NCBI GenBank assembly: GCA_024399155.1
Contig: JAKSHX010000001.1
Coordinates: 33,116 to 97,115, forward strand
Origin: an archaeon
Lineage (GTDB): Archaea > Thermoplasmatota > Thermoplasmata > Methanomassiliicoccales > Methanomethylophilaceae
Length of the DNA stretch: 64,000 bases
Direction of reading: 5' to 3'
Shown: one piece after another, positions 1 to 64,000 of the stretch
Layout: each line of letters starts with the position of its first letter
Position numbering within the stretch: position 1 is the stretch's first letter
The notes under the pieces: model-generated
Database searches by the model: none
What the model was told of the DNA's origin: nothing
What the model saw: the letters and a program-made list of their open reading frames with translations, nothing else
Made by a program: the position numbers and the translations under genes

Positions 1-3000
1 AATATTAATACATCAATTCTTGAGTTTAATAATACAATTATCAATACTGATACGACATCTCTAAAAGAAGCCTACGACCTCCTTAATAAACTTCAATTAG
101 CTATGAGTAAGAGTTCTATGCTTGAAGGAACCGATGTGTTTAGTACTGTTAAGATTGCCGCAGATGATCTGTCTAGTGCGATTGTATTAGCTGAGGGTAA
201 TGCATTATCATTGAAGGATGCATTCGATATACTTGGTCTGGATGGTAAAACAGTTTTTGATCAAGCAGCACTCTCTTTATCTCAGCTTAAAAATATGCTA
301 ATAAATACTGATACCACAGATTTAAAAGAAGCGTTCACTCTTTTGAATAAAGCTCAAACTGCATTAAATAATAACACAAACTTATCAAATGAGAAAACTT
401 ATTTATATTTAAAGAATGATGTTGATTTATTGAGATTAGCACTAGAAGAAGCGGATAGAGGTACAATTTCGCTTGGTGAGGCATTTGCAAATATGAACCT
501 TAGTGCTTCAGATGTAGTAGCTAAGATTAATTTAGAGATGCTACAGCTAAAGGATACAATAATTCAGACTGGAGTTTCTGGAAGTATTTCTATTGGTGAT
601 ATTGAAAATAAATTAACAGCTATGCAAAATCTGCTAAAGAAAACTACTAGGTATCCAGACATAGTTGGTACACCTGAATATGATTCGTTAGACAAGCAAA
701 TTCAATCATTCAGAAAACTTCTATCCACTATAGAAAAAGAAGGAATTTCTGTAGAAGAAGCGTTAAGAAGAATAGGCGTTAACGGGACAGAATTTATTGG
801 TCAGGCTAATAATGCTATTTCAAAATTTAAATTAGGATTATCAAGTGCATCTCCTGTTGTTAGAGATTTAGTAGACGAAACAGCGAGGGCTGCTAAAGCT
901 GCAAAAGAACAACAAGCTCAACTCACGAAAGCATACTCTCTCCTTTCTGCTATGGAGAACGCAGCCACCAAATGGACTGCTGCTAAAACCGGAAAGACAA
1001 GTTCATCATATGCGGATATAACTAATAACATAACTGCTCTTAAGAATTTAATATTAGAATATAAAGATGGTGGTAAAAGCGCAGCTCAATTTAAGCATGA
1101 ACTTGAAGAAATTAAATATTCATTCTCAAGTAATGCAAATACAATTAGAGCTGCTGGAGAAGATACCAGAACATTTGGAGAACAAATTAAAAATGTCACA
1201 AAGCAGTTTGGTGCATGGTTTGGGGTTACTAGAATTGTAATGTATGTTTATAGAACATTAAGACAAATGATAAGCACATCAATAGAGCTTAATGACTCTT
1301 TAACTCAGCTGAAAATTGTAACTAAGAGCACGGATAACGTATATTCTAATTTTGGAGATACAATTGCTGAAGTAGCAAAGAGAGCGGCCTCTTCGGTCTC
1401 TGATATTGTTGACTCTGCAACAGTATATGCAAGACTTGGTTACTCTCTCGAAGAATCAGCGAAGATTGCAGAATATACAGCAAAACTTCAGAATGTTGGT
1501 GATATCGAAGTAGGCGATGCTCAAAATGCTATCACTGCTATTTTAAAGGCTTACGATGATGTTGATGCAAACCACATAGAAGAAGTAATGAATAAACTTA
1601 TTGTAACTGGTAACGGTTTCCCTATTTCTGTATCTCAAATCGCCGAGGGTATGAACAATGCGTCATCAGCTCTTGCTGCAGCGGGTAATAATTTTGAACA
1701 ATCTGTTGCTTTGCTGACTGCAGCTAATACTGTAGTACAGGACGCTGCTAAAGCTTCAACTGGTCTTAGAACAATTGCTGCAAGAATAAGGAGAACTGAT
1801 ACAGAGCTCGATGAGCTTGGAGAAAGTATGACATCAGCTAAGTACGATGAACTTGTTAAGAGCCTGACTAAACTGGATATTGCCCTTGTAGATACAAACA
1901 ATGAATATCGTTCAACATATGATATCATGGCAGATATCGCTTCTAAATGGAACAGTATGACTTCTATGGAACAGTCTGCTTTGGCAGAGGCTGTAGCTGG
2001 TACTAGACAACAAGCTATCTTTTTCAGTTTGATTGAACAGTTTCAAGAAGCATCAGGTGCGATGGATGCTATGGCTAATAGTGCTGGCGCACTTGATGAC
2101 GCATATTCAACATATTTAGATAGTACAACAGCACACATAAATCAGTTTAAAGCTTCGTTTCAAGTTTTATCTTCTAGTTTGTTCAATAATAAAATGTTGT
2201 CATTTATAGTAGATCTTGGTCGTGGCATAGTTGACTTTGCTACAGCACTGCAAAAAGTCCATCTACTTATACCTGGAATTGTTTCAGGTATAGCTGCAAT
2301 TAAAACTCTTAAATTAATACCAGAGACCATTAGAACAGAAAAAGAAGTCATGAATTTAACTGGTAAATTGATTCTCAATAAATCGGTTACAGAAGAATTA
2401 AAGACTTCGGTGATGGGGTTAACAGTTGCTCAGAAAAAACGTGTACGTTCAGATATTGAGGCGGCAATAACTGCAGGAACATTAAGTGAGACTGAGGGTA
2501 AGGAAATCTTAGCAACCTTACAGCTTACAACGGCGGAAGAAATATTAGAGTCGGAGAATCAAAAGTTAGGCATAAGTTTTAAAGCGTTAGGAGCGTCAAT
2601 ACCTTTTTGGGGATGGATATCATTAATATCTTCTGTTATCTTTACTATTGTTGGCTTGACGAGAGTTACTCAAGAACATGTTAATAAATTAAAGGAATTA
2701 TCAGAAGAATATGACGATTTTGAATCAAAGATTAAAGATTATAAAAACGCTATAGAAGAAATTGATACTTCTATGGATACTGAGGCAGAGAAAGTCCAAA
2801 AGTTAAATGATCTCCGTAAGGAGATGGAAATTACTTACGGAAAAGAAATTGATGCCGTAAACAGTACTGCAGAGGCTCATGAAAACTTAAATCGAATTCT
2901 TCGTGACGAAGAACGTCAGGCTCGTCTGGATTATTTAGAAGATACCGCTACTGATTACGAAAGATTAAAGACGCTTGTTGAAGATGTTTCAAATGTAGAA

Positions 3001-5424
3001 AGTCATGTTGGGTTTAAAAATGGTATTAAGGGATTTTCGATTGATCAAAGAAATGTATCAGAGCAAATACAGGATTTATTTGATAACTTTGAGTTAGACC
3101 TTGGTGGAAGAAAATCTTCTGGTGGTGTTACTTATACTATAGGTATTAACGCCGAGACTCAGATAGAACAGTATAAAGAAGTTAAGAAAGTTTATGATCA
3201 GCTTTATAAGATAAGGGAAAATAGAGCGAAAGAATTTACTCAGGCCGAAGAAGCAGTCTTTCAGTCTGTAAAACGTAGGTATGAAGGTTTACGAGAATTA
3301 CTTTATACTGGAGAGAATGGCGATGTTGAATCTCAGCTGATACAAAGAGCTACAGCTACAGCAAGAAATATAATGGACGCTAATCCTCAATGGACACGTT
3401 CAATTGAGGATTGGAGAAAACTATTAATTGAAAAGGCTAAGGGCGATGAATTTGTTATTGATGCCATTAACAGACTTATTAGCGAAATGTCCCCTGCTCT
3501 TGAAGATACGGAAAATGTTTTAGACGGAATTATTTCTGATTTAGATAGAATAAGTGGAAGAATGGAAGAGTTCTCTGCTAATATGGAGTCAGCTAATAAA
3601 TATTTTGAAGACTTAGCTAAAGTATTTAAAACTAATAATGATGCTGATAAATTCTTTTCTGCTTCTGAAATAATTGAACTTCTTGAAAAGTATCCTGAAC
3701 TATCAAATTCTATTTTAAAAACATCAGAGGGTTATAAAATAGAGAGTGATGCTTTAGAACAATTAAGAGAAACAAAGTTAAGAGAACAAAAAGATGCTCT
3801 TATAGCTCAACTTCAGGAGACATATAATTTAGCAAACTTGACTCGAAAACGTTTAGAAGACTACGAAAAGGAAATCGATGGAGTAAATGATTTAGCCAGT
3901 GCAAAGATAAGGCTTGCTGAAATTGAAACTCAAATTGATAATGTTCGTAATTCAAGTATACCTGACATGCTCAAAACAAAAATGATTGAGCAGCTTAATA
4001 TTCAAAAGGCTCAGGTGAATGGTTATATTCAGGCTTCGGAAGAACTTGACAAATATAATGATTCTATTGATAAGAGTAGAGTTCAGATCGAAGTGTTAGG
4101 TACGGTTTTTGATGAGGCTGAAGATGATATTGAAGATACCACAAAAGCACTTAATGAACAAAAGTCTGCTATTAAAGATTTAAGTGATGAATATAAAGAC
4201 GCTCAAGATGCTATAAATGATTTAATCAAACTCACTATGGAGATGATTAAGAAACAGAAAGAGCTTGAAAAGGAAGCACTTAAAGAGCAGCTTGAAAATT
4301 ATAAAAAGTTAATAGATAAGAAGAAAGAATTAATTGATCTTGAAAAAGACCAATATGAATTCGAAAAGGATCTTAAAGAACAGAATAAAAATGTCCTTGA
4401 TTTACAGCAAGAGCTTGATGCTCTTAGTGTTGAGGGTGCGGAATATAGCCTTGAAGATATGAAGCGAAAAGCTGAACTTCAAGAAAAATTAAGTGATGCA
4501 CAACAAGAACGTTCTGACTTTTTATACGATCATGAAGTTGATGTAAGAAAAGATGCTTTAGATAAAGAAAAGGAAATGTTTGAGGATAATATCACTACTC
4601 AAACTAAAGCAATTGAAGATTATCTTAAGCATGAGGGTTGGATAAGACAAGATGCTATAAATCTTATTAATAGTAAGACTCAAGAGTTTTACAATGATTT
4701 ATATTATTATACTCTTACATATACAACCAAGTCAGATTATGAGTTTAATAAGTTATGGAATGATGCTTATGACGCTCTTGAAAAATATGGTAATGGACAA
4801 ATTGATGTTAGTGCAGTACTTGCTTTCCTTGCAATGCAAATTGAAGATTGTGATAACAAAATCAAAACATTAGAGGAAAGTATTAATAGTGCTAAAAATT
4901 CTGTTGGAGGATTAGCTGATACTATTATCAACAAAATGGGTGAGGCTGCGGAAGTAACTGGCATTTTATTAGATGAAATGGAAGCAGTTAACGAAGTGGC
5001 TAATGGAACACAAAGACATATCCCTGGAACTCCGATTGTATCACCAGGCCACAGTTATTGGAGCAAACCAGATCTTCTCGGCGGACTTAAAACATATCAT
5101 TCCGGTGGTATTGTTGAGGGTGGCAGTAGTCTGAATAAGTACACAGAAGTGTTAGCTAAGTTAATGAGTGGTGAAGTTGTTATAACTCCGAACCAAGCTA
5201 AAACATTTATGAGTAAAACTCTCCCTACACTCTCTACATCAAATGTAACTAATAATCAGATGTCCCCTGCTATTTCTATTGGAGACATAAATATAAGTGG
5301 TAACGCTGACTCAAGCACGGTATCACAACTTAAAGAAATACAGAAAGAAATCGTTGATAGTGTATTTAAAGCTGTTAATGGACAGCGTAATTTATACAAC
5401 GGCGGTAAAGTACGTATGGCATAA
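1..5424 (+). CDS. Tail tape measure protein (5' end upstream of window; frame 1 open from nt 1)
   Basis: 1773+ aa ORF with no stop from base 1. Coiled-coil-rich, with a central hydrophobic block. Repeated units INTDTT[SD]LKEA[YF]..LLNK at nt 40-102 and 298-360. Followed directly by Dit/Tal-like genes. Confidence 0.85.
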   Translation, partial: NINTSILEFNNTIINTDTTSLKEAYDLLNKLQLAMSKSSMLEGTDVFSTVKIAADDLSSAIVLAEGNALSLKDAFDILGLDGKTVFDQAALSLSQLKNMLINTDTTDLKEAFTLLNKAQTALNNNTNLSNEKTYLYLKNDVDLLRLALEEADRGTISLGEAFANMNLSASDVVAKINLEMLQLKDTIIQTGVSGSISIGDIENKLTAMQNLLKKTTRYPDIVGTPEYDSLDKQIQSFRKLLSTIEKEGISVEEALRRIGVNGTEFIGQANNAISKFKLGLSSASPVVRDLVDETARAAKAAKEQQAQLTKAYSLLSAMENAATKWTAAKTGKTSSSYADITNNITALKNLILEYKDGGKSAAQFKHELEEIKYSFSSNANTIRAAGEDTRTFGEQIKNVTKQFGAWFGVTRIVMYVYRTLRQMISTSIELNDSLTQLKIVTKSTDNVYSNFGDTIAEVAKRAASSVSDIVDSATVYARLGYSLEESAKIAEYTAKLQNVGDIEVGDAQNAITAILKAYDDVDANHIEEVMNKLIVTGNGFPISVSQIAEGMNNASSALAAAGNNFEQSVALLTAANTVVQDAAKASTGLRTIAARIRRTDTELDELGESMTSAKYDELVKSLTKLDIALVDTNNEYRSTYDIMADIASKWNSMTSMEQSALAEAVAGTRQQAIFFSLIEQFQEASGAMDAMANSAGALDDAYSTYLDSTTAHINQFKASFQVLSSSLFNNKMLSFIVDLGRGIVDFATALQKVHLLIPGIVSGIAAIKTLKLIPETIRTEKEVMNLTGKLILNKSVTEELKTSVMGLTVAQKKRVRSDIEAAITAGTLSETEGKEILATLQLTTAEEILESENQKLGISFKALGASIPFWGWISLISSVIFTIVGLTRVTQEHVNKLKELSEEYDDFESKIKDYKNAIEEIDTSMDTEAEKVQKLNDLRKEMEITYGKEIDAVNSTAEAHENLNRILRDEERQARLDYLEDTATDYERLKTLVEDVSNVESHVGFKNGIKGFSIDQRNVSEQIQDLFDNFELDLGGRKSSGGVTYTIGINAETQIEQYKEVKKVYDQLYKIRENRAKEFTQAEEAVFQSVKRRYEGLRELLYTGENGDVESQLIQRATATARNIMDANPQWTRSIEDWRKLLIEKAKGDEFVIDAINRLISEMSPALEDTENVLDGIISDLDRISGRMEEFSANMESANKYFEDLAKVFKTNNDADKFFSASEIIELLEKYPELSNSILKTSEGYKIESDALEQLRETKLREQKDALIAQLQETYNLANLTRKRLEDYEKEIDGVNDLASAKIRLAEIETQIDNVRNSSIPDMLKTKMIEQLNIQKAQVNGYIQASEELDKYNDSIDKSRVQIEVLGTVFDEAEDDIEDTTKALNEQKSAIKDLSDEYKDAQDAINDLIKLTMEMIKKQKELEKEALKEQLENYKKLIDKKKELIDLEKDQYEFEKDLKEQNKNVLDLQQELDALSVEGAEYSLEDMKRKAELQEKLSDAQQERSDFLYDHEVDVRKDALDKEKEMFEDNITTQTKAIEDYLKHEGWIRQDAINLINSKTQEFYNDLYYYTLTYTTKSDYEFNKLWNDAYDALEKYGNGQIDVSAVLAFLAMQIEDCDNKIKTLEESINSAKNSVGGLADTIINKMGEAAEVTGILLDEMEAVNEVANGTQRHIPGTPIVSPGHSYWSKPDLLGGLKTYHSGGIVEGGSSLNKYTEVLAKLMSGEVVITPNQAKTFMSKTLPTLSTSNVTNNQMSPAISIGDINISGNADSSTVSQLKEIQKEIVDSVFKAVNGQRNLYNGGKVRMA

Positions 5425-5434
5425 TTTTTATTGT

Positions 5435-5456
5435 GGAGGGCTCGCAAGAACCCTCC
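5435..5456 (+). terminator. Stem-loop GGAGGG-N10-CCCTCC between tape measure and next gene (weak terminator/attenuator)
   Basis: Perfect 6-bp GC stem followed by CTATTATTTAT. It overlaps the GTG-extended start of the next ORF, which favours the ATG at 5484. Confidence 0.3.
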
Positions 5457-5483
5457 CTATTATTTATAAAAGGCGGTGAAAAA

Positions 5484-6284
5484 ATGTTTAATGCTTTTGA
5501 TTTTATTTATGACGGTAAATCCAGTATCTCAGAAAATGTAAAAATGTTATACGTCGAAAACAGTGTATTTGAATTTGTCAAAAGTATCCCTGATAAAGAA
5601 ATCAGTATGTTTAAAACTAAACAGTCAAGCAAGTGGAATATTATTGGTGTGGATCACACTGAGCCACTTAGTTTTGAAATGCAAATTATGATATACAGTG
5701 ATGATGTAGACTTATATGCAAATGGAAATCCGTTAATAAAGCGCAATCATCTTTCCAGAATAACTCACTGGTTATTTGATCATACAGATTATAAAAAGCT
5801 TCAAATACTAACAGATGAAATGAAAGATTTGTACTTCATGGCGATATTTCAAAATGTAGACTTTTTTGAAGCAGGCGGGGATGTATGTGGATTTAAAGTC
5901 ACCGTCCTTTGTGATACTATTGGAGCATACGAAGAAAAGACTATAAAAAAGAATTGTAGCGGAAATACATCGTTTGCAATACAATGTCCTAATGATGGTA
6001 TTTATGAAATACATCCTAAATATACGATTAAGCTGACAGATGGTGCTGCTGATATAACTGTAAATGGTAAACTACTGCAGCTAAAATCTTTGACGCCTGG
6101 ATCAACTATCACTATCGATACTGAAACTTTAATTACAGAGTCAAGCGTTGGAGATAACCTTTATGTCGAGGGACGTTATAATAAAGCTTTCCCGGTTTTA
6201 GCCTATGGAAAGAATGTCGTTCAGGTAGACGGTAACTGTGTTGTGTCAATAAATTATAAGTTAATAAAAGAGGTGGGCTGCTAA
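5484..6284 (+). CDS. Distal tail protein (Dit)-like
   Basis: Lies immediately after the tape measure. Size is about 266 aa from ATG 5484 (RBS AGGCGGTGA). The ATGA overlap with the next gene fits the siphovirus order TMP-Dit-Tal. Confidence 0.55.
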   Translation: MFNAFDFIYDGKSSISENVKMLYVENSVFEFVKSIPDKEISMFKTKQSSKWNIIGVDHTEPLSFEMQIMIYSDDVDLYANGNPLIKRNHLSRITHWLFDHTDYKKLQILTDEMKDLYFMAIFQNVDFFEAGGDVCGFKVTVLCDTIGAYEEKTIKKNCSGNTSFAIQCPNDGIYEIHPKYTIKLTDGAADITVNGKLLQLKSLTPGSTITIDTETLITESSVGDNLYVEGRYNKAFPVLAYGKNVVQVDGNCVVSINYKLIKEVGC

Positions 6285-9181
6285 TGAAGTTTGAATTTAA
6301 TTCATTAAATAGGATTGAGCCCCCTAAGATAGCATTGTGTCGAGTTGATACTCAAATGCTTGGATTTTTAAATCCTACAAATATTGTAATCAAACCCACG
6401 TTTTGTTCTGTAACCGAATTAACATTTACTGTATATGAGGGCACGAATTTTTATGACTCAGTTAGGAAGTATATGGTGTTAGAAGTTGATGGGTTTGGTA
6501 GATTTGAAATATCTGATTCGTCAGAAACTAACGACGGCGATACAAGATATAAAGAAGTGACAGCTCAGTCATATGAAGTATCTTTGAACGCTATTACTCT
6601 TACGTTTAAAGATGATCAAGTATATTCATTATGGGATCCAATTAATCCTGAGAAAACTCTTCTTGGTATTATTTCCTCTCAGACGGGTTGGACAATTGCC
6701 CATGTTGATGTTGACTTATTAATAAAAATGAGAACACTCAGTATTGACAATGAACAAGTATATGGGTTGTTAATGGGAGATATCGCCGATGCTTTTAAAT
6801 GTTATTTTGTATTTGACACAATGGCTAAAACGATATCATGTTATCAGCGTGATGGTTTAATCCTTAATTCAGGAGTGAACTTAAGCTTCAGAAATTTAAT
6901 AGAAGAAATGAATATATCAGAGAGCTCTGAAGAAATTACCACTGCTCTTACTGTTGTAGGTGCTGAAGGAACGGGTATCAATCTTGTTAATCCTTTAGGT
7001 AACAATGTTATTTATAACTTTGGATATTTTATGACAGATAAACCTTGGGGTATGCCTCTTGACTTACAGGATGCAGTTAATGAATGGCTGCAAAAGATAG
7101 AAGATAACAGAGTTGATTATGCAGATTTGGTTACTAGACAAAGAGATTTGTCAATAGATATTACTACTCTGGACGGAGAATTAAGAGTGTTACAGGCTGA
7201 ACATAAAGCTCTCCTTGATGCTCAAAGTGTTGCTATAGCTGGTGATAATAACGAAAGATTAAGAGAATTATATCCTCTTATCCAAGAAAAAGAAAGCCAG
7301 ATTTCTGCAAAAGAAGCAGCAAAACAGGAAAAGGAATCTGAGAGAGAAAGATGTATTGAAAGTAAAAGTGCAATTACAACAAGCCTTTCCTTTAAGAATA
7401 ATTTTACTGATGAGCAATACGAAATATTAAAATACTACATTAAAGGTATGGTTTATGAGAATGAGAATTTCGTATTTACTTCTATAATGACTGAGGCAGA
7501 AAAGATTAATATAGCTAACCAGTTATATGAACAAGGTCAACAAATGGCAAGAAAACTATCCGTACCACTGTGCGAGTTCGAAGTTAAGGTGCCAGGATTT
7601 CTTTTCAATAAAGGATATGAACTGTTTGCTAAGTCATTAGAATTGGGCACAGCAGTGAATCTTGAATTAGAACCTGATGTATGGGTGGAGCCAACTTTAC
7701 TTCAAGTAGTAATTGATTATGACAACCCAGAAAGTACTACAATTGTTCTTTCAGATAATTTTAGATTAATGGGAGATGTTTATGAATTTTCAAGAGGTTA
7801 TAATGAATCAGTAAAAGCTTCAAGGAAAACTTCTATGACAGCACCTTTATGGGACGAGCCACTTAGAAATGGTTTCTATAGTACGGTTGGTGATTACATA
7901 AATAACGCACTTAACCTTGCCAATCAGGAAATAATTAATGCAAGTAATCAGGAATTTACTATGGGTTCATATGGATTACGTGGAAAGATGTACGACGAAG
8001 AATCAGATTCATATGATCCTCATCAGGTTGCTATGACAAATAATGTCATAGCTTTTACAGATAATAATTGGCAGTCAACCAGAACTGCTCTTGGCAGAGT
8101 TACAATTGGCACCACTGAGTATTATGGGCTTGTGGCTGAGGCGGTTGTTGGTAATCTTATTGCCGGTGAGCAGCTTACTATATCTAATACAAACAATTCA
8201 TTTGTTTTAAATTCTTCTGGAGCCACACTGACCAATGCAGATTTTACTGTGGTGTCTGGCAAGAGTAGAATCAAAATCTCTCCTGTCGAAGGATTTAAAA
8301 TTCAGAAGCTTAAAGACGGAACGACAGATGTATGGGAAGATGTGTTATCAGAAGATACCGAAGGTAAAATAATTGCCAAGTCAATTAAACTTGAGACGAG
8401 CGATATAGGTGGATGGACTACTACTGCGGACGGACTCTCCTCTCCTACTGGAGATTATATAAATAGTAACGGAACGGGCAAACTGAGCCTTTTATCATGG
8501 AATAATAGCTCTGCGACTTTTGATGGGAATATCTATGCAAACAATCTTTACTGGAGATATGGAGAAGGTAGTTATGCAAGTATATTCTCTAATGGAACTA
8601 TGGGTGGAAGCTGGCTTACGAATGGCTCGGTTGGTAAAGCTAAGCTTGATACTCTCTGGGTTAATGAAATTGACGGCGTGATTGCTAAGTTTGATGAAAT
8701 ATATGCAGACCTTATTACCGCTAATGTTCTTAAGACTAAATATCTTATCACTGATGATGGTGTATTTGGAGGTTCTATTACAATCGGTGATGATGAAAAT
8801 AATAGATCACAAATATGGTCAAGTAAGGATTATGTTGACACACAGCATCAATCTGTCCATAGAATTCATATGTGGTCTTCTGGCGGATATGAGTTTTCAT
8901 CAGCCGAGGGAGATGCTTTACCTTGTATTATTCATCCGTGGATTATAGCTGACAATGGAATTTCAAGTCAGGACACGATTACAATAACTTCAACTCAAGG
9001 CGATGATTATACTGTTCTTGAAGTGGATGGTATAGCTGATTTTAAGAAGAAGGTTAGATTTAGAGACGAGATTATGGTTCAACAAGAAGGTAATGATTTG
9101 TATGGCACAACGTATCAAGAAACCGATATTGATGGCCATCATATCAAGGTCGTAAATGGCATTATCGTTGAATTTACTTAA
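6284..9181 (+). CDS. Tail-associated/baseplate hub protein (Tal-like minor structural protein)
   Basis: 965 aa, translationally coupled to the Dit-like gene. Central coiled coil (LRVLQAEHKALLDAQ...) and a beta-rich C-terminal part. Call is positional. Confidence 0.55.
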   Translation: MKFEFNSLNRIEPPKIALCRVDTQMLGFLNPTNIVIKPTFCSVTELTFTVYEGTNFYDSVRKYMVLEVDGFGRFEISDSSETNDGDTRYKEVTAQSYEVSLNAITLTFKDDQVYSLWDPINPEKTLLGIISSQTGWTIAHVDVDLLIKMRTLSIDNEQVYGLLMGDIADAFKCYFVFDTMAKTISCYQRDGLILNSGVNLSFRNLIEEMNISESSEEITTALTVVGAEGTGINLVNPLGNNVIYNFGYFMTDKPWGMPLDLQDAVNEWLQKIEDNRVDYADLVTRQRDLSIDITTLDGELRVLQAEHKALLDAQSVAIAGDNNERLRELYPLIQEKESQISAKEAAKQEKESERERCIESKSAITTSLSFKNNFTDEQYEILKYYIKGMVYENENFVFTSIMTEAEKINIANQLYEQGQQMARKLSVPLCEFEVKVPGFLFNKGYELFAKSLELGTAVNLELEPDVWVEPTLLQVVIDYDNPESTTIVLSDNFRLMGDVYEFSRGYNESVKASRKTSMTAPLWDEPLRNGFYSTVGDYINNALNLANQEIINASNQEFTMGSYGLRGKMYDEESDSYDPHQVAMTNNVIAFTDNNWQSTRTALGRVTIGTTEYYGLVAEAVVGNLIAGEQLTISNTNNSFVLNSSGATLTNADFTVVSGKSRIKISPVEGFKIQKLKDGTTDVWEDVLSEDTEGKIIAKSIKLETSDIGGWTTTADGLSSPTGDYINSNGTGKLSLLSWNNSSATFDGNIYANNLYWRYGEGSYASIFSNGTMGGSWLTNGSVGKAKLDTLWVNEIDGVIAKFDEIYADLITANVLKTKYLITDDGVFGGSITIGDDENNRSQIWSSKDYVDTQHQSVHRIHMWSSGGYEFSSAEGDALPCIIHPWIIADNGISSQDTITITSTQGDDYTVLEVDGIADFKKKVRFRDEIMVQQEGNDLYGTTYQETDIDGHHIKVVNGIIVEFT

Positions 9182-9196
9182 AGGAGAATGAAAGGA

Positions 9197-9355
9197 ATGG
9201 ATAAACAAAATATTGCAAAAGAACTTGCAGATGTAATTAATATTATTGCATCGATGAATTTTAAAGGTTCGGATTGCCCAAGCGTTGTTAATATATATAA
9301 CATACTCGGAAAAGCAATTAAAGAACTTAGTGAAGAACAAGAGAAAGGAAGATGA
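9197..9355 (+). CDS. Small hypothetical protein (52 aa)
   Basis: ATG preceded by AAGGAG. It fills the gap between Tal and the endolysin. Hand translation: MDKQNIAKELADVINIIASMNFKGSDCPSVVNIYNILGKAIKELSEEQEKGR. Confidence 0.4.
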   Translation: MDKQNIAKELADVINIIASMNFKGSDCPSVVNIYNILGKAIKELSEEQEKGR

Positions 9356-9361
9356 TTAATT

Positions 9362-10270
9362 ATGACAACAACTGGTATTGACCTTTCGACATATAACGGA
9401 AACGTTAATTTTAATGAACTCAAGAAAGACGTTGATTTTGTTATTCTTAAATCAGGATACGGTAAATCAGCAACTCAGGTAGCTGAGAAATTTGAAGTAA
9501 ACTACAGAGAAGCTAAAGCAGCTGGTATTCCTGTTGGAGTTTATCATTACTGCTATGCTACATCTGTTGCAGAAGCGAAACAGGAAGCTGAAGCTTGTAT
9601 TGCTATCCTTAGAGGAAAACAATTGGAATTTCCTGTATTTTATGACGTAGAGGAAAATATGACCTTCGCTCGTGGCAAATCTGTTGTATCAGATATTATA
9701 AGGACATTCTGTAGCACTCTTGAAGCAGCTGGATATTATGTCGGACTTTATATGAGCAAAGCACATCTTATGACATATGTATCTGAAGATGTTCGTAATA
9801 GATACTCAGTGTGGGTAGCTCAGTATTACTATGAATGTACATATCCAAATGCTTACGGTATGTGGCAGTATTCAGACGATGGCAGAGTAAGAGGTATTAA
9901 CGGTGCTGTCGATATGGACAAGTGCTATGTTGATTATGAAAAGATAATCAAAGCGAATGGACTTAATGGTTTTCCGAAGCCTGAAACTCCTAAGACAGAA
10001 GAGTTTAAACCAGAAGCACCTAAACCGATTGAGCAGCTAAAACCTGAAGCAAAGAAGCTCCCTGTTGTTAAGAAGGGCGATAAAGGCGAAACAGTAAAGA
10101 TTGCTCAGACAATACTTGAGCTTAAAGGTTATGACCTCTCCCCTTATAGCTCAGATGGAGATTTCGGAAATCTCACAGAAAAACGTGTCAAGGAATATCA
10201 GACAAAGGCAAATATAAATGTCACAGGCATCATCGACGAACAGACATGGATTTCGCTGATCGGAGGTTGA
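9362..10270 (+). CDS. Endolysin: GH25 muramidase with C-terminal peptidoglycan-binding domain
   Basis: N-terminus GIDLSTYNGNVNFNELKKDVDFVILKSGYG...GIPVGVYHY follows the GH25 pattern. A PEx-rich linker precedes the C-terminus GDKGETVKIAQTILELKGYDL...DGDFGNLTEKRVKEYQ (PG_binding_1-like). Confidence 0.85.
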   Translation: MTTTGIDLSTYNGNVNFNELKKDVDFVILKSGYGKSATQVAEKFEVNYREAKAAGIPVGVYHYCYATSVAEAKQEAEACIAILRGKQLEFPVFYDVEENMTFARGKSVVSDIIRTFCSTLEAAGYYVGLYMSKAHLMTYVSEDVRNRYSVWVAQYYYECTYPNAYGMWQYSDDGRVRGINGAVDMDKCYVDYEKIIKANGLNGFPKPETPKTEEFKPEAPKPIEQLKPEAKKLPVVKKGDKGETVKIAQTILELKGYDLSPYSSDGDFGNLTEKRVKEYQTKANINVTGIIDEQTWISLIGG

Positions 10271-10274
10271 TGAC

Positions 10275-10616
10275 ATGACAATACAGAGAATTGATGATGT
10301 AACAATTGCTCGTGGCGGTTGTTACAATCCTCAGTTCGTATTTGTCAACGAGGATGGTAGTATTCCAGATTACTCTAACTATACTGGATACTACATTCTC
10401 TCTGTGTACGGACTTGAGGATGAAAATGTAATTTCAATCACGATGGAACTTACAGATACAAACATCTTTACAGCTATGCTTAATAGTGCTGATACTGATA
10501 TTGAACCGGGAACATATACTGCAAAAATAATACTTGTAGATGAAAATGGAAATCAGTATAAGCCTTGTCGTGGAGTTATTAGTATCCTTAATGACACGAT
10601 GGAGGTGGATGCATAA
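10275..10616 (+). CDS. Hypothetical protein (structural-module small beta protein)
   Basis: 113-aa ORF in the operon, with an ATGA-type overlap to the next gene. Confidence 0.5.
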   Translation: MTIQRIDDVTIARGGCYNPQFVFVNEDGSIPDYSNYTGYYILSVYGLEDENVISITMELTDTNIFTAMLNSADTDIEPGTYTAKIILVDENGNQYKPCRGVISILNDTMEVDA

Positions 10617-11530
10617 TGAATGGTGTATTTACACAAGGCACAGGAACTGTAGATGATCCATACTTTATTGAGGATGTTTATGATTTCTGTGCAGTAAAAA
10701 ATAATGATGATGGAACAACTACATATTATAAGCTTACAAGAAATATTAACTTTAATGATCATGTTAATTATAAGAGTGGTATATCAGTTAGGGTTTTTAG
10801 TGCTAATAAAGCAATAATCGACTGTGACGGAAAAGAAATAAGGAACATAGTTAATAAATATGCAAATACAGTTTTTTCATTCAGTAAAATTATAAATGGC
10901 AGTCTGCCCAATATCGTTTTGCAAACTGGTGAAGCTGCAAACTATGGTTTGTTTCAGGGCACTTTTGAAAATTGTTCTTTATCGGTTATGCTTTCAAATG
11001 CGTATCCATGTGGATTGGGTTCGAGTACGACATATTTTAAAAATTGTACAGTTAATTTTGGTGGAGCAAGTTACGGCGGCGGTTATGCAATGTATTTTAC
11101 TCGATTAAATTTTGAAAGATGTCACATTCATTTTGATAATGCTGCAATTGATTATTTTGAATATGGATGTATCAGAAGTGGTACATTTAATAACGTGTAT
11201 TTTACAGGTAAGATAACTGCAAGAAATGTTTCCAGTAATAATAAAGTTTATCCTATTTATAGTGCAACCTTTTCTAATATCTTTTTTGCAATTGATATTA
11301 CTGGTTACTATAATACAAATAACGAAATTTTTGATATTTCCAGTAGCGGTTCAAGTAATACCAATATTTTCATTAAGGATATCATAAGAAACGGTAAGGA
11401 AGGAACAACTTGGTCATATAGCACAGAAGCTTCAAGAAATAAATGGATATCTACCGAACAAGCTTTAACACCGGGATATCTCCCAAGTATCGGATTCCCT
11501 GTAATTCAGGCTGGTGATCCACTTGGCTAA
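10616..11530 (+). CDS. Hypothetical tail/baseplate-associated protein
   Basis: 304 aa. The N-terminus GTGTVDDPYFIEDVYDF resembles starts of beta-helix tail accessory proteins. Position is between Tal and the fibres. Confidence 0.45.
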   Translation: MNGVFTQGTGTVDDPYFIEDVYDFCAVKNNDDGTTTYYKLTRNINFNDHVNYKSGISVRVFSANKAIIDCDGKEIRNIVNKYANTVFSFSKIINGSLPNIVLQTGEAANYGLFQGTFENCSLSVMLSNAYPCGLGSSTTYFKNCTVNFGGASYGGGYAMYFTRLNFERCHIHFDNAAIDYFEYGCIRSGTFNNVYFTGKITARNVSSNNKVYPIYSATFSNIFFAIDITGYYNTNNEIFDISSSGSSNTNIFIKDIIRNGKEGTTWSYSTEASRNKWISTEQALTPGYLPSIGFPVIQAGDPLG

Positions 11531-11948
11531 TAATGAAGTTTTTTATCAGGATTTTGTAACAAATGATGGTTATCCATTTATAGAAGCTCTTCCTGAGAGG
11601 ATTGTTTTTAATGAACCAATTCCATATATAGCTTATAACCAAGATTATGGATATCCTTATTTTAAAGGATTACCGCCATTCTTAGGTTTTAATTCGCCTT
11701 ACCCAGAAAGTTATTATGCTCAAGACTTTGTAACCAATAATGGATATCCATTCTTTGATCTGCCGAAAATGATTGATGTAATGTCAAGACCAGTTCCGTC
11801 CATCTTCTACAAGCCGAATACGGCAAAGAAAACAACTCACATAATAACAATCTCAAAGCAAGATGAATATAAGGTTGTAGTGCCAAGTTATAAAGTTCAG
11901 ACAATTACAATTGCACAACATAAACAGCAATTTATTTCTATGATATGA
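11514..11948 (+). CDS. Hypothetical protein with internal DFVTN[DN]GYPF repeat
   Basis: GTG/TTG start. Two internal repeats: YQDFVTNDGYPFIEALP and AQDFVTNNGYPFFDLP. Confidence 0.45.
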   Translation: MIHLANNEVFYQDFVTNDGYPFIEALPERIVFNEPIPYIAYNQDYGYPYFKGLPPFLGFNSPYPESYYAQDFVTNNGYPFFDLPKMIDVMSRPVPSIFYKPNTAKKTTHIITISKQDEYKVVVPSYKVQTITIAQHKQQFISMI

Positions 11949-11957
11949 GGTGATTAC

Positions 11958-12209
11958 ATGAAAATTTCTAAGGGAACGATTATTAGAACAGTATGTCTTT
12001 TACTTGCTCTGATCAACATAACTCTTGAGACGTTCGGTAAAAGAATTATTCCTATCAGCGATGAACAAGTTAGTGAAGTTATATCTGTAATCTTTACAAT
12101 AGTAACATCTCTGACTGCTGCATGGAAGAATAACTCATTTACTGAGGAAGCTATCAAGGCTGATGAATATCTGAGAGAGCTGAAAGAAGGTGCTGATAAT
12201 GGAGATTGA
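11958..12209 (+). CDS. Holin, SPP1-holin family
   Basis: 83 aa with two TM segments. Signature GTIIRTV.LLLALIN...FTIVTSLTAAWKNNSFTEEA matches my recollection of the SPP1-type holin consensus (..WWKNNSFT..). Confidence 0.8.
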   Translation: MKISKGTIIRTVCLLLALINITLETFGKRIIPISDEQVSEVISVIFTIVTSLTAAWKNNSFTEEAIKADEYLRELKEGADNGD

Positions 12210-12552
12210 TGACAAAGATGTAATCAAGGCAATCTATCACTTAGAACAGCACGACAAAGAGATTGCAGAGGTAAAAGAAAATATAAAAGAGCTACAGGAA
12301 AAAACTCAGTTACTCGCTGAACTTTCATACTCGATTAAGACTTTGGCAGAGAATGTTAAAGATGTCAAGGAAACTGTTATGGATATTAAATCTGAGCAGA
12401 CTAATATGAAAGATGAGATAACTGATCTTAAACAGATACCTTCACAGAATAAAGCTAAGACATTTGATAAGGTTATCATTGGTATCGCAGCTGCAATTGG
12501 TGGCGGTATTCTTGCATATTTATTAAAGGTTTTATTCCCTACTGTATTTTAA
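12199..12552 (+). CDS. XhlA-like lysis accessory protein (coiled coil plus C-terminal TM)
   Basis: ATG 12199 with RBS GAAGGTG, overlapping the holin 3' end. Long coiled coil followed by C-terminal TM IIGIAAAIGGGILAYLLKVLF. Confidence 0.5.
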   Translation: MEIDDKDVIKAIYHLEQHDKEIAEVKENIKELQEKTQLLAELSYSIKTLAENVKDVKETVMDIKSEQTNMKDEITDLKQIPSQNKAKTFDKVIIGIAAAIGGGILAYLLKVLFPTVF

Positions 12553-12564
12553 GAGGTGATATAA

Positions 12565-12861
12565 ATGACAAGAAATATATATTCAAAAGTAATTTTTGAA
12601 AATGGTACGGCAGAAGTACTTGAAACATACGGTGCTGAACAGATTAAGATTCAGGGCATTGGTTCTGGCACATACACGATCAAGGGTAGACTCTCCGCTG
12701 ATTGTGCATGGGATACAATCTGTGCTATTAAGGCTTCAGACTTTAGTAAAGGTTCTGCTGTTAATGATACAAGTGTATGGATAGCTGATGTATCTGGATA
12801 CTCACACGTAACAGTTAGCGCATCAGGTTATACAAAGATTTATGCAACAATACTTGGATGA
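12565..12861 (+). CDS. Hypothetical small beta-rich protein
   Basis: 98-aa ORF with RBS AAGAGGTGA, immediately upstream of the fibre gene. Confidence 0.5.
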   Translation: MTRNIYSKVIFENGTAEVLETYGAEQIKIQGIGSGTYTIKGRLSADCAWDTICAIKASDFSKGSAVNDTSVWIADVSGYSHVTVSASGYTKIYATILG

Positions 12862-12873
12862 GAGGTGAAGTAA

Positions 12874-15800
12874 ATGGCAACAGATATTATAGCAAGAGCG
12901 TTAGCTGCTAATGGTGGTGGTGGCGGAGAACCAGTTGATGCCTATACCAAAGCAGAGACTAACGACCTTCTTGCGACTAAAGCAGATAAAAATACTTCAT
13001 ACACAAAAACAGAAGTAAATAATCTTCTTGCAGAAAAAGAAGATAATATTCTTTCATTCGATACATGGGCAGAATATAATGCGGTAAAAGATACAATTCC
13101 AGCTGATACATACTTCGTTATTAAAGAAGACGAACAGGAAAATCCTATTCCATCGCACAATAGTCTGATGAATAGAGACGCTAATGAATGTCATCCTATA
13201 AATGCTATCACTGGATTACAGGCAGAGCTTGACAAGAAAACAGATGCAACTGATACTGATGTGCTTAAAGCGAGAGTGGATCAAATTGTAGGCGAAGTTC
13301 CTCCGGGAAGTGCTGACGAGATCGCTGATGCAAGAGTAATGGTAGATGGTAAAACATCTCAGAATCTGGGAGATGCAATTCGTACTCAGGTTTCGGGGCT
13401 AAAGGAAACTATTGCGGAATTTAAGAAGTTTGTTATTGAAACTGATACCGTTGCGGACTGGGAACAAGGTGCAATATCAACATCAAACGGTAGTGATACA
13501 GACAGCAACACGCGTGTTCGTACAAAGTTTATACTCGTTACAAGCGCGTCTTGCATTAAGATCAAAATGAATCACAACACAAAGAAATTCCGTGTATATT
13601 ATTATGACGAAAAATATAATTTCGTATCAAGTGATAATTGGTATAACGCAGCTGATACATTTATGATTCAGAGTGATGATATCAAGTATATAAGACTTGT
13701 TGCGGCTAACAACACGGATTCTGACGTTAATCCGACAAGCATTAATATCAGCGTTAACATCAATAAAAACAGTAATATTAATGATATTAGCTGGGAATAT
13801 GGTGCCATTGGTTCAGCAGATGGATTAAATAATTCAGCATATGCTAACAGGATTAGAACTGCTGATTATATCGAATTGACCGATTCACTGAAAATTTCTA
13901 ACAGTAATTCAGATTTATCTATATATATGCTGTTCTACGACGCAGATAAGCATTATATTTCAAACAGAACGTGGGATAATAATAAGAGCATCAAAGTTTA
14001 TGAAGTAGTTCCTGACAATTCACGTTATATCAGATTCGCTGTTAAGTATAACGATGACAGAGATATCAATTATCTTGCAGAGTGCGCAGATTCAATCAGA
14101 CTTGATTATTCTGTGTTAGAAGTTGACACAAATGCATTAAATCTCAAAGCAAAAGAAATAGGACTTCCAGAAAACTTTTATTTCGTTGACCACGATGGAA
14201 TATCTCAGACTTTCGATCATATCAACACAGAATACACAAATAACGGTTCTTCACTTGCATATTTCTCAAACATCATCAAACTGCCGAAATACTTAGCATT
14301 CAACATACCGTCAGGACATATTCTTCAGCTATATGTTGTAAAGAAAACAACAACAGGTAATTATGTAGTTGATACAAGTTATAATATATGCGAGAACGAT
14401 GGAGTAATCAACAAGTTTACAAGCAATGATTCATGCGCCATTACTTCAAACGGAAATCTTTATTTCTATTATAGATTCTACAACGAATCAGGTACATCTA
14501 ATAGGACGTTATCAATGATAGGTTGCGACAACTGGGTTGATTCTGTTAAGCCTATGTTTTATTGGGGGCAGAAACCAGAAGGTGGAACAGGCTTGCCTGA
14601 GTTCGATGGATATTCTTCGCTTGTTGTGCCTAAGCAGCATGGTAAAAGCACATTTTACGCTGTTAAACCGATTAACTCGAACAATACTCTTGGATTATTC
14701 AGATCGTTGTCATACGATAATGATGCTGAAGACAATTACAACAGACGTGCTAATTCGTCGTTTGGGTTCTTAAATAATAGCAATGTTATGCTGTTCAGGA
14801 CTGATGCCGACATGACTACTGATGATTATGATGTATATGTAGACTATGACGTTACTGATTCATTACTACATTCATCACGTCAGGCTGATGTTATCAATAA
14901 ACTCAACAATTTTAAATGGATATGCAAAGCACCAGTTGAATTCGCTGGAAACACAGATACAAGCAAGACTGACAAGATGTTTGCTGTCGGAAAAACATAC
15001 AGAGGTGTTCCGTACAGCAGCAACTGGAAAGAAGCTTCGTTTGTAGGAATTGAAATATCTCTTGAAACTGCATTGAATGCGTCTAATGATGAATTTTCTT
15101 GTTGGTACGACAAAGATATGCAGGTATTTGGAAAAGGCACAGGATATGGATTCGTGTGTTCTGCATATGCTTCATTCGTTGCCGGATGCGACTATCCTCA
15201 GACTAATCAGGGATTTTCGTGGGACGAAAATTTCGAGATCTATCGTTCAGCTGTTCCGACGGTCGGTAGTATATATAGCAATATATATGATGAAAAGAAC
15301 AACGGCAGCAATACTCACTGTGTTTTTGTAAAAGCAAATATCAAAGATGGATATGTACTTTCTGAAGCAATGAGTCCGGTTAGCTGTGACACAATCAGAA
15401 CTGTAGGAAACAGAGACTTTCCTTCATTCCCTAACGGATATAGGCTTAACACATTAAATACATATCTCAGAGAGTACGGCTGGAACTGTGAGATCAGACA
15501 TAGATATGGATTCGACAGCAATAGTCACGTATTTCTCAACACAGATTTCACTGTAGTTAGCGGCTCGGTAAGACCTTGGCGAGGTAACAAGTGCGTTTAT
15601 GGTCCATATGACAAGTCCGGAAACGGTCACGGAATCAAGATAACAATACATGATAACGCGACAATTGCATACATGAAAACGCCAAGCGGCAGAGTAATTA
15701 ACTATCAAGTATCTGGCAGAAACGTCATTGATGTTGCAGTTGATGTAACCGAAGACGGCATCTACGAATTATACTCAGATGTTTCGAACGTCAAAGAGTA

Positions 15801-16077
15801 TTTTAAGTACCGTGTGCATGAAGATGTTACAGTAACAATAGCTGAAGATGGCAGTGTAACATTCAGCCATGACGATATTGATTACTGCTATGCTAATCAT
15901 GCAATTGGATACGGAAAAGGTCTTGATTATCTTGGTGATCACGACGGAGATATCTGTATAGCTAACACAGCAACACATCCGTCATGCAGATACAAAGGCT
16001 TTGCGTTGACGGATGTAGGTGCTGCATTAGCGTATGATGAATGGGGAATGTATAACGTAATCTGTACAATCGGATAG
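12874..16077 (+). CDS. Tail fibre / receptor-binding protein 1
   Basis: 1067 aa. Gly-rich N-terminus and repeated TK[AT]E.N.LL heptads. Fibre anchor motif EIADARVMVDGKTSQNLGDAIRTQVSGLKETI. Large beta-rich C-terminus with a possible Cys-peptidase-like patch GVPYSS...GYGFVCSAYASFV. Confidence 0.75.
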   Translation: MATDIIARALAANGGGGGEPVDAYTKAETNDLLATKADKNTSYTKTEVNNLLAEKEDNILSFDTWAEYNAVKDTIPADTYFVIKEDEQENPIPSHNSLMNRDANECHPINAITGLQAELDKKTDATDTDVLKARVDQIVGEVPPGSADEIADARVMVDGKTSQNLGDAIRTQVSGLKETIAEFKKFVIETDTVADWEQGAISTSNGSDTDSNTRVRTKFILVTSASCIKIKMNHNTKKFRVYYYDEKYNFVSSDNWYNAADTFMIQSDDIKYIRLVAANNTDSDVNPTSINISVNINKNSNINDISWEYGAIGSADGLNNSAYANRIRTADYIELTDSLKISNSNSDLSIYMLFYDADKHYISNRTWDNNKSIKVYEVVPDNSRYIRFAVKYNDDRDINYLAECADSIRLDYSVLEVDTNALNLKAKEIGLPENFYFVDHDGISQTFDHINTEYTNNGSSLAYFSNIIKLPKYLAFNIPSGHILQLYVVKKTTTGNYVVDTSYNICENDGVINKFTSNDSCAITSNGNLYFYYRFYNESGTSNRTLSMIGCDNWVDSVKPMFYWGQKPEGGTGLPEFDGYSSLVVPKQHGKSTFYAVKPINSNNTLGLFRSLSYDNDAEDNYNRRANSSFGFLNNSNVMLFRTDADMTTDDYDVYVDYDVTDSLLHSSRQADVINKLNNFKWICKAPVEFAGNTDTSKTDKMFAVGKTYRGVPYSSNWKEASFVGIEISLETALNASNDEFSCWYDKDMQVFGKGTGYGFVCSAYASFVAGCDYPQTNQGFSWDENFEIYRSAVPTVGSIYSNIYDEKNNGSNTHCVFVKANIKDGYVLSEAMSPVSCDTIRTVGNRDFPSFPNGYRLNTLNTYLREYGWNCEIRHRYGFDSNSHVFLNTDFTVVSGSVRPWRGNKCVYGPYDKSGNGHGIKITIHDNATIAYMKTPSGRVINYQVSGRNVIDVAVDVTEDGIYELYSDVSNVKEYFKYRVHEDVTVTIAEDGSVTFSHDDIDYCYANHAIGYGKGLDYLGDHDGDICIANTATHPSCRYKGFALTDVGAALAYDEWGMYNVICTIG

Positions 16078-16136
16078 TTGCATACATTCTTTATCATAAT
16101 GTTGTTAAATTTTTATGATAATTTGAACACATTTTC

Positions 16137-16178
16137 GACAGCCGCTTAGTTGGCTGTCAAGGCAAGTTTTGCTTTTTT
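16137..16178 (+). terminator. Terminator region after RBP1
   Basis: GACAGCC-N8-GGCTGTC stem, then a GCAA-GTT-TTGC mini-hairpin followed by TTTTTT. Confidence 0.5.
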
Positions 16179-16184
16179 AAAATG

Positions 16185-16199
16185 TAATAGCAGCCTATT
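16185..16199 (+). repeat. 15-bp direct repeat TAATAGCAGCCTATT (copy 1)
   Basis: Identical 15-mer at 19795-19809. Both copies lie just downstream of an RBP gene stop codon. Confidence 0.5.
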
Positions 16200-16216
16200 G
16201 CCACGAAACTAAATAC

Positions 16217-16248
16217 AAAAAAATAAGAGGGACAACCTCGTCCCTCTT
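16217..16248 (-). terminator. Rho-independent terminator of the RHH gene
   Basis: Minus strand: AAGAGGGAC-N6-GTCCCTCTT stem followed by a U run (A7 on the plus strand at 16217-16223). Confidence 0.7.
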
Positions 16249-16251
16249 CCA

Positions 16252-16428
16252 TTAATATCCGTTTTTTGCCAAATACTCTTCCAGTGCCTTTTTGATTATC
16301 CATGACTTTGCTCTATCTTCTTCTTCGGAAAACTTGTTGAGCCGTGCATAAATTTCAGGCGGAAGAGATATATTGAATTTTTTAAATGGCTCTCGTTCGG
16401 TATCAGGTCTTCCCTGTGATCCTTTCAT
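16252..16428 (-). CDS. Ribbon-helix-helix (CopG/Arc-like) DNA-binding protein, 58 aa
   Basis: Below the ORF-track cutoff; hand translated as MKGSQGRPDTEREPFKKFNISLPPEIYARLNKFSEEEDRAKSWIIKKALEEYLAKNGY. Has a beta-strand (FNISLP) plus two-helix RHH pattern. RBS AAGGAG. Confidence 0.65.
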   Translation of the reverse strand: MKGSQGRPDTEREPFKKFNISLPPEIYARLNKFSEEEDRAKSWIIKKALEEYLAKNGY

Positions 16429-16459
16429 AACAACACTCCTTTCCTATCTATTATAATAT

Positions 16460-16508
16460 TTAGATACACCAATGTCTACTGATATTATGCACAATTAATT
16501 AGATACAC
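16460..16508. promoter_or_regulatory. Two direct TTAGATACAC repeats in the divergent RHH/recombinase promoter region (candidate operator)
   Basis: TTAGATACAC at 16460-16469 and 16499-16508, lying between divergent genes. Confidence 0.45.
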
Positions 16509-16526
16509 TATTGTATATAATTAGTC

Positions 16527-16556
16527 TTGAGTTAGCATAACTACGTATGTTATAAT
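16527..16556 (+). promoter_or_regulatory. Sigma70-type promoter for the recombinase
   Basis: TTGAGT, 18-nt spacer, TATAAT, about 30 nt upstream of the RBS. Confidence 0.5.
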
Positions 16557-16588
16557 AGTCACAACAAAGGAAATAAGGAGTGACTATT

Positions 16589-17581
16589 ATGTCGAACTGT
16601 AAAGAAACAATACTGATGAAGATGAAAGCTCGATTAATTGATGCTGATTATACACCAGAGCAGATACGGTCTATTACAGATATGTTGATCTTTGAAATGG
16701 CTGACTTCGATGTTGTAGCTCAGACAAGAGAAATAGTTCCATATGATTCTGAAACAGATAATCTGATTAAGCTGTATCAGGCAGTATTATTAACTCAAGG
16801 ACTTGTTCCGGGTACAGTTGCGAACTATACTTTTGCACTTAATAATTTCAGAGCATCATTGAACAAATCGCTAACCGAAGCAACCCCTCTGGATATACGT
16901 ATGTGGTTAGCACAAGATCAAACGAGAGTTTCATTAAGGACTTCTGACGGTCACAGAACAGCACTCTTATGTTTCTACAACTGGCTTGTATCAGAAAAGA
17001 TAATTACGTCAAATCCAATGACTCCTATTAAGCCAATAAAGTACCCAGAGGAAATTAAACTGCCCTTCTCTGACATTGAGGTTGAGTTACTGAGAAACAA
17101 CTGTAAGTCACTGAGAGAAAAAGCTGAAATCGAACTCTTATTAAGCACGGGACTACGTGTGAGCGAAATGTGTAATCTGGATAAGAAAGATATTGATTTC
17201 CACAGTAATAAGATTCACGTACACTTAGGCAAAGGGCGTAAAGACAGAATAATTTATATGAGTAATGTTGCAGCTATGCATCTGAAGAATTACTTAGATT
17301 CAAGAAAAGACACGGCAGAATGTTTGTTTTACACTAAGTTCAGAACAAGACTAACTGATAAAGCGTGTCAAGATGATCTTAAAAAGATCGGTAAAAGAGC
17401 TGGTGTTAGTGATGCTCACCCACACAGATGCCGACATACCTTTGCTACAGTTTCATATGAAAAAGGTATGGATATAAGAACGATACAAGTTCTGATGGGG
17501 CACGCTAATATAAATCAAACAATGAAATACATAACTACAAGTATGACTCATGTAGAAAATGAATGCAAAAGATTTTTGTAA
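16589..17581 (+). CDS. Tyrosine recombinase, XerC/XerD-like
   Basis: Catalytic boxes STGLRVSEMCNL (R), HPHRCRHTFAT (H-x-x-R) and LMGHANINQTMKY (H..Y). N-terminal SAM-like core-binding region. ATG 16589 with AAGGAG. Confidence 0.85.
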   Translation: MSNCKETILMKMKARLIDADYTPEQIRSITDMLIFEMADFDVVAQTREIVPYDSETDNLIKLYQAVLLTQGLVPGTVANYTFALNNFRASLNKSLTEATPLDIRMWLAQDQTRVSLRTSDGHRTALLCFYNWLVSEKIITSNPMTPIKPIKYPEEIKLPFSDIEVELLRNNCKSLREKAEIELLLSTGLRVSEMCNLDKKDIDFHSNKIHVHLGKGRKDRIIYMSNVAAMHLKNYLDSRKDTAECLFYTKFRTRLTDKACQDDLKKIGKRAGVSDAHPHRCRHTFATVSYEKGMDIRTIQVLMGHANINQTMKYITTSMTHVENECKRFL

Positions 17582-17607
17582 GGGAGCTGTAATATGCTCC
17601 CTTTTTC
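17582..17607 (+). terminator. Terminator after the recombinase
   Basis: GGGAGC-N8-GCTCCC followed by TTTTTC. Confidence 0.65.
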
Positions 17608-17631
17608 TATACTATAAAGAGGTGAAAATAA

Positions 17632-19791
17632 ATGAGTATAAATAAAAAGAATTCCGATGGCTCTTATAGTCAGTTTGCTGGTATGCCATATGTTACTAAA
17701 GACAATATTGGATTAAGTAAAGTTGAGAATAAGAACTCAGAGGATATCAGAGGTGAAATCACCTCTAAGAATATAAAGGACGCATTAGGATATACACCAG
17801 CTAATGACGTAGACGAAAAGAAATCTCAGAATGATATAGCAGTTCTCTCTTCAAGAATGGATGGGTTTACAAAGCTTGGCGAAGGTAGCACAACTGGAGA
17901 CGCAGAGCTTGAGGATATAAGAGTTGCGTATGATGGTAAGACATATAGTAACGCCGGAACAGCAGTACGTTCTCAAGTTTCAGACCTTAAGGAAACTATG
18001 GACACGATTTCTGATGCGTTATACATCGACAACGTAACAGATGACAAGACTACATACAATAGTGATACAATTGGTAATGTACGACTTTTTCTTGCAACAA
18101 TTGCAAATGCGTGTACAGTTGACTTATCGGTTGGATATAACGCATCGTATGATGATTTTACAATTGTCATTGAGTTATGGCACAAGTCCGGTAGTGATTA
18201 TATTAAGTATGCGGAATACAGAACAACGACAATTAAAGGGGAATCAACTGCCAACATCAAAAAGATTTCCGCTGAAGCAGATACATACATCACTGTTAAG
18301 TCGGAAAATGCGAGTGGCAGCAAGCCATTTAGATATGGATTATATGCTGATGCTCCGAAAATTAGAGTGTCAAATACATTAACGGGAAATGTTATATCAG
18401 ATGCAAGAGACACATCTATATCTGGATATTGCTGTTATAAGACTGTATGCTACAATCTTTTTGATGTTTCAGAAATCAGCGAAGCAGCAAACGCAGCTTT
18501 AACAAAGTCAACAAATCTCGAATCTGAAGTTGATGAAATCAAAGATACGTTATATACAGAAACTGAAGAAGATAAACTGTCATATAACGAAAACTCTGCA
18601 AATAATGCAAGAGCTTTTATTGCAAAAGCGAATGATGGATGTGTGTACTTATCTGTTGGATATAATGCTGTATATGATCCTTATGATCTCGTTGCGGAGC
18701 TCTGGCATAAAAACGGGAATTCTTACACCAAGTATTCCGAAAAATCTGTAAGAACTCAGAAAAGTGACGGGAAAGGTATTGCAGATTTCGAAAAAATTGA
18801 AATTTCTGGCGAAACATACATATCAATTACAGCACGAAACATTACCGGATCAAAACCGCTGCTTTACAGCGAAGATGCCGCTGCGCCATATCTTACTGTA
18901 TCGACATCACTTGACGGAGATACAGTTACAGTTAAGCAGACATCAATACGAGGATACTACAGTTACAAGATCAAAAAGATCGAATCTAAGGCAACTGCAA
19001 AGAAAACTGCATATATCGTCGTTGACATTAACGGCAATGGAGATTATGACAACCTCAACGCAGCCATTAATGATAATGCAGAAGGTAAAGTAATATATCT
19101 GATGCCGGGCACATACGAGGTCGAACCAATCCGAAGCGGTGACAAGGCAATAAGGATTATCGGAACAGACAAGACAGCTTGTAAGATTGTCAACTACGAC
19201 GGTCGTTATAGATATCCTCCAATTGAGGTCAGCGTAGGTTATTTCGAAAACATCACAATTGCTGCGGAATATGTTGAGGGAAAATCTCAGGAAATCGGCA
19301 CTGGTCAGGGCGCATATGCAGTACACGTTGAAGACGAATTTTCGAAAGGAAAAACTCTTGAATTCCATAATTGCGTATTATATTCCGACTTTTCATGTGC
19401 AATCGGAATTGGTTTGAGAAAGGAACAGACAGTAATACTTGATAATGTGACAATGGAAAATGCACAGATTGTCGGCAGAGGTATATATACTGATAACGGA
19501 TCATTAGGTGCGCTGGTATTTCATGACAGCATCGGCGAAGGCGGAAACAGTTACATAACAGTTAAAGATTGTCTGCTGAAATCATCACTTGGAAATTCAA
19601 TTGCACCGAGCTGGACGGGAAATCCTGAAAGCGGCGTAAACAAAGTATATTGTACATTTATCAACAATACTTTATATGACAAGATTCACAGGTATAGCAA
19701 CAACGTGTGGCTAAGGAATAACCCATTTGAAAATGGATTTGAATTTGATGTTGCTTACGGAAACTCAGCTTCAGAGCTTAACGATAATTAA
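17632..19791 (+). CDS. Tailspike / receptor-binding protein 2 with beta-helix (pectate-lyase-like) C-terminal domain
   Basis: Shares the anchor motif ELEDIRVAYDGKTYSNAGTAVRSQVSDLKETM with RBP1. Two internal homologous about 230-aa modules (..VELWHKSGSDYIKY.. / ..AELWHKNGNSYTKY..). C-terminus TAYIVVDINGNGDYDNLNAAINDNAEGKVIYLMPGTYEV is typical of right-handed beta-helix depolymerases. Confidence 0.75.
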   Translation: MSINKKNSDGSYSQFAGMPYVTKDNIGLSKVENKNSEDIRGEITSKNIKDALGYTPANDVDEKKSQNDIAVLSSRMDGFTKLGEGSTTGDAELEDIRVAYDGKTYSNAGTAVRSQVSDLKETMDTISDALYIDNVTDDKTTYNSDTIGNVRLFLATIANACTVDLSVGYNASYDDFTIVIELWHKSGSDYIKYAEYRTTTIKGESTANIKKISAEADTYITVKSENASGSKPFRYGLYADAPKIRVSNTLTGNVISDARDTSISGYCCYKTVCYNLFDVSEISEAANAALTKSTNLESEVDEIKDTLYTETEEDKLSYNENSANNARAFIAKANDGCVYLSVGYNAVYDPYDLVAELWHKNGNSYTKYSEKSVRTQKSDGKGIADFEKIEISGETYISITARNITGSKPLLYSEDAAAPYLTVSTSLDGDTVTVKQTSIRGYYSYKIKKIESKATAKKTAYIVVDINGNGDYDNLNAAINDNAEGKVIYLMPGTYEVEPIRSGDKAIRIIGTDKTACKIVNYDGRYRYPPIEVSVGYFENITIAAEYVEGKSQEIGTGQGAYAVHVEDEFSKGKTLEFHNCVLYSDFSCAIGIGLRKEQTVILDNVTMENAQIVGRGIYTDNGSLGALVFHDSIGEGGNSYITVKDCLLKSSLGNSIAPSWTGNPESGVNKVYCTFINNTLYDKIHRYSNNVWLRNNPFENGFEFDVAYGNSASELNDN

Positions 19792-19794
19792 CAA

Positions 19795-19809
19795 TAATAG
19801 CAGCCTATT
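19795..19809 (+). repeat. 15-bp direct repeat TAATAGCAGCCTATT (copy 2)
   Basis: Starts 4 nt after the RBP2 stop codon and is identical to 16185-16199. Confidence 0.5.
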
Positions 19810-19833
19810 TAGAAGTTATGAACAAATTGTTGC

Positions 19834-19862
19834 TTGACAATTTGCATATATGTTGTTAATAT
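19834..19862 (+). promoter_or_regulatory. Near-consensus sigma70 promoter
   Basis: TTGACA (19834-19839), exact 17-nt spacer, TAATAT (19857-19862). No ORF lies downstream. Confidence 0.65.
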
Positions 19863-20278
19863 TGCACAACGTAAAAACAAATCGTCACCCCGTAAGCGTT
19901 CAGGGTGACTGGCTATGAAACGCATATTTGAATCAAGGCAGATATGCGTGAGCCTTATATGGTTTGCAGATATCCAAGCTTGATGTAGGCTTCGGCTGAA
20001 AGAAAACTGCGGTGATTACTATAACTGACGATTGATGTCGGTTATGGTATCACAAATTATTTGGCTGACGAAGCCACAGATGCGCCCCGGCAGAGTTTAC
20101 TGTGTCAAGGAGAATGTGAAATCTAAATAAACAGACGCTGACGAGTGTCTTGAGATATGCGAGCAAGATTTCCGCACCGCAGTTTGTGCTTGCATTATCA
20201 ACCCAATGTAAGGCTTGGTCTTACTCATTATCACCGCAGTAACGGGTCAAGGTAGCCTTGCGAGGTTGCCAAGATATA

Positions 20279-20320
20279 ACAAAAAAAAGAAGCAGAATCC
20301 TTTTACAGACTCTGCTTCTT
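20279..20320 (-). terminator. Rho-independent terminator for the minus-strand arm
   Basis: AAGAAGCAGA-N14-TCTGCTTCTT. On the minus strand it is followed by U8 (A8 at 20281-20288). Confidence 0.7.
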
Positions 20321-20390
20321 TAACAATAACAAATCATGGAGAATAGCACTCCGTTAATTATTATAACATAATTGTTATATTACGTCAATA

Positions 20391-20429
20391 AGAGACATCA
20401 GATTAATTTCTGGTGTCTCTTTTTTTTTG
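20391..20429 (+). terminator. Rho-independent terminator for plus-strand transcripts
   Basis: AGAGACATCAG-N9-CTGGTGTCTCT (two internal mismatches) followed by T9. Confidence 0.75.
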
Positions 20430-20432
20430 CGT

Positions 20433-20624
20433 TTAATAATGACCGACTTGTCCATAAGATGTGGCATAGATTTTCGCTCCACATACTGGACAAATATCTT
20501 CTTCATCTTTCTTAGGCTTGTCACAGATAAGCACCCTAATAGGACTACATGGGATCAATATACCGCATTCATTTTCTTTTAAATATACATTGCCGTTTGT
20601 TTCGATTCTAAGGTTCTTCAGCAT
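20433..20624 (-). CDS. Small zinc-ribbon-like protein
   Basis: 63 aa with a C-terminal CPVCGAKIY pair plus upstream Cys. Confidence 0.5.
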   Translation of the reverse strand: MLKNLRIETNGNVYLKENECGILIPCSPIRVLICDKPKKDEEDICPVCGAKIYATSYGQVGHY

Positions 20625-20865
20625 AATTGTTACCTCTTATATTTTGACCACGATGGTTAAACTGCGTTAGAGTCCGTCACTTGCATTAAGTGCTACGAAC
20701 GTCATTTCAATAGCTAACAAAAGCCCTATAATAAGTACTGGTGCACTTTCTAAAACTATACCAAATCTTTCTTTTATTTTTTGTCGTTATCACGCATACT
20801 CAGTCTGAATATCTGAATCGAATTCAGAAGAGTAGTGATAGTTAATATTAATAATGTTGTGTCTT

Positions 20866-21438
20866 TCATATTTCTCCCTCCAATTTATTTACTTTCTTGT
20901 AAATATAATAATAAAAACCATTATCAAAGACGTTACCTATCAAAGCGAATATAAACATCATAGTCATATCCAGCTTAAGAACTATTGATAAACTTGCACC
21001 AAGTAATGTAGCCACACTATTGACTATATTGTTGTTATTGTCATAGCGTTCCCTACTCTTTTCATCCGGGTGAACTTTTGCTCTCAGTCTTATTCCACCA
21101 TTTGCCATATTTCTCGTAACGATTGCATATATCAGTACATTAAAGATAAAGTAAAACTTTAAGTTTCCTGTAACCAACACATGAACCATCAGAATTATGT
21201 CTGCTATAGTCTCAGCAAGAACGATAATAGGATAATGCTTGTACAGCTTGTCTCCTATTTTATTCCAGAGAATGCCAAATACAACTACACCAGAACAGCT
21301 TATTATTTGTTCTGCTGAGATGTAGTTCTTGCTTACCGTCTTGAGTGCCTCGGCATAAATGTATGGGTATGATAGAGCGTAAAAGAGAGTACAGATGAGA
21401 TTCGTGACGAGCATCAGCCTTGACAATCTCTGTCTCAT
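20866..21438 (-). CDS. Integral membrane protein (about 5 TM)
   Basis: 190 aa with multiple hydrophobic helices. ATG overlaps the upstream small ORF stop (ATGA). Confidence 0.55.
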   Translation of the reverse strand: MRQRLSRLMLVTNLICTLFYALSYPYIYAEALKTVSKNYISAEQIISCSGVVVFGILWNKIGDKLYKHYPIIVLAETIADIILMVHVLVTGNLKFYFIFNVLIYAIVTRNMANGGIRLRAKVHPDEKSRERYDNNNNIVNSVATLLGASLSIVLKLDMTMMFIFALIGNVFDNGFYYYIYKKVNKLEGEI

Positions 21439-21587
21439 ACTTCACCCTCCGCATAAACCGTCTGCAATAAATTTGTCATAGCATCACCCAGACTACAAAT
21501 ATCATAGACTTCACAATCATCTTCGAAACAATCTCTTACAGATGTCATTTCGCAAATATAATAAAATTCAAAATTGTCGAAATACAT
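21435..21587 (-). CDS. Small Cys-rich acidic protein (50 aa)
   Basis: Hand translated MYFDNFEFYYICEMTSVRDCFEDDCEVYDICSLGDAMTNLLQTVYAEGEV. RBS AAGGTG. TAATG and ATGA coupling on both sides. Confidence 0.45.
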   Translation of the reverse strand: MYFDNFEFYYICEMTSVRDCFEDDCEVYDICSLGDAMTNLLQTVYAEGEV

Positions 21588-21964
21588 TATGATTCACCTT
21601 CCGTATAATGCAGCAGTTCTTCCATTGTGTTGTTCCACAGAGCATTTATATCCTTGCGTCTGTCATTGATATTAAACATACGAAGTAAATTGCTGTATAT
21701 TATATACTTATCATACTCTCTGTAGTATGTTCTAAATAAATCACCGCATATTTCTGTACAGTATTTTTTATAAGGACAATTGAAGCACCCGTTCGTAACA
21801 CAGAACGAAGTTATTTTTCCTCCGATGTATTCTTGTTTACAGTCGTATTTAGTCAAGGTTCTTTTTATGATATTGTTCAGCATCGTGTATTCTTTTGCTG
21901 TGATGTCAATATCCAGACCATTAAGTTTGAGTATAAACTTATCACCGTCTCTAATCGTATACAT
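21587..21964 (-). CDS. Hypothetical Cys-rich protein
   Basis: 125-aa ORF in the operon, containing CVTNGCFNCPYKKYC. Confidence 0.5.
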   Translation of the reverse strand: MYTIRDGDKFILKLNGLDIDITAKEYTMLNNIIKRTLTKYDCKQEYIGGKITSFCVTNGCFNCPYKKYCTEICGDLFRTYYREYDKYIIYSNLLRMFNINDRRKDINALWNNTMEELLHYTEGES

Positions 21965-21968
21965 ATCC

Positions 21969-22337
21969 TCACTCCTTCACTAACATAAATTCAGTTCCGC
22001 AGTATTCGCATTTATCTCCTAAGATTCTGCCACCACAGCAGCTACAAATTTTAGGAATGAGATGTTCTTTATGCTGCTGTATTCTCTCAGCTTTCTTACT
22101 GGTATGTATTGCCTTTTCGATCTCTGCCGTAAGGTAGTCTACCATTCGTTCTTCTGAAAACAGAACATCAATAGAAGTACGCACTTCCCATCGTAAGGTT
22201 TTTCCTGTGTTTATTGTAATCCTAAAATTCACCATACAAGAAATACAATCTTCGCTGTGAAGAAGATTCAGTTTATAATCTTTGTATTTGTGTTCAAGAA
22301 AACTAAATATATTGAATATTTTTTCAGGCTTCATCAT
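21969..22337 (-). CDS. Hypothetical protein with C-terminal zinc ribbon
   Basis: CSCCGGRILGDKCEYCGTEF at the C-terminus. Confidence 0.5.
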   Translation of the reverse strand: MMKPEKIFNIFSFLEHKYKDYKLNLLHSEDCISCMVNFRITINTGKTLRWEVRTSIDVLFSEERMVDYLTAEIEKAIHTSKKAERIQQHKEHLIPKICSCCGGRILGDKCEYCGTEFMLVKE

Positions 22338-22438
22338 ATCCAGTCTACCTCCTCACATTCACCATATAACACCTCATAAGCTTCATCCTTTGTGTAACCG
22401 AGCCTTAATAGCACCCTGACCAGATTACTATATATCAT
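22334..22438 (-). CDS. Very small protein (34 aa)
   Basis: MIYSNLVRVLLRLGYTKDEAYEVLYGECEEVDWI. RBS GAGGA. Its stop overlaps the next start (ATGATG). Confidence 0.35.
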   Translation of the reverse strand: MIYSNLVRVLLRLGYTKDEAYEVLYGECEEVDWI

Positions 22439-22622
22439 CACTGTATCCTCGAAAACTTCTCAGATATGTAACGATTGTCTTGTTATCCAGATCGCAAAGC
22501 CTGTCATCACTGTATTCGCACAGATCGTTGCAAGCTTCTCTTGTTTCCTTGTCGCAGCTACCACACTTCTCTGCTTCTTTGCAGTTGCGTTTTAATTCTC
22601 TTGCTTTCTTGTCAAGTTTCAT
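22428..22622 (-). CDS. Small Cys-rich protein
   Basis: 64 aa, with CKEAEKCGSCDKETREACNDLCEY. Confidence 0.5.
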   Translation of the reverse strand: MKLDKKARELKRNCKEAEKCGSCDKETREACNDLCEYSDDRLCDLDNKTIVTYLRSFRGYSDDI

Positions 22623-22966
22623 TCGTAATAATCTTCCTCTCTCATCATTGCTGTTAGCGTGTCGATTCTTGATTGCAGCTCTGCATTCTCACTCTTGAGA
22701 TGATCAAGTTCATTTGTATCTCCTTCAAGTCCAGTCATTGCCTTAGTTATCGTGTCGAATGATACACCGTCCGATTCAAACAGCCATTTACCGTCTTCGT
22801 ATCTGACTACAAACCACTCTCTTGTGTCTGTATATACCTCTATTGCTTCATATGAGTACCAGACTTTGTTGATAAACTTATCGCAGTATTGAATGCTCCA
22901 ATCAGGGTACAATGTCTTTAGTTGTTCTGATCTCTCTTTAAGATTCATATCAATACATTCTTTCAT
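22619..22966 (-). CDS. Hypothetical protein
   Basis: 115-aa ORF with a 4-nt overlap to its neighbours. Confidence 0.5.
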   Translation of the reverse strand: MKECIDMNLKERSEQLKTLYPDWSIQYCDKFINKVWYSYEAIEVYTDTREWFVVRYEDGKWLFESDGVSFDTITKAMTGLEGDTNELDHLKSENAELQSRIDTLTAMMREEDYYE

Positions 22967-23145
22967 AATTCGTCAGCTCCTTTACGGATGAACACACATA
23001 TACATATACAAAATATAACAGTCATAATAAGAGATAACGTGTCTGTTGTTTTATCGTATTCAAGAATCTTTGAACATGCTTCTCTAACCGTTAGAATAAA
23101 TGAACAAGTTGAAATTGCAGCAATATAATCCAATACCTTTTTCAT
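22963..23145 (-). CDS. Small membrane protein (2 TM)
   Basis: Start moved to M18 (MKKVLDYIAAIS...). Coupled to the upstream ORF through TAATATG. Confidence 0.45.
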   Translation of the reverse strand: MKKVLDYIAAISTCSFILTVREACSKILEYDKTTDTLSLIMTVIFCICICVFIRKGADEL

Positions 23146-23146
23146 A

Positions 23147-23272
23147 TTATTTATCTTTACCTTCTTTCTTTCTGTAAGACTCACATGCCTGTTCATTTCC
23201 AGAACACTGACATTTCGGATGTTCGTTTTTGAAATACCACATACATCCTTTACATTTTCTACATACTTCCAT
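23147..23272 (-). CDS. Small Cys-rich protein (41 aa)
   Basis: MEVCRKCKGCMWYFKNEHPKCQCSGNEQACESYRKKEGKDK. RBS AGGAG. Confidence 0.4.
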   Translation of the reverse strand: MEVCRKCKGCMWYFKNEHPKCQCSGNEQACESYRKKEGKDK

Positions 23273-23579
23273 TCGCCTTTCTCCTTTCTTCTATGATGTT
23301 ACAGATAAGAGGGATTTTCTTGCCGTACTCAATTGGCTCAACACATGCGTTAGTATAACCGTATGTATACTTACCCTCATCCTCAGGATAAATAAAGAAC
23401 TCCTTTCTCGTCACCCATAAAAGCATAAGACCTTTATACTCGCTTGGTCTTGGGGTACCACTCTCAATGGATGTGAGTTCACGGCCTTTGTAGATGAATA
23501 CATCGCCGGACTTTAATTCTTCTGGATAAATCATTTTCATAATATTATTGCTCCTATCAATATAGAAATGTGTGTTCAA
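23259..23579 (-). CDS. Hypothetical protein (first gene of the leftward early operon)
   Basis: 106-aa ORF downstream of the operator-controlled promoter at 23890-23918. Confidence 0.5.
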   Translation of the reverse strand: MNTHFYIDRSNNIMKMIYPEELKSGDVFIYKGRELTSIESGTPRPSEYKGLMLLWVTRKEFFIYPEDEGKYTYGYTNACVEPIEYGKKIPLICNIIEERRKANGSM

Positions 23580-23862
23580 AAATTTAAAATATCTTATATT
23601 TATTATAAATCATTATATTAGCATTGTCAACATAGAAATGTAGGTTTATTGCTTAATAAAAAATATTTGTTAATAATGCAAAAATATATATAAAAAATTT
23701 GTGGGTGTCAGTTAATAAAATAAAAATGACACCCGCTGAATTTTTGGGTGTCATTATGGCGTCAATATTTTATTTTAAGATTACACAGCCACGTAATTGC
23801 GTTGTCTCTTACTTCTTCATATAGTACAAACGAACTGTCTCGTTATTTTCTTTAAATTTAGT

Positions 23863-23899
23863 CAACGTATTAACGTGCTCCAATCGACGTATTTACGTG
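23863..23899. promoter_or_regulatory. Two operator-like pseudo-palindromes C[AG]ACGTAWW[TA]ACGTG
   Basis: CAACGTATTAACGTG (23863-23877) and CGACGTATTTACGTG (23885-23899). A third copy, CGACGTAAATACGTG, is at 60001-60015. Confidence 0.5.
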
Positions 23900-23918
23900 A
23901 GAACTGTCTTACCGTCAA
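23890..23918 (-). promoter_or_regulatory. Sigma70-type early promoter overlapped by the operator
   Basis: Minus strand: TTGACG (23918-23913), 17-nt spacer, TAAATA (23895-23890). The -10 lies inside the operator CACGTAAATACGTCG. Confidence 0.5.
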
Positions 23919-24025
23919 GATTATTATATCATATTATATCTACAAATATTTTATCGTATTTTCCTGACGGGTGTCAATTGGGTGTCACTATTTTTATGCG
24001 TGGGTGTCAACTGAACCATATAAGC

Positions 24026-25195
24026 TTAAAATAAATTATTGAGCCTAGCCACCTCAGATGTGGATTTTTCTTCTGTTAAATGAGTATAAATATCTAGTGT
24101 TGTTTTTACACTCTTATGCCCCATCCTATACTGAACATACTTAACATCAGAACCATTCATTAATAACTTAGTACAATGTGTATGTCTAAGACAATGAGGT
24201 CTAAAGACTTTTAAACCTTCATGTTTATATCTGTCCAGAAGATTGTGAACAAACTTCTGTGTAAGAATCTCGCTATCGATCTTTGATACCACAAAGAAAA
24301 AAGGATGGGTGTCATGTTCGGTGTCAGCCTGGGAGTCATATAACTCAATTGATTTATCGAGATTCATGATGTAAGACTTAGCAGAAGGATACTTCATTTT
24401 TCTTTCCTTGAGATTCTTAGCAAACTCAATAAATGTATCATCAAGGTCTATTTCTCTTACGCTGTCATACTTAGGCGATGTAAACCAAGACACTCCGTCT
24501 CTGCGAATAACCTGTCTGGATATAGTTAATTTTTTATTTTCAAAATCAATATCGTCCCATGTTATCGCAAGAGATTCGCTCAGCCTTAATCCACAATGAT
24601 ACCCGAGCATCAGCACAACCTCTAAGATATCACCTTTATATATCTTTTTAAATTCGTTTATCATAGAATCTGAGTAGTAAAAATTTGGATTGCCACGACG
24701 TTCAATAGTTTTAGGCGTTTTAGCTTCTTTAAACGGATTGTCGTTAATCAGCTTATGCCTAATCGCACATTCAAACATCATGTTGGATACGTTCTTATTC
24801 TTTCTTATAGTACTAGAAGCTAATCCTTCTGTTTTCATTTCAACAAGAAAATCTTGTGCAACATTCGTTGTAATATTACTAAGCTTGTAAACGCCAAGCT
24901 TTTTAACAAGATGTGCCTCTAATACTGCTTTGTAAGAAACGTATGTTGACCATTTTAATACATCTTGACATTCTTTAAGATATATGTCAGCAAAGTCTTT
25001 TACGCTTATATCTGAATCAGCAACGGTTCGTCCGCAATTATTATATTCTGCCAAAGCCTTGATGCCTGCAGCAAGAGCGTCTTTCTTGGTATCAAATCCA
25101 GACTTACAAACTCTTTGCCTCTTACCGTCAAGCTTTGCTCCTTCAAAATAATATTGCCATTTACTTCCACGTTTTCTTGCGTTTACTTCAGCCAT
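24026..25195 (-). CDS. int: Phage integrase (tyrosine recombinase)
   Basis: 389 aa. Boxes GLRLSESLAITWDDID (R), RPHCLRHTHCT (H-x-x-R) and RMGHKSVKTTLDIYTH (H..Y). N-terminal arm-binding/SAM-like region. Confidence 0.9.
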   Translation of the reverse strand: MAEVNARKRGSKWQYYFEGAKLDGKRQRVCKSGFDTKKDALAAGIKALAEYNNCGRTVADSDISVKDFADIYLKECQDVLKWSTYVSYKAVLEAHLVKKLGVYKLSNITTNVAQDFLVEMKTEGLASSTIRKNKNVSNMMFECAIRHKLINDNPFKEAKTPKTIERRGNPNFYYSDSMINEFKKIYKGDILEVVLMLGYHCGLRLSESLAITWDDIDFENKKLTISRQVIRRDGVSWFTSPKYDSVREIDLDDTFIEFAKNLKERKMKYPSAKSYIMNLDKSIELYDSQADTEHDTHPFFFVVSKIDSEILTQKFVHNLLDRYKHEGLKVFRPHCLRHTHCTKLLMNGSDVKYVQYRMGHKSVKTTLDIYTHLTEEKSTSEVARLNNLF

Positions 25196-25215
25196 AAATT
25201 ATCACTCCTGTAAAA

Positions 25216-25261
25216 GTTAAAAATAATGGCTGTGTAATCTATATAAGTATAACACAGCCAT
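25216..25261 (-). terminator. Hairpin/terminator between xis and int
   Basis: ATGGCTGTGT-N16-ACACAGCCAT (10-bp stem), followed on the minus strand by UAUUUUU. Confidence 0.45.
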
Positions 25262-25270
25262 AACGGATTG

Positions 25271-25432
25271 TCAATTTAAACTGTCTAAATATTTTTTTAA
25301 ATCAGACTCTCTGATTTTAAGAGAGCCGATCTTGACAGCTTTTAACTTGTTTTCATTGATTAAAGTATAGACGAAGTTTCTGTTTACCTTGAGGATTTTT
25401 GACACCTCTGACACCGTGTAAACATTTTCCAA
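25271..25432 (-). CDS. xis: Excisionase-type HTH protein (53 aa, TTG start)
   Basis: Hand translated (L/M)ENVYTVSEVSKILKVNRNFVYTLINENKLKAVKIGSLKIRESDLKKYLDSLN. This is a MerR/excisionase-family HTH pattern. RBS GGAG. Adjacent to int. Confidence 0.6.
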   Translation of the reverse strand: MENVYTVSEVSKILKVNRNFVYTLINENKLKAVKIGSLKIRESDLKKYLDSLN

Positions 25433-25446
25433 CCTAATCACTCCTT

Positions 25447-25941
25447 TTATTTTCCAGATGAACCAAGTGCTCCTGCTCCTCTTTCTGATGGGATAGCTTT
25501 AAGTTCATCATAGTTTATTTCTTCGGCTTCAAGCTGAGGTACCTCATGTAACACAAGCTGTGCGATAGCTTTAGTGTATGGGTATACAACATAATCATCC
25601 TTAAGATAATCATCATCTATTTGCTTAGTGATTACCACTGGTTTACTGTTACAGTTTGTGATAGCTATAAAGATCTCGTTTCGATAACCGGAATCGATAA
25701 CTCCAGCTGATTTCTTTATCCCTTTTGAACCAGTGCTTCCTCTTTCCTCTACTTGGAAATAGTAGTTATATGGAAGTGCTGAGGCGATGTTTGTAGGAAC
25801 GAGCTTAGTCTCAAGCGGGTTGATTATCATATATTCGTCTTCGAATGATGCATATATGTCATATCCAGCATCCTCAACTCTTTTACTTGGAATCTTATAA
25901 TCTTTACTTTTATCAACTACAGCAAATTTAATCTTATTCAT
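25447..25941 (-). CDS. dut: dUTP diphosphatase
   Basis: Motifs AGYDIYA, RGSTGSKG, DSGYRNEI and a C-terminal glycine-rich tail RGAGALGSSGK. Confidence 0.85.
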   Translation of the reverse strand: MNKIKFAVVDKSKDYKIPSKRVEDAGYDIYASFEDEYMIINPLETKLVPTNIASALPYNYYFQVEERGSTGSKGIKKSAGVIDSGYRNEIFIAITNCNSKPVVITKQIDDDYLKDDYVVYPYTKAIAQLVLHEVPQLEAEEINYDELKAIPSERGAGALGSSGK

Positions 25942-25969
25942 TTTTTTGTTTATCCTTTCTTTTTCTTAT

Positions 25970-26560
25970 TTAATTAAACCACCTTATTACTGTATCTCCT
26001 TTGTAGCCCTTTTCCCAAATAAACCATGCATAAGCCAAAGCCCCAACATTCTTTTTCCCCTCTGGGCTATCGTCACCATTTTTATAACAATTAATTCTTC
26101 CAGAAGCTACATATATGTATCTTGGGGGATATTCGTCAAATAATTTTCTTCTTGCTTTGCCTTCTAAAAAGTTTAATCTAAGAAACATGGCTACCATATG
26201 CTTATCAGTAATTGAGTTAATCGCTTTATAACAGAACTCAGATGCCAAACTGTATGGTGGGTTGGTAATTATATCGCCATCAAAAACTTCGTTTGAGGCT
26301 AAGAAATCGACCCCCCCCATTCCGTAACCTCTATCAACTAAATCAGTAGATTTAACACAATAGCCATACTCACGTAACGTTTCGCTAAGATGTCCAAGTC
26401 CACAAGCAGGCTCCCATATATTTCTTGAAAATTTGATTAGAGGCATTAATTTTTTAATTGCTATAGGATCAGTTGTATAAAAATCATTTACTGCTCTATC
26501 GTTATCAGAATGGTTTGAGGAGCCGAGCGTTACAAATACTTTATGATTACTTTCTGACAT
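25970..26560 (-). CDS. DNA N6-adenine methyltransferase
   Basis: Catalytic ITNPPY motif and SAM-binding-like IWEPACGLGHL. Confidence 0.75.
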   Translation of the reverse strand: MSESNHKVFVTLGSSNHSDNDRAVNDFYTTDPIAIKKLMPLIKFSRNIWEPACGLGHLSETLREYGYCVKSTDLVDRGYGMGGVDFLASNEVFDGDIITNPPYSLASEFCYKAINSITDKHMVAMFLRLNFLEGKARRKLFDEYPPRYIYVASGRINCYKNGDDSPEGKKNVGALAYAWFIWEKGYKGDTVIRWFN

Positions 26561-26569
26561 ACTACCTCC

Positions 26570-26767
26570 TTATAATTTCTTAATGTTGAGTAGAATAATA
26601 ATGAGTGCTGCCGCTGTAAGAATGAACGCTGTTATTGTCGGACAGAATACCTCAAGCCATGAGTAATTGACTTTGCCGATTATTTTCATGGTAATTAATA
26701 TAGCCTGAACTGCTGTAATAGACATTAAGCTAATTGCTATTGCACTGTCATCTTTACGCTGTCTCAT
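26570..26767 (-). CDS. Small membrane protein (2 TM)
   Basis: 65 aa with two hydrophobic helices. Confidence 0.45.
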   Translation of the reverse strand: MRQRKDDSAIAISLMSITAVQAILITMKIIGKVNYSWLEVFCPTITAFILTAAALIIILLNIKKL

Positions 26768-26792
26768 TTAAATCATCCCTCTCATTAATAGT

Positions 26793-26984
26793 TTACACTT
26801 CGACCTTCTGGAATCTCTGGCAATGACAGAAACCTGGCTCGTCCTGCTCTTTAAACATCTTGCATGGACATTTCGAATCTTCTGTCTTTTCAATACGACA
26901 TGGACAGTAGCCAGAATTATTATTTACTGCCTCTGTTACAGCATCATATTCATTTGGATCTGGATTCTTAATAATCTTTAACAT
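26793..26984 (-). CDS. Small Cys-rich protein resembling the ferredoxin-thioredoxin reductase catalytic subunit
   Basis: CPCRIEKTEDSKCPCKMFKEQDEPGFCHCQRF follows the CPC-X-CPC-X-CHC Fe-S/disulfide pattern of FTR-B. Confidence 0.45.
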   Translation of the reverse strand: MLKIIKNPDPNEYDAVTEAVNNNSGYCPCRIEKTEDSKCPCKMFKEQDEPGFCHCQRFQKVEV

Positions 26985-27469
26985 ACTATTACACCTTTCT
27001 GATTATCACTTGCGAGCATAACGCCGAGCACTTCGTCACGATGTGGTTCTTGCTCAGGAATATATCTACCAAACTTAAACACCAAGTTGTCAAACTTTTT
27101 TATAAGGGCAAGATATGGTTCAACTTCTTCTTCTGTATATCCTGTATATATCACAATGGGGTCATTACATCCATGCTCTCTAAAGTGTATTATTAGTTCT
27201 AACACTTCTTCTTTTTGGAGCATTGGCTCAAGCCCAGCTATTACTATAGCTTCAGAAATTGGATTATTGATATACCTACGGAAAATATTCTCCGTAGATA
27301 TATCAATTGTCGGCATTGAAGCTATCTCATTATTCTGACATACAGACTCAGAGATGTTTGCTTCACGGCAACACTTCCAATCACAAAAACAAGTGGCAAT
27401 AAACATACTAGGTTTTTTGTAATTAACAAAATCCTCGTCGATAATGCTCTTAACTCTCATATTAATCAC
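26978..27469 (-). CDS. nrdG: Putative anaerobic RNR activating protein (NrdG-like)
   Basis: 163 aa, overlapping the nrdD 3' end. Cys cluster CFCDWKCC near the N-terminus. The call is mostly positional. Confidence 0.55.
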   Translation of the reverse strand: MINMRVKSIIDEDFVNYKKPSMFIATCFCDWKCCREANISESVCQNNEIASMPTIDISTENIFRRYINNPISEAIVIAGLEPMLQKEEVLELIIHFREHGCNDPIVIYTGYTEEEVEPYLALIKKFDNLVFKFGRYIPEQEPHRDEVLGVMLASDNQKGVIVC

Positions 27470-29381
27470 CTTTTAATTCAGCATAACTGTACCATTTTCT
27501 TGCATTAAATTCTCTGAACCTATCTTTTGAGTAAGTCTTACTAGGAACAAGAAAACCAACTATACGCTGATATGTATCTATAACTGGTTTACCACAAGTA
27601 GGACAAAGGTCAGTTCCTACAAAGCCATGGTGTTCTTCGCAAGTATTAATTCGTGTGTTAAATGCGAAGTAGATTACTCCTGACTTAGCTATCTTATTAA
27701 GCATCTCCCAAGCTACTTCTTTGTTAGGAAAATTATTTTCAATGTTAATATGAGCTATAGCACCGCCGCCGCACATCTTATCAAGAATCGAAGAGAGACG
27801 AAGTTTTTCGGCAAGGGTACACTTTGCAGTAAGTGGAATCCACTGATTTGAATAAATAAATGTATCTGTGTTTGGATGATAAAGAAGGTTATCTTTCTGG
27901 CAAAGTATAACTGCTGCTCTTTCAGCCGGGACAGATTCAACATTAAATGAATAGTCATCAGTGAAATTATCTTTTACGTCATTTATAACATTAAAAATTT
28001 TCTGAGCAAACGCTAAGCCTGCATCTGTGTAAGAAATATATCCGAATTCATCTGTAGTTGTGTATCCGAATGCTTTGATGACTTCATAAAGTCCAAGGAT
28101 TCCTACGGTGCAATACTGTTTAGACAACTCTATGCCACCGTCCTGATAATTTGGAAGCAATCCCTTTTCAGCGTTTCTTGCGATAATGTATCTCACTCTA
28201 TCAAGAGCTTTACAGCAGAGTTCAATTCTGTGTCTTAACAGGTCAACATACTTATCTTCGTTGGCTCCAACCTCATAATAAATTCTCATAAGGTTTACAG
28301 TATTTACCTTTACAGAGCCAATTGACAGAGCTGTACCGCCAATAGAATTAATGAATGCATCAAGTTTTGTAGTATCTGAAAGAAGACGACAACAGTTACT
28401 AAGAGTGCCTACATTATCACTTACGAAGAAGTTACTATCATTCCACTTAACATTGTGGTCTGAGCACCATCTTGCAAAATCTTCATCAACAAATTTGTCG
28501 TCCTTATAAAGCAGAGAGTATGTAAGTACAGGGAATGTAAACATGTTCTGAGTACGTACATCAGAAACTACTTCCATGAATATCTTCTGTGTTTCAATAA
28601 TATCTTCAATGTAATCTATCGCCATTGTATTATCTGGAAAAATTACGCCGCCGAACAATGCTTCAATATAGTTTCTGTCAAATATAGAAACGTTTGTGAA
28701 TGAACTCTGATCAACTCTTAAGAAAGGTTGATTAAGTCTATATATAAGTTTCTGGAAACACTGTCTAAGATAATAGTCTTTATCCTTAATATAATATCCT
28801 GTTTCACAATCCTTTTTCCAGAAGTAGAAGCTCCATACAAGAATGTTAGGTAAACCTACAGCACCGCTTGAACGATTACACATGTAGGAAACAAACTCTA
28901 TAACGTCATCAAGAAATGTTGTGAGATGTTTAGGCGGCTGTGCATTATATCCACCTAAGAAGAAAAGACCTTCATTAGCCAAACGCGTTAAATCATACGC
29001 ATAGCAATACGGGACATAAGAAGCTGACGGGGCGTCATGAAGATAGTATGCTCCTGAATATTCGCAATCAAGCCATTCTCTTGCGTCATTGAGTCCATAC
29101 TTTTTATTTATCTCATAAAAAATTTTATTAAAAGCAAAAAGTTTATCTAATGATTTATCCTTTTCGCTTCTAAGGCTGGCTATATCTTTATGACTAGCGT
29201 TGGCATTAGCATCTATTGTTACGTCAGCCATATTCTTGTCAATGAATCCAGCAATAAAGTCTGAAAAGTTCATCTGAGTATCATGGAACCCATTAAGGAA
29301 CTCAAAATCTTCTCCGTATTTATCAACAGCATTGTTAAGTGCTGTAGAAAAATCTTTACTTGTCTTTATATTTACGTTCAT
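27462..29381 (-). CDS. nrdD: Anaerobic ribonucleoside-triphosphate reductase (class III)
   Basis: 639 aa. C-terminal zinc site C..HH...CPTCG followed by the glycyl-radical motif QRIVGFLVP. Confidence 0.85.
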   Translation of the reverse strand: MNVNIKTSKDFSTALNNAVDKYGEDFEFLNGFHDTQMNFSDFIAGFIDKNMADVTIDANANASHKDIASLRSEKDKSLDKLFAFNKIFYEINKKYGLNDAREWLDCEYSGAYYLHDAPSASYVPYCYAYDLTRLANEGLFFLGGYNAQPPKHLTTFLDDVIEFVSYMCNRSSGAVGLPNILVWSFYFWKKDCETGYYIKDKDYYLRQCFQKLIYRLNQPFLRVDQSSFTNVSIFDRNYIEALFGGVIFPDNTMAIDYIEDIIETQKIFMEVVSDVRTQNMFTFPVLTYSLLYKDDKFVDEDFARWCSDHNVKWNDSNFFVSDNVGTLSNCCRLLSDTTKLDAFINSIGGTALSIGSVKVNTVNLMRIYYEVGANEDKYVDLLRHRIELCCKALDRVRYIIARNAEKGLLPNYQDGGIELSKQYCTVGILGLYEVIKAFGYTTTDEFGYISYTDAGLAFAQKIFNVINDVKDNFTDDYSFNVESVPAERAAVILCQKDNLLYHPNTDTFIYSNQWIPLTAKCTLAEKLRLSSILDKMCGGGAIAHINIENNFPNKEVAWEMLNKIAKSGVIYFAFNTRINTCEEHHGFVGTDLCPTCGKPVIDTYQRIVGFLVPSKTYSKDRFREFNARKWYSYAELKGD

Positions 29382-29383
29382 TA

Positions 29384-29584
29384 TTAATCCTCCCTGCTGT
29401 TAATAAAATCCACCGCTTCTTTAAACGGCATAATATTGTCACCATCTTCGAGAACAGGGAGTAAATCATATCCTTTTGCTTTAATTGTTTCAATATCATT
29501 ACAAATTTCAAATGGTATTCCCTTTGCTGCTAATTTCTTTTCCAGTACAATACACTTAGGGCAACCAATAGTATATAATATCAT
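29384..29584 (-). CDS. Glutaredoxin/NrdH-like redoxin
   Basis: 66 aa. N-terminal ILYTIGCPKC (CxxC) in a thioredoxin-fold-sized protein. Confidence 0.7.
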   Translation of the reverse strand: MILYTIGCPKCIVLEKKLAAKGIPFEICNDIETIKAKGYDLLPVLEDGDNIMPFKEAVDFINSRED

Positions 29585-29585
29585 G

Positions 29586-29894
29586 CTAGTTCTCCTTATT
29601 TTCGTTATGATCTATGTATCCTTTTATAATGTAAGCTTTAGCTACCGCAGGACAATGCTGCATTAAAGCTCTTTCAACTACTTCACGAATATCGTCTGTC
29701 TTTATTTTCTGACTTCCTTTCGAAATTATCCAAGGGCGAATGCTTGTCTTATATACAAACCTTGCGTTGTCCCTAGCTATAGCTTCCCCTCTGTCAGAAT
29801 GAACTTCTTTATATGCTGACGCTATTGTATTTAAGATATTGTCCTTGTTAAATCCTAACTCAGTACCGTCACGTTTTATTACCATTCTCTTCAC
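29586..29894 (-). CDS. ATP-cone domain protein
   Basis: VIKRDGTELGFNKDNILNTIASAY is a typical ATP-cone start. Adjacent to the RNR genes. Confidence 0.6.
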   Translation of the reverse strand: MKRMVIKRDGTELGFNKDNILNTIASAYKEVHSDRGEAIARDNARFVYKTSIRPWIISKGSQKIKTDDIREVVERALMQHCPAVAKAYIIKGYIDHNENKEN

Positions 29895-30454
29895 GCTATC
29901 TCCCCTTTCGCCATTTTACATACAAGCTGATATATCTCATCCCAATCGTATGCTCTGTAGATGTTATCTTTAAGCTCACATGATAAATTATGAGGAGCAG
30001 ACATAAGAATTCCTTTATAACTTCCGTCAATTAAATTATGCATGCCATCATCAATAAGCACATCGCCTGATAACAGCTGCTTATGCTTTATAACAATAAG
30101 GTTGTCCAGATCAAAGAAAGGAAAATACCTCAGCAAAACCTTATCAACCTTAGTAGCTATAGTCTTGTAATGCGAGGATGTTGCGATTGAGACTTGATGC
30201 CCGTCCTCTATCAACCTCTGCAGACCATTGACTGCTCCGGGCAGAGGCGTAACTCTCTCCCAAATCTCTGTTTCATACAGCGGTTTGTAAATCTGTTCTT
30301 TAGTAAGAGAAGGAAAGACCTCGCTGATATTCCAACTTTTAACGTCATCCATCTGGACATTAGTATTGTTTTGTTCATTTATCAGCGAGATCCACACCTC
30401 ACAGAAGTTAATAAGTACGTCATCAAAGTCACAAAATACTTTGAGACTTTTCAT
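29891..30454 (-). CDS. 5'(3')-deoxyribonucleotidase (HAD, NT5C-like)
   Basis: N-terminal DFDDV (DxDx) motif, with VLIDD late in the sequence. 187 aa. Confidence 0.6.
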   Translation of the reverse strand: MKSLKVFCDFDDVLINFCEVWISLINEQNNTNVQMDDVKSWNISEVFPSLTKEQIYKPLYETEIWERVTPLPGAVNGLQRLIEDGHQVSIATSSHYKTIATKVDKVLLRYFPFFDLDNLIVIKHKQLLSGDVLIDDGMHNLIDGSYKGILMSAPHNLSCELKDNIYRAYDWDEIYQLVCKMAKGEIA

Positions 30455-30456
30455 AA

Positions 30457-30849
30457 TTATTTCTCCATGCTCCTGAGATACTCAAGCCCTTTTTCGGTAA
30501 GAGTATATCTGTTTTCTAATCGTTCTCCGTTTGTTTCATAATCGCCTTTGATAAGCGCGAACAGGTCACGGTCATTATTAATTGGACGTTCGTTGCCATA
30601 TTTATCAAACCATACTGAATTTGCTGAACCATAATCTCCATCACATTCATATATATGATGAGCAATCCAACCACTCTTATCCTTGGCTAACTTTTCAAAA
30701 AGTTCGATAATAAGGTCTGTGCCTGCACTTTCATAAACTCTTTCCCATCCGCCCGGAAAAGCTTCTTCAACGCTATCAGCGTATGATTCAACCTTCTTCA
30801 TATGTTCTTTAAGTTTGAACATATACTTTGTAAATTTTTCGTATTTCAT
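30457..30849 (-). CDS. Hypothetical protein
   Basis: 130-aa ORF in the operon. Confidence 0.5.
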   Translation of the reverse strand: MKYEKFTKYMFKLKEHMKKVESYADSVEEAFPGGWERVYESAGTDLIIELFEKLAKDKSGWIAHHIYECDGDYGSANSVWFDKYGNERPINNDRDLFALIKGDYETNGERLENRYTLTEKGLEYLRSMEK

Positions 30850-30864
30850 TGCCTCTCGCCTTTC

Positions 30865-31578
30865 TTAAAACTGTATTTCATCAGCCCACTGGCTTATCCA
30901 ACCTCTGTGATTTGTCTTTAACTCACAGATAGCTGCTCTCTTTTGTTCTCTAAAATGTTCTATGTATTTTGTAAAACCACTCTGTGATTTGTCTTCAAGG
31001 TCGCACTGTTTATCGTGCCCAATTACGACAACCTTTGTGTTCGGGCCGATTCTGGATAGTACCTTTTGGAGTTGCGGGACGGTCATGTTCTGCGATTCGT
31101 CCAGAACGACTACCACATTGTTAAGATTTGTCCCTCTTAAGAATGTATCCGTTATGCAAGTTATGTATCCTGTGCCGTTTTTCTGGTTTACCATACTCTC
31201 ATCATTGATTGCAGTTATTGGATTTATACCGCACTCAATAAGAGCCTGATAAAAAGCCTCAAAATATACTGAACTCTTCTCTGTTATTGTTCCCGGAAGC
31301 CATCCCTGCTTCTTCTCTCCATAAGGAGACATGATGTAAACTATGCCATCGTAACGTCCATACTGGACAAGAAGATTGGCTACGGCAGTTGTTATTGTTG
31401 TCTTTCCTACACCACTTCTAGCATTCACGAATATGATGTCGTAGTCCTTACTCCATATCGTATCAACTAAAATCTTCTGTTCGGGGTCAAGCTTAATGCC
31501 ATAAAACGGATGTTCGTCTAAAGTCTCAGGTGCTTCCATTTTAGGTTCGGAATTTGCACGACTTTTGTTCTTAGCCAT
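30865..31578 (-). CDS. phoH: PhoH-like ATPase
   Basis: Walker A ARSGVGKTT, Walker B VVVLDESQN, and GHDKQCDL. Confidence 0.8.
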   Translation of the reverse strand: MAKNKSRANSEPKMEAPETLDEHPFYGIKLDPEQKILVDTIWSKDYDIIFVNARSGVGKTTITTAVANLLVQYGRYDGIVYIMSPYGEKKQGWLPGTITEKSSVYFEAFYQALIECGINPITAINDESMVNQKNGTGYITCITDTFLRGTNLNNVVVVLDESQNMTVPQLQKVLSRIGPNTKVVVIGHDKQCDLEDKSQSGFTKYIEHFREQKRAAICELKTNHRGWISQWADEIQF

Positions 31579-31590
31579 AAGAATTCCCCC

Positions 31591-32241
31591 TTAGATAATC
31601 TCATCCATATCGACATCTTCGCCGATAATGAAATCCGTAAATCCCTTCTCCTTAGCTTCGTCAGCAAACAGATACCATTCAACACGAAGCTTAGAATCAT
31701 ACTCTTCTTCAGTCAGCTTACTTCTTGAGATGATATATTTCTTAATACGTTCTTCTGTTCTTTTATTGAACTCCATCTGATCCTGCGCCTTTGCCCCAGA
31801 ATCCCATACAACAGTACTACCATCATGCATAAGGAATGTAGCATTAGGAGAACAATATCTCTTATGACCTGCGAGACCGATAAGGAATCCCATGCTGTAC
31901 TGCCAGCCGATATTGATTGTGTAAACAGGTGTCTTACTGTTCTGGATAATGTCGATAAGTTCAAAGCCTGCAGTAACACTACCGCCATTAGAAGTAATGG
32001 TAAGAAGTATTGGTTGTCTTTCTTCTACTGGCTTGCCTTTATCCTGTTTGTTGAACTTAAGAATGTTTGCTATTGCGTCAGAAACAGAGTACTGATTAAT
32101 ATCTTCATTAATCACAAGCTTACGTTCTTTGAGATCATTGAGATAAATAATGTCCTCAAGAGAAAAACCTTTCTTTGCTTCGAGAAGTGTTTCGTCAAGA
32201 TCAATTTCAAAAACATCAATGTCACGATTCTGTTTGTTCAT
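31591..32241 (-). CDS. ClpP-family serine protease-like protein
   Basis: ITSNGGSVTAGFELIDIIQ...INIGWQYSMGFLIGLAG...LMHDG parallels ClpP INSPGGSVTAG...AASMG...MIHQP. Start set at M20 (RBS AAAGGAGG). Confidence 0.65.
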   Translation of the reverse strand: MNKQNRDIDVFEIDLDETLLEAKKGFSLEDIIYLNDLKERKLVINEDINQYSVSDAIANILKFNKQDKGKPVEERQPILLTITSNGGSVTAGFELIDIIQNSKTPVYTINIGWQYSMGFLIGLAGHKRYCSPNATFLMHDGSTVVWDSGAKAQDQMEFNKRTEERIKKYIISRSKLTEEEYDSKLRVEWYLFADEAKEKGFTDFIIGEDVDMDEII

Positions 32242-32272
32242 AAGAGAACCTCCTTTAAATTTTATATAAGAA

Positions 32273-32857
32273 CTACCTTGCGGTAATTTCTTTAACATGA
32301 TTATCGATTTGCATAGCTATGTCATGTATGGATCTGGTGCCATCATTTTCTATACAGACATCTCTAAATTTTTCACCATCGGCAAACTTTATTTCATCAT
32401 CTGCAAGTCTACGCTGCCATTCGGTTTCATCAAAAGAACCTCGCCTTATTGCTCTCTGTTTTCTAACAGCATCATCTGTTGAAATCTCTACAATAAAAGT
32501 ATCTTTATTGCCGAAATACTTCAGGAATCCTTCTGTACCTACAAGATCAAGCACAACAACAAAGTTCTCGCCTTTGATTGGAGCGAACTTCGGAACCCCA
32601 TAATACCAAGTGTCAGGAACACCATTAACAAGAGTGTTGTATGAACGGTATTCAATAAGAGAATCCTGTTCAATCATCTTTAAAAATTCTTCTTCTGAAA
32701 CAAAATTATAGTCAACACCTTGCTTTTCTTTCACTCTCATAGGTCTTGTTGTAGTAGAGATGATAGGAATATAACCATATTCATCTCTCAACTTTCTGAG
32801 TACCGTATCTTTTCCTGTGGCACTTTTACCGAATAATATTACAATCACCCAGCACAA
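32273..32857 (-). CDS. Guanylate-kinase-like nucleotide kinase
   Basis: P-loop GKSATGKDT and TTTRPMRVKEKQGVDYNFVS (guanylate kinase signature region). Confidence 0.75.
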   Translation of the reverse strand: MCWVIVILFGKSATGKDTVLRKLRDEYGYIPIISTTTRPMRVKEKQGVDYNFVSEEEFLKMIEQDSLIEYRSYNTLVNGVPDTWYYGVPKFAPIKGENFVVVLDLVGTEGFLKYFGNKDTFIVEISTDDAVRKQRAIRRGSFDETEWQRRLADDEIKFADGEKFRDVCIENDGTRSIHDIAMQIDNHVKEITAR

Positions 32858-33432
32858 TCCCCTTCCGTAATAAAATAACGACCATTAGATTCTTCAACAG
32901 CCTTAGCATATGTATGATTGAATCCGCAACTTTTCATTTCTGTACATCTACCGCCACGGTAATAACAGTAAGGCACTGCGGACGAAATAAACTCAGGATT
33001 TGTTTTAAAAACTTCCTGACAGATTAGTTCAATCACGCTTCTTGTTTCTGGAGAAGCAAGCCTGCACAGTCTTTTGTTGCAGATTACCATAAACTCTTCG
33101 GCATTCATATACCAACACATTGTCACGGGAGCGTCCTGTCTTGCTGCGTTTCGGTCATACTTGTCCTGTCTGTCATTTCTCTGAGATGAAACGAACGGAA
33201 TAGCGTGAACATGTCTAACAAGATGTGTGGCTACCCATGTTGGTAAATTAGAAATCTTAAAACAGAAGTTTAAGGTTCTAATCGGAGAATGACGAGCTTC
33301 AAGAATCTTGACTTTCCACTCTTCACTTGGCGGAGTAGTAGCTTCTTTTGATACTGTTGTTAAAGTAATTTGTTTACACAGCATCCAGTCTTCTTCTGTT
33401 GGATATTTTAATACTTCTACTTTGACATCCAT
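32845..33432 (-). CDS. thyX: ThyX-like flavin-dependent thymidylate synthase (divergent)
   Basis: LVRHVHAIPFVSSQRN resembles the ThyX RHR..S...SQR motif. 195 aa, in the nucleotide-metabolism block. Confidence 0.55.
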   Translation of the reverse strand: MDVKVEVLKYPTEEDWMLCKQITLTTVSKEATTPPSEEWKVKILEARHSPIRTLNFCFKISNLPTWVATHLVRHVHAIPFVSSQRNDRQDKYDRNAARQDAPVTMCWYMNAEEFMVICNKRLCRLASPETRSVIELICQEVFKTNPEFISSAVPYCYYRGGRCTEMKSCGFNHTYAKAVEESNGRYFITEGDCAG

Positions 33433-33465
33433 GTTGTTTCCTCCGTTTTGTTATTTAATATCATA

Positions 33466-33534
33466 ATAAGGATTTCATCACACCTCTTCAAAACCCCGTA
33501 GTTACGGGATTTGAGAGGGTGACTTTTTTCCAAC
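33466..33534. repeat. 69-nt repeated intergenic element, copy 1
   Basis: ATAAGGATTTCATCAC-N40-ACTTTTTTCCAAC. Same ends and same total length as 55064-55132. The interior here forms a 19-bp imperfect hairpin. Confidence 0.6.
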
Positions 33535-33702
33535 TTACTCGATTTCTTCCTCTGTATCACTTATCCTGTATTCAATTTCTGCACCACAATTTGTACAATG
33601 TAAGATTTGAACTATCCCCTCTCCGTCATATCCGAAGTCTTCGAAGTTATAATCACAATCCCAAATTACAGACCTTGAACAACAATGAAAACATTCAAAC
33701 AT
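33535..33702 (-). CDS. Small zinc-ribbon protein (55 aa)
   Basis: MFECFHCCSRSVIWDCDYNF...ILHCTNCGAEIEY. RBS GGAAGTGA. Confidence 0.5.
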   Translation of the reverse strand: MFECFHCCSRSVIWDCDYNFEDFGYDGEGIVQILHCTNCGAEIEYRISDTEEEIE

Positions 33703-33714
33703 TTAATCACTTCC

Positions 33715-34587
33715 TTAGATGTAAGCATCTACTTCAACTACGCCTTGGTTTCTAAACGGACAATTGCTTGCATAAATATAATAAAAATCAATTACATTTG
33801 AATTCCCTGCATCTGAATCATCAACAAAGTACCAACCAGACATTTCAGGATATCCGTTCACTTCAAGATAAACTTTGGTTCTTTCTCCGTTGTAGTTATA
33901 GCCGTAGTTATAATATAAGTAGCTGCTTGCTATTGAGCCTTTTATACCATTACCATTACCATACGAACAGTCATATAGATATCTTCCAGATCCTCCATAT
34001 GTTTCATAGCCATAACAGTAATAAGTGCCTCGGCTAAAATGTTTTATATAAGTTAATCCATCGCTTGATGGAGCTTCTGGTTTAGGTTCGATATATTCAT
34101 TCATAATCTCGATGTCAGGATTACATTCACTGCATCTTCTTGCTTCGATATCACTTGTATCAATTATAATTACAGCATCATCTTTGTTCCACCTGCAGGA
34201 ATTCTTATGAAGATAATGGGTTGAAGGTTTATACACTATGTATTCTTCAATAATTTCCTCTACAACGGCTTCAACAGCCGCTTCTGTTTCTGGAACAGTT
34301 ATTTGTATTGCTGACTCAGTAATACATTCCTCTGTAACTACTTCAGTAATAGGCTCTGATACTGTAGATTCTACCGTAGTGTATAAAATGTCACTTTTAT
34401 TCACATTTTCGATCTCGTAACCCACGCAATTACGTGGTTTGCGGGATCGACTTTCTGAAAAACCAGTTAGTTTTTTATTTTCGCACGTTTTTGATACAAA
34501 AATACAACTTTGAGTGGTAGTTTCAGCGTTTTCTGCAGGAGCTGACACCTTATGATCTCTATTTATGTATGCAATATACCAAATCAT
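33715..34587 (-). CDS. Membrane-anchored protein with C-terminal 3D/RlpA-like (double-psi beta-barrel) domain
   Basis: N-terminal region, then a linker rich in T/E/V. C-terminus ...VYLEVNGYPEMSGWYFVDDSDAGNSNVIDFYY resembles 3D-domain cell-wall proteins. Confidence 0.45.
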   Translation of the reverse strand: MIWYIAYINRDHKVSAPAENAETTTQSCIFVSKTCENKKLTGFSESRSRKPRNCVGYEIENVNKSDILYTTVESTVSEPITEVVTEECITESAIQITVPETEAAVEAVVEEIIEEYIVYKPSTHYLHKNSCRWNKDDAVIIIDTSDIEARRCSECNPDIEIMNEYIEPKPEAPSSDGLTYIKHFSRGTYYCYGYETYGGSGRYLYDCSYGNGNGIKGSIASSYLYYNYGYNYNGERTKVYLEVNGYPEMSGWYFVDDSDAGNSNVIDFYYIYASNCPFRNQGVVEVDAYI

Positions 34588-34670
34588 AGCAACCAGTACT
34601 ATTAAAATCGTCGCTATTCTTTCTGTCTTTTTTGAATTAGAGTTTATACTCTCACAACCTTTCTTTTGTT

Positions 34671-37600
34671 TTAATAAATATGCGTGTATCCAGTTAAAGT
34701 GAAGTACTCGCCGTCTCTTTTATACTCAGTGCAATAGATTATGTCGTTCTTTTCTATCGGGTCTTTCTTGAAAACCCTGTTGAACACTGTAAATCTCGAT
34801 TCTATTCCACTACCAATTGATTTTGTTATAACACTATACCCGAACTGAACCCCGTCAGCCTTCCTGCAAAGCGGATATATTTCAAGAACATATAACTTTC
34901 TTCTGTCTTCTTCTTTGTCAGAAGTATATCCAACATATCCCATGTATTCTTTGAAGTTCTGAATCTTGATTACATCACTTAAGTCTTCTAAGTTAGCTGC
35001 TAAGATTGAAGCTTCAACTTCTTTTAGGATTGAATCCATATCTGTTATCGTGTAACTCTTAGCTGGCTTGCCTGCTTTGGTCATGCCGGTTGAGTATTTA
35101 GCTACTATAGAAGCTATGACAGGATTGGTAATTTTTTCTTTGGATATCTTGCTGCTTTCCCCTTTACCGAACATGTCATTAAACATTTCCGTAATTCTAA
35201 GAAGCTCTCTCTGATTTCCAAAATCACTAAAGTAGTCAATCTTAATAAGAATATCAAGCTGCCTTGAATCCATAGAGGTCTTAGAGGTTATGTCCTTGAG
35301 CAGTTCCATAAATCCACTGTAATCTTTATGATATAAATCCCCTAATTCCTTAGTGACAATGGCACTCATGTACTTTACAGAGTCTAATCCTTTAGCGATA
35401 ACCTGCTTTTCTTTATCATAATAATAGCCAACTCCAGAAACACGCCACTTAGGCGATGTTACTTTAATTCCATTCTTGCTTGCGTACTTTATAATTTCTG
35501 CAGTCTTATCTGTATTGTCGCTAAATGCATTAAGAGCGGCGGTCAGGAACTCGTATGGATAATAATATCTAAGATATCCAGAAATATAACCTATACAGCT
35601 ATACGCATCACTATGATTCCATGAAAATCCATAAGCCGAAGCGTCAAGAATGATTTGAATAAACGGCTTAATAACCTCTTCGCATCTCTCAGGAGTTATA
35701 TCATAGTGTGCCGAAGAGTATTCAATAAATCTTCTTTCTATTTCTGGAAGAAGAGTTTCTGTCCCCTTCTTTTTTGCCACGCTTCTGCGGACTGAATCAC
35801 TCTCAGCATCAGAATATCCACAGAACTGAACAAGAAACCTCATGATTGTCTCCTGCATAGCTATTCTTCCTGCTTCTGGAGCCAGGAATTTATTAAGTTC
35901 ATCAAACCCATTATCATAAAATTCCCCATTAGCCACAGATTTTCTGAAACTTGCACATGCTGGACGAATAAGACCGTTACCAAACGATAACCATTTAATC
36001 ATAGAGAAGTTAGGTATCTGTTTCTTAGCTATTTCAAGAGTTCTATCAGACATAAATTCTTTTAAATACTGAGAAGCCGAGTTACTTTCCCACTGAAATA
36101 TCATTGTCGTATCATCTCTGATACTCTTCCAAACGTTTTCATCCTCAAGATCAACATTATCTGGAGTTAATCTTGGAATTCCAGCCTGTTTGCAAGCGTT
36201 ATTTATTACGCTTATGTTGTCAAGCCCGAGGACATCAAGCTTAACATACATCAAGTCATCCAATTCTTTCATGTTAAGCATTGAAATTGGGTAATCTGAA
36301 GTTGAAGTTGAGCATAATCCTATCATTCTGGCAATAGGAAGGTCACTTACTAATACTCCAGACGGATGTGTGCCTATTGAAACGATAGTGCCATTAAGTA
36401 AGTCGACATATTTGAAGACATTTGGGTATTTATGTCTTGCTTTTTCCTCATCTTTTTCGGCCAAAGCTACAACTTCATTCGTAATTTTTATGTATTCATT
36501 CGGTTTTTCCTCTTTGTATAAAGCTCTACAAACATCTCGTATAGCACCCTTCATAGCAATGGTATTAAATGTGATGATTTCAGCAGACTGAATCGTATCG
36601 AGATTCATCTTATCCTTAAGAAGAAATTCCTTCATCTTATCTCTATCAATTCCGCCGTAGTCGGTATCAATATCTGCATTAGTTACTCTAGCAGGATTCA
36701 TGAACCTGAAAAAATTAAGTCCAAATCTCTTGCTATCCATCTGAGTAATGCCCAGAAGGTATGCAATCATGCTGCCAGATACAGAACCTCTGCCATATCC
36801 ACACTGAATTCCTTGTTTAGCTTCCCACTCTCTTATATAAGTCTGTAAAAGCATAAAATCGATAGATTTTGTGGCTTCATAAACTTCGATTTCCTTATTT
36901 ATTACATCAGTCAGCTCTTCTCGAGTGTGATTTTTTAACGCATAAGGGTGATTTTCCATTGAATCCATAACTTTTTTTCTGAAAGTTTCAGAAGGATTGC
37001 TATAAATATGCGGATACTTAGTGTTTTTGTCCATTTCAAATGGTTCAACCATACTTGCTAAGAGATTTGTGTTCTCAATAGCTTCCATGTATGCTTCTTC
37101 TGGGATAGCATTCTGCTTTCTAAACGAATTTATCAGTTCATCATATGTTTTAAACCTTAAATCCCAACCATCTTCGCCGTCAAAATGAATGTTCTTTGAT
37201 ATCTGGAGCACTCTTCTGCCCTCAACATGGTCATCATTCAGTGCATGAGTGTCAGTACCAGCGATAAGTTTAATTCCCCAACTTTCACTTAATGCATGCA
37301 TTTCCTGATTGTATTTAACCTGCTTTTCATCAGAGTGATGACCAATTTCCAAGAAACATCTATGTTTATTCTTATGAATAAACTGTAAAAATCTTTCTTG
37401 AACATCATCGGAACCTTTTCCGAACACACCACCGACACAGGCAGTTGTAATTATTATATTGTCGCTTGTAGAAAACAGTTCATCAAACGATATTCTTGGA
37501 ACATAATAAAAATGGTTATCAGTTCTACAAAAACTCTTAGATACAAGTTCATTTAATTCAAAAACTCCATCTAAATTTCTGGCGATAAGGACACAATGGT

Positions 37601-37967
37601 AATTATCACGTACTTTTTCATCAAGAGATTCAGTAAGATAAGCTTCAACACCATGTATGTATTTCATTCCAGCATTTTCAATGTCGCATTTTTTATGCCA
37701 CCATTCAAAAACCGAACCATGTTCACTGAATCCAAGAGCGTTCATGCCACATTCCTTAGCTCTGGATATATACTCTTTATATTTTGTTATAGAGTCAATA
37801 TTGGTTACGCCGTTTGATAAGCTTGAGTGGCAATGATATATTACATAATTACCAGAACTTTTTGTTCTAGCCTTTATTTCTTCTGCAGGCGATTTACCTG
37901 ACACAAAAGCTTCAAGACTTTCCTCTGAAGCTATTGGAATAGACTTGATCACGCTCTTACCTCCCAT
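34671..37967 (-). CDS. DNA polymerase III alpha subunit (DnaE-type, N-terminal PHP domain)
   Basis: PHP motifs YHCHSSLSNG, FSEHG and GTDTHAL. Polymerase core GYGRGSVSGSMIAYLLGIT. 1098 aa. Confidence 0.85.
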   Translation of the reverse strand: MGGKSVIKSIPIASEESLEAFVSGKSPAEEIKARTKSSGNYVIYHCHSSLSNGVTNIDSITKYKEYISRAKECGMNALGFSEHGSVFEWWHKKCDIENAGMKYIHGVEAYLTESLDEKVRDNYHCVLIARNLDGVFELNELVSKSFCRTDNHFYYVPRISFDELFSTSDNIIITTACVGGVFGKGSDDVQERFLQFIHKNKHRCFLEIGHHSDEKQVKYNQEMHALSESWGIKLIAGTDTHALNDDHVEGRRVLQISKNIHFDGEDGWDLRFKTYDELINSFRKQNAIPEEAYMEAIENTNLLASMVEPFEMDKNTKYPHIYSNPSETFRKKVMDSMENHPYALKNHTREELTDVINKEIEVYEATKSIDFMLLQTYIREWEAKQGIQCGYGRGSVSGSMIAYLLGITQMDSKRFGLNFFRFMNPARVTNADIDTDYGGIDRDKMKEFLLKDKMNLDTIQSAEIITFNTIAMKGAIRDVCRALYKEEKPNEYIKITNEVVALAEKDEEKARHKYPNVFKYVDLLNGTIVSIGTHPSGVLVSDLPIARMIGLCSTSTSDYPISMLNMKELDDLMYVKLDVLGLDNISVINNACKQAGIPRLTPDNVDLEDENVWKSIRDDTTMIFQWESNSASQYLKEFMSDRTLEIAKKQIPNFSMIKWLSFGNGLIRPACASFRKSVANGEFYDNGFDELNKFLAPEAGRIAMQETIMRFLVQFCGYSDAESDSVRRSVAKKKGTETLLPEIERRFIEYSSAHYDITPERCEEVIKPFIQIILDASAYGFSWNHSDAYSCIGYISGYLRYYYPYEFLTAALNAFSDNTDKTAEIIKYASKNGIKVTSPKWRVSGVGYYYDKEKQVIAKGLDSVKYMSAIVTKELGDLYHKDYSGFMELLKDITSKTSMDSRQLDILIKIDYFSDFGNQRELLRITEMFNDMFGKGESSKISKEKITNPVIASIVAKYSTGMTKAGKPAKSYTITDMDSILKEVEASILAANLEDLSDVIKIQNFKEYMGYVGYTSDKEEDRRKLYVLEIYPLCRKADGVQFGYSVITKSIGSGIESRFTVFNRVFKKDPIEKNDIIYCTEYKRDGEYFTLTGYTHIY

Positions 37968-37979
37968 AAAAAATTGCTT

Positions 37980-38417
37980 TTATTCTTTTAAAAAATTATC
38001 TAGTTCGTCTTCTGATGCTATGAAGGTTTCTGTAAGACTATACGGTACCATGTTTTCATAGTCAAAAGGAATCACTTCTTCATAGCGCAGAATTCTTTCT
38101 CCGTTTGGAAGATTGATATAAGCCCTAGCAGTATAACTATCTAAGTTGAATAAATGACTACACGTATTATTAAACTTGTCAATAATGTCGGGGTCTAAAT
38201 CTGAAAGCGTGGCATTTGTAGTAAGTATAGGATGAGTTTTCAAGTATTGTAAGTATTCATTCCAATCAATCTTGTAATTTATATCGCCCCTCAGATTGTA
38301 ACGTCTTGTGAAATCCCTTATTAAAGAAACGTCAACAAACTCTCCTGAAGCAAATTCGGCGTACTTAGACATGTCATAACCAATCGCATATCTCTCAGAT
38401 AATTCATGAAGTTCCAT
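37980..38417 (-). CDS. Hypothetical protein ending in the shared C-terminal tail
   Basis: 145 aa. C-terminus ASEDELDNFLKE. Confidence 0.5.
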   Translation of the reverse strand: MELHELSERYAIGYDMSKYAEFASGEFVDVSLIRDFTRRYNLRGDINYKIDWNEYLQYLKTHPILTTNATLSDLDPDIIDKFNNTCSHLFNLDSYTARAYINLPNGERILRYEEVIPFDYENMVPYSLTETFIASEDELDNFLKE

Positions 38418-38424
38418 TATACTA

Positions 38425-38787
38425 TCACCCCTCTAAAAACTTAGATAATTCATCTTCAGTCGCTACATAAAACGTTCGTTTTATATCTAATTTTGCACTA
38501 GATATAGCTGCTTCAAACCATTTTTGAGTGAAAAATTCACTACATATAGTAACCATAGTTCTAATATGAGGCAGAATTGTAGTTCCATCTACGTTAAAGC
38601 CAGCATCACGAAAGTTACTCTTGCTGTACGTCTGAGAATATACTGTGTCGATACAATCATTCCCTCGTCCCGGACAATAAACCGTTACACATCCCATTGG
38701 TTCGCAAGTTATCTGCTCAATTATTGTCGTAGCTTCAATGATTAACTTCCTGCCACACACAGGACACCTATCAAGCTTACTATGCAC
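38425..38787 (-). CDS. Zinc-ribbon protein ending in the shared C-terminal tail
   Basis: N-terminal CPVCGRK...C..C pattern. C-terminus ATEDELSKFLEG. Confidence 0.5.
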   Translation of the reverse strand: MHSKLDRCPVCGRKLIIEATTIIEQITCEPMGCVTVYCPGRGNDCIDTVYSQTYSKSNFRDAGFNVDGTTILPHIRTMVTICSEFFTQKWFEAAISSAKLDIKRTFYVATEDELSKFLEG

Positions 38788-38795
38788 GTTACCAC

Positions 38796-39788
38796 CTACC
38801 TAAACTTGAATCTGTTCTGATACAATGCCTCGAAAACCTCTCGTCCCTTATCAACCGGAGCATCTTTATCATCCAACCAATCCCTTGCATCGTACAAATA
38901 CTCAACATTCACGTACTTTTTCAAGCAATTTATGTTTCTGTCTTCTCTAACAGCCACATCTTTATCCAGAGCAAACACCACTCTGACACCCAACCTAGCA
39001 AGTATCCTCATTTGCCCCGGATTTAAATGTGATGTGAGTATTGCTGCAGTATTTTTAATGCCGAAACCTCTTGCAATCAGAACAGACTTCATTCCCTCGA
39101 ATATAATGACTTCTTTTTTAGCCATGATGTCATTCAGATTCTCGAAAATCCCATAGACGATGCTCATCTGTCCGCCCCAAGGTTTGAAATATGTATATTT
39201 CCTTATTCCTTTTTCTTTGAAATCAGGATCAAGTGTTCTTCCACCAACGTTAGCTATTTTACCTGCAGGATTTCTTACTGGATAAACAATACAGTTAGAA
39301 AAACCGTCATACTTTACCCCGAAAAACCGCATAGCCTCGTCGGTTATTCCTTCTTTGCGCCAGACCTCATACTTCTCAGGTTTATCTTCGTACCTTTCCA
39401 TATAATTGTCTGGCAAAATATTGTTAGTACACTCTTTTTTGTTATCTCTTGGCTTTGCAAATCTACGACAAGTGTCCGTCGCAGACATTCTCTTTCTTCT
39501 TTTAAATTCTCCACCGCTATCATCAATTCCTGCAAACTTTTTAAGCATTTCTACTGCTTCGTGAGCGGAAACGTGATGATAAAACTTTAAAAAAGTAACA
39601 GCATTCCCACCAATCCCTGAAGAGAAACAGTAGAACCTACCAGTTTCCCTTCTCACTGAGAATGATGGTGTCTTTTCTTCTTTAAAAGGCGAGAAGCCCC
39701 AGAACTCCCCGTTCTTTTCCTGCAAATCAACATATTTAGAAATTAAATCTACGATATCTACGCATTCAAGAATTTCCTGAACGTCCAT
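38796..39788 (-). CDS. DNA primase (DnaG-like, degenerate zinc-binding region plus Toprim)
   Basis: FSPFKEEKTPSFSV...FYCFSSGIGGNAVTF matches the CHC2 zinc-finger region pattern with substitutions. Toprim-like VIIFEGMKSVL and ALDKD. Start at M9 (RBS GGGGGAG). Confidence 0.7.
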   Translation of the reverse strand: MDVQEILECVDIVDLISKYVDLQEKNGEFWGFSPFKEEKTPSFSVRRETGRFYCFSSGIGGNAVTFLKFYHHVSAHEAVEMLKKFAGIDDSGGEFKRRKRMSATDTCRRFAKPRDNKKECTNNILPDNYMERYEDKPEKYEVWRKEGITDEAMRFFGVKYDGFSNCIVYPVRNPAGKIANVGGRTLDPDFKEKGIRKYTYFKPWGGQMSIVYGIFENLNDIMAKKEVIIFEGMKSVLIARGFGIKNTAAILTSHLNPGQMRILARLGVRVVFALDKDVAVREDRNINCLKKYVNVEYLYDARDWLDDKDAPVDKGREVFEALYQNRFKFR

Positions 39789-39818
39789 AAGCTTCTCCCC
39801 CTTACCAAACAAACTTAT

Positions 39819-40190
39819 TTATTTATTGTTTGTACCAAGTACATTTCTTTCAATACGATCTTCTACTCTGCGATTCATATACATCAGAGCAATCTCAAGA
39901 TGCTCAAGAGCCTTTGCATTATATTCAGTTGCAAATTCCCCACTCTGAAAACCTTTTAATCTATCACGAACGATTTCAAGAAGATCAGTATCAATTACTC
40001 CATGTTTTGAATCAGGAAGTTTTCTTGCACCATTCTGAAATGATATAGGAAGACAGAAACACTCCTTGGTATCTGGATTGATTACACCATGAATTTCGTA
40101 CTCATGGTTAGCCCCACCATTACCAGGTTCATCAGCAGCCATTACAGTATTTAAATTTTCTCTCTTCTGAATTGTATTAAGTACTCTCAT
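39819..40190 (-). CDS. Hypothetical protein
   Basis: Start at M21 (RBS AAAGGAA). 123 aa. Contains [15 protein letters not shown]. Confidence 0.45.
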
Positions 40191-40209
40191 TTGAATTTCC
40201 TTTCTAATA

Positions 40210-41541
40210 TTAAAATGGATTGTGTGGTACATGCTGCTCTGCTTCTTCAAGCAGAATAATATTTCCGTTAAATTTGATATCTATGTATTCACCAGACGTA
40301 TGCTGTGCTCCGTTTCGATTAAACTGTACAATAAGTTTCTTATTACCACAGTTCACGCCGTCTGCTGCAATCTCTTCTGGAGTTTTGTCCAGCAAAAGAA
40401 CAACCGTCGAAGCATTTCTCGCAATCTTCGCACTATCCGCCAACTTTCCTGTGTCAGTAAGCTGAGCTGCTGCTATTGCTGCAATATCCATTGCTCCTGC
40501 AATGTTATTCTTAATCATATCAGTCAGCTTTCCGAGCTCTGCATATGTTGCAAATGCATCAGCATCCCCTGTTGGCTTAAGATAGTCAACCATAACCACA
40601 TCGAGTCTGCCAAACTTATGAGAAATCTTCTTTACTGCTCTGTAAATCGCATTCGATTCAAAAACCGGCATGTAAAGATGGACTAATCGCTTGGACTTTA
40701 TCCACAGAATAGCCTCACGAATTTTCTCCTTCTCTTCTTCTGTGTATCTTCCTGTTCTTACCCTAACAAATTCAATACCTGTCAGGTGAGAAACCATTCT
40801 ACACATAAAGAGTCTATCCGAAAGTTCACTGTCGATATACATAACGCTCTTATCTCTGCGCATTAAGTCAACAGCCTCATTTAACATGACCATTGACTTG
40901 GCTCCTTTCTTTGGAGCACCAACAACCACAAGTTCCTGCTTCTCAAGTGTCACATACTCGTTTAATGTTGGAAATTTAAAAGGAATACCAGACTCATTTC
41001 CGTCCTGATGATTCTCTATCTCAGCCCAAATGTCATCAGCGACATCAGCGAACTCAGGAATCTCATCAGTTGTCGAGAAGTTAATCATTGTGTCGTCAAG
41101 CTTCTGATAAATCGCCTGTTCGATATCAGCTTCTGCAGGATTACAGCAAAGCATCTTGCACTCTTCTAGAATAGAAAATAAGCTACGCCGGAATGCCGCA
41201 TCAACAACATTAGAAACCAACATTCGATACTCTTCTTCAGTGTTTCTGCAAAGAACATCACTCATCATAATGAGTTCTTGCAGTTCATCGATAGAGAGTT
41301 CATCAGCCAGTCTCCTTGTAGCGTCTGAAGAGTTTAAGCTTTCAATAATGTTGTAAGCATCGACTGTTCGGATACCCTTGTCTGCAAGTTTCTCGATTGC
41401 TGTGTACACACAACGATTTTGTTTGTTTGTGAAATGCCCAGGAAGTAAATCCTCGGAATGATATATGTATTCTGGATGATGAATCAGTGTAGCAATCACG
41501 CCAGATTCAGCTTCCAAACTATTAATGTCGTCAGCTCTCAT
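40210..41541 (-). CDS. dnaB: Replicative DNA helicase (DnaB family)
   Basis: N-terminus [16 protein letters not shown]. Walker [13 protein letters not shown]. RecA-like C-terminal domain. Start at M16 (RBS AAGGAG). Confidence 0.85.
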
Positions 41542-41560
41542 CTCTTCAACTCCTTGTTTA

Positions 41561-41736
41561 TATATTGCCCTGTTCTTTACAATCACCAGACTTTCACTCG
41601 TGATTGTAAACTAATTAGTTCATAAAAATCCGCCAACCAAAGAAGGATTTTTATGAACGGCTTATAGGAATCGCACCTACACTCTCGCTTACAGCAAGAG
41701 CAACACATATGTATTAATTTGCAACAGGGCAATATA
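41561..41736 (-). promoter_or_regulatory. IR-closed structured leader upstream of dnaB (possible ori or cis-regulatory RNA)
   Basis: 14-bp perfect inverted repeat TATATTGCCCTGTT (41561-41574) / AACAGGGCAATATA (41723-41736). It encloses a 14-bp hairpin GTTCATAAAAATCC-N13-GGATTTTTATGAAC (41618-41658) and AATCAC-N13-GTGATT. Confidence 0.45.
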
Positions 41737-41755
41737 TGTAACTTATTTAATTATG

Positions 41756-42526
41756 TTACCTATAATAGACACAATCGTCGTGAACTCCGCAAAGGAATCT
41801 ACACCGAAAATAATCTATGTCAGGGTAAAATTCCTCTGCGTTTTTGATTTTTTCAATAGTGTTTTCCGCCCATTCGAGGGCATCTTTACAAGCCTGTTCA
41901 TTAAATGGTTCTTCAATGAATACCCCAGACTTGAAACAATTGAAGCATAATGATTCTGGATATTTCCCATACTCTTGCTTAACTGCTTCAGCATAAATAT
42001 ACAGCTGCTTGAGCATATCATCGAGTTCTTTGTCCTTGATAGTAGGTTTTGCTCGCTTACTTCTAGGTTTGAGATCCCTTGATTTGTTATCGACGATATA
42101 TAACTTACCGTCTTTCTCTCCAAGAAAATCAATGAACCCAACAAAGTTATACTGTCCGATCTTGAACTCAACCTTTTTCTCAACGCCCACAGTATTGTAA
42201 GGAAACGGTTTAAAGTTCGTGAAGTAATCTATCCCTTTTTGGATATAGCTTTCCACGATACTATCAGAGGGTCTGTCCCCTTTGACGTTTTCGGAAAAAC
42301 CAAGCAGAAACGTAGATAATAACTCACCCTGCTTTAATTCTCCTTTGTAATACTGCTCAAGTATCTTATGTATGAAGCTGCCGTAGCTTGCATAAAACAT
42401 ATCCTTGTCTTCAGATTCGTATATATATTTGAGAAGCCATTGATAACGGCAATCGCCGAAGCATGAGACTCTGCTGTAGCTAAACCTCATGCCGTCAACA
42501 ATTGCTCTGTAAATCCCTGTCTCCAT
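41756..42526 (-). CDS. PD-(D/E)XK exonuclease, Cas4/RecB-like with Cys cluster
   Basis: IDFLGE...IVDNKS (D..D/ExK), QLYIYA (QxxxY), an N-terminal Cys plus C-terminal CRFLCGVHDDC. Confidence 0.75.
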   Translation of the reverse strand: METGIYRAIVDGMRFSYSRVSCFGDCRYQWLLKYIYESEDKDMFYASYGSFIHKILEQYYKGELKQGELLSTFLLGFSENVKGDRPSDSIVESYIQKGIDYFTNFKPFPYNTVGVEKKVEFKIGQYNFVGFIDFLGEKDGKLYIVDNKSRDLKPRSKRAKPTIKDKELDDMLKQLYIYAEAVKQEYGKYPESLCFNCFKSGVFIEEPFNEQACKDALEWAENTIEKIKNAEEFYPDIDYFRCRFLCGVHDDCVYYR

Positions 42527-42529
42527 TTA

Positions 42530-42907
42530 TTAGAACGGAACTTCTCCGTCTGAAAGAACCTCCTCAGCCTTTTCAATAGCCGCTTCAACTGGAGATGATG
42601 TTGATGAAGAACCACCATCAGCCACTTCAAAACTGAATACTGTAAAGTTCGTGTAGGAAATCTTCTTTTCTTTGTCATACTTTGTAGTAACTTCAACATC
42701 GCCAAGCTTGAGTCTGTCCTTTTCCTTGAGATGTGCTGCATTCTTAGCTGCTGCCGCACCCACAAATGCTACGAATCCGCTGAAATCTGTTTCATATGAA
42801 TCTGTCTGCTTATTCTTTTTGCTAGTTGAAAGTCTTACCTTTGTCATTGTTTCTGATACTGGATTAACTTCCCATACTGTTGCATAACTGCCTGATCTGA
42901 ATCCCAT
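42530..42907 (-). CDS. ssb: Single-stranded DNA-binding protein
   Basis: OB-fold-sized 125 aa. Acidic C-terminal tail ending DGEVPF (SSB-Ct type). Confidence 0.8.
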   Translation of the reverse strand: MGFRSGSYATVWEVNPVSETMTKVRLSTSKKNKQTDSYETDFSGFVAFVGAAAAKNAAHLKEKDRLKLGDVEVTTKYDKEKKISYTNFTVFSFEVADGGSSSTSSPVEAAIEKAEEVLSDGEVPF

Positions 42908-42909
42908 AA

Positions 42910-43620
42910 TTATTCTCCTTCTGCTCCTATGTATTTTTCTTTAAGACCGTTTAGCAGATTTGTTGCTGTTGTAAGGTCTTTAATAGCGTTGTAGTTTGCG
43001 CCCTTGGCAAATCTACTTATGTATTCAATAAGTTCTTCTCTCTTTTCTGGATTAGTCTGAACTGTGTTCTTGACGATCTTATCGACTTCACCAATTATTC
43101 CAGCAATAACCGCCTTGGTTTCAATTTCCTCTGCTTCCTTCTGCTTGCTTCTGAATGCGTCAATATCCTGGTCAGTCTGAGCAATCTGGAAGTATGATGT
43201 GAGGAACTGTCTTGTGGTGTAGGTTAATCCTGCTCCCATTGCCTGAGCTGGGTCTGACATAGAACCAGTAACTACCCATGGCACATCGATAAACTCTTCT
43301 GGATTATCATCATTAACCCACCTAAAGTTCATTTCTCCAAAGAACAGCATTTCTGTTGTCTTTGTTGTAACAGCATTGCCGTCCTTAGACATCTTTACAT
43401 TCTCAATAACATTCTGAGATACTGATGATGTCCCCGGAACGATTGACGGAATCAGTGAGACTCCATACTTTTTCATACCTGCAGTAATACTTGCAAGGAT
43501 TGTTGTTACCTGAACATAAGAGTAATTAAAACCCTTCTTGTCCTTCTTAACAACGTCAGACATTACTCTGATTTTTGCGAGCTTCTGAATAAGGCTCGAT
43601 GTTTCTGTTGTTTCTACCAT
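42910..43620 (-). CDS. ERF-family single-strand annealing protein
   Basis: N-terminus LIQKLAKIRVMSDVVKKDKKGFNYSYVQVTTIL follows the Erf pattern. Position is next to SSB and the nuclease. Confidence 0.55.
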   Translation of the reverse strand: MVETTETSSLIQKLAKIRVMSDVVKKDKKGFNYSYVQVTTILASITAGMKKYGVSLIPSIVPGTSSVSQNVIENVKMSKDGNAVTTKTTEMLFFGEMNFRWVNDDNPEEFIDVPWVVTGSMSDPAQAMGAGLTYTTRQFLTSYFQIAQTDQDIDAFRSKQKEAEEIETKAVIAGIIGEVDKIVKNTVQTNPEKREELIEYISRFAKGANYNAIKDLTTATNLLNGLKEKYIGAEGE

Positions 43621-43622
43621 TC

Positions 43623-44189
43623 TTACCCTTCTTTCTTAGTTTCAATTACGTAAGTTGCGGACTGGTCTGCTGCTGATAAAAGCCAAGCATATGGGAACTG
43701 TTCATAAGCCATTCCGATATACCCAACATCACCATCGAATGCAGACATATGACAGTTAATTGCCACAGCCTCTTCTGTAGTAAGCTTGATAAACTGCTGT
43801 GTAATAAACACAGACTTACTACCGTGCCCACCATAATTAAGCTTAGGCTTTGTAATGAAAGCATCGTAGCTTTCCCACTGCCCTGATTCGTTCTTACGAT
43901 TACGTTTTTCTACGGCATAGTTATTTACCTTACAGAGATCATGGAATAATGTAGTGATGATAATAGTTTCTTCACTTACTTTGATCTCTGGATAAACCTG
44001 AAGAAGTCTTTTCATTTCGTCATAAACATGCAGTGAGTGTTCACATAAACCGCCGGCATATGAACCGTGGAAGCGAGTGCTCGCTGGTGCTGTAAAGAAA
44101 TCTGACTTCTCGAGCCAATCGATAAGGTTGTTGATACCGTCTCTTTTGATGCTTGAACATAGACTCAAATATCTTTCTTTGTCTGTCAT
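43623..44189 (-). CDS. HD-domain phosphohydrolase
   Basis: H...HD motif: FHGSYAGGLCEHSLHV...LFHDLCK. Confidence 0.7.
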   Translation of the reverse strand: MTDKERYLSLCSSIKRDGINNLIDWLEKSDFFTAPASTRFHGSYAGGLCEHSLHVYDEMKRLLQVYPEIKVSEETIIITTLFHDLCKVNNYAVEKRNRKNESGQWESYDAFITKPKLNYGGHGSKSVFITQQFIKLTTEEAVAINCHMSAFDGDVGYIGMAYEQFPYAWLLSAADQSATYVIETKKEG

Positions 44190-44349
44190 GTAAATCCGCC
44201 TTTCATAAGTATTTTTTGAGGTTTTTGTGCTTATAAAACCTCGATTTTATAGGGAAAAATCCCAGATAATGTGTCGGATTCGAACCGAAAATACATATTT
44301 CCAAACTAAATACCACATTACAAACCTACAATTCTATGTAGATAGGTAT

Positions 44350-44376
44350 AAAAAAAAAGAGGCTTAATCATAAGCC
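44350..44376 (-). terminator. Rho-independent terminator
   Basis: GGCTTA-ATCA-TAAGCC, followed on the minus strand by U9. Confidence 0.65.
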
Positions 44377-44395
44377 ACTTTGTTTTCGCTAATAT

Positions 44396-45370
44396 TTAAT
44401 TGTACATATAACCAAAAGCTTCTTTCCAATTTAAATACTCTAATTTATAAATCCTTGAATGCTTTACTATTTGAGTATTAGATATAGGCTTCTGTTCGTC
44501 TTTGGGTTTGCTTTCCATCTTCTTTTTTAATTCCTTAACTGTTAGTGCTTCAAATGATACCTCAAACCCCGACCGTTCCATCTCAAGAGCCCTAAAAAAC
44601 ACACCAGACTTCCTTATATTTTCATAGGCAATTTCTGTAACAAAAATATTATTACTATTTAATTTACTTATCCTTTGATTAATTGTTGTTTGAAGAGTAG
44701 GAAGTTTAATAATCCCTGATACTCCACGAGACAACTCATTTCCATCATATCTAGACTTCATTATCGGGGCAGGATAATTTGAATGGAAGTATTTGAATTC
44801 CTTTAAACTAATTGCACTCTTGGTCGTTTTCAAAGCTTCTTTATATATAGGATACTTTTCATTATCACAAAAAAATACCATTTCTTCAAAATCAAAATCT
44901 GAACACAATACTTTAATGTAGTCTTCCTTTGGCAAACCAGAATACATCATCCATAATATAGCTCTATAGACATTATCAACAGTACATTCCTCAACTGGAG
45001 CGAACAACATGTCTAATTCTTTTTGGAAATGTAGTGGATTAGACAAGAAACGCTCTTTTATTTTTTGAATTGGAGATGCTTTTATATGTAATATATTATT
45101 GTTGGCATCTCTTACATTGTTCTCAAGGCACCATTTTACATATCTTTGTATTACTGATATTCTTGTTGTTTTATTTGTAGATTCTCTAACCGCAAGGCCT
45201 ACGATTTTATTTGCAACTTCAGATGCCTGACTGATATTCATTGCGCACACATCAACATCATATTTGATTTCAAATTCTTCAATAGTTTTAAATACCGATA
45301 GTATTTCCTTCCTTGCACTCTCGTTAGATATTGTATCCATGAAGTTCATTTTTGTTACTTCGTTATACAT
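44396..45370 (-). CDS. Hypothetical protein (324 aa)
   Basis: ORF with no motif I can assign. Confidence 0.5.
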   Translation of the reverse strand: MYNEVTKMNFMDTISNESARKEILSVFKTIEEFEIKYDVDVCAMNISQASEVANKIVGLAVRESTNKTTRISVIQRYVKWCLENNVRDANNNILHIKASPIQKIKERFLSNPLHFQKELDMLFAPVEECTVDNVYRAILWMMYSGLPKEDYIKVLCSDFDFEEMVFFCDNEKYPIYKEALKTTKSAISLKEFKYFHSNYPAPIMKSRYDGNELSRGVSGIIKLPTLQTTINQRISKLNSNNIFVTEIAYENIRKSGVFFRALEMERSGFEVSFEALTVKELKKKMESKPKDEQKPISNTQIVKHSRIYKLEYLNWKEAFGYMYN

Positions 45371-45379
45371 AACACACCT

Positions 45380-45805
45380 CTAGTTGTTAATAATGTTATT
45401 TAAGGAAACACACTTTCCCCATAGCTCAACTAGCATATCTGGATTAATAAAAGCTAAGGCGGATGTTGCTAAAAGACTTGCAACAGCTATTTCTTTCATA
45501 TAATTATCTGGAATAGTAGTAAGATAAGATCCACACTTTGATTTCGACATAACAGTTGGATTTTCGCACAGAACAACGCTATCCTTTTTCAAACCACATT
45601 CTTCTGCTGAAACAAAAATATGAGTTGGAATTCTTTTGTTTATTTTCTTTAATGAACTTGTAAGAGGTAAGGCAATAATATTAGGACTATGTATATTCCC
45701 AGTGTTGTTTTGAAAAACTAAGCCCGGTCTCCATCCAATTTGTTCATGTTCATCACCCTCAAAACGCATCAGATAAACCTCTCCTATCTGAAACTTTTTG
45801 ATCAA
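45380..45805 (-). CDS. MazF/PemK-like toxin-fold protein
   Basis: QIGEVYLMRFEGDEHEQIGWRPGLVFQNN...IIALPLTSS...THIFV follows the PemK/MazF pattern. TTG start with GAGGT RBS. Confidence 0.6.
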   Translation of the reverse strand: MIKKFQIGEVYLMRFEGDEHEQIGWRPGLVFQNNTGNIHSPNIIALPLTSSLKKINKRIPTHIFVSAEECGLKKDSVVLCENPTVMSKSKCGSYLTTIPDNYMKEIAVASLLATSALAFINPDMLVELWGKCVSLNNIINN

Positions 45806-45889
45806 AATAATACCTCGATTCTTAAAAAATATCACACATCCAACGGTCAAATTATACCACACCACACCACTGTCTGTCAAGTTTCACCA

Positions 45890-46399
45890 CTATGGGGTAT
45901 GTATTGGAGAAATCACACAGCTATTAATTAAATCATCCATACATTCACAGCATAAATGTAAATTAATCTTTTCTCCGTCGTAAATGCTTCCATATTTTAT
46001 AACGTTATTGATTGAAAAATTATTTTCTTTATCCCAAACATCTAAAACCTTTCCGCATTTATTACATATATTATTTTTCTCATTCCTCATTAACATTTCC
46101 CTCTTTAACGGAGAGAAGAATACATACTCTTCATTTGATTCATTCAAACCACAACTAAAAATAAAGAGCACATCATCCTGCCTCTCCTCTATATCAATGT
46201 AGTTTATATTATTAAGCGATAATTTATTACTGTCATTACTTATAAATGTTGCACTCATAAGCTCTGAAGACAGTAAAAGCTTGTCAAAAGACAAGCTCAA
46301 TTTAATATTATTACACACTTCCTGCCCTTTCAAGACAAATGAGCTAACATTATTTGCAAAACAATAATCTTTAAAATCTGAGATAGACAATCTTTTCAT
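45890..46399 (-). CDS. Hypothetical protein with C-terminal zinc ribbon
   Basis: CNKCGK...HLCCEC. Confidence 0.5.
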   Translation of the reverse strand: MKRLSISDFKDYCFANNVSSFVLKGQEVCNNIKLSLSFDKLLLSSELMSATFISNDSNKLSLNNINYIDIEERQDDVLFIFSCGLNESNEEYVFFSPLKREMLMRNEKNNICNKCGKVLDVWDKENNFSINNVIKYGSIYDGEKINLHLCCECMDDLINSCVISPIHTP

Positions 46400-46480
46400 A
46401 AACTCTTCCTCCCCTGCTGTAAATCCTATAAATTATCTTTAGATAATAATACCATAGATAATATAATATGTCAATACTAT

Positions 46481-55063: not shown

Positions 55064-55132
55064 ATAAGGATTTCATCACGCACCCCGTAACTCACGCATC
55101 TACGTTGATTGAGGCACGTACTTTTTTCCAAC
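55064..55132. repeat. 69-nt repeated intergenic element, copy 2
   Basis: ATAAGGATTTCATCAC-N40-ACTTTTTTCCAAC. Interior shares TACG-N4-TTGAG with copy 1. Lies upstream (minus-strand sense) of the non-coding leader and tRNA cluster. Confidence 0.6.
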
Positions 55133-55176
55133 CTTTTCAGAAACGGTTTATTAGATAAAACCCTACTTTTATTCTG

Positions 55177-55338
55177 TTATACAATTATCATTACCTGTGG
55201 AGCTTCGTCAGACTCGTCTCCTTCATCTACGTCTATACAAGCAATTTCTAATGCTCTGTCATTATCATCATCATAGACAATAATTTCGCTTTTTCCATCA
55301 AATTCCATTAACTGTTTAATTAAATCGTTTACTTTCAT
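55177..55338 (-). CDS. Small acidic protein (53 aa)
   Basis: MKVNDLIKQLMEFDGKSEIIVYDDDNDRALEIACIDVDEGDESDEAPQVMIIV. RBS GGAGG. Confidence 0.5.
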   Translation of the reverse strand: MKVNDLIKQLMEFDGKSEIIVYDDDNDRALEIACIDVDEGDESDEAPQVMIIV

Positions 55339-55397
55339 ATCTTTATACCTCCATCAATCTCTGATTTGATATGTATATTATTATGGCATATTTCAAA

Positions 55398-55637
55398 TTA
55401 GCTTTTTATTTCCTTCATTGTTTTTGCTGCGAGCAGAAATTCTTTCGGTGATATCTTCAAAGATTCTCCAAAATGATTCGAAGCACAAAAACCACTCTGG
55501 TCAAAACTTAAATAGTATTCACCATCGCCTTTTACCTGTTTGAGTACTAACGAAGTGAAGTTGTAATAATATAAATCCCAACCTAATGCACTCCACTTTT
55601 CCAAAAGAATAAGAAGCACACCTTTATTTCTTTTCAT
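55398..55637 (-). CDS. Hypothetical protein
   Basis: 79-aa ORF. Confidence 0.5.
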   Translation of the reverse strand: MKRNKGVLLILLEKWSALGWDLYYYNFTSLVLKQVKGDGEYYLSFDQSGFCASNHFGESLKISPKEFLLAAKTMKEIKS

Positions 55638-55641
55638 TCAG

Positions 55642-55800
55642 TCAAACCTCCTCTTCGAGATCCTTTAAATCATACACATCAGAATCGAAGATTACCTCGT
55701 TGCAATCCTCACATTCGAGTGTTAGGCAATCTCCATACCTTACTATTGAAACCTTATGACCTAAGTGCTGAGCAAGTTTCTCTTTTAATACATTGTTCAT
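55642..55800 (-). CDS. Small protein (52 aa) with CxxC-like pairs
   Basis: MNNVLKEKLAQHLGHKVSIVRYGDCLTLECEDCNEVIFDSDVYDLKDLEEEV. RBS GGAGG. Confidence 0.5.
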   Translation of the reverse strand: MNNVLKEKLAQHLGHKVSIVRYGDCLTLECEDCNEVIFDSDVYDLKDLEEEV

Positions 55801-55811
55801 TGTAAAACCTC

Positions 55812-56240
55812 CTAAACATTTATTTCCGTCTTGAAATTAAGACACATACTGAAATCTCCGATGTCTATATACCCCTCTCCGTCAGTAACATCATCGTAAT
55901 CGCCGCACCAATTCTCATCGTCTGTTGGATAAATCCCAACAACGAAGTCGTGTCCACGCTTGAAGATATCTATAATTTTTTCTATTGGAAACATTGCCTC
56001 AGCTTCTGCCTCTTCCATATCATACAGGTTGATTTCCTTGCCCGTATCAACCTCTCTTAATACCCACGGAATTAAATCACCCTTTACTCTGCAGCTTAAT
56101 CTGGTACTCTTATAATCAATATCACCCTGAATATCAAAACATATATCATATGTATTGTTATTATCTTCATATGTAAATGATATCCAGTCAGGCGTATACC
56201 CTGTATCAGTCTTACTTATTGCGTCTAAACACATCCTCAT
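55812..56240 (-). CDS. Hypothetical protein
   Basis: 142-aa ORF, coupled to the upstream gene. Confidence 0.5.
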   Translation of the reverse strand: MRMCLDAISKTDTGYTPDWISFTYEDNNNTYDICFDIQGDIDYKSTRLSCRVKGDLIPWVLREVDTGKEINLYDMEEAEAEAMFPIEKIIDIFKRGHDFVVGIYPTDDENWCGDYDDVTDGEGYIDIGDFSMCLNFKTEINV

Positions 56241-56241
56241 T

Positions 56242-56571
56242 TCAACTTACCTCCTCAACTAACATCTGTAACAATTCTTCTTCTGAACTAACCTCTATAT
56301 TATATGGTTCAAAAAACTCTTCACTCCATACTAGTGCCCTGTCGTCTACAAAATAAGCAGGGCAGTATTTCCCTTTTCTAAACCTTATTTCTCTTTTGGT
56401 TATTTTTACTGCTTCTCCTTCCTTTCTACACATCCAATCACTGACTCCCGGATCCCATTCACCGGATAATGCAAGGTCTCTATCGATGTTATCCAAATTT
56501 TCTTTAACATAAACGGTATCGCCTACGTTATACATAAACACAACATCTTCTTCTGCTACTGCTGCTGGCAT
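56242..56571 (-). CDS. SH3-like small protein, paralog family member (C-terminal SSEEELLQMLVEEVS)
   Basis: Start moved to M21 (RBS GAAAGGAAG), because the ORF-track N-terminus overlaps the a1' arm of ncRNA unit 2. Core YNVGDTVYV...LVWSEEFFE. Confidence 0.6.
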   Translation of the reverse strand: MPAAVAEEDVVFMYNVGDTVYVKENLDNIDRDLALSGEWDPGVSDWMCRKEGEAVKITKREIRFRKGKYCPAYFVDDRALVWSEEFFEPYNIEVSSEEELLQMLVEEVS

Positions 56572-56599
56572 ATTAACAACTTCCTTTCTATATTTTTTT

Positions 56600-56888
56600 A
56601 ATCGTAATCTAAATGAGATTTTCTCATCCATGTGGACATCAGAATTACCTGTTAGCTACCTCTCTTCAGTGGTTTATTCATGCGTTTTGACCTTCGTTCC
56701 TTAAACTTCCCACGGTTTTTCCACGTTCGTGATAGCTGATGTTCTTAACATCGCCTCGCCCCGTTAAGTTCCTGGATTCGAGCTATAGAACGCCGGGCTT
56801 GGGCAGCCTGATCGGCCCGTTCGTCCACTTATCAAATTGTTACTTCCATCTACGACAGAAGCGGTTAAAAACCAATTGCATTACGATT
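56600..56888 (-). ncRNA. Retron-type ncRNA unit 2 (msr/msd-like), downstream of the RT
   Basis: a2' AAUCGUAAU (56888-56880) pairs with a1' AUUACGAUU (56608-56600). A G follows a2'. The 5' 85-90 nt is homologous to unit 1, including the 33-nt block 56829-56861. The GC-rich unique 3' part carries helices GUGGAC/GUCCAC, AUAGCU/AGCUAU, GAUGUU/AACAUC and AUGAGA/UCUCAU. Confidence 0.6.
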
Positions 56889-56894
56889 GTTTTA

Positions 56895-58049
56895 TTATCC
56901 TCTCAGGTCTTCCTTCATCATATCTACGACGTTGACACCGAGTTTATTGTTTATTTTATGTATGATATTATCTATATGATCTTTCTCAACCATACGATAA
57001 TAGTTCCTGTATCCTTCAAGAACCTGAACTTCATTTAATTCCCACGACTTCCCGTTAAGCCTATCCATAGCATAGTTAAACAGCATAACAGCGAATCTCC
57101 GTTTCGCTTTGTACCCAATAGTGATTTCATTATCCTTATTGAGCATAACTCCGAGGTTCCAGTTAGAACCAGACGAAGAACCATACCTTGTCTTCTGACT
57201 CTTGATGTTGAACGGAGCTCCAAAACCATTAAGGCTTTCCTTAATGATTGACTCAATCTCATCCACATCAAAATCGTACTCAGAAGAAACTATAAAGTCA
57301 TCCGCATATCTTGTGTAAATATACTTCTGCTTATTATAATCCTTTAGCTTATTGGACAGTTCGTAGTCCACAGGAATCATAATTAAGTTAGTAATGAGCG
57401 GTGATATCGGTGTGCCCTGAGGAAGACCGCCATCCAGAAAAGCAAGGTTAATTGCGTCAGCTAACGCCTGTTTGCCTTCTTCATCCTTAACAACCTGAGA
57501 AAACGGGAATATCATTGAAAGCATTTTCATTGTATATTCTTCTGTTGTACTTCCGAAGAAGTTGCTCAGGTCATACTTAGCAAACCACTTGCTTTTATTC
57601 TGCTGATGTTTCTTTACCGCATCAAGAGTGCTTCTATTCTTTACATAAGCGAATGCTGCAGTGTGATATAAAGCCCCGAACTGTTCTTCAAATATCCTCT
57701 TAAGTTCCCTTAATGCTTCCATTAATTCTGGATTAGGGGCATCTATACGGCGAAGTCCACCACTTTTCTTTGGAATATGAAACGTATAATAAAGACTGGA
57801 ACGTTCAGCGTTCTTTAAAGCCTCATACTTTTCATTAAATGTCTTGAGCGTCTGGATTAAATGACGCACAGAAATCGCCCTTTTAAAATGCTTTGTAGCT
57901 TCTTCAACACAATACGTTCTTGTTGCTGTTGTGTTAGGAGCAGCTAAACCACCATACTTAGGTTCTTCGAATAATGTATCCAGATTAAGTAAATCATCAA
58001 GACTCATTTGATGATATGACGGACTCAATTTTACAACAATATACTCCAT
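56895..58049 (-). CDS. Reverse transcriptase, retron/DRT-like (stand-alone RT domain)
   Basis: FHIPKKSGGLRRIDAPNPELMEALRELK, YVKNRSTLDAVKKH, YDLSNFFGS, GLPQGTPISPLITNL, YTRYADDFIVSS, IKSQKT...NLGVMLN. ATG at 58049 with AAGGAGG; the track start (TTG 58079) lies inside the a1 arm. Confidence 0.85.
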   Translation of the reverse strand: MEYIVVKLSPSYHQMSLDDLLNLDTLFEEPKYGGLAAPNTTATRTYCVEEATKHFKRAISVRHLIQTLKTFNEKYEALKNAERSSLYYTFHIPKKSGGLRRIDAPNPELMEALRELKRIFEEQFGALYHTAAFAYVKNRSTLDAVKKHQQNKSKWFAKYDLSNFFGSTTEEYTMKMLSMIFPFSQVVKDEEGKQALADAINLAFLDGGLPQGTPISPLITNLIMIPVDYELSNKLKDYNKQKYIYTRYADDFIVSSEYDFDVDEIESIIKESLNGFGAPFNIKSQKTRYGSSSGSNWNLGVMLNKDNEITIGYKAKRRFAVMLFNYAMDRLNGKSWELNEVQVLEGYRNYYRMVEKDHIDNIIHKINNKLGVNVVDMMKEDLRG

Positions 58050-58069
58050 ATGTATCCTCCTTGTTATTG

Positions 58070-58283
58070 TTAATTGCAATCTTTGTATTCTTATACCTGC
58101 CTGACGGCGTTGCCCGCAGCCCTTGAGAACGCGTAAAACCTTACTTTGAAAATATTAAAAGCCTTTGATCGAAGCTCCTGAAATTCAGATCCACTTCCGC
58201 CTCACCCGATCGTGCCTTTATCAAATAGTTACTTCCATCTACGACAGAAGTTTTCTGTTACCAGAAAAATGCATTGCAATTAA
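58070..58283 (-). ncRNA. Retron-type ncRNA unit 1 (msr/msd-like), upstream of the RT
   Basis: a2 UUAAUUGCAAU (58283-58273) pairs perfectly with a1 AUUGCAAUUAA (58080-58070). A G immediately follows a2. Hairpins UUUUCUG-GUAA-CAGAAAA, CUUC-N11-GAAG, GAUCGGG...CUUCGAUC and GUAU-AAGA-AUAC. a1 ends 20 nt before the RT ATG. Confidence 0.65.
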
Positions 58284-58525
58284 ATATTACTTAAAAAATC
58301 TGTAAGTGATTCTTCACTCTCTATTTCAGTATTCGTATCAACAGGCTCAAGTTCTTCAACCATAAAATCAAGTATCATTTCTGGTGCGAACTGAACTGTA
58401 ATAGGATATGTACCTGTGTCGATATTTGTAACTATCCCCTCTTCTCCTATATAACTTTGTGCTGTTGTCTGTTGATCTTCCCCAATTACACGAGTAACAA
58501 TCACAGTTTGTCCTACGTAAAACAT
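58280..58525 (-). CDS. SH3-like small protein, paralog family (C-terminal SEESLTDFLSNI)
   Basis: Start at M6 (RBS GAGAGGTG). FYVGQTVIV core. Confidence 0.6.
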   Translation of the reverse strand: MFYVGQTVIVTRVIGEDQQTTAQSYIGEEGIVTNIDTGTYPITVQFAPEMILDFMVEELEPVDTNTEIESEESLTDFLSNI

Positions 58526-58529
58526 ATCA

Positions 58530-58805
58530 TCACCTCTCAAACAATCCTAACAATTCATCTTCGGACGCAACGTCAAGTTCGTATTCCGAACTGTCATAAA
58601 GGGATATTTCAGACTCATACCAGAGGTATTTATCCGTATGACTCTCTCCGTCAAACACTATAAGATAAGCTTTTTCACCAATTAAATTAAGTCTACAAGA
58701 TGATATAACTCCCTTTCTACCTCTATATTCTTCATATCTCCTACCAGGATCCACAACCTCTACATAATCCCCCGGTTTGTATCGATAATTTATACTACTA
58801 TCCAT
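58530..58805 (-). CDS. SH3-like small protein, paralog family (C-terminal ASEDELLGLFER)
   Basis: YKPGDYVEVV...YLWYESEISL. Confidence 0.6.
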   Translation of the reverse strand: MDSSINYRYKPGDYVEVVDPGRRYEEYRGRKGVISSCRLNLIGEKAYLIVFDGESHTDKYLWYESEISLYDSSEYELDVASEDELLGLFER

Positions 58806-58817
58806 GTCAAAACCCTC

Positions 58818-59081
58818 CTAACTTAATAAATTCAGCAGTTCATTTTCAGATGCTATTGCAGTTTCAACTGACTGACTAGTACAATAATCTATCTCTTCTT
58901 CAAACCACACATAATCATCTATATCATTATCTCCATCAAACCGTATCTCATAAGCACCTTTATAATCCTCATCAAAATGACGAGTTGCTATAATACCTCT
59001 TCTACCCATATATCTTTCATATCCATCCTGTGGATTTACGACTTGGACATAATCTTCGATCTTATACTTGCAATTCTTCAT
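58818..59081 (-). CDS. SH3-like small protein, paralog family (C-terminal ASENELLNLLS)
   Basis: YKIEDYVQVV...YVWFEEEIDY. Confidence 0.6.
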   Translation of the reverse strand: MKNCKYKIEDYVQVVNPQDGYERYMGRRGIIATRHFDEDYKGAYEIRFDGDNDIDDYVWFEEEIDYCTSQSVETAIASENELLNLLS

Positions 59082-59093
59082 ATTAAATCCTTC

Positions 59094-59375
59094 CTAACTT
59101 AATAAATCCAACAGCTCTTCCTCGGATGAAACTTCAATTTTATCGTCATCATAAACAAGCTCAAGATACCCTTCATGCCATGTCCAGCTTATCTCTTCTA
59201 AGAAACACAGTTTAGAATCACGGCTATAATAACTATGCATTGTAAAAACCTGTCCTTCATATTCCTCCATTTCATCACATACACCCGGAGTACTATGACC
59301 ACCTAATCTAAGAAGAGCATCTATCTCTTTTAAATTATGCCTTACCCTTACCCTATCACCTTTTTCAAACATCAC
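59094..59375 (-). CDS. SH3-like small protein, paralog family (C-terminal SSEEELLDLLS)
   Basis: FEKGDRVRVR...WTWHEGYLEL. Confidence 0.6.
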   Translation of the reverse strand: MMFEKGDRVRVRHNLKEIDALLRLGGHSTPGVCDEMEEYEGQVFTMHSYYSRDSKLCFLEEISWTWHEGYLELVYDDDKIEVSSEEELLDLLS

Positions 59376-59660
59376 TTAACACTCCCTTATAAAATCTAAA
59401 AACTCTGACTCACTTGGAAGTCCATCAGACTCAAGAGCAATTTCCTTAGTTGTCCAATAAGAAAAATCTCTTGTATAACCATTGTATATCTGTTCTATGT
59501 CTAATTTGACATAGTCATGACCTCTTATGTCTTTAATTATCTCTAAAACCCTGCCTACACGCCCTACAAAAGATTCATTTAAATCATTAGCCTCAAGTCG
59601 TGACTTATCAAAGCTTACGATTTTTACATATTCATCAACAGTTATATCATTAACATTCAT
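59376..59660 (-). CDS. Small protein, paralog family (C-terminal SESEFLDFIREC)
   Basis: Start at M18 (RBS GAGGTG). VDEYVKIV...GRVGRVLEI core. Confidence 0.55.
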   Translation of the reverse strand: MNVNDITVDEYVKIVSFDKSRLEANDLNESFVGRVGRVLEIIKDIRGHDYVKLDIEQIYNGYTRDFSYWTTKEIALESDGLPSESEFLDFIREC

Positions 59661-59677
59661 AATATCACCTCGACTAC

Positions 59678-59872
59678 TTATCCAATACAGAGAAGATACT
59701 CTTCTCTCCACTGATCAACCCTGATTTTATCATTGATATACCCATCATAAACATTAACCATTCTGTTATCCTTAACCTTATATACTTTCTTTCTTCCCGT
59801 AATAATGAATACAAATCCCTGTTTAATGTCTTTAACCTTATCTCCAATATCGAACTTAAATTCAAATTCCAT
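59678..59872 (-). CDS. Small SH3-like protein (no C-terminal tail motif)
   Basis: Start at M5 (RBS GAGGT). FDIGDKVKDI core. Confidence 0.5.
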   Translation of the reverse strand: MEFEFKFDIGDKVKDIKQGFVFIITGRKKVYKVKDNRMVNVYDGYINDKIRVDQWREEYLLCIG

Positions 59873-60000
59873 AATTAACCTCATTTCCAGAAATTATATG
59901 TATAATAATTTAACATTTTTATTTTAAGATTTTTATAAATATATTAATAATAATATATATATTTTATATATTTTTTTCTTTAAGGGAGACCCCTCTCAAA

Positions 60001-60015
60001 CGACGTAAATACGTG
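60001..60015. promoter_or_regulatory. Operator-like site CGACGTAAATACGTG in the AT-rich intergenic region
   Basis: 13/15 identical to 23885-23899. Lies in the 190-nt AT-rich gap that splits the paralog array. Confidence 0.45.
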
Positions 60016-60075
60016 GTCTAAAAATCATTTTAGCACCCTAAAGGTTCTAAAATTTTTTCGAGCAGTATTTTTTTA

Positions 60076-60363
60076 TCAAGAATCCTCAGATAAAAATGTC
60101 GGTTCATTTGACATTAAAAGTTGATTAAACTCTTCAAGGTTAGGAATCTCATAGTCCTTAGGATATGCAAGTTCTACTACTGATTCTGGATAGTAAAAAT
60201 TTCCGAGTCTAACCCATGGTATATCATCCGGTAGATCGCAACCTGCGCCTGAAACTATCATAGTTCCCGTAAAAATCATACTTTCCCAAATTGTATATCC
60301 GTCATGTATTGACATGGACTTAATACCTGGAACAAGATGAACTTCATCACCAATATTAAACAT
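60076..60363 (-). CDS. SH3-like small protein, paralog family (EEFNQLLMS... tail)
   Basis: FNIGDEVHLV core. Confidence 0.55.
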   Translation of the reverse strand: MFNIGDEVHLVPGIKSMSIHDGYTIWESMIFTGTMIVSGAGCDLPDDIPWVRLGNFYYPESVVELAYPKDYEIPNLEEFNQLLMSNEPTFLSEDS

Positions 60364-60372
60364 ATAATCACC

Positions 60373-60558
60373 TCATATCTTAGTCAGAGTTTTACAGTTA
60401 CCTATCTGGACATTATCCAGACCAGTAAACCCTTGTTCCTTCATGTTTTTAAAAACAATTTCCTTAGCTTCTTTAAATGAACAAGCAGAAATTGTTTCTG
60501 TATGTACGCCTTTTACCTCAAATGATAAGGTAAATTCCTTCAATTCAATATCATCCAT
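60373..60558 (-). CDS. Small hypothetical protein
   Basis: 61-aa ORF. Confidence 0.45.
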   Translation of the reverse strand: MDDIELKEFTLSFEVKGVHTETISACSFKEAKEIVFKNMKEQGFTGLDNVQIGNCKTLTKI

Positions 60559-60560
60559 TG

Positions 60561-60857
60561 TTAATCTCCTAAAAGAAAATCATTAAGCTGCTTAGCTGTA
60601 GCACACTTTACACGATGAGGCCTATCTAAAAGTGTTATATGATAAGGTTCAACATCGAACACAGCGTTAATTTCATTTATAAAACCTCTACGCATTTCTT
60701 CCCCTAAAGTATTAAGCCATTCATCATCATAATTTAAAATTTTAACTTCAACTAAGTTATCTGGTCTTGAAGTACTTATTACCTCACAAGTAGAATATTG
60801 ATTTGTATACGAGTAGTATGAAGTCCCCCTAACAATATCTCCAACTTTAAATTTCAT
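60561..60857 (-). CDS. SH3-like small protein, paralog family (C-terminal AKQLNDFLLGD)
   Basis: FKVGDIVRGT core. Confidence 0.55.
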   Translation of the reverse strand: MKFKVGDIVRGTSYYSYTNQYSTCEVISTSRPDNLVEVKILNYDDEWLNTLGEEMRRGFINEINAVFDVEPYHITLLDRPHRVKCATAKQLNDFLLGD

Positions 60858-60871
60858 TTATATACCTCCTT

Positions 60872-61483
60872 TTAAGAAGTCATACATACAAGTACATCAG
60901 AAGACCAGAATATACCGTCTGAAGCTGATTCAGCGAATGATATTACCTCATCTAAATCATCAACAGAAAACTCGCCGATATAGATATCTGTTTTTGGAAT
61001 GTCTGTAGGTATCTCATCCTCGAACCATTCCTGTTCTATCATATCCTCTACTGAATCGAACTCTGAATATACATCAAATTCTATTATGTTATTGGATAAA
61101 TCAATCGTAGCAGTGCCTTCAGCCCAGCCATTTTGATATCCTATTCCAATATCAGTGAACGCTACAATACCATCGTCCCTACTTCCAGATGTTTTATATT
61201 CCCTATTTGGAAACATCTTTTTGAAATTACTAGCCTCAATACTTGGGTCGCCATCGTATTCTATCTGGCTTAAACATCCACCAGATGCTTCACACATATT
61301 AAGAACCCTAAGCATTAATTCTTCTTTAGTATAGTTTTCCGGATCGAATCCGCCATCATATAGTGAGTTAACAATATCTCTTATCGTATAAAGAGCACTC
61401 ATAGTATAAGCACTCCAATGATAATATATAGAAGCAACCGTCACGTCATTAGCCTCTATATTAACAACTAGTCTCTGTCCCAT
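60872..61483 (-). CDS. Hypothetical protein (203 aa)
   Basis: ORF with RBS. Confidence 0.5.
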   Translation of the reverse strand: MGQRLVVNIEANDVTVASIYYHWSAYTMSALYTIRDIVNSLYDGGFDPENYTKEELMLRVLNMCEASGGCLSQIEYDGDPSIEASNFKKMFPNREYKTSGSRDDGIVAFTDIGIGYQNGWAEGTATIDLSNNIIEFDVYSEFDSVEDMIEQEWFEDEIPTDIPKTDIYIGEFSVDDLDEVISFAESASDGIFWSSDVLVCMTS

Positions 61484-61493
61484 TTATATCACC

Positions 61494-61721
61494 TCATTCA
61501 TTATCAAAAGCTCTCTGCAAATTAACCCAAGTAACTGGGTTGATATCGAAAAATACTCCAATCTTCTCTGCTGCATCCTCAGTAATGCTTGCTTGTTCAG
61601 ATAAGAGAGAGTTGAGATATCCTAAGTCAAGGTTTACCTTTCTGGACACCTCTTCAGCAGTTGTATGAGAAGCCTCGAGTGCTTCTCGAATATACATACC
61701 CGGATGAAATTTAGTTTTCAT
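61494..61721 (-). CDS. HigA/VapI-like XRE-family HTH protein
   Basis: FHPGMYIREALEASHTTAEEVSRKVNLDLGYLNSLLSEQASITEDAAEKIGVFFDINPVTWVNLQRAFD follows the HigA antitoxin pattern. Start at M13. Confidence 0.6.
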   Translation of the reverse strand: MKTKFHPGMYIREALEASHTTAEEVSRKVNLDLGYLNSLLSEQASITEDAAEKIGVFFDINPVTWVNLQRAFDNE

Positions 61722-61947
61722 TATCTTCGCTCCTATTATTATTGCAAATAACCACACAGATATCGTTGTCAGGTCTTGAGTCCTTTATGTACGACTTAAC
61801 TGTTTGCGGGAAATGATCACAGAATTTATACTTGATTTTACCTTTGTTGTTCTTGCAAAACTCAACAACCTCATCAGGTATATAAGGTTCGTCCGTATAA
61901 AACATATATCTTCCCCCATTTTTTAAAGAGTAATCATATATCCACAT
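61711..61947 (-). CDS. Small hypothetical protein overlapping the HigA-like gene start
   Basis: 78-aa ORF with an 11-nt overlap to the downstream HTH gene. Confidence 0.45.
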   Translation of the reverse strand: MWIYDYSLKNGGRYMFYTDEPYIPDEVVEFCKNNKGKIKYKFCDHFPQTVKSYIKDSRPDNDICVVICNNNRSEDNEN

Positions 61948-62011
61948 AACTTATCATCTCCATTCCTATAAGCCTGACATACAGTATCTTACGTAAAATA
62001 AATAATCTTTC

Positions 62012-62236
62012 TTATTCATCTGACCCAACCTCTGCTTCAAGTTCTATAAATTCTTCATCGGCTGCTCTCCGTATTAAAGCACTATTAACCCATGCTCTGA
62101 TACAGAGATCAACTTTCCACCATTTGTCCTCTTCGTGTGCGTCACAAATCTCATTAACAAGATAGGTTATCTTTTTCTGCTCTTCTTTTGTAAGCGTATG
62201 ATACTTAGCTCTTACAAACTTTCTTGCATTCTTCAT
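62012..62236 (-). CDS. Small hypothetical protein
   Basis: 74-aa ORF. Confidence 0.45.
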   Translation of the reverse strand: MKNARKFVRAKYHTLTKEEQKKITYLVNEICDAHEEDKWWKVDLCIRAWVNSALIRRAADEEFIELEAEVGSDE

Positions 62237-62295
62237 TTACCTGTCACTTCCTTTAAATATTCTTCTTCCCAGTAAAATGGATCGCCTGTTCCATT

Positions 62296-62574
62296 TTACG
62301 ACAGTAAATCCAGTAACTCATTTTCGGTTGATACTTCAAGATCACTTTGAAGTAATTCTATTTCCTTACCATTCCACCTGAAGCGGTTATTTTTCTTAAC
62401 TTCTTCAATTTCAAAATCTAATATACATGGATAAGGCTCATATTCATCAATCCTTACTATAACAGCTGTCTCGCCTGAGAGCTGTCTCTTGAGCCGATAA
62501 GATGAGGGTGGTATTTTCCCCACACAAACTCTGTCGCCAACATTTAGAGGATTTCCGTGCATATCAAATATCAT
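62296..62574 (-). CDS. SH3-like small protein, paralog family (C-terminal STENELLDLLS)
   Basis: LNVGDRVCV...RFRWNGKEIEL. Confidence 0.6.
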   Translation of the reverse strand: MIFDMHGNPLNVGDRVCVGKIPPSSYRLKRQLSGETAVIVRIDEYEPYPCILDFEIEEVKKNNRFRWNGKEIELLQSDLEVSTENELLDLLS

Positions 62575-62837
62575 ACTATCACCTCGTTTATAAAGAACTT
62601 ATCAAACTCTTCTTCAGAAGATATGTTTAATTCCGGACTACAAACAAGATCAAACTCATATTCATTCCAGAGATAACAGTTTGATCTACCATCGAACTCA
62701 ATCTTGTATGGAAACGCCCTGTAATCTTCATGAACCTTTGCAATTATTCCTCTTAACCCAGCGTATGCTTCTTTCCCTACGTTGGAATTTTCTCCAACGT
62801 CACTACGTATAATAACTTCATCGCCAACTTCAAACAT
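62571..62837 (-). CDS. SH3-like small protein, paralog family (SSEEEFDKFF tail)
   Basis: FEVGDEVIIR...YLWNEYEFDL. Confidence 0.6.
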   Translation of the reverse strand: MFEVGDEVIIRSDVGENSNVGKEAYAGLRGIIAKVHEDYRAFPYKIEFDGRSNCYLWNEYEFDLVCSPELNISSEEEFDKFFINEVIV

Positions 62838-62841
62838 ATAC

Positions 62842-63123
62842 TCACCTCAAATCAAATAGTTCTTTTAATTCATCTTCCGTAGCTGGATTGACTTCTTCAT
62901 ATGGTTCGAACATATCTATTGTCCATATCCAGTATTCATCATCAATATCAAGACGGTATCTTGATTCTTCTCCTTCCCTCTCACGTTCAACAATTCTAGC
63001 TGTTAAACCACGGTATTTTTCCATACCTTCAACAAAGAAACAACCGCCTCTATATATTCTGTCTTCGTCAGCCTCTATGTCAGTCTTTATTACTACCGCA
63101 TCACCAACTTCATACTGTTCCAT
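62842..63123 (-). CDS. SH3-like small protein, paralog family (C-terminal ATEDELKELFDLR)
   Basis: YEVGDAVVIK...WIWTIDMFE. Confidence 0.6.
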   Translation of the reverse strand: MEQYEVGDAVVIKTDIEADEDRIYRGGCFFVEGMEKYRGLTARIVEREREGEESRYRLDIDDEYWIWTIDMFEPYEEVNPATEDELKELFDLR

Positions 63124-63134
63124 ATCATCAACTC

Positions 63135-64000: not shown

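Follow-up and report, generated by a model that had tools for sequence, protein, structure and literature searches.

Analysis of a 64-kb stretch of phage DNA (64,000 nucleotides in all, hereafter the window) points to an autonomous gene for a small RNA of the drum family, provided with a leaky terminator and giving in addition a read-through isoform with an accessory structured domain, and we regard this overall reading as likely. That the locus belongs to the drum family can be said with high confidence, and it is a new member of this already catalogued family, not a new class of RNA. A preliminary description of the same DNA had depicted a large ornate phage ncRNA; what stands of this is a promoter-driven, structured and non-coding locus, whereas its 5' 105 nt belong to the known drum family, the model of which is 112 nt long.

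The window comes from a large phage genome, and its exact sequence is found in the NCBI MAG GCA_024500545.1, which carries the label "archaeon", and in a Logan contig. Genes for a tape-measure protein, tail proteins and a GH25 endolysin occupy the plus strand up to 19791, and those for Pol III alpha, DnaB, DnaG, NrdD and a Pnkp-RNA ligase fusion, together with four tRNAs, occupy the minus strand from 20624 onwards, the ligase fusion adjoining the tRNA cluster of the window. Given that this gene content is bacterial, the logic of sigma-70 promoters and intrinsic terminators is applicable to the locus. Between the two convergent arms lie 641 nt (19792-20432) free of ORFs of 60 aa or more on both strands, which is the largest such gap in the entire 64 kb, the second-largest being the tRNA cluster. 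The structured core is richer in GC (0.444 at 19869-20285) than the whole window (0.363) or the immediate flanks (0.29-0.30), and when compared to shuffled sequences the plus strand of 19869-20429 folds with a z-score of -8.0. The lack of ORFs, the GC-rich core, the near-consensus promoter, all the named helices and the terminators on both strands (Table 1) had been pointed out in the preliminary description and are borne out by our scans and fold predictions, as are the mutually exclusive pairings and the thrice-repeated CUGACGA heptamer that are taken up below. Neither tRNA nor tmRNA genes were detected in 19700-20500 by ARAGORN, and the Rfam tRNA model had no match there.

The plus-strand promoter is identical in L122, one of the related sequences described below, and absent from the relatives L134 and L125-127. 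It would direct transcription from a predicted start near 19869, and the promoter scan found no further promoter-like site on the plus strand between 19870 and 20330. At the other end, the strong plus-strand terminator is the outer limit for any read-through transcript, while the hairpin of the leftward terminator is possibly a weak stop for plus-strand transcripts too; L134 has a different hairpin at this position. The leftward terminator stops transcripts from the right before they reach the structured core, and the plus-strand terminator is over by about 20429, short of the stop codon at 20433, so that the overlap of about 140 nt between convergent transcripts is purely intergenic. The suggested antisense control of the 20433 operon is therefore improbable. 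A minus-strand promoter-like site, which had been overlooked earlier, faces a hairpin at 20354-20336 and the minus-strand terminator, and is not conserved in L134.

Table 1. Sequence and structural features of the drum locus (window coordinates)
Feature	Position	Strand	Basis or score
15-nt site TAATAGCAGCCTATT, left border of the promoter and drum block	19795-19809	.	
Sigma-70-type promoter, TTGACA-17-TAATAT, extended -10 TG	19834-19862	+	promoter scan, 10/12
5' hairpin, 7 bp and one predicted pair within the loop	19884-19909	+	-12.5 kcal/mol
Drum RNA, RF02958	19910-20014	+	53.3 bits (gathering threshold 43)
17-bp hairpin with one bulge (20012-20053), followed by AAAUUAUUUGG	20012-20064	+	-21.1 kcal/mol, z -5.6
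Predicted multi-hairpin 3' domain closed by 11-bp long-range helix 20006-20016/20230-20240	20006-20240	+	z -6.15 (20004-20243)
Predicted hairpins within the 3' domain	20062-20076, 20133-20150, 20154-20199, 20208-20224	+	fold prediction
Second 11-nt segment, CACCGCAGTTT, fully complementary to the drum 3' tail (20004-20014)	20175-20185	+	
Terminal hairpin of the extension, UGCG loop	20246-20275	+	-13.1 kcal/mol
Leftward intrinsic terminator with a minus-strand U8 tail	20286-20321	-	terminator scan
Promoter-like site, TTGACG-17-TATAAT, with TG	20360-20388	-	promoter scan, 11/12
Strong intrinsic terminator, 13-bp stem, U9	20390-20429 (scan: 20390-20421)	+	-19.5 kcal/mol, z -6.6

The identification of the 5' part rests on a match to the full length of RF02958 (model positions 1-112). 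It is the sole non-tRNA Rfam match in the window, and the Rfam search proposed in the preliminary description, while recovering this family, matched none of ROOL, GOLLD, raiA, OLE and introns even at E up to 10. The helices GGCT/ACGCATAT...ATATGCGT/AGCC and the UUCG hairpin are those that the Rfam model of drum contains as P1, P2 and a small hairpin. The k-turn core of the family is recognizable as GGC-UAU-GA on one strand and GA-GCC on the other (19911-19920 and 19949-19954), comprising a C-helix GGC/GCC, the 3-nt bulge UAU and tandem G-A/A-G pairs. However, the consensus 3n G is deleted, which leaves the 3b A unpaired and results in an atypical k-turn. The missing 3n G is probably the cause of the modest score of the window drum, which at 53 bits lies below the 69-94 bits of other phage drums; its relative L122 scores 55.5 bits. 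The conserved unpaired blocks GAGCC, GGUU and GAAAGAAAAC are all present at the aligned positions. Furthermore, the segments following GGUU and GAAAGAAAA are joined by a closing helix, GCAG (19965-19968) with CUGC (20007-20010), and in a comparison set of 20 other distinct phage drums, obtained by a loose pattern scan of IMG/VR, this helix covaries (GCG/CGC, GCGUG/CACGC, GUGUG/CACAC and GGCGG/CCGCC). Weinberg et al. 2017 (PMC5737381) describe the drum motif as having features of a "sophisticated" function, with a Rho-independent terminator directly 3' of the motif and a protein gene nearby. A literature search found no functional study of drum later than that report.

Most other drum loci display a common order, namely a sigma-70 promoter, a short hairpin just before P1, the drum itself and a clear intrinsic terminator 4-16 nt past GAAAGAAAAC, the 5' hairpin having been read by eye in most of these loci (L005, L007, L023, L052, L056, L057, L066, L079 and L103). 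The window matches this order with its promoter, the 5' hairpin, the drum and the 17-bp hairpin, which starts 3-4 nt past the motif. The 5' hairpin directly adjoins the drum P1, and its minus strand also scores as a terminator, a feature that had escaped the preliminary description. The tail of the 17-bp hairpin, AAAUUAUUUGG, is a weak U-tract at which the terminator scan made no call, and the corresponding tail of L134 has two more U. Given this combination of a stable hairpin at the terminator position of drum genes and a poor U-tract, the hairpin is probably a weak, leaky terminator that would give rise to two isoforms. Under this proposal, 19834 to about 20064 would constitute the autonomous drum gene with a short RNA of about 195 nt as its first product, and the second would be a transcript of about 455-560 nt that reads through to 20321 or 20429. 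The added stretch would bear an accessory domain specific to this lineage (20012-20285, five to six hairpins). As two 11-nt segments of this domain are perfectly complementary to the 3' tail of the drum, it might either close as a long-range helix or compete with the drum closing helix and the terminator hairpin. We consider such a short-plus-read-through architecture, the start, both 3' ends and any processing of which are predictions, to be fairly probable.

Six related sequences (including L122, L125, L126, L127 and L134) were obtained from Logan contigs that were reached via the tail-fibre and recombinase proteins. Across them the 5' hairpin and the drum are nearly invariant, the hairpin on its own being unchanged in all six, and their surroundings differ. 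Upstream of these two elements there is the promoter block in the window and L122, the end of a 415-aa gene in L134, and in L125-127 a tyrosine recombinase whose stop codon is 20 nt away. Downstream, L134 matches the window as far as 20291, and L122 and L126 change right after ...AAAACUG to another sequence that is common to both. The presence of two kinds of 3' flank beside near-identical drums indicates, at the level of this sequence comparison, that the 5' hairpin together with the drum is the conserved module and that at least two alternatives exist for the 3' part. The module would thus be swapped as one unit, with neighbours differing on both sides. The homology of the window to L122 and L130 starts at the 15-nt site TAATAGCAGCCTATT, which has a second exact copy as a direct repeat at 16185-16199, and in all relatives this motif is found either after tail-fibre-like genes or ahead of an RHH-recombinase module.

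Searches anchored elsewhere recovered neither part of the locus. The family of the 190-aa protein from the right arm is widespread, and 27 IMG/VR loci coding for it were without drum or extension by regex and blastn (18 of the 27 were also scanned with Rfam), as were by blastn the two closest Logan relatives of the right arm; the homology of right-arm relatives to the window ends at about 20757-20864. Among GenBank phages there was no blastn match to the region, no megablast match to the surrounding 20 kb and no tblastn match to either the 190-aa neighbour or PBECR4, the predicted RNase considered below. IMG/VR was also searched with the tail-fibre and recombinase proteins as anchors, which returned no relatives.

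The extension past the drum, about 270 nt in length (20012-20285), has so far been found in one relative, L134. A joint RNAalifold prediction for the window and L134 comprises 110 pairs, none of them broken, with three double-sided compensatory changes, and in the 20246-20275 hairpin L134 differs from the window by two compensatory changes on both sides of a pair and one change compatible with G-U pairing. The larger indels between the two sequences are whole hairpins, namely a 39-nt gain after 20076 and a 22-nt loss that corresponds to the 20208-20224 hairpin, and L134 additionally has three insertions of 1-2 nt with respect to the window. Circularity was avoided by folding the window alone and then mapping the 26 substitutions of L134 onto the resulting structure. 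Of the pairs changed in this window-only fold, seven remain intact and three, all in 20077-20118, are broken, as against a mean of 8-9 broken pairs when the positions of the substitutions are permuted (P = 0.0045). Changes of the kind C-G to U-G, G-U to G-C and G-C to G-U keep pairing on the plus strand only, and the fold of 20015-20285 is likewise asymmetric (z -2.7 on the plus strand versus -0.15 on the minus strand), which is repeated in L134 (z -4.3 versus -2.3). Taken together, these patterns offer reasonable evidence, drawn from two sequences about 92% identical, for selection acting on the plus-strand RNA structure of the extension.

Beyond L134 the extension has no match in Rfam or beside any other drum locus, and a covariance model of 20112-20283 run across 68 loci recovered the window and L134 only. 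Exact and degenerate DNA pattern searches of IMG/VR, JGI metagenomes and GTDB genomes, employing 22- and 35-mers from the extension, a lineage-specific 21-mer and a pattern of the drum tail with two CTGACGA, yielded nothing or chance coding matches. The heptamer CTGACGA occurs at 20025, 20065 and 20138 and has only 12 copies in the whole window on both strands; the loop motif GACG(A)/CUGACGA is seen three times in the 3' domain.

As an alternative to a short drum RNA with occasional read-through, the locus could specify one obligate large RNA of about 450-560 nt (19869 to 20321/20429), in which the drum would only be the 5' domain and the 3' domain would dock onto the drum tail via the 11-bp long-range helix. 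There is no canonical terminator between drum and extension, as this alternative would have it, but in most drum genes a terminator follows within 16 nt. In L134 both parts are kept as a block, about 410 nt long and flanked on either side by non-homologous sequence; against this, the drums of L122 and L126 are nearly 100% identical and yet continue into the other 3' flank. Similarly, in L056, L076 and L118 the drum is followed by over 400 nt of non-coding sequence, in part visibly common, but none of the other drums has a homologue of the extension beside it. A folded 3' domain is favoured by the long-range helix and by the changes that preserve structure; the long-range helix, however, competes with the covarying closing helix of the drum. 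Weighing these points, we hold an obligate large RNA to be unlikely and retain the reading of an autonomous drum gene with a leaky terminator.

The competition between helices deserves closer attention. The drum tail is complementary at 11 of 11 positions to each of two segments of the extension, 20175-20185 (paired with 20004-20014) and 20230-20240 (paired with 20006-20016), and both these alternative pairings overlap the 5' arm of the 17-bp hairpin. Within the tail, CUGC (20007-20010) is the 3' strand of the covarying closing helix and GGUGAU also forms the foot of the 17-bp hairpin, and the two together are able to pair with either 20230-20240 or 20175-20185. In L134 the 20230 partner is intact and the 20175 partner has one mismatch. 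Additionally, the segment AGAUAUGCG (20153-20161) is a repeat of the P2 3' arm. As drum-tail bases are common to the competing helices, a read-through transcript could refold the drum. One might go further and view the extension as a new cis-controlling domain that switches drum folds, with the drum being the antidote of a PBECR4-type nuclease and orphan copies serving as anti-defence decoys. The two anti-tail segments and the copy of the P2 arm would then toggle the folds, such that the active closed fold would belong to the short terminated isoform and the opened fold to the read-through isoform. The proposal in its entirety appears rather improbable to us.

The boundaries of homology raise yet another alternative, in which the region is a DNA-level element at a recombination hot spot, its hairpins and CTGACGA copies being att-like, regulatory or packaging sites bound by proteins or used in recombination, and the drum match its only RNA part. 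Consistent with this, homology among the relatives switches exactly at 19795-19809, about 20011 and about 20291, the 15-nt site marks cassette borders beside the RHH and tyrosine recombinase module, several Logan contigs terminate within or beside the region, and CTGACGA is clustered in it. The recurrent 15-nt site, however, lies outside the structured core. Moreover, the stems contain many G-U pairs, whose counterparts in the opposite strand or a cruciform would be A-C mismatches, C-G to U-G and G-U to G-C substitutions preserve pairing in the plus-strand RNA alone, and fold z-scores are strand-asymmetric in both phages, all of which renders a DNA element very unlikely when set against an RNA gene. 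Least credible of all is a decayed protein gene (named in the preliminary description as what would overturn its reading), a set of small-protein genes, or a plain 3' UTR or antisense buffer between convergent operons: the setting between convergent arms with overlapping terminators and the presence of ORFs of 30-45 aa would agree with it, but there is no ORF of 60 aa, the ATG ORF at 20157 lacks a Shine-Dalgarno sequence and its frame is altered in L134, gaps of 1, 2 and 22 nt between the window and L134 leave no reading frame preserved, GC and fold stability lie well above those of the flanks, and the transcript overlap touches no coding sequence.

Turning to function, contextual information from other drum loci provides a lead. 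In L052, L066 and L079 a PBECR4 (PF18813) gene lies 56-62 nt past the drum and its terminator on the same strand, so that the order is promoter, drum, intrinsic terminator and predicted RNase gene, with no space for a second promoter. The PBECR4 proteins of L066 and L079 share only 24% identity, suggesting that the linkage between drum and PBECR4 is old. PBECR4 is found in about 3 of the roughly 12 drum lineages examined, IS200, AAA_21 and dUTPase being other neighbours. In a second context drums are found within tRNA arrays alongside ROOL and skipping-rope, and in a third, as in the window, at operon ends beside convergent genes. Type III toxin-antitoxin systems consist of a tandem-repeat RNA (ToxI), a terminator and an endoribonuclease toxin (ToxN). 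The three PBECR4-bearing drum loci have the same gene order, but unlike ToxI the drum is not a tandem-repeat RNA, and no nuclease gene follows the drum of the window, where neither tandem repeats nor a plus-strand gene ahead of the terminators were found. The drum is probably a trans-acting RNA, compact and protein-binding, with a part in phage-host conflict at the RNA level. The PBECR4 operons and the tRNA/ROOL arrays point to conflict of this kind, and the Pnkp-RNA ligase fusion of the window adds to the lead. That the drum might be the partner or antidote of an RNA-targeting nuclease is a tentative guess, rather less likely than not, which we prefer on account of the type III-like layout and the k-turn.

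Weinberg et al. (PMC5737381) report the associated protein gene in either orientation, which makes a strict toxin-antitoxin operon a poor fit. In the loci compared here the recurrent neighbour is PBECR4. In the window a six-frame jackhmmer search detected no PBECR4, and Pfam scans of the neighbouring ORFs detected no DUF3800, so that no associated gene of either type was found. As PBECR4 is lacking, the drum of the window would be an orphan copy, and its partner might be encoded elsewhere, possibly by the host. We also considered the tyrosine recombinase as a partner, since in L125-127 the drum starts 20 nt past the stop codon of this gene. This candidate was set aside, as an integrase is rarely near other drums and, where it is near, the link looks positional, reflecting the end of a late operon.

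Drum is among the few RNA motifs of 2017 with hallmarks of a "sophisticated function" that are still without a known role. The present locus contributes a clean example that runs from promoter to terminator, in a large phage whose host is Gram-positive, along with evidence for movement of the 5' hairpin and the drum as a module, and what may be an unusual extended isoform with built-in alternative pairings. The comparison set further yields a testable lead, in that drums occur in toxin-antitoxin-like PBECR4 operons or in islands with tRNAs, ROOL and skipping-rope. If the PBECR4 lead is true, drum would be counted among the weapons and antidotes made of RNA that phages and hosts use against each other, and if the reading as a cis-switch is true, it would open a first way into the regulation of drum activity.

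Among known systems, ROOL and GOLLD are large ornate RNAs (PMC5737381; PMC12286853), and the preliminary description had advanced their size class as a hypothesis. Reference features used here were a length of about 580 nt for ROOL, usually near tRNAs, and 600-800 nt for GOLLD, near tRNAs. Like these the window locus is phage- or prophage-borne, large, ORF-free and rich in hairpins. Unlike them it is not beside tRNAs, its long part is conserved in one relative only, and there is no evidence of a multimeric cage-type architecture. The hypothesis fails at the level of models too: Rfam gave no match to either family at E up to 10, with ROOL (RF03087) unmatched in 19700-20500 at E up to 10 and across the whole window at E up to 0.05, and the GOLLD covariance model without a match in the window, whereas the same tool gave 315 bits for a true ROOL, that of L056. 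In L056 this ROOL shares a tRNA/ncRNA island with a drum. Retron, intron, tRNA-like and riboswitch readings were also considered and found no support from Rfam or ARAGORN, the sole reverse transcriptase being 37 kb away.

The k-turn of drum has been found to fold in Mg2+ and to bind L7Ae in vitro (Lilley lab, PMC8191799; also PMC12510878). When compared with L7Ae-bound k-turn RNAs, the window drum has the C-helix, the 3-nt bulge and the tandem pairs, but its 3n position is deleted, and its folding and protein binding are putative. With respect to the remaining drums, the window departs in its lower score, the missing 3n G, the weak terminator U-tract, the structured extension of 270 nt after the drum and the lack of a detectable PBECR4/DUF3800-type gene. 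What it has in common with them is the full-length match to the model, the k-turn core, the conserved loops and the covarying closing helix, as well as its own promoter, the 5' hairpin, a hairpin at the position of the terminator and the phage context.

A module comprising the RHH, tyrosine recombinase and tail-fibre genes of the window is bounded on both sides by the 15-nt site TAATAGCAGCCTATT, which recurs, with no more than two mismatches, at the edges of tail-fibre-like genes in all relatives. Among these the interval between the recombinase and the drum RNA differs, holding no gene, one or two fibre genes, or a holin and a lysin. The ends of several contigs fall at or near such borders, and the first base of one Logan contig (L134) is exactly the start of the site. 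This looks like an exchange of phage tail-fibre cassettes through recombinase action. A second recombinase (P0071), 82% identical, is found in the source MAG of the window, GCA_024500545.1, and in Logan contigs the drum RNA immediately follows this recombinase. While this MAG is labelled 'archaeon', the contig itself is a phage that encodes Pol III alpha and DnaB/DnaG of bacterial type as well as an endolysin (GH25 + PG_binding); its presence there is probably a binning artefact. Elements of the IS200/IS605 type were also observed, both in relatives and adjoining another drum locus.

Coordinates of features in the window, its relatives and other drum loci
Feature	Location	Strand	Remark
15-nt site TAATAGCAGCCTATT	window 16185-16199, 19795-19809		two copies bracketing the module
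RHH gene	window about 16252-16428	minus	in module
Tyrosine recombinase gene	window 16580-17581		in module
Tail-fibre gene	window 17632-19791		in module
15-nt site in relatives	L122 7647; L125 5261; L126 299; L128 7038; L129 127; L130 1580 and 5092; L132/L133 829; L134 1
Promoter-like site	window 20388-20360	minus	TTGACG-17-TATAAT, 11/12, with TG; strong
Small hairpin	window 20354-20336	minus	target of promoter-like site
Terminator	window 20321-20286	minus	also lies ahead of promoter-like site
Kinase (AAA_33), phosphatase (Metallophos) and T4-type RNA ligase 1 fusion	window 51539-53806		polynucleotide kinase; 755 aa
Four-tRNA cluster	window 53890-54485		directly adjoins fusion gene
Reverse transcriptase (RVT_1) gene	window 56895-58079		may be of DGR, retron or intron type; 37 kb from drum locus
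TnpB-like ORF	L205 642-1916		IS200/IS605-type; in a relative
Y1 transposase and unannotated 430-aa ORF	L005 3368-5341		IS200/IS605-type; downstream of drum
Non-coding stretch after drum	L056 4092-4522		equivalent regions in L076, L118
Drum RNA gene, then PBECR4 gene	L052 7908-8565; L066 168-898; L079 8401-9180

A putative RNA some 70 nt long could arise from the minus-strand promoter-like site of the window and would be complementary, over its whole length, to any drum transcript that reads through; no conservation of this site was seen in L134. Elsewhere in the window, the kinase-phosphatase-ligase fusion encoded beside the tRNAs is a tRNA-repair kit of the type deployed against anticodon nucleases.

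At three drum loci of other phages (L056, L076 and L118) the drum RNA and the next tRNA lie over 400 nt apart, with no coding sequence in between. Part of this stretch is visibly common to the three, and a scan of it against Rfam in L056 and L118 yielded no match; it may contain another undescribed phage RNA. At three further loci a gene for a PBECR4 (PF18813) nuclease follows the terminator of the drum gene across a gap too short for a promoter, and the nucleases of L066 and L079 share a mutual identity of only 24%. No description of this layout was found in the literature searched; as an arrangement of RNA gene, terminator and nuclease gene, it is similar to that of a type III toxin-antitoxin locus.

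Follow-up and report, generated by a model that had tools for sequence, protein, structure and literature searches.

Retrons are understood as bacterial systems in which a reverse transcriptase (RT), one ncRNA and a toxin act together to abort phage infection. The window analyzed here, a stretch of DNA of 64,000 nucleotides, encodes a retron-like RT accompanied by repeated ncRNA-like units, and it raises the question of what a phage would do with a retron RT, more than one apparent template and no recognizable effector. That the element is phage-borne, as originally predicted, is borne out by the tail, neck, DNA polymerase, DnaB and primase genes encoded in the window and by the occurrence of relatives on viral contigs of 60-156 kb. 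We consider the locus, with a probability of about three in four, to be an effector-less, phage-encoded retron that carries an array of template RNAs, and whose predicted msDNAs would most likely act as decoys or sponges in conflicts.

The RT gene (56895..58049, minus strand) is an intact open reading frame of 384 aa with its ATG at 58049. A ribosome-binding site, AAGGAGGA (58055..58062, minus strand), was read from the sequence between the a1 repeat of the upstream ncRNA unit and the ATG, and the spacing of a1, ribosome-binding site and ATG is identical in related loci. The catalytic YADD and the motif-A Asp are intact and are invariant across 23 homologs. Relative to the RT gene of a 99% relative, codon positions 1 and 2 differ by 0.5% and position 3 differs by 4.4%, and the gene is under purifying selection. 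The protein has an N-terminal extension of approximately 65 aa and, as previously noted, no additional domain, with RVT_1 as the only Pfam match and an AF2 model (pLDDT 85.7) in agreement.

Searches with PADLOC, NCBIfam, the PDB and Foldseek were all led by retron RTs. The best PADLOC match was RT_II-A (3e-46), and the top 25 matches were all retron RT models. In NCBIfam the best match was retron_St85_RT, at 173.3 bits and thus below its curated cutoff of 235, and the closest sequence in the PDB was the Ec83 RT (3e-22) in a list headed by retron RTs. Foldseek searches with the AF2 model returned the RTs of retrons Eco7/Ec78/Ec83 as top matches, with TM values of 0.72-0.79. Other RT classes were rejected. 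For group II intron RTs, TIGR04416 gave 84.7 bits against a cutoff of 300 and the fold comparison a TM of 0.53; no group II RNA was matched by Rfam around the open reading frame, even at E<=5. Among UG/Abi/DRT models of NCBIfam, Drt2 scored 46.7 bits (cutoff 390), Drt3a 33 (cutoff 200) and Drt3b 20.6 (cutoff 350), and a DGR RT ranked 30th in the fold search. By these matches of sequence and predicted fold, the RT is assigned to the retron lineage and not to group II, DGR or DRT, in keeping with its first description as retron-like. Two motifs usually cited as defining retron RTs, NAxxH and VTG, read differently in this protein. The former is AVKKH, with LDAVKKHQ aligned to LDNAKIHQ of Ec83, and the latter is NLG, with wNLGVmL aligned to hvTGVtL; the corresponding consensus of the RT family is DAVKRHQ and NLGVMLN.

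The nearest RT profiles in PADLOC and NCBIfam belong to Type II-A retrons (Retron-Sen2/St85, Eco1/Ec86, Eco3/Ec73), in which, as in the phage element, the RT is directly preceded by an ncRNA that has msr hairpins and an a1/a2 stem, with a G following a2. Unlike Type II-A retrons, the phage element has several ncRNAs instead of one, lacks an NDT-like effector or DNA-binding partner, occurs in large gut and rumen phages, and has an RT that falls below the family cutoff, with its N-terminal extension and altered NAxxH and VTG motifs. The best PDB sequence and fold matches come from Type I-A retrons (Eco7/Ec78, Eco4/Ec83), whose single ncRNA and PtuA/PtuB-type ATPase and HNH effectors are likewise not the arrangement found here.

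Unit 1 (58070..58283, minus strand; 214 nt) lies upstream of the RT gene. Its a2 repeat, TTAATTGCAAT (58273-58283), pairs perfectly with a1, ATTGCAATTAA (58070-58080), the putative branching G (58272) directly follows a2, and 20 nt separate the end of a1 from the RT ATG; the sequence confirmed each of these predicted features. The G is followed by msr hairpin 1, UUUCUG-GUAA-CAGAAA (58252-58267), by the 9-bp msr hairpin 2, ACUUCUGUC-GUA-GAUGGAAGU (58231-58251), and by a variable template part (58081-58215) with AAAG and then a1. The predicted fold is closed by the a2/a1 stem (z -2.85 versus dinucleotide shuffles). Covariance model R1, whose training alignment includes unit 1 itself, scored it at 49.2 bits (E 1.7e-9), and orthologs are present in the loci L161, L162 and L163.

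Unit 2 (56600..56888, minus strand; 289 nt) starts 6 nt past the RT stop codon. The 85 nt at its 5' end are homologous to unit 1, including a 33-nt block that is identical at 32 of 33 positions. Repeat a2', AATCGTAAT (56880-56888), pairs with a1', ATTACGATT (56600-56608), and the two differences between the a2 repeats of units 2 and 1 are compensated in a1; on both the homology and the compensation, sequence comparison agreed with the original prediction. A G (56879) again follows a2', hairpins 1 and 2 occupy 56863-56873 and 56842-56862, and the variable part (56609-56825) has TTAG and then a1'. The fold is also closed by the a2/a1 stem (z -2.26 versus dinucleotide shuffles), R1 scored the unit at 47.5 bits, and its orthologs occur in the same three loci. 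Given a unit-specific a2/a1 stem, the G, two msr hairpins and an xAG before a1, units 1 and 2 are confirmed at the sequence level as real retron-style ncRNAs. Their msd parts have a G+C content of 47-48%, as compared to 36% for the window.

The window had been thought to hold two units bracketing the RT. Fold and covariation upheld the retron-style nature of both, but the count missed unit 3 (54803..55020, minus strand; 218 nt), which is more divergent than units 1 and 2 and lies approximately 1.6 kb downstream of unit 2, past five small open reading frames and just before tRNA genes. Its a2 (55002-55020) forms a 19-bp stem, including two G-U pairs, with a1 (54803-54821), which is preceded by AAG. 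A G follows a2 at 55001, and hairpins 1 and 2 are found at 54978-54994 and 54957-54977. The unit was recovered by nhmmer (E 1.7e-4) and by R1 with filters off (30.6 bits, E 3.9e-5), and its MFE is -86 kcal/mol. The fetched relatives yielded no ortholog of it, and an exact-match search of IMG/VR with its hairpin gave no match. Unit 3 could be decaying, as it is divergent, weaker-scoring and A+T-rich, with 31% G+C in its variable part. No fourth unit was found in the window, where the next covariance-model match had an E of 0.41. At the units, no Rfam family was matched at gathering score or at E<=5, and scans for promoters and terminators gave counts at the level of shuffles.

The comparative sequence evidence is decisive for an architecture beyond chance. 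Covariation in the a1/a2 repeats and in the hairpins was the check proposed beforehand, and it proved strong in both. At E<1e-3, 182 covariance-model matches were obtained from 82 sources, without exception on the strand of the RT, and the same architecture was found in 215 distinct units of related phages. Across these 215 units the median a2/a1 stem was 10 bp, versus 5 bp when a1 was combined with the a2 of another unit. The repeats covary position by position: AAT-G, for instance, occurs with AG-ATT and AAC-G with AG-GTT. There are 75 distinct a2 8-mers among the units, and the G that follows a2 is present in every one of 105 diverse units. For the two msr hairpins, 87.7% of cells were paired, whereas shuffles reached 67% and slid controls 39-51%; both sides had changed in 511 cells, and 13 of 14 pairs covary. 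These values were scored on a covariance-model alignment, which handled length variation of hairpin 1. RNAalifold on a MAFFT alignment recovered only part of hairpin 2 because the length of hairpin 1 varies. The msr hairpins are putative binding structures recognized by the cognate RT. The template parts are less regular. A classical msd forms a stable, usually long stem-loop, whereas no long msd hairpin is conserved in orthologous units, which share only small islands such as CCATTG-N5-CAATGG. In a subsample, the variable parts folded only modestly better than shuffles (median z -1.05; z below -2 in 18% of units).

In an alignment-based scan, relatives were found to be encoded by at least 569 phage contigs of IMG/VR; the family is widespread among large phages of the gut and rumen. 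GenBank phages gave no match by DNA similarity, and the closest protein match was 42% identical. Two or more units were present in 71 of 87 fetched loci with adequate flanks, and three or more in 50 of the 87, although these counts are not independent because near-identical phages are included. The usual layout is one unit upstream of the RT and two in tandem downstream. Relatives carry two to five units per RT, and the upstream-plus-downstream layout is kept in 79% and 70% relatives; MT835544, a 42%-identical relative, has a single upstream unit only. This family-wide conservation refutes the alternative, raised with the original prediction, that the repeat is a local duplication scar.

A broader form of that alternative holds that the upstream unit alone works, and that those downstream are scars of duplication, MITE-like repeats or RNAs active without reverse transcription, such as regulators of RT expression. 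The upstream-only layout of the most distant relative and the divergent, A+T-rich unit 3 of the window would suit it. Against this, the downstream units retain the invariant G, both hairpins, the xAG-a1 junction and an a2/a1 stem of their own that pairs perfectly. Compensatory changes are seen in them over hundreds of phages, and close relatives differ by zero substitutions in msr. The units are never scattered: all of them are found beside the RT and on its strand. We regard this alternative as very improbable, and MITEs or duplication scars as such are ruled out by covariation, by the strand bias of the units and by their position next to the RT.

In the array that we favor, a single RT would recognize the two conserved msr hairpins common to all units. 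Each unit would fold through its own a2/a1 stem, which would set the invariant G beside the 3' end of the template, ending in xAG, and the RT would prime from the 2'-OH of this G and copy the unit's variable part. Because its a2/a1 sequences are private, each unit would be kept from mispairing with its tandem neighbor. The predicted products are three different msDNA-type RNA-DNA molecules in the window phage and two to five in its relatives. Both cDNA synthesis and the biological role we infer. Production of several different msDNAs by one RT is the most likely reading of these sequences, and it fits because the msr hairpins are shared, the a2/a1 pairs are private, and engineered arrays work in this manner. 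To our knowledge, retron arrays were previously only engineered. Neither this family of phage RTs nor any natural retron with multiple ncRNAs was described in the literature searched, of which coverage was incomplete. In engineered arrays known as 'multitrons', one RT serves several arrayed ncRNA/msd units (10.1101/2023.07.17.549397), each with its own RT-DNA, as predicted for the phage element. Multitrons are synthetic, Eco1-based and intended for multiplex editing, whereas the phage array is natural, and its units have private a2/a1 pairs and flank the RT gene on both sides. The family would be a natural precedent for retron arrays; for producing multiplex ssDNA it offers a compact RT and a ready set of orthogonal a1/a2 pairs.

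The template parts evolve rapidly. Between the window and the 99% relative, msd sequences differ by 8.1% and 14.0%, as compared to 4.4% at RT third codon positions, and 0 of the 206 sites of msr and a1/a2 have changed (Fisher p = 3e-4 and 3e-9). Among ten near-identical phages, the three msd parts had pi values of 0.24, 0.17 and 0.08, and the value was 0.097 for third positions of the RT and no more than about 0.03 for msr. The ratio of transitions to transversions was 17:24 in msd and 85:23 in the RT and upstream genes (p = 2.5e-5). The excess substitutions are bounded sharply between msr and a1, and affect all four bases. Change in the msd parts is faster than at synonymous sites, and its mutation spectrum differs. 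DGRs resemble this locus in that an RT is linked to a sharply bounded hypervariable DNA segment in phages. Unlike in DGRs, it is the template itself that varies, the RT is not DGR-like, there is no pair of template and variable repeats, and adenine-specific mutagenesis was rejected on the substitution spectrum. No second copy, variable repeat or antisense site of the msd parts was found as a match of >=16 nt in the window and 160 loci.

In engineered systems, msDNA recombines into its own msd gene and thereby edits it (PMC11624263). This precedent, together with the confinement of excess substitutions between msr and a1, the altered transition-to-transversion ratio and the involvement of all four bases, would accord with msDNAs used by the phage in its own DNA transactions, for example as primers or as substrates of recombination, with msd hypervariability as a neutral by-product of write-back and no arms race. 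The locus also lies within the replication and nucleotide-metabolism arm of the phage. We nevertheless find this role improbable: msd parts have no match elsewhere in the window or the fetched loci and a target site is not evident, conserved msd islands such as the one above indicate selection on the product, and write-back accounts for variability but not for the upkeep of two to five units. Under the preferred reading, too, the rapid change may stem in part from write-back of error-prone cDNA to the msd gene it was copied from. Accelerated evolution that is tied to an RT and is locus-specific bears on whether msDNA also edits its own gene in nature and on the function of orphan retrons.

The absence of a recognizable effector, part of the original prediction, held in every search made: no effector, toxin or defence family was found among the neighbors by PADLOC, Pfam, PHROGs or NCBIfam, and the neighbors are not conserved across the family. 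Tripartite retron defence systems (Mestre types I-XIII) include a linked effector protein or domain, and none was recognized here in the RT or its neighbors. Downstream genes vary among relatives and include RNase H, phosphatase, NAD-salvage genes and small paralogs. A ThiF/JAB-like cassette lies upstream of the RT in 95 of 109 loci; it is absent from the window and was therefore rejected as an obligate partner.

It is possible, if rather unlikely, that the element is a classical defence or superinfection-exclusion retron whose toxin is unrecognized, perhaps in a small adjacent open reading frame, or located elsewhere, with the several msDNAs in the role of sensors, or of antitoxins, for different triggers. 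Defence retrons carried by phages and prophages are known, fast msd change also fits sensor diversification, and many neighboring open reading frames lack annotation in Pfam and PHROGs searches; an effector could be among the unannotated small genes or act in trans. 'Orphan' retrons without an associated protein, such as the branch of Retron-Eco5/Ec107, have been discussed as possibly using partners in trans or as having another function (PMC7736814). These resemble the phage element in pairing an RT and ncRNA with no recognizable effector, but they lie on chromosomes, with one ncRNA each, and their RTs fall in a different clade. A defence retron is also difficult to reconcile with the finding that no gene is syntenic with the RT in all lineages, beyond lineage-specific neighbors, with the absence from the window of even the widespread ThiF/JAB-like cassette, and with an RT that has neither a fused effector domain nor PADLOC effector matches nearby.

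The element lies in a region of early, auxiliary genes of a large phage. From this setting, the lack of a toxin and the fast diversification of the templates, we consider a conflict role most likely, in which the msDNAs would serve as nucleic-acid decoys or sponges against competing phages or the defences of the host. The layout suggests that retron RT-DNA is used on the side of the phage, beyond toxin-antitoxin defence. A more speculative extension, to which we give low odds, is that the natural multiplexed array constitutes a fast-evolving RNA-DNA repertoire, diversified locally by write-back of error-prone cDNA and under selection from an arms race against the immunity of the host. If true, the array would be a counter-defence library with built-in diversification, mechanistically apart from both defence retrons and DGRs.

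The small neighboring genes had been described as SH3-like paralogs. The predicted fold of one of them gave weak SH3-like or KOW-like matches (best E 3.8e-3), so the SH3-likeness is weak; the paralogy itself stands, with a family of at least 14 members in the window.

Comparative data give strong support for reading the element as an RT of the retron lineage together with several ncRNAs cognate to it, all of them able to adopt the priming fold. The RT gene (56895-58049, minus strand; 384 aa) is preceded by AAGGAGGA at 58062-58055 (-), as read from the sequence. Its assignment as a retron-style RT held throughout, as PADLOC, NCBIfam, PDB sequence and fold matches were all led by retron RTs. The best 25 PADLOC matches were all retron RT models, with RT_II-A at the top (3e-46). 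The top NCBIfam model was retron_St85_RT at 173 bits, which is under its cutoff of 235, while group II reached 84.7 bits (cutoff 300) and Drt2 and Drt3 scored far lower, also below cutoff. Pfam identified RVT_1 alone, without any other domain. Retron RTs (Ec83, Ec78, Ec67, Kva2) made up the top ten of a PDB sequence search bar one, 8bgj, which is labelled just 'RNA-directed DNA polymerase'. An AlphaFold model of the RT (pLDDT 85.7) was closest in fold to the retron Eco7/Ec78/Ec83 RTs (TM 0.72-0.79), followed by Ec86 (0.71), a DGR RT (0.63) and group II (0.53). All of 23 RT homologs keep the catalytic YADD and the aspartate of motif A, and codon-position divergence from a 99% identical relative indicates purifying selection on the gene. 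NAxxH and VTG are motifs in common use as retron RT signatures; in the PDB sequence alignment, AVKKH is found where NAxxH is expected and NLG where VTG is expected. An N-terminal extension of ~65 residues is family-specific and partly of low confidence in the AlphaFold model.

Each ncRNA unit is closed by inverted repeats, a2 and a1, and comprises a 5' hairpin part (msr) and a variable template part (msd). The coordinates and motifs of the original prediction were all correct on re-reading of the sequence. Unit 1 (58283-58070, minus strand) has an 11-nt a2, TTAATTGCAAT (58283-58273), and an 11-nt a1 that is its exact complement, ATTGCAATTAA (58080-58070). Unit 2 (56888-56600, minus strand) starts 6 nt past the RT stop codon and is closed by a 9-nt pair of a2 AATCGTAAT (56888-56880) with a1 ATTACGATT (56608-56600). 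The two units are alignable over their initial ~85 nt, including a 33-nt block with a single mismatch, and alignment and folding confirmed the pairing of their repeats, with both a2 differences matched by compensating a1 changes. Predicted folds of both are closed by the terminal repeats and contain an unpaired G followed by two hairpins (folding z-scores of -2.85 for unit 1 and -2.26 for unit 2). Both units proposed around the RT therefore stand, but their count was incomplete: a covariance-model scan of the window located unit 3 at 55020-54803 (-). With filters off, the scan returned exactly three units, the next match having an E-value of 0.41. The a2 of unit 3, AAGTCAGTAAGCTTTTGTT, is followed by a G at 55001 (-) and by the hairpins UUCUUGA-UUU-UCAAGAA and GCUUCUGCU-GUU-AGCAGAAGU; its a1, AACAAGAGCTTGCTGACTT, is preceded by AAG, and the a2/a1 stem spans 19 bp, including two G-U pairs. 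Support is weakest for unit 3, whose variable part is A+T-rich; no ortholog of it was found in the fetched loci of related phages or by an exact-match IMG/VR search with its hairpin.

An HMM built from the common 5' blocks of units 1 and 2 and iterated over the fetched loci recovered 250 unit copies, every one on the RT strand. Nearly all share a layout of a private a2 (7-19 nt), a G, two hairpins, a conserved AAYTTGA, a variable stretch of ~200 nt, xAG (mostly TAG, often ATGTAG) and the matching a1. Among 215 complete distinct units (median length 297 nt), the a2/a1 stem had a median of 10 bp, versus 5 bp when another unit's a2 was substituted, and stem positions 1-8 covary, for example T-A versus C-G beside the G. 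A covariance model of the msr gave 182 matches at E<1e-3 from 82 sources, on the RT strand only. Paired cells made up 87.7% of the msr hairpins, versus 67.0% in column shuffles and 39-51% with slid partners, in an alignment that was fitted to the covariance model and is hence biased toward structure, although the margin over controls is large nonetheless. Both sides had changed in 511 msr cells, covariation was seen in 13 of 14 pairs, and simple inspection of an alignment built from sequence alone shows it as well. Repeats and hairpins alike thus covary across related phages.

The typical locus has one unit 250-400 nt 5' of the ATG and a tandem pair right past the stop codon; some loci carry extra copies 1-4 kb away, and the covariance model picks up additional units in more divergent loci. 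A duplication scar, with homologs lacking the pairing or the second unit, is not what was found: at least two units occur in 71 of the 87 loci with sufficient flanks and at least three in 50, counts that include many close relatives and are not independent. That the downstream copies are non-functional is strongly disfavoured. Upstream and downstream units are retained in relatives whose RTs are 79% and 70% identical. The array is a derived feature of the window phage's clade, because MT835544, a GenBank phage contig whose RT is 42% identical, has only a single upstream unit of like design; a protein gene lies directly 3' of its RT.

One RT is known to work with multiple ncRNAs in engineered retron arrays (10.1101/2023.07.17.549397), and these multitrons show that a design of this sort can function, but they are engineered, whereas the present array is natural and known from sequence. 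The literature searched, whose coverage was incomplete, yielded no natural retron in which a single RT has several ncRNAs, though one may have been described before. That literature, including retron classification, retron census and multitron papers, held no description of this phage RT family, and surveys mention phage-borne retrons solely as defence systems.

The msd parts of one phage have no common sequence and no match elsewhere in the window or the fetched loci, and no other DNA of the region changes as fast between close relatives. Compared with a phage carrying a 99% identical RT, the window differs by 8.1% and 14.0% in msd, by 4.4% at RT third codon positions and at 0 of 206 msr and a1/a2 sites (Fisher p = 3e-4 for msd versus third positions and 3e-9 versus msr plus a1/a2). 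Among ten near-identical IMG/VR phages, pi was 0.24, 0.17 and 0.08 in msd, 0.097 at RT third positions, about 0.03 or less in msr and about 0 in a1/a2. Transitions to transversions were 17:24 in msd versus 85:23 in the RT and upstream genes in the window comparison (p = 2.5e-5), and 105:65 versus 176:31 in the second set (p = 3e-7), a ratio near 1 against 4:1 to 20:1 in flanking genes. The substitutions are patchy (window 58081-58215 and 56611-56825; related loci L007-L015), and they affect all four bases, and therefore lack a DGR-like adenine bias. From these data, the msd segments alone seem subject to a mutational or selective process of their own. Relaxed constraint alone is rejected by a rate above synonymous and an altered spectrum, which require that selection diversifies the segments, that diverged cassettes are exchanged or that a mutational process acts locally. 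RT-driven write-back into the msd would be a concrete candidate, since engineered retrons edit their own msd gene (PMC11624263). A rival reading has the products serving phage DNA transactions, with neutral self-editing of the msd.

Fixed islands within the msd are the first small hairpin and the last ~20 nt ahead of a1, and the variable part is only moderately structured (median folding z -1.05). A third island is a central palindrome, CCATTG-N5-CAATGG or CCATTGAT-A-ATCAATGG, for example at 4318-4344 of related locus L007. It was seen in 61 of the 215 units, roughly 95-115 nt from the start of the variable part, and is unchanged among close relatives despite changing surroundings. It could be an RT stop signal, an msDNA tip or a protein-binding site, and is absent from the window's three units.

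No recognisable effector emerged, as had been proposed. Pfam, PHROGs, NCBIfam and PADLOC gave no match to the small ORFs beside the RT. The locus is flanked by small paralogs (80-130 aa; 56242-63971, minus strand), at least 14 in number, that have in common VGDxV...Y.G...W... and a C-terminal SEEELLxLL tail; such an expansion is unusual in a phage. Their predicted paralogy was upheld, but an SH3-like fold was matched only weakly: one modelled paralog (pLDDT 83) gave matches at E>=3.8e-3, all to SH3-like/KOW-like small barrels (NdhS, PetP, YorP, ribosomal L21e, Spt5 KOW). In related loci, the upstream unit is preceded by a ThiF-like gene in 95 of 109 and a JAB-like gene in 87 of 109. Examples of these E1-like and JAB/MPN-like (HxH...S..D motif) genes lie at L002 1983-2654 and L004 136-1170, and they may form a ubiquitin-like conjugation or deconjugation cassette of the relatives. 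Both genes are absent from the window by tblastn, which rejects the cassette as a partner linked in all lineages. Downstream genes also differ among relatives (RNase H, metallophosphatase, NAD-salvage), so the RNA units are the only thing that accompanies the RT in every lineage. An unrecognised effector is one rival reading. We favour, with modest confidence, a role of the retron products in phage-host or phage-phage conflict, because the element lacks a toxin, sits among auxiliary early genes and is conserved across a large clade of phages, and because its templates diversify fast.

Some relatives, such as L167 (11481-12113) and L168 (5852-6484), have a gene for RNase H (Cauli_VI + RNase_H) past a downstream unit, ~340 nt 3' of the RT stop; this is notable because retron RT-DNA maturation relies on RNase H1, according to PMC8989520. 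NAD-salvage genes (nicotinamidase/NAD synthase, NMN transporter, NadR-like) occur a few kb past the retron in L164 (14913-15644) and L167 (14926-16678), which fits the idea of a genome arm holding counter-defence functions.

The phage-borne nature of the element was confirmed by genes for a minor tail protein, neck protein, DNA polymerase, DnaB and primase, which mark the window as a tailed phage; it also encodes an anaerobic ribonucleotide reductase, a polynucleotide kinase-phosphatase/RNA ligase fusion and tRNAs. Metagenomes held 5130 RT relatives at E<=1e-20, the best 120 listed having 59-99% identity and lengths of 379-401 aa. IMG/VR holds at least 569 RT copies, and most of the 80 loci kept are on viral contigs of 50-140 kb. 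Copies in 'bacterial' MAGs span unrelated taxa (Clostridia, Prevotella, Odoribacter, Alistipes) and are most likely mis-binned phage contigs; past these, RT identity falls to about 30%.

Directly downstream of unit 3, the 755-aa fusion (PHROG RNA ligase, 4e-223) adjoins tRNA-Asn, tRNA-Met and tRNA-Gln (51539-53806 and 53889-54485, minus strand), an arrangement suggestive of a module that repairs or replaces tRNAs to counter anticodon nucleases. A borderline Rfam tRNA match at 54180-54251 (30 bits versus 29) was not called by ARAGORN. The phage otherwise looks large and replication-autonomous, and a 389-aa ORF at 24026-25195 (-) matches a PHROG integrase family (2e-68). Just past the structural-gene block, which ends at 19791, the Rfam 'drum RNA' RF02958 matches 19910-20014 (+) with 53.3 bits against a gathering threshold of 43 (E 3.7e-7).
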